From the IMG/VR virus record IMGVR_UViG_3300045988_103061, positions 1 to 5,487 of that record: 5,487 nt of DNA; one strand, written 5' to 3'. Shown here piece after piece: positions 1 through 5,487 of this stretch. The notes under the pieces are model-generated. The model made no database searches and had not been told where the DNA came from. It saw only the letters and a program-made list of their open reading frames with translations. Positions within the stretch are counted from its first letter, which is position 1, and each line of letters starts with the position of its first letter. This DNA comes from a virus. A program made the position numbers and the translations under genes.

Positions 1-95
1 AGGCTTGCGCCGTGTTACAAAGATATGATATGAGCGGAGTGACCGGCAGCTTAGCACAGTCATACCGGCATAGCCGGTATATAAAAACAAAAAAG
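1..95. repeat. Terminal direct repeat (assembly redundancy of a circular genome). Positions 1-95 are identical to 5393-5487, giving a unit length of 5392 nt.
   Basis: Direct reading: 'aggcttgcgccgtgttacaaagatatg...ccggtatataaaaacaaaaaag' occurs at both ends and matches for all 95 nt available. The repeat lies in the non-coding region between the VP5-like ORF and VP3, so no gene is broken by the window edges. Confidence 0.95.
62..80. repeat. GC-rich hairpin ATACCGGC-ata-GCCGGTAT (8-bp perfect stem, 3-nt loop) in the main intergenic region. It lies directly 3' (mRNA sense) of the terminator T-tract.
   Basis: Seen directly: 62-69 'ataccggc' is the reverse complement of 73-80 'gccggtat'. A second copy sits inside the terminal redundancy at 5454-5472. 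Confidence 0.6.
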
Positions 96-121
96 GCGTC
101 CAACATTACGCTAGACGCCTT
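81..121 (-). terminator. Candidate rho-independent terminator on the gene (minus) strand, about 80 nt downstream of the last gene of the VP4-ORF92-VP5 block.
   Basis: Minus strand reads AAGGCGTC-(13-nt loop tagcgtaatgttg)-GACGCCTT followed by TTTTGTTTTTAT. The stem is + 93-100 paired with 114-121, and the T-tract is the reverse complement of + 81-92. Confidence 0.5.
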
Positions 122-157
122 AATTGCGTTGTGATATTACAACTTGCCTTGTTTAGC

Positions 158-186
158 ATTATACCACAACATGAAAGAGAAGGCAA
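158..186 (-). promoter_or_regulatory. Candidate sigma70-type promoter: -35 TTGCCT (4/6), 17-nt spacer, extended -10 TGGTATAAT. The -10 sits between arms of an 8-bp inverted repeat CTTGCCTT/AAGGCAAG (+143-150 / 180-187).
   Basis: The minus strand reads GCTTGCCTTCTCTTTCATGTTGTGGTATAATGCTAAACAAGGCAAG. The -10 plus TGn is the same 9-mer as in the stronger promoter at 792-820. It lies downstream of the VP5-like stop and upstream of the terminator and VP3. Confidence 0.35.
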
Positions 187-200
187 GCGAACGATTACAA

Positions 201-482
201 TTACATTTTAGCAGTATCCGGGAGGGGTGTCAAGAGTTCCGTGGCAGTAGACAAAAGCAAAGTGGGGTTTTGTGGGGAAAACACGCACGTTTTGTCGTCA
301 AACTCTCCGAGATACATCAGAACAAAGTCCTCGTGATAGTCATGGATAATATTGGAACGCTCCGGAGTAGACGGCTGGTTAACCATAATCTGAAATTGGC
401 GGATAGCCATAGCATTATTTTGCTGGGTAAAGGGCGGGTTCATCAACTCGCCCTTGCGATCATAAATACAATAAAGTTTCAT
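201..482 (-). CDS. VP5-like small non-structural protein (93 aa), true start ATG at 482. Gokushovirus ORF5/VP5 family is suspected from its pattern; its function in that family is unknown but possibly ssDNA synthesis or packaging.
   Basis: ORF track 201..491 is trimmed to the ATG at 482. That ATG is preceded by TTTAAGGAGTGATTTTT on the minus strand, a strong extended SD that contains the upstream gene's TGA stop. The protein MKLYCIYDRKGELMNPPFTQQNNAMAIRQFQIMVNQPSTPERSNIIHDYHEDFVLMYLGEFDD... fits my recollection of the VP5 pattern (F.V.D.K...PFF...N...A.R.F...VNDP...HPEDF.L..GEFDD). This is recall, not a search result. Confidence 0.6.
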   Translation of the reverse strand: MKLYCIYDRKGELMNPPFTQQNNAMAIRQFQIMVNQPSTPERSNIIHDYHEDFVLMYLGEFDDKTCVFSPQNPTLLLSTATELLTPLPDTAKM

Positions 483-487
483 AAAAA

Positions 488-766
488 TCACTCCTTAAAT
501 CTAAATGAGTCATCACGTGCAACAGACTTAAGAAAAAGTTTGAAATTGTGAAAACGATCAGACGGAACAATATAGAAAAAGCCGTCATAACAGAAAATAG
601 CATCATCATAGCGTCCATTCTCGCGTTTACAAGAATTAGCAGCACGATAGCGGATAGCTTGATTATAAGTAGAAAATACGAGATGACGAGGAATACGATT
701 AAGAACCTCATAAATACGTTGTTGAGATTGAAGGGATAAATTAGGATTAAAATAGTCTTTATACAT
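488..766 (-). CDS. Hypothetical basic, aromatic-rich 92-aa protein inserted between rep (VP4) and the VP5-like gene. I recognise no homology.
   Basis: ORF track 488..823 begins at TTG, so I trimmed it to ATG 766. That ATG is preceded by GTGAGGTAAGCAAT (SD GAGGT, 7-8 nt spacing) and lies about 20 nt downstream of a consensus promoter. The stop TGA at 490-488 sits inside the SD of the next gene (translational coupling). The protein has about 10 R and 5 K against 10 D/E and no hydrophobic segment. Confidence 0.65.
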   Translation of the reverse strand: MYKDYFNPNLSLQSQQRIYEVLNRIPRHLVFSTYNQAIRYRAANSCKRENGRYDDAIFCYDGFFYIVPSDRFHNFKLFLKSVARDDSFRFKE

Positions 767-791
767 ATTGCTTACCTCACTTTCTATATAT

Positions 792-820
792 ATTATACCA
801 TGAGATAAAGCAACTGTCAA
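792..820 (-). promoter_or_regulatory. Consensus sigma70 promoter with extended -10: TTGACA - 17 nt - TG-G-TATAAT. It drives the ORF92/VP5-like operon.
   Basis: The minus strand reads gttgTTGACAgttgctttatctcaTGgTATAATatatatag. The -35 is the reverse complement of + 815-820 'tgtcaa', the -10 is the reverse complement of + 792-797 'attata', and the TG is at + 799-800. Both hexamers match consensus perfectly, with a 17-nt spacer and a TGn motif. The predicted TSS is near +785, giving an ~20-nt leader with the SD. Confidence 0.65.
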
Positions 821-850
821 CAACTTTTTACAACTTTTTACAACTTTTAT
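821..850. repeat. Three tandem 10-bp units (CAACTTTTTA on +, TAAAAAGTTG on the gene strand) directly upstream of and continuous with the -35 element. These are phased A5 tracts and could be UP-element-like or a DNA-bending array.
   Basis: + 821-830 caacttttta, 831-840 caacttttta, 841-850 caacttttat. A fourth degenerate unit at 811-820, caactgtcaa, carries the -35. The VP4 stop codon (849-847) lies in the first unit. Confidence 0.8.
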
Positions 851-1803
851 AAACCTAAATTATCAAAATCTCGCTCAAATTGTTCCTGCCGGTGCTTCAG
901 AATCTTCTCCTTGGCTTCCAGCCTTTTGGTATCAACAACAATGGCAGCCTTTGCGTTATCCTGTTTATTTTGCTTGTATATACTATACCAAACGGGATTG
1001 CTGCGCTCAAAAAGTGATTGATAATAACGAGGGATCTTATACTTAGCTCCATTAATTGTTACGAAACCGAGCTTAAAAATATCATCAGAATAACGACTGA
1101 AATAATCTGCTCCAATACCAGGCTTAAGGGAACTGCCGACAAACTCCGGAGAAATACCTAAAGCGTCATACATACAGGCATTTTTGCCGGTCTGCTTTTT
1201 GAGGGAGTATTTAGCAACATAACGGGCACTCTCAAAAGTAACAGCTCCTACAGTATTGTAGCCATACGGCCAAAGACGCTCCAACGTGGGAGAACGGAAA
1301 AGATTATAGCCAGCTGTCAACGCCGAGACTTTGCGGACATCGTCAGGAAACCAACCAAAGCACAAAATATGATAGTGTGGACGGCAATTGAGATCGCCAT
1401 ACTCACCGCAACATAAAAAGCGGATCTTAGAATTATCATGATAATCCAAATAACGGCGTAACCGCTTAAAGAATAACTGCAAGTGATCACGATGCAGCGA
1501 GTGATCAGCTGGTAAACAATCGTCATTGTAAGTAAGCGTTATAAAACAGTTATGCAAGTGCAGCTTAGCCTCATGCACGCAGCGTATAGCCCAGTCATTA
1601 GCTTTATCCAAACGGCAGCCTAAACACTGACCGCAGGGAACAACAACAGCATAATTATTAGCTAGCTCACTTTTAGCAATTTCAAGAGATTTGCCAGCAA
1701 GGTCACGATAAGAAACAAAATTAGATAGCTCATACTTACCATTAGCATTTGGAACAGCAGAGCGTTTAGCAAATAAAGGATGAAGGCAAGTCATAATACA
1801 CAC
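847..1803 (-). CDS. VP4: VP4 rolling-circle replication initiator protein (HUH endonuclease, phiX174 gpA-like), 318 aa.
   Basis: RCR motifs are visible in the translation: FITLTY (motif 1), HYHILCF (motif 2, HUH) and YVAKYSLKK (motif 3 with two Tyr spaced like phiX174 gpA YVAKYVNKK). An N-terminal CxxC...CGQCLGCR zinc-finger-like cluster is typical of gokushovirus VP4. An alternative ATG lies 3 codons in (1794). Confidence 0.95.
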   Translation of the reverse strand: MCIMTCLHPLFAKRSAVPNANGKYELSNFVSYRDLAGKSLEIAKSELANNYAVVVPCGQCLGCRLDKANDWAIRCVHEAKLHLHNCFITLTYNDDCLPADHSLHRDHLQLFFKRLRRYLDYHDNSKIRFLCCGEYGDLNCRPHYHILCFGWFPDDVRKVSALTAGYNLFRSPTLERLWPYGYNTVGAVTFESARYVAKYSLKKQTGKNACMYDALGISPEFVGSSLKPGIGADYFSRYSDDIFKLGFVTINGAKYKIPRYYQSLFERSNPVWYSIYKQNKQDNAKAAIVVDTKRLEAKEKILKHRQEQFERDFDNLGL

Positions 1804-1809
1804 ATCTTT

Positions 1810-1923
1810 CTACATGCGGATACCACCACGCATGTTTCTTGATTTAAGATTTTTAAGCCGTGGAACTGCATGATTGCGAAAGTTCCGGCGAGAAGCACCA
1901 CGGGAAATTTTACTTCTTTTCAT
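1810..1923 (-). CDS. 37-aa arginine/lysine-rich DNA-binding (DNA-condensing) protein, analogous to gokushovirus ORF8 and phiX174 protein J. It is not in the supplied ORF track.
   Basis: Hand translation of the minus strand from ATG 1923 to TAG 1812-1810 gives MKRSKISRGASRRNFRNHAVPRLKNLKSRNMRGGIRM (12 R/K in 37 aa). CTTAAGGAGCAAGAAAA precedes the ATG (SD AAGGAG, 8-nt spacer). There is an in-frame TAA 4 codons upstream. The stop lies 6 nt before the VP4 ATG. Confidence 0.75.
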   Translation of the reverse strand: MKRSKISRGASRRNFRNHAVPRLKNLKSRNMRGGIRM

Positions 1924-1961
1924 TTTTCTTGCTCCTTAAGTACAAACCAAGGCAAAGGATA

Positions 1962-2231
1962 TTAAGAATTTTTTCCCAAAAAGCGGGAGTAGCTTTTTTC
2001 TTCCGCCTGCGCTGCAGCTGCGTGGCGAAAGCCATTTACATCGTCAGTACCTCTTTTCTGCATATTGATAAGATCATCCTGCATAGCCAGAGAAATAGAT
2101 TTAAGACTTGCGCTGCCTTCACGATTATATTTGCCGGTGCGAAACATATCGATGAAATCGACAACATCTTGAATAAAAGGAATTACAGTAGAAACAAGAA
2201 AAGTCAAAATAGCAGTAGTTTTGTTTGACAT
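1962..2231 (-). CDS. Hypothetical 89-aa membrane-anchored protein with an N-terminal transmembrane helix and a polar C-terminus. It is a candidate lysis or membrane-targeting accessory protein.
   Basis: The ATG at 2231 is preceded by AAATGAGGTGATTAATT. Its SD GAGGTGAT overlaps the VP2 TGA stop, an 11-nt gap that implies coupling. Residues ~6-24 (TAILTFLVSTVIPFIQDVV) are hydrophobic and the rest is charged or polar. It fills the only otherwise non-coding stretch on the coding strand between VP2 and the DNA-binding protein. Confidence 0.6.
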   Translation of the reverse strand: MSNKTTAILTFLVSTVIPFIQDVVDFIDMFRTGKYNREGSASLKSISLAMQDDLINMQKRGTDDVNGFRHAAAAQAEEKSYSRFLGKNS

Positions 2232-2242
2232 AATTAATCACC

Positions 2243-3043
2243 TCATTTAGAAAAATAACTAGCAATGCTAGAAAACAAACGATTACCAGCACGAGCAAGA
2301 GTATTCCAAGGCAGTCCGTCGTCAGACAATCCAAGATTTTTGTAGTCAGAATTACGAGAAATTTTATAATCATAATCAGCTTTAGCAACACTAGAAAGCT
2401 GCGAATTATAAGCAGCAGTACTATTGGCAGCATTACCTTGAGCATACATCATAGCAGCTTGAGCAGGCATAACTACATTCATCATATACTCTTGGGCAAG
2501 TTTTTGAGAATCAATATATTCTCCTTGCTTTTTAGCATTTAAAAGATTCTGTTTAACCAAAGCCAAATTGTCATTGTAAGAATCAGCAGCTAACTTATTA
2601 GCCAAAGAAATACCATAAGATTCAGCATCGAATTTTTTAGCACTAGATCCAGCTAAAATAGTTTGAGCAGCTAAATTTTTTATTTGTTCGTCGCTCATTT
2701 TTTCAGCGATAGCAGCTTGACGATTAGCAGCTTTAGCAGAGTTACCAGCAGCAGTAGCAGACATACCGGCAGTCACACCTTCACCAATATTATAATTTGC
2801 GGATAAGGCAGAAGCTCCATTAATAGAACCGCCAATACCTTGAGTAGCAGCAAGCATAGGGTTTAATCCAGCTTTTTGCATATCTTCCATTGCCCATTGA
2901 TAACGATGCTGATAGTTATAAACATTACGCTGATTAGCTACAGTTGCAGCATGACGAGCAGCAGAGTTACTAAGAGCACCACTAATGATAGACGAAATAC
3001 CACCAGTAACAGCTCCAAGAGCAGATCCGAGAAAGGAACCCAT
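2243..3043 (-). CDS. VP2: VP2 minor capsid / DNA pilot protein, 266 aa.
   Basis: It has the Gly/Ala/Ser-rich N-terminus MGSFLGSALGAVTGGISSIISGALS followed by ...YQWAMEDMQKAGLNPMLAA, the typical gokushovirus VP2 signature. It is positioned immediately 3' of VP1 with a 12-nt gap. The SD TTTAAGGAGTGATTTAA precedes the ATG and contains the VP1 TAA stop. Confidence 0.85.
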   Translation of the reverse strand: MGSFLGSALGAVTGGISSIISGALSNSAARHAATVANQRNVYNYQHRYQWAMEDMQKAGLNPMLAATQGIGGSINGASALSANYNIGEGVTAGMSATAAGNSAKAANRQAAIAEKMSDEQIKNLAAQTILAGSSAKKFDAESYGISLANKLAADSYNDNLALVKQNLLNAKKQGEYIDSQKLAQEYMMNVVMPAQAAMMYAQGNAANSTAAYNSQLSSVAKADYDYKISRNSDYKNLGLSDDGLPWNTLARAGNRLFSSIASYFSK

Positions 3044-3055
3044 TTAAATCACTCC

Positions 3056-4684
3056 TTAAAAATGTCCCATCATGCCGGGAAGACCATACATAGGCATAGG
3101 ACGAATACATTTAAGGTTAAATTTAACATCGAGCAAGAAATGAGGATAAGACGGAACAGCGACAACACGGCTAATAGGCGGATGATCTTGAATAAATTCA
3201 TCCGAGAGAGTAGGCAGAGCAACAAATTTTTGAGAAAGATGCCAAATATCCAAAGGCTCTTTATAAGTTGAGCGGAATTGACCTGTGATCAAAGAAGGCT
3301 TATAGCGATATTCTGCATATCTCTCTTGATAGCCGAAAACTTTTTTATCGTCATCATTGCCTTGGCAATAAATTTCAATATTTTGTATAGACTGCTCGCC
3401 TAAATGAGCAAAAGAAGGCCAATAGAAATCAAGAACATCCGAACGCAGCCACATCTTATTGATTCCTTGCTGATAAGTAAGATCAGCACGGACATTGATT
3501 AAGCCGATAACATAACCAAATTCCGAGAAAGATTTTGTAAATGCATGATAACGCTGTGCATTTAATCCATATGCAGCCAAGTTACCTTGAGGAGTAGTAG
3601 AATCTGTAGAACTTGTTTGCGTAACCGGGTTAATATTCATCATAGAACTATGAGAACCGAGGAACTCCGGACGTTGCAAACGAGCATCGGGGTTAGTTAC
3701 ACCGAAATGAGCTTGAAGTTTTTCCGTATATCGAGTACCACCACGGGCATCAATCTCATAATATCTCTGGAGCATAAACGCTTGACGAAGAGAATTAATA
3801 GTAGCAGCAGAAGCATTAGTTAAATCAGCATACAAAGTAGAATTTCGGCTAGCATTATCACCAGCAGAATTACCAATCATAACTTGCCAATTATTAGCAG
3901 CATTAACCCAAAGAACTTTAGGATCGCCGTCAGGTGTCATTACATTGATACGATTACTACCAGCATAAGGCTCTGCAACAATAGGAGCACTACCACCTAA
4001 TGGAAGATCAACAGCAGGACCCTTTTGCGGCCAAGGAAGAGCACCTGTAAAATAATCATATCTCTTGCCACGAGGAGCAGGATCATACCAATTTTTTACA
4101 CCGGACGGCAAACCATAATTAAGATTAGCAGTAGATTGTCCCATAGGTTCAAGAACTGTGTTAGTTTCGCCTTTAGACACCTTAACAGATTTTTGTAGGT
4201 TCTCATCACGAAACCACTCGTTCCATATAGTCCAGTAGCAGCGGAACGGCAAGCAGTTAACGGAAACATTATTAAAAGTACCGGAAGCGCAAGCTATACC
4301 CATATAATCGGGCAGCTTATTAGTCATATCACCGGTAAGGGATACGGTAGGAACAAGATAATCTGTAGAATCTTCGGGATTTTCCTGCTCACCACAGAGA
4401 TTTACCCATTTATCATATACGAGCCTTGAAGGAACGAAGAAGAAAAAAGACTCAATATAGATGTTGTCCATGAAAGGAACAACAGGAGTAGCCAAACGGC
4501 AAAACTCCACAGGATTTAAAGTAAAAGTATCGCCTGGAATAACTTCATCCACGAAATAAGGAATCAGCTGGCCTTCGTTAAAAGTAGTTTTATAAACATG
4601 ACTTCTATCAAAGACAGAGCGACGAATATTAGCTTGTGGAATCATCGCAAAATGCGACTGATTAACACGGATATTTCGAGCCAT
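3056..4684 (-). CDS. VP1: VP1 major capsid protein (F-like jelly-roll), 542 aa.
   Basis: The N-terminus MARNIRVNQSHFAMIPQANIRRSVFDRSHVYKTTFNEGQLIPYFVDEVIPGDTFTL...LATPVVPFMDNIYIESFFFFVP carries the canonical Microviridae/gokushovirus MCP motifs (SHF, IRRS.FD.SH..KTTF, EV.PGDTF). Its size is typical for gokushovirus VP1. SD TTAAGGAGTTTTTATT precedes the ATG. Confidence 0.97.
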   Translation of the reverse strand: MARNIRVNQSHFAMIPQANIRRSVFDRSHVYKTTFNEGQLIPYFVDEVIPGDTFTLNPVEFCRLATPVVPFMDNIYIESFFFFVPSRLVYDKWVNLCGEQENPEDSTDYLVPTVSLTGDMTNKLPDYMGIACASGTFNNVSVNCLPFRCYWTIWNEWFRDENLQKSVKVSKGETNTVLEPMGQSTANLNYGLPSGVKNWYDPAPRGKRYDYFTGALPWPQKGPAVDLPLGGSAPIVAEPYAGSNRINVMTPDGDPKVLWVNAANNWQVMIGNSAGDNASRNSTLYADLTNASAATINSLRQAFMLQRYYEIDARGGTRYTEKLQAHFGVTNPDARLQRPEFLGSHSSMMNINPVTQTSSTDSTTPQGNLAAYGLNAQRYHAFTKSFSEFGYVIGLINVRADLTYQQGINKMWLRSDVLDFYWPSFAHLGEQSIQNIEIYCQGNDDDKKVFGYQERYAEYRYKPSLITGQFRSTYKEPLDIWHLSQKFVALPTLSDEFIQDHPPISRVVAVPSYPHFLLDVKFNLKCIRPMPMYGLPGMMGHF

Positions 4685-4805
4685 AATAAAAACTCCTTAA
4701 TTTTAATAAACGACCGAAAAGCACGAGAACGGCATTTTCGTTATCAAATCAGAAGGGAATTAAAAATAAATAAAAGGCTTATTTTTAAGGTTTTTTCTGA
4801 TTTTG

Positions 4806-4853
4806 TGTCACCTTGACCAGTTACTATCAAGTAGGTAACTGGTCAAGGTGACA
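4806..4853. repeat. Perfect 19-bp inverted repeat with a 10-nt loop (hairpin) in the VP3-VP1 intergenic region.
   Basis: + 4806-4824 tgtcaccttgaccagttac is the exact reverse complement of 4835-4853 gtaactggtcaaggtgaca, with loop tatcaagtag. An adjacent A/T-only 10-bp stem lies at 4760-4769/4779-4788, followed by T6 on the + strand. Confidence 0.9.
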
Positions 4854-4891
4854 GGGTTATTATTCTACATAGGTGAATATTAGCATATAAG

Positions 4892-5335
4892 TTATTTTTG
4901 CTCTAAATTAGGCTCTCCTGCTACCGGAGTGACAGGTTCTACCGGACTATCTACAATAGCCTTCTGTTTTAGGCCTAACTCCTCTAGTCTAGCAACAACC
5001 TTTTCATCAGTAGAAGTCAAAGCATCAAGCAGCTGCCTTGGATCATTACCGAATTCGGCACGAACACTGGAAGGCAAATCTGCAAACTCTGCATTGACAT
5101 TAGCAACGAGGTTGCAGGCCGTTTCATAATCCGGCAAAAGAGTGCTATCACCATATTGAAGAGTAGCCGGATCGTGTGCGCCAACAGAATCTACAATACC
5201 GGTAGTATTAAAATTAGCAATAATGTGATGAATATCACACTCTTCAGCAAAGGTCTGATCAGCAAGCGAAGGCTGCGTAATTTCTACGTAAGGTTTTGGC
5301 GGTTGTTCATCATAAAGCGTATAAAACTTAGCCAT
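4892..5335 (-). CDS. VP3: VP3 internal scaffolding protein, 147 aa, acidic.
   Basis: The pattern ...PSLADQTFAEECDIHHIIANFNTTG...QYGD...PDYETA...AEFADLPSSVRAEFGNDPRQLLDAL...LGL matches the gokushovirus VP3 signature as I recall it (PSLT.QSF..ECDIN.I...TG...YGD...DY..A...F..LP..R..F.N.P..L). It is acidic overall. SD AAGGAG lies 10 nt upstream of the ATG. This is the first gene after the main intergenic region. Confidence 0.8.
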   Translation of the reverse strand: MAKFYTLYDEQPPKPYVEITQPSLADQTFAEECDIHHIIANFNTTGIVDSVGAHDPATLQYGDSTLLPDYETACNLVANVNAEFADLPSSVRAEFGNDPRQLLDALTSTDEKVVARLEELGLKQKAIVDSPVEPVTPVAGEPNLEQK

Positions 5336-5487
5336 AGCTTATTATCTCCTTTCTTTACCCGACAAGGCACGAATAACGATTTTTGTAAGCGTAGGCTTGC
5401 GCCGTGTTACAAAGATATGATATGAGCGGAGTGACCGGCAGCTTAGCACAGTCATACCGGCATAGCCGGTATATAAAAACAAAAAAG

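Follow-up and report, generated by a model that had tools for sequence, protein, structure and literature searches.

The window, that is, the whole stretch of DNA analysed here (5487 bases), is a complete circular gokushovirus (Microviridae) genome whose 95-nt terminal overlap (1-95 = 5393-5487) leaves a unit of 5392 nt. All of its genes are located on the minus strand, which is also the coding strand of the promoter described below. Specifically, these are the VP3 scaffold gene (5335-4892), the VP1 capsid gene (4684-3056), the VP2 pilot gene (3043-2243), ORF89 (2231-1962), the Rep gene (VP4, 1803-847; matching PF23343 and phrog_942), the hypervariable accessory gene ORF92 (488..766, with its ATG at 766-764) and a VP5-like gene (201..482; PF20577). 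Strong AAGGAG ribosome-binding sites (repeat family D5) are found upstream of three genes. With respect to known relatives, GenBank phages offered no close DNA match, only short patches at 77-97%; an exact look-up of the Rep protein returned no record, and an Rfam search of the window yielded sub-threshold noise only.

The TAA stop codon of Rep (847..849, minus strand) is separated from ORF92 by 80 nt (846..767). An earlier sequence-only reading had described this as the only sizeable gap in the gene block, which holds between the genes from Rep to VP5 but not for the whole circle, where the VP5-VP3 (~257 nt) and VP3-VP1 (207 nt) intergenic regions are larger. The gap contains, on the minus strand, a -35 hexamer TTGACA (815..820), a 17-nt spacer GTTGCTTTATCTCATGG (798..814) and a -10 hexamer TATAAT (792..797), which is preceded by TGG at 800-798 such that the spacer includes an extended -10 TG at 800-799. 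The extended -10 motif TGn is common in Firmicutes promoters. All features of the TTGACA-17-TGnTATAAT promoter that had been proposed are present, and the hexamers of this minus-strand site (820-792) match the sigma-70/sigma-A consensus at 12/12 positions. By standard promoter geometry, transcription is predicted to start at 784..785, 7-8 nt downstream of the -10 element. A conserved 5'UTR, GAAAGTGAGGT (774..784), follows and contains a Shine-Dalgarno GAGG (778-775) located 8 nt before the ORF92 ATG, which itself lies 25 nt from the end of the -10 hexamer. In terms of chance occurrence, when the window was simulated 20,000 times with a first-order Markov model, 12/12 sites with a 16-18 nt spacer arose in 0.66% of the runs and 12/12 sites that also carried the TG in 0.03%, which bears out the rarity originally claimed for this element.

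Immediately upstream of the core promoter is an array of 10-bp units, again read on the minus strand. Unit 3, TAAAAAGTTG (821..830), abuts the -35 hexamer and places its A5 tract at -44..-40, the position of a proximal UP subsite, while in the identical unit 2 (831..840) the A5 tract falls at -54..-50, corresponding to a distal UP subsite. Unit 1, ATAAAAGTTG (841..850), has an A4 tract at approximately -63..-60, overlaps the Rep stop codon and is present in all relatives that have the promoter. A fourth, degenerate unit, TTGACAGTTG (820-811), supplies the -35 hexamer as its first 6 nt. The array that had been described is therefore real in its 10-bp periodicity, but the exact TAAAAAGTTG unit occurs twice rather than three times, as unit 1 is ATAAAAGTTG. 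With Tandem Repeats Finder, 820-848 came out as 2.9 copies of a 10-nt period at 100% matches. The string AAAAGTTG is found three times in the window against 0.45 expected, in each case inside the array, and runs of at least three phased A/T-tracts number 2 in the window against 0.066 expected, both of them intergenic.

Since the repeat period equals one helical turn, the A-tracts, which are centred at -42/-52/-62, are presented on one face of the DNA. This arrangement resembles that of the RNA polymerase alpha-CTD sites, which are centred at ~ -43/-53/-63 on one helical face, with the E. coli consensus proximal A-tract at -44..-41 (PMC3326320, PMC5664571); these rules derive from E. coli and not from the polymerase of Phascolarctobacterium, the host genus considered below. 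Relative to the E. coli UP consensus (-59 NNAAAWWTWTTTTNNAAAANNN -38), the proximal AAAA at -44..-41 matches, whereas the distal portion reads A5GTTG and is devoid of the T-tract, a comparison to be read with the host not being E. coli. The array is best read as an extended UP-like element, and the suggestion of an UP-element-like role gains from both the alpha-CTD spacing of its A-tracts and the recurrence of the AAAAAGTTG-TTGAC junction in the promoters SPO1 PE5/PE7 and C. difficile rrnC.

The accompanying proposal of strong intrinsic bending fared less well. A wedge-model script with Bolshoy/Trifonov parameters predicted a curvature of 42-48 degrees over 30-40 bp, placing the array at the 96th percentile of the genome with at least 8 sites more curved. 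The same predicted curvature was reached by 14.6% of shuffles of the same 40 nt, and the difference is not significant. Curvature was rejected as the main explanation for the array, given a moderate predicted bend and the outcome of this shuffle test.

Turning to conservation, we compared approximately 25 distinct relatives (Rep 85-96% identical) drawn from IMG/VR, ENA, Logan assemblies and one MAG bin. The TATAAT hexamer is invariant in every relative that has the promoter (~25 genomes), and the spacer is fixed at 17 nt in these genomes even as its sequence varies. TGn is kept in all relatives but one (L061). TTGACA is found in 19 of 23 distinct regions, with the others showing TTGACT, TCGACA, TTTACT or, in one genome, a missing -35 unit. 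The 5'UTR GAAAGTGAGGT is near-invariant, with one substitution among 16 genomes. Across 15-16 aligned genomes, mean pairwise identity is 0.86 in the repeats and 0.79 from -35 through -10, as compared to ~0.60-0.65 at third codon positions and 0.41 in the body of ORF92. Conserved hexamers and spacing with a freely drifting spacer sequence are what the classical comparative signature of a promoter looks like in alignments, and they support the reading of the site as a real promoter. Some of this conservation reflects short divergence, as the relatives are close (Rep 85-96% amino-acid identity), and the uniformity of the units could partly reflect slippage-driven homogenisation, which would inflate apparent conservation in place of selection on each unit.

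A search for promoter-like sites on the coding strand that are conserved in at least 13 of 15 genomes returned only those at ~820 (15/15), ~186 (15/15) and ~233 (13/15). The second of these spans 186-158. The third (233-205) is a candidate only: its spacer contains a poly-C tract of variable length, 17-nt spacing is retained in 13/15 genomes, and the site lies inside the VP5 coding sequence. Among non-coding elements of the genome, the highest conservation is shown by a 19-bp hairpin at 4806-4853.

A further feature of the array is its variation in copy number. The A-tract units number 2, 3 or 4 among relatives; they change by precisely 10 nt at a time and in each case adjoin the -35 hexamer. 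On the Rep distance tree, genomes with different copy numbers are interspersed, which suggests that gains and losses of units have recurred and is consistent with repeated independent changes. In one genotype (L053/L112), the TTGACAGTTG unit has been precisely deleted, with only the extended -10 kept. The loss of exactly this 10-nt unit supports the view that the -35 is a diverged repeat unit, as had been supposed when the fourth unit was first pointed out.

The motif that abuts the -35 hexamer is also found at the same position in promoters of very different genomes. Among the annotated early promoters of phage SPO1 (AF031901.1), PE5 reads gcAAAAAGTTG directly followed by TTGACT and PE7 reads gtAAAAAGTTG directly followed by TTGACA, and seven more (PE1, 2, 4, 6, 9, 10 and 12) carry AAAAAG(T/G)(G/T/A)(C/G/A) at the same place. 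The C. difficile promoter rrnC consists of ATAAAAGTTAAAAAGTTG joined to TTGACT-17-TATTAT and is active in vitro with purified sigma-A holoenzyme (bioRxiv 10.1101/2022.01.17.476619). On one strand of an unrelated 84-kb phage contig, L096, a 20-kb stretch holds 9 perfect promoters along with 12 near-perfect ones, whose upstream consensus is an A-tract at -45..-40 and then GTG or GTTG. A three-unit phased array, GAAAAAAGTC-GAAAAAAGTT-AAAAAAAGTTG, precedes TTGACA in one of these L096 promoters. As to the host of L096, a megablast search gave no match, and the only relatives of its metallophosphatase were distant ones (human-faecal phage contigs and actinophages). Matches to the 17-mer AAAGTTGTTGACAGTTG in large viral contigs were mostly coincidental and in coding sequence, with those in L030, L031 and L036 having the appearance of promoters. 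Because it recurs in SPO1, C. difficile rrnC and L096 promoters, AAAAAGTTG is a generic proximal upstream element of strong Firmicutes-type promoters that is here tandemly duplicated, and its conserved GTTG is no sign of a binding protein specific to the phage.

The probable host of the phage was identified through CRISPR spacers. A scan for the Rep 3' end located two type I-C CRISPR arrays on human-gut contigs, one of 61 repeats (L114) and one of 42 (L111), in which ~20 and ~14 spacers, respectively, match the phage clade of the window; one spacer covers the Rep stop codon together with the first repeat unit. The Cas8c encoded next to the arrays shares 98% identity with its counterpart in Phascolarctobacterium succinatutens, a member of the class Negativicutes in the phylum Bacillota. 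Judged from these spacers, the host is Phascolarctobacterium, a gut Negativicute, which accords with the suggestion that the host would use sigma-A-type rather than Bacteroidetes-type promoters. P. faecium DSM 14760 carries the nearest integrated relative (VP1 53% identical), and further ones occur in Clostridia MAGs. At the equivalent position, this P. faecium prophage (L071) has no promoter, and overlapping ORFs directly follow Rep. On its opposite strand, L071 carries a 12/12 promoter with TG that drives a 226-aa gene.

Taken together, the architecture, conservation and host assignment make it quite probable, in our assessment, that the element is a sigma-A (sigma-70 family) promoter whose proximal UP-like element is tandemly repeated and whose host is Phascolarctobacterium. 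From the same features we infer its transcription start, strength, contact with the alpha-CTD and timing, including the designations 'strong' and 'early' that had been attached to it. With respect to strength, the output of J23119, a consensus promoter, has been reported to fall by 97% when a proximal half-UP element is added (PMC5664571). Promoter escape can be slowed where an upstream A-tract is joined to a fully consensus core, so a consensus promoter need not be the strongest, and the promoter described here may be escape-limited.

The gene that immediately follows, ORF92, belongs to a family of 84 hypothetical proteins that is nearly confined to 5.2-5.6-kb contigs from the clade of the window. 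All members begin with MLKDY or MYKDY, and they diverge to 17-25% identity even where the corresponding Reps are ~90% identical; their C-terminal extensions are mosaic between members. Searches of ORF92 against Pfam and PHROGs gave no match. Its AlphaFold model has a pLDDT of 92.8, and a structure search of this model against the PDB and BFVD returned nothing at E <= 0.001. A homologue, P0069, sits in L096 within an array of small early-like genes; ahead of it lie an A-run, TTGACA-17-TGTTATAAT and a 5'UTR, GAAAGAGAGGTAAACAACATG, with homology to that of the window.

VP5, which PHROG annotates as a DNA-binding protein, starts within a few nucleotides of the end of ORF92, and the first terminator-like hairpin (93..121, minus strand, followed by T6GT5) occurs only after VP5. 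This hairpin shows compensatory base-pair changes among relatives and is the probable 3' end of a unit in which ORF92 is the first gene and VP5 the second, in agreement with the earlier proposal that the two are transcribed together. In one lineage, represented in two independent datasets (L005 and L106), the array, the promoter and most of ORF92 have been lost, whereas VP5 and the downstream promoters are kept. The deletion runs from AAAGTTGTT in the array to a second copy of this 9-mer within the ORF, and fuses the two. As this lineage persists without the array, promoter and ORF92, the promoter element is not essential. Moreover, loss of the cassette in this lineage and the presence of a homologous cassette in L096 indicate that it is dispensable and exchangeable. 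The promoter, 5'UTR and ORF92 thus act together as a moron-like accessory cassette that can be dispensed with and is shared horizontally. ORF92 itself, as a presumably independently expressed and fast-evolving accessory gene that is also found in a large dsDNA phage, is a reasonable candidate for a role in host interaction or anti-defence.

In mechanistic terms, the host sigma-A polymerase would act on the double-stranded replicative form of the gokushovirus. With a repeat period of one helical turn, the array would present narrowed minor grooves on one face at ~ -42/-52/-62, which would be docking positions for the two C-terminal domains of the RNA polymerase alpha subunits. As an extended UP element, the array would raise polymerase recruitment, with modest intrinsic bending helping. 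RNA synthesis would then begin near 785/784, cover ORF92 and VP5 and for the most part end at the hairpin at 121-93. As the cassette itself lacks a terminator, read-through across VP5 as far as this hairpin is expected. Replication slippage would add or remove whole units (2-4 copies) and leave the helical phase unchanged. As an extension of this scheme, the 10-bp array might serve as a phase-preserving, slippage-prone expression dial, in which gain or loss of units, or loss of the -35 unit, tunes the hypervariable, exchanged ORF92 in an arms race with a Phascolarctobacterium host armed with dozens of CRISPR spacers that target the phage. We offer this idea tentatively and think it rather unlikely; if it is true, the array would constitute a contingency locus in a 5.4-kb ssDNA phage.

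The promoter reading also has to be weighed against other functions for the repeats. The best-surviving of these, which we nonetheless consider improbable, is that the array consists of operator or activator sites at which a host or phage factor recognises AAAAGTTG direct repeats and so switches the promoter. Nearly every unit retains GTTG, which also reappears directly downstream of the -35 (within TTGACAGTTG), a feature that A-tract bending does not call for, and arrays of the same 10-mer are found in several unrelated viral contigs. Against such a factor, the motif is present in single copy in a promoter that works with purified holoenzyme alone, that of C. difficile rrnC, and likewise in the classical SPO1 early promoters. 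The latter are recognised by the host sigma-A polymerase. The window also encodes no candidate, as VP5 is a DNA-binding protein by PHROG annotation only and ORF92 has no recognisable DNA-binding fold. Since holoenzyme by itself suffices at related promoters, there is no need to invoke a sequence-specific regulator.

Less credible still is the iteron alternative that was raised when the repeats were first noted. In this scheme, Rep (or VP5) binding sites would mark a replication origin or packaging signal next to rep, and the promoter would be incidental. Gokushovirus origins are not known to have been mapped, and a literature search returned nothing on regulatory sites in gokushoviruses. In favour of the scheme, the repeats are direct, follow rep at its 3' side without a gap and combine the A-tract with a conserved GTTG core. 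Nonetheless, the motif is generic to promoters: it occupies the same position relative to the -35 in SPO1, C. difficile rrnC and L096, none of which encodes the Rep of the window. In addition, the array is in every case contiguous with the -35 and held in precise 10-bp register at a copy number of 2-4, and the array-less lineage from two datasets still carries the other genes. In terms of origin signals proper, a search of the window with 3 mismatches allowed found no phiX174-like origin core, and the hairpin at 4806-4853 is the better origin candidate. Finally, we give almost no credence to a compositional artefact, in which the likeness to a promoter is an accident of an AT-rich gap and transcripts from further upstream supply ORF92 and VP5: weak matches are indeed common (a simple scan of the window found 18 promoter-like sites against 14.3 expected) and the promoter-less lineage must express VP5 in another way, but 12/12 sites with TG are exceptional in the simulations described above, a homologous promoter-and-5'UTR cassette exists in an unrelated large phage, and chance is excluded by the conservation of hexamers and spacer length in ~25 genomes whose third codon positions have a pairwise identity of ~0.6.

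The preferred reading, a sigma-A promoter with a tandemly repeated UP-like element, carries several implications. Gokushoviruses are among the commonest ssDNA phages of the human gut, and a literature search for gokushovirus promoters found no mapped example. For one clade, we can now propose a transcription map that consists of P1 (820-792), a second conserved promoter (186-158) and a terminator (121-93). The clade is furthermore tied to a host genus, and its promoter grammar is common to SPO1-type early promoters and clostridial rRNA promoters. Knowledge of how promoters work is unchanged by the finding. The element is of a known kind, namely a SPO1-type or rrn-type sigma-A promoter with UP-like A-tracts. 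What is modestly novel is the use of tandem whole-turn units with copy-number polymorphism, and their position as the putative driver of a hypervariable, mobile accessory gene in a Phascolarctobacterium gokushovirus.

Comparison with characterised systems places these features in context. Like the sigma-70 UP elements (E. coli rrnB P1; Estrem et al.), the array has A-tracts at -44..-41, ~ -53 and ~ -63 on the same helical face. Unlike the E. coli UP consensus, its distal subsite is an A5 tract followed by GTTG instead of an A-tract followed by a T-tract, and the element is built from exact repeats. A close likeness among phages is to the SPO1 early promoters PE1-PE12, which belong to a host-takeover module: the AAAAAGTTG-TTGAC(A/T) junction is identical in PE5 and PE7, the TG-extended -10 and 17-nt spacer are common to both phages, and the SPO1 promoters likewise drive small early accessory genes of unknown function, each from its own promoter. 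PE5 is also the source of the laboratory promoter Pspac. The differences are that SPO1 combines one proximal copy of the motif with a separate AAAATTTT block and has no tandem 10-bp array, that its -10 hexamers are less consensus (CATAAT, TAATAAT), and that it is a 132-kb dsDNA Bacillus myovirus as opposed to a 5.4-kb ssDNA phage of a Negativicute. In C. difficile rrnC, two phased AAAAGTT units abut the -35 as units do in the window, but this promoter belongs to chromosomal rRNA genes, its two units are spaced 9-10 nt, and its -10 departs from the consensus.

With respect to gene organisation, phage 'morons', a concept from the lambdoid phages, are autonomous promoter-gene(-terminator) cassettes inserted between conserved phage genes. 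The locus is moron-like in that it has its own promoter and a non-essential gene between Rep and VP5, a presence/absence polymorphism (L005, L106) and a homologous cassette in L096. It departs from morons in that no terminator directly follows ORF92, such that the cassette reads into the core gene VP5, and in that its carrier is an ssDNA microvirus. The overall plan is reminiscent of phiX174 (promoters PA, PB and PD), with a host sigma-70-family polymerase, transcription of one replicative-form strand, few promoters and terminators that are probably leaky; phiX174 differs in subfamily, gene order and promoter positions, and no A-tract array has been described there. Copy-number variation, in turn, has a counterpart in repeat-length 'rheostat' promoters such as the T-tract promoter of Helicobacter pylori sabA (PMC4081817), where a slippage-prone repeat beside the -35 also varies in length among isolates. 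Unlike the sabA tract, the unit in the window is a whole helical turn, so that its gain or loss preserves rotational phase rather than shifting it.

The VP5–VP3 intergenic region (window 62–200) was found to contain a second conserved promoter, TTGCCT-17-TGGTATAAT, which lies on the minus strand at 186–158 and is kept in all 15 of the 15 genomes aligned. A conserved inverted repeat (CTTGCC/GGCAAG) is present on both sides of this promoter, and some 30–60 nt downstream of it are three minus-strand hairpins, at 139–123, 121–93 and 80–62, the second of which is terminator-like and carries a T-run. Compensatory double changes were observed at eight base pairs of these hairpins, as in the exchange between ACCGG/CCGGT and TTTGG/CCAAA. 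Judged from the positions of promoter and terminator, an RNA of ~60–65 nt would be expected. Possible readings of the element as a whole are a small RNA, a leader that acts on the late genes by attenuation, and structures adopted by the ssDNA. A search of Rfam returned no family matching the region. The adjacent 3′ end of VP5 contains a third site resembling a promoter, TTGACA-17-TGCTAAAAT (205–233, minus strand), and the stop codon of the gene overlaps with it. Its spacer is a poly-C/proline tract that differs in length in some relatives, with the 17-nt spacing retained in 13 of 15 genomes, and the conservation of this site could be explained by coding constraint.

Between VP3 and VP1, a perfect 19-bp hairpin (4806–4853) shows the highest conservation of any 30-nt segment in the whole genome (identity 0.95). 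It is not followed by a T-run on the sense strand, and it adjoins a phased A-tract run (4804–4782), the sole other such run in the window. This hairpin is a candidate for an origin or for a signal that primes the complementary strand. In terms of translation, a repeated initiation block, TTAAGGAG-N-ATG with AAGGAG, precedes VP5 (480–504), VP2 (3041–3065) and VP1 (4682–4706) on the minus strand, a pattern that fits a host using Shine–Dalgarno sequences.

The identity of that host is given by two human-gut contigs bearing type I-C CRISPR arrays, namely L114 (ORTV01000649.1; 61 repeats) and L111 (OOCG01002135.1; 42 repeats), in which ~20 and ~14 spacers, respectively, match the gokushovirus clade of the window. 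The Cas8c protein of these contigs shares 98% identity with its Phascolarctobacterium succinatutens counterpart, and this match identifies the host of the clade. One of the spacers covers the end of Rep together with the first A-tract unit (protospacer at window 839–873).

Across the relatives compared (L002–L115), ORF92 (488–766) is hypervariable, with amino-acid identities of 17–25% between genomes whose Rep proteins are ~90% identical. Its N-terminus is fixed as MLKDY and its C-terminal extensions are mosaic; the predicted fold is confident and has no match among known folds. ORF92 may be an arms-race gene. A natural deletion that removed the repeat array and promoter together with the greater part of ORF92 was recovered from two independent datasets, in genomes L005 (IMG/VR 3300045988_121362) and L106 (OLSQ01013829.1). 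The two sides of the deletion meet in a 9-nt microhomology, AAAGTTGTT, common to the array/−35 boundary and the body of ORF92.

An integrated gokushovirus, L071, is a prophage of Phascolarctobacterium faecium DSM 14760 (VP1 53% identical). No promoter was found after Rep in this prophage; a perfect promoter, TTGACA-17-TGATATAAT, is located at 5690–5810 in the opposite orientation to the structural genes, where it is predicted to drive a 226-aa ORF that may serve a lysogeny function. The 10-mer core of the window's array, NNAAAAGTTG, occurs in at least three tandem copies in viral contigs L052, L054, L055–L058 and L062–L069, some of which come from large, unrelated phages and others of which bear a giant-virus label. 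In L054, a −35 element (TTGCAA) lying 17 nt ahead of TGCTATAAT is supplied by the array itself. The 84-kb contig L096 (Logan SRR8316613_4425) belongs to a large dsDNA phage, and its first 20,225 nt (1–20225) resemble an early-gene region, with ~45 small ORFs, many terminators, and consensus promoters that are perfect in 9 cases and near-perfect in 12. This region holds an ORF92 homologue at 10001–10225, accompanied by a homologous promoter and 5′UTR cassette, and a promoter at 15901 with a three-unit A-tract array, followed by a G+C-rich, structured and apparently non-coding stretch.

Follow-up and report, generated by a model that had tools for sequence, protein, structure and literature searches.

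The 5,487-nt stretch of viral DNA analysed here as a whole (hereafter the window) represents a gokushovirus-like member of the Microviridae whose genes are encoded on the minus strand. The first 95 bases of the window are repeated exactly at its end, and it is therefore a circular genome of 5392 nt with an assembly overlap. On the minus strand, an ORF for the VP3 scaffold protein (4892-5335; Chlamy_scaf domain match) is followed by that for the VP1 capsid protein (3056-4684; Phage_F, E = 4.5e-174), by an ORF of 266 amino acids (3043-2243) and by the gene for Rep/VP4 (847-1803; REP_ORF2-G2P, Pfam E = 9e-23), a rolling-circle initiator and the proposed enzyme acting on the hairpin described below. 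A canonical terminator with the tail TTTTGTTTTT lies at 121-93 on the gene strand. Named close relatives are lacking, since a whole-genome megablast search against 50,697 phage records returned four short matches only; the closest match of VP1 is Gokushovirus WZ-2015a (66%). VP3 and VP1 are separated by an intergenic spacer of 207 nt (4685-4891). In Microviridae, the packaged strand has the same sense as the mRNAs, and the strand on which a hairpin in this spacer would be relevant is therefore the minus strand of the window.

A repeat search of the spacer locates, at 4806-4853 of the minus strand, a perfect 19-bp inverted repeat with a 10-nt loop, whose two arms (4806-4824 and 4835-4853, 19 nt each) are 100% complementary. 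In gene-strand order, the structure consists of a 5' arm (4853-4835, TGTCACCTTGACCAGTTAC), a loop (4834-4825, CTACTTGATA) and a 3' arm (4824-4806, GTAACTGGTCAAGGTGACA). An earlier, sequence-only reading of the same DNA had already pointed out this perfect stem, and rightly so; what it described as a 48-nt perfect palindrome is, however, an inverted repeat flanking a loop that is itself not palindromic. It had also singled out the hairpin as the most stable secondary structure of the genome, which agrees with local folds of both strands in 60-nt windows, where the hairpin reaches -21 and the runner-up -15.7 (mean -3.9, sd 2.6). The 48 nt alone fold with -20.8 kcal/mol as DNA, the hairpin is predicted in DNA and RNA folds alike, and the entire spacer folds with z = -9.3 as DNA and -7.9 as RNA, with none of 200 shuffled sequences being equally stable. 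By chance, a perfect 19-bp inverted repeat with its arms within 200 nt is expected only ~4e-6 times per 5.5 kb. An intrinsic terminator was considered and rejected: as the sequence-only reading had noted, a T/U tract behind the hairpin is missing on the gene strand, where the tail reads CACAAAATCAGAAAAAACC, and no minus-strand terminator is called in the spacer; the lone call falls on the non-coding strand and has a weak tail.

What could be the purpose of so stable a structure at this place? The loop suggests an answer. Its decamer CTACTTGATA (4825-4834, minus strand) is identical at 9/10 positions to the phiX174 cleavage decamer CAACTTG^ATA, on the gene strand, and this similarity together with its conservation makes it the predicted recognition and cleavage sequence of Rep, with the predicted nick, placed by homology to phiX174, between the minus-strand bases G (4828) and A (4827). 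The phiX174 origin comprises, within ~30 nt, a recognition sequence, a spacer and a 3' binding ('key') sequence. By analogy with this layout, the conserved box GGTGACAC (4805-4812, minus strand), which starts 16 nt 3' of the predicted nick, is proposed to serve as the Rep binding ('key') site. A search of both strands of the window finds a single ACTTGAT and a single GTGACAC, the former inside the hairpin loop and the latter inside the hairpin, both on the gene strand. Iterated repeats (iterons) flanking the stem were not found in the window, and an origin of the CRESS-DNA virus kind was discarded, the loop being CTACTTGATA and not the nonanucleotide (T/n)A(G/T)TATT^AC.

The enzyme encoded by the window fits this prediction. 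In phiX174, protein A cleaves and religates between G4305 and A4306 in the 30-nt ori(+), employing Tyr343 and Tyr347 (bioRxiv 10.64898/2026.07.25.740675), and the RefSeq record of phiX174 annotates the viral-strand rep_origin at A4306, in the sequence ccccCAACTTG^ATATTAATAACACTATAGACCAC. Rep of the window contains the motifs FITLTY, RPHYHIL (HUH) and ARYVAKYSLKKQTG (YVAKYSLKK), all of which vary little or not at all among 20 homologues whose identity goes down to ~41%, and the last is matched by the catalytic-tyrosine motif of phiX174 A, GFYVAKYVNKKSD (GFYVAKYVNKK; Tyr343/347). BLASTP aligns the two proteins over motifs I and II with E = 1e-6. With its HUH motif and two tyrosines (YxxxY), Rep of the window thus fits the phiX174 A family, and Rep proteins are reported to be monophyletic across Gokushovirinae and Bullavirinae (Kazlauskas et al., PMC6668415).

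Conservation in relatives, one of the checks that the sequence-only reading had proposed, speaks strongly for the hairpin at both short and long evolutionary distances. Among the close relatives (15 genomes with Rep 85-96% identical), all 15 keep 19 or 20 perfect stem pairs, and compensatory changes occur at three pairs of the stem: C:G has become A:T in one genome (L027) and T:A in another (L024), and a third (L031) has compensatory changes in two pairs at the top of the stem. When the spacer was used as a blastn query, it retrieved 32 otherwise unalignable Microviridae records, all of which match only spacer positions ~32-101, that is, the hairpin, with roughly 78-93% identity.

For greater distances, 80 IMG/VR genomes were picked solely by Rep alignment (35-47% identical) and oriented with rep on the plus strand. 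ACTTG lies in the loop of a hairpin with at least seven perfect pairs in the rep sense in 56/80 of these genomes and in antisense in 7/80; in a control with 60 permutations of the ACTTG letters, the median was 4, and no permutation exceeded 12 except ACTTG itself and the overlapping CTTGA. A covariance model seeded with 59 diverse copies of the element, which scores the window hairpin at 70.4 bits on the minus strand, matches 78 of the 80 distant genomes at E <= 1e-5, in 75 of these 78 on the rep-sense strand; the remaining two of the 80 gave no match. Included among the matches are 19 genomes outside the seed, with loop variants such as TACTAGAT, CTCTTGAT and AACTTGAT; ACTTGTT is a further variant seen among relatives.

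The 59-sequence alignment (in which the 3' end of one row is incomplete, with no material effect on the counts) also tells which parts of the element are maintained and how. When the 19-pair structure of the window is laid over it, 68.6% of cells fall in standard pairs, as opposed to ~33% when the 3' partner is slid, and the covariation score of the stem is 0.309, compared with no more than 0.088 for slid partners and with 0/500 shuffles that reach it. Cells altered on both sides of the stem number 124, against 46 in shuffles. This covariation is carried by the ten inner pairs, one of which, for example, is CG in 28 genomes, AU in 21, GC in three and UA in two, with four unpaired, and another AU in 33 and CG in 18. 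The outer seven pairs, made up of the GGTGACA box and its 5' complement, are formed only in the lineage of the window and a few others; this lineage has extended its 5' arm, thereby pairing the box too. Throughout the alignment, the 5' arm is free to vary provided that pairing holds.

The loop and the box are conserved in a different manner, by sequence. All 59 genomes share CTTG and the T of GAT in the loop, and each A of ACTTGAT reaches at least 90% conservation. Of the TGACA box, the T and G never vary and the bases ACA likewise reach at least 90%, irrespective of whether the box is paired, and its position is fixed at 15-16 nt 3' of the predicted nick; examples of genomes in which the box is unpaired yet kept are L003, L007 and L008. 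Loop and box conservation, taken together with covariation of the inner stem, indicate that selection acts on the loop sequence, on a hairpin of at least ~10 bp and on the sequence of the 3' box. That GTGACA might represent a -35 promoter element was also considered and rejected, as no conserved -10 element follows the box in the 59-genome alignment and promoter calls on the gene strand are absent from the spacer.

This pattern bears directly on a proposal that the hairpin is a binding site for a protein that recognizes double-stranded DNA, either an operator of a dimeric regulator or an attP of the XerCD/dif-like kind. A long perfect inverted repeat is what such a site might look like, and some gokushoviruses do integrate at dif by way of a phage dif-like motif (PMC7062461). 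A symmetric operator, however, would conserve its half-sites and not its centre, whereas conservation here is highest at the asymmetric centre. Likewise, dif has an 11-6-11 geometry (a 28-bp motif) as opposed to the 19-10-19 of the hairpin, and the E. coli prophages have the element in their interior, between VP3 and VP1; the prophage boundary is where the dif motif of the E. coli gokushovirus group is located, between VP2 and VP5 (PMC7062461). Of all the explanations weighed here, a double-stranded binding site appears the most improbable.

Beyond the metagenomic genomes, the element can be followed into named phages. In Chp2 it reads AGCGTATAACAG-tctACTTGATc-CTGTTATACGCT-aggtga, phiMH2K and SpV4 carry it with the loop core ACTTGTT, and in Gokushovirus WZ-2015a it resides in the VP3-VP1 spacer. 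Integrated copies are found in bacterial chromosomes; in the E. coli gokushovirus prophages the element reads TGGCACAGT-gccttACTTGATgta-ACTGTGCCA-GGTGACACC and is placed between the VP3-like gene and VP1, as in the window. Two deeper-branching microviruses give weak matches to the covariance model, and a 12-bp hairpin that has the loop CTCTTGAT but lacks the box is present in one Alpavirinae-like genome; phiX174 and four other distant genomes, searched with the same model, gave no match.

The element is intergenic in every case, and the gene downstream of it is rep in 61/73 genomes (at a median of 187 nt from the nick) and VP1, as in the window, in 12/73. Directly 5' of the hairpin of the window, a small A/T-rich hairpin is predicted at 4861-4879 of the minus strand; it is invariant among the close relatives, hence uninformative on covariation, and in about half of the distant relatives its place is taken by a small hairpin rich in G+C. 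In three of the 78 matching genomes, the whole module, including the upstream small hairpin, is opposite in strand to rep and VP1, which would be unexpected for a strand-specific origin unless the other strand is packaged or the contigs are misassembled; either misassembly or a genuine inversion, which would flip the packaged strand, may be the cause.

The genomic placement of the relatives' elements also weighs against a role at the level of RNA. Could the hairpin, as the sequence-only reading had suggested, act within a VP3-VP1 polycistronic mRNA, as an RNase III site, a 3' stabiliser or an attenuator setting the VP3:VP1 ratio? It does lie between two genes of the same strand, its 19-bp duplex would form in RNA too, and intergenic hairpins of phiX174 are said to stabilise mRNAs. 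In 61/73 relatives, however, the hairpin precedes rep and is not in a VP3-VP1 spacer; in most of them its stem is just 7-12 bp long, which is too short for RNase III; and its best-conserved parts are the unpaired loop and the often unpaired box. The gene-strand U-tract is missing here, whereas the canonical T-tract terminator sits elsewhere in the genome. Membership of a known RNA family can be dismissed, with no Rfam family above noise (mir-582 reaches 22.8 bits, below the gathering score of 84). Roles in RNA thus fit poorly with what most relatives show, namely short stems, other neighbouring genes and conservation that is highest at unpaired bases, and this part of the earlier proposal, found unsupported, is considered quite improbable.

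Taken together, the close match between the loop and the phiX174 decamer, the shared active site of Rep, the family-wide conservation, the covariation of the stem and the strand bias argue that the hairpin is most probably the viral-strand (+) rolling-circle origin of a gokushovirus-like microvirus, in which a nick site of the phiX174 type is carried on an extrudable hairpin. This reading is assigned a probability of about 0.8. The sequence-only reading had anticipated a functional hairpin acting in the DNA of an ssDNA phage, with an origin among its suggestions, and to that extent it is supported; the role now favoured, a nick site for Rep, did not appear on its list.

How might such an origin work? 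The inverted repeat would extrude as a cruciform from the supercoiled double-stranded replicative form, and in displaced or packaged single strands it would simply fold; in either case, the loop decamer CTACTTGATA would be exposed as single-stranded DNA. Rep (VP4), as an HUH endonuclease of the phiX174 A type with two catalytic tyrosines, would then dock on the GGTGACAC box in the 3' arm, cut ACTTG^AT on the gene-sense strand (4828|4827) and, judging from its phiX174 homologue, bond covalently to the 5' end. The free 3'-OH would prime rolling-circle synthesis, and one round later the regenerated hairpin would be cut and religated by means of the second tyrosine, such that a circular genome is released for packaging. 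The hairpin may have a second role in the packaged strand or in the mRNA.

Such a second role brings up the other kind of origin that a microvirus genome has to contain. It could be argued that the hairpin is the complementary-strand (minus) origin, recognized by host primase, PriA or RNA polymerase for the priming of second-strand synthesis, and this was among the roles put forward by the sequence-only reading. Every microvirus requires a site of this kind, a very stable intergenic hairpin on the packaged-sense strand would suit it, and precisely this role has tentatively been given to conserved hairpins of tiny microviruses (PMC9865509). A site for host factors would not, however, be expected to keep the Rep decamer of phiX174 across phages of Chlamydia, Spiroplasma, Bdellovibrio and E. 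coli and of gut and aquatic environments, and an asymmetric conserved loop combined with a 3' box suits a phage-encoded enzyme better.

Moreover, the spacer contains two other hairpins, likewise with compensatory changes, that are equally good or better candidates. Hairpin 2 is a composite structure at 4746-4803 of the minus strand, with an outer helix (4803-4795/4754-4746) and an inner A/T stem (~4786-4778/4770-4762). The sequence-only reading had noticed only this inner part, as a 10-bp A/T stem at 4760-4788: the perfect repeat is indeed there (4760-4769/4779-4788, with 9 nt between), but it belongs to the longer composite hairpin. When the 15 close relatives are compared, two adjacent pairs of the outer helix switch together, from CA/TG to AC/GT, in 7/15; the inner A/T stem has some breaks and no compensatory change. 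Hairpin 3 (CGAAAATGCCG...CGTGCTTTTCG; 4715-4740, minus strand) lies just upstream of the VP1 ribosome-binding site; in the same 15 relatives, one of its pairs is G:C in seven and A:T in eight, and another changes from G:C to C:G in two. Hairpins 2 and 3 are thus better candidates for a complementary-strand origin; alternatively, they may control the expression of VP1. With a loop that is nearly the Rep cleavage decamer of phiX174 and that follows the strand of rep in 75/78 genomes, the origin hairpin at 4806-4853 is unlikely to be primarily a complementary-strand origin, though it may have this as an additional function.

If the viral-strand reading is correct for the window, how far does it extend? 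A broader and more tentative proposal is that the element represents the viral-strand origin common to essentially all gokushovirus-like microviruses: a portable module of ~45-75 nt, composed of a covarying stem, the loop yACTTGAT and the GTGACAC box, which is a homologue of the phiX174 origin placed on an extrudable hairpin and which has shifted between pre-rep and pre-VP1 spacers and occasionally become inverted. This generalization is possible but held with clearly less assurance than the reading of the window hairpin itself. Were it true, the ancestral microvirus origin would have been a hairpin that was lost in Bullavirinae, and the strand packaged by some microviruses may be the complement of their mRNAs.

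The searchable full-text literature yielded no account of a plus-strand origin in a gokushovirus, although an earlier remark may exist in the genome papers of Chp2, phiMH2K or SpV4; in the E. coli gokushovirus paper (PMC7062461), the words origin, hairpin and intergenic are all absent. The annotation is useful and testable, if no surprise in principle. Few ssDNA phages of gut and aquatic viromes are as abundant as gokushoviruses and their relatives, and the origin signature would provide thousands of metagenomic genomes of microviruses with a natural zero coordinate and a strand assignment, make the packaged strand predictable from the genome sequence and define a minimal cis element for gokushovirus phagemids or replicons. 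The E. coli gokushovirus system, whose prophages likewise have the element between VP3 and VP1, is well suited for a direct test.

Which of the known systems, then, does the element resemble most? The G4 complementary-strand origin and the n' (PriA) site of phiX174 are, as here, stable intergenic hairpins on the packaged strand, in their case between genes F and G; unlike the present one, for which no feature related to priming was identified, they are recognized by host priming proteins and have no Rep cleavage motif. The conserved hairpins of reekeekee- and roodoodooviruses, linked tentatively and with reservations to minus-strand initiation (PMC9865509), resemble it in that they are intergenic, next to rep, and have a conserved loop and compensatory stem substitutions; compared by description only, they differ in that no phiX174-like cleavage motif has been reported for them (PMC9865509).

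With phiX174 and G4 (Bullavirinae), the element can be compared in both nick site and enzyme. The decamers are nearly identical (CTACTTGATA here, CAACTTGATA in phiX174), the site is on the gene-sense packaged strand in both, and the initiators are homologous, with HUH and YVAKY..KK motifs. A comparable layout is suggested as well, with GACCAC 17 nt after the nick in phiX174 and GGTGACAC, or (G)GTGACAC, 15-16 nt after the predicted nick here. Outside the decamer, however, only 8/20 positions of the 30-nt phiX174 origin are matched, which is not significant, and the segment that is an A/T-rich tract in phiX174 is a stem here; the resemblance therefore concerns the layout, and no homology is claimed for the full 30-mer. 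The two origins also differ in location, inside gene A in phiX174 and G4 and intergenic here, and in structure: the phiX174 origin has no inverted repeat, its exposure depending on supercoiling and on the A/T-rich spacer, whereas here the nick motif sits in the loop of a covarying hairpin.

In this last respect, the element sides with the stem-loops of circoviruses, geminiviruses and nanoviruses and with plasmid origins of the pT181/pMV158 type, all of which carry the nick site in the loop of an inverted repeat. Further features common to these HUH-Rep hairpin origins and to the present one are compensatory stem pairing, a Rep-binding sequence beside or in the stem (putative here) and proximity to rep, found in most of the genomes studied here. 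Their nick motif is TAGTATT^AC and the like, as opposed to ACTTG^AT; they have iterated repeats in place of the one conserved box; and, with regard to the enzyme, Rep of the window stands apart from that of other HUH-Rep replicons as a member of the two-tyrosine phiX174 A family without a helicase domain. What defines hairpin-loop origins of HUH-Rep replicons, namely a nick motif in the loop and evolutionarily maintained pairing, is nevertheless seen here as well. Display of the nick site on a hairpin is known from most other HUH-Rep replicons; new would be that a nick site of the phiX174 type is displayed in this way, and the origin signature would thereby link the classical biochemistry of the phiX174 origin to the hairpin origins of most other HUH-Rep replicons.

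The putative origin hairpin is often accompanied by a second, smaller structure. In 25 of 52 diverse genomes, a small hairpin occupies the 18 nt directly 5' of its core helix, as exemplified by the relatives L045 (55-69), L094 (1566-1582) and L098 (2212-2226), and the mean MFE is -2.2 kcal/mol, as against -0.8 in shuffles. The stems of these small hairpins are unlike one another in sequence; most are G+C-rich and carry a loop of 3-5 nt, whereas the window has at this place, 5' of its origin hairpin, a small A/T-rich one (4861-4879). Elsewhere in the VP3-VP1 spacer of the window, the minus-strand hairpins at 4746-4803 and 4715-4740 both display compensatory changes among the 15 close relatives compared, and are candidates for a complementary-strand origin or for control of VP1 expression.

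The window carries an exact direct repeat of 95 nt at its two ends (1-95 = 5393-5487): it represents a circular genome, 5392 nt long, with an assembly overlap. On the minus (gene) strand, a canonical intrinsic terminator, AAGGCGTCTAGCGTAATGTTGGACGCCTT then TTTTGTTTTT, lies at 93-121; after it, at 62-80, comes a hairpin with 8 perfect base pairs, ATACCGGC-TAT-GCCGGTAT. Two sigma-70 promoters lie on the same strand, at 792-820 and 205-233, both with the TG of an extended -10 element; their forms are TTGACA-17-TATAAT (consensus, 12/12 matches) and TTGACA-17-TAAAAT (near-consensus, 11/12). Because promoters of this type occur together with a ribosome-binding site, AAGGAG, ahead of VP1, the sequence points to a host that uses classical promoters and Shine-Dalgarno sites. 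What might this host be? A stand-alone contig of 5535 nt (SFFE01000042.1), about 87% identical to the window across about 5.2 kb, was placed in the bin of a Clostridiales MAG, which offers a weak hint of a Clostridiales host.

The origin pattern is also found on the large chromosomal contigs L122, L123, L127, L116 and L130 (Natronospirillum, Marinomonas, Intestinirhabdus, an Alphaproteobacteria MAG and an Ardenticatenaceae MAG), L130 giving no covariance-model match at E <= 0.001. Since the pattern sits on chromosomal contigs of this size, it suggests that gokushovirus-like prophages are integrated in diverse bacteria. Among complete E. coli genomes, 7 of 5426 contain matches to the origin element; in the gokushovirus prophage of E. 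coli strain E9 (L131; chromosome NZ_CP104500), it lies at 4998-5041, between a VP3-like gene and VP1. The E. coli prophage thus provides a tractable system in which the origin prediction can be tested.

Three of the 78 relatives, L085 (6754-6827 and 2046-2118), L092 (2399-2472) and L109 (2235-2308), have the complete origin module inverted relative to rep and VP1, both of which are encoded on the other strand. Either these genomes were misassembled, or the inversion is genuine and would alter which strand is nicked and packaged; in L092, the sole inverted case read, the upstream small hairpin is inverted along with the module. At a greater distance, Tortoise microvirus 58 (L136), with a VP1 of 25% identity, has a perfect intergenic 12-bp hairpin at 2674-2710 with the loop ctcCTCTTGATat, but the GTGACAC box is absent. 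The nick-in-loop design may reach past the gokushovirus-like groups. Among the relatives, the predicted cleavage site occurs in several loop variants: TACTAGAT in L050, L064, L065, L068, L071, L077 and L097; CTCTTGAT in L044, L057, L060, L093, L100, L106 and L108; and, in L080 and L101, AACTTGAT, which is the form found in phiX174.
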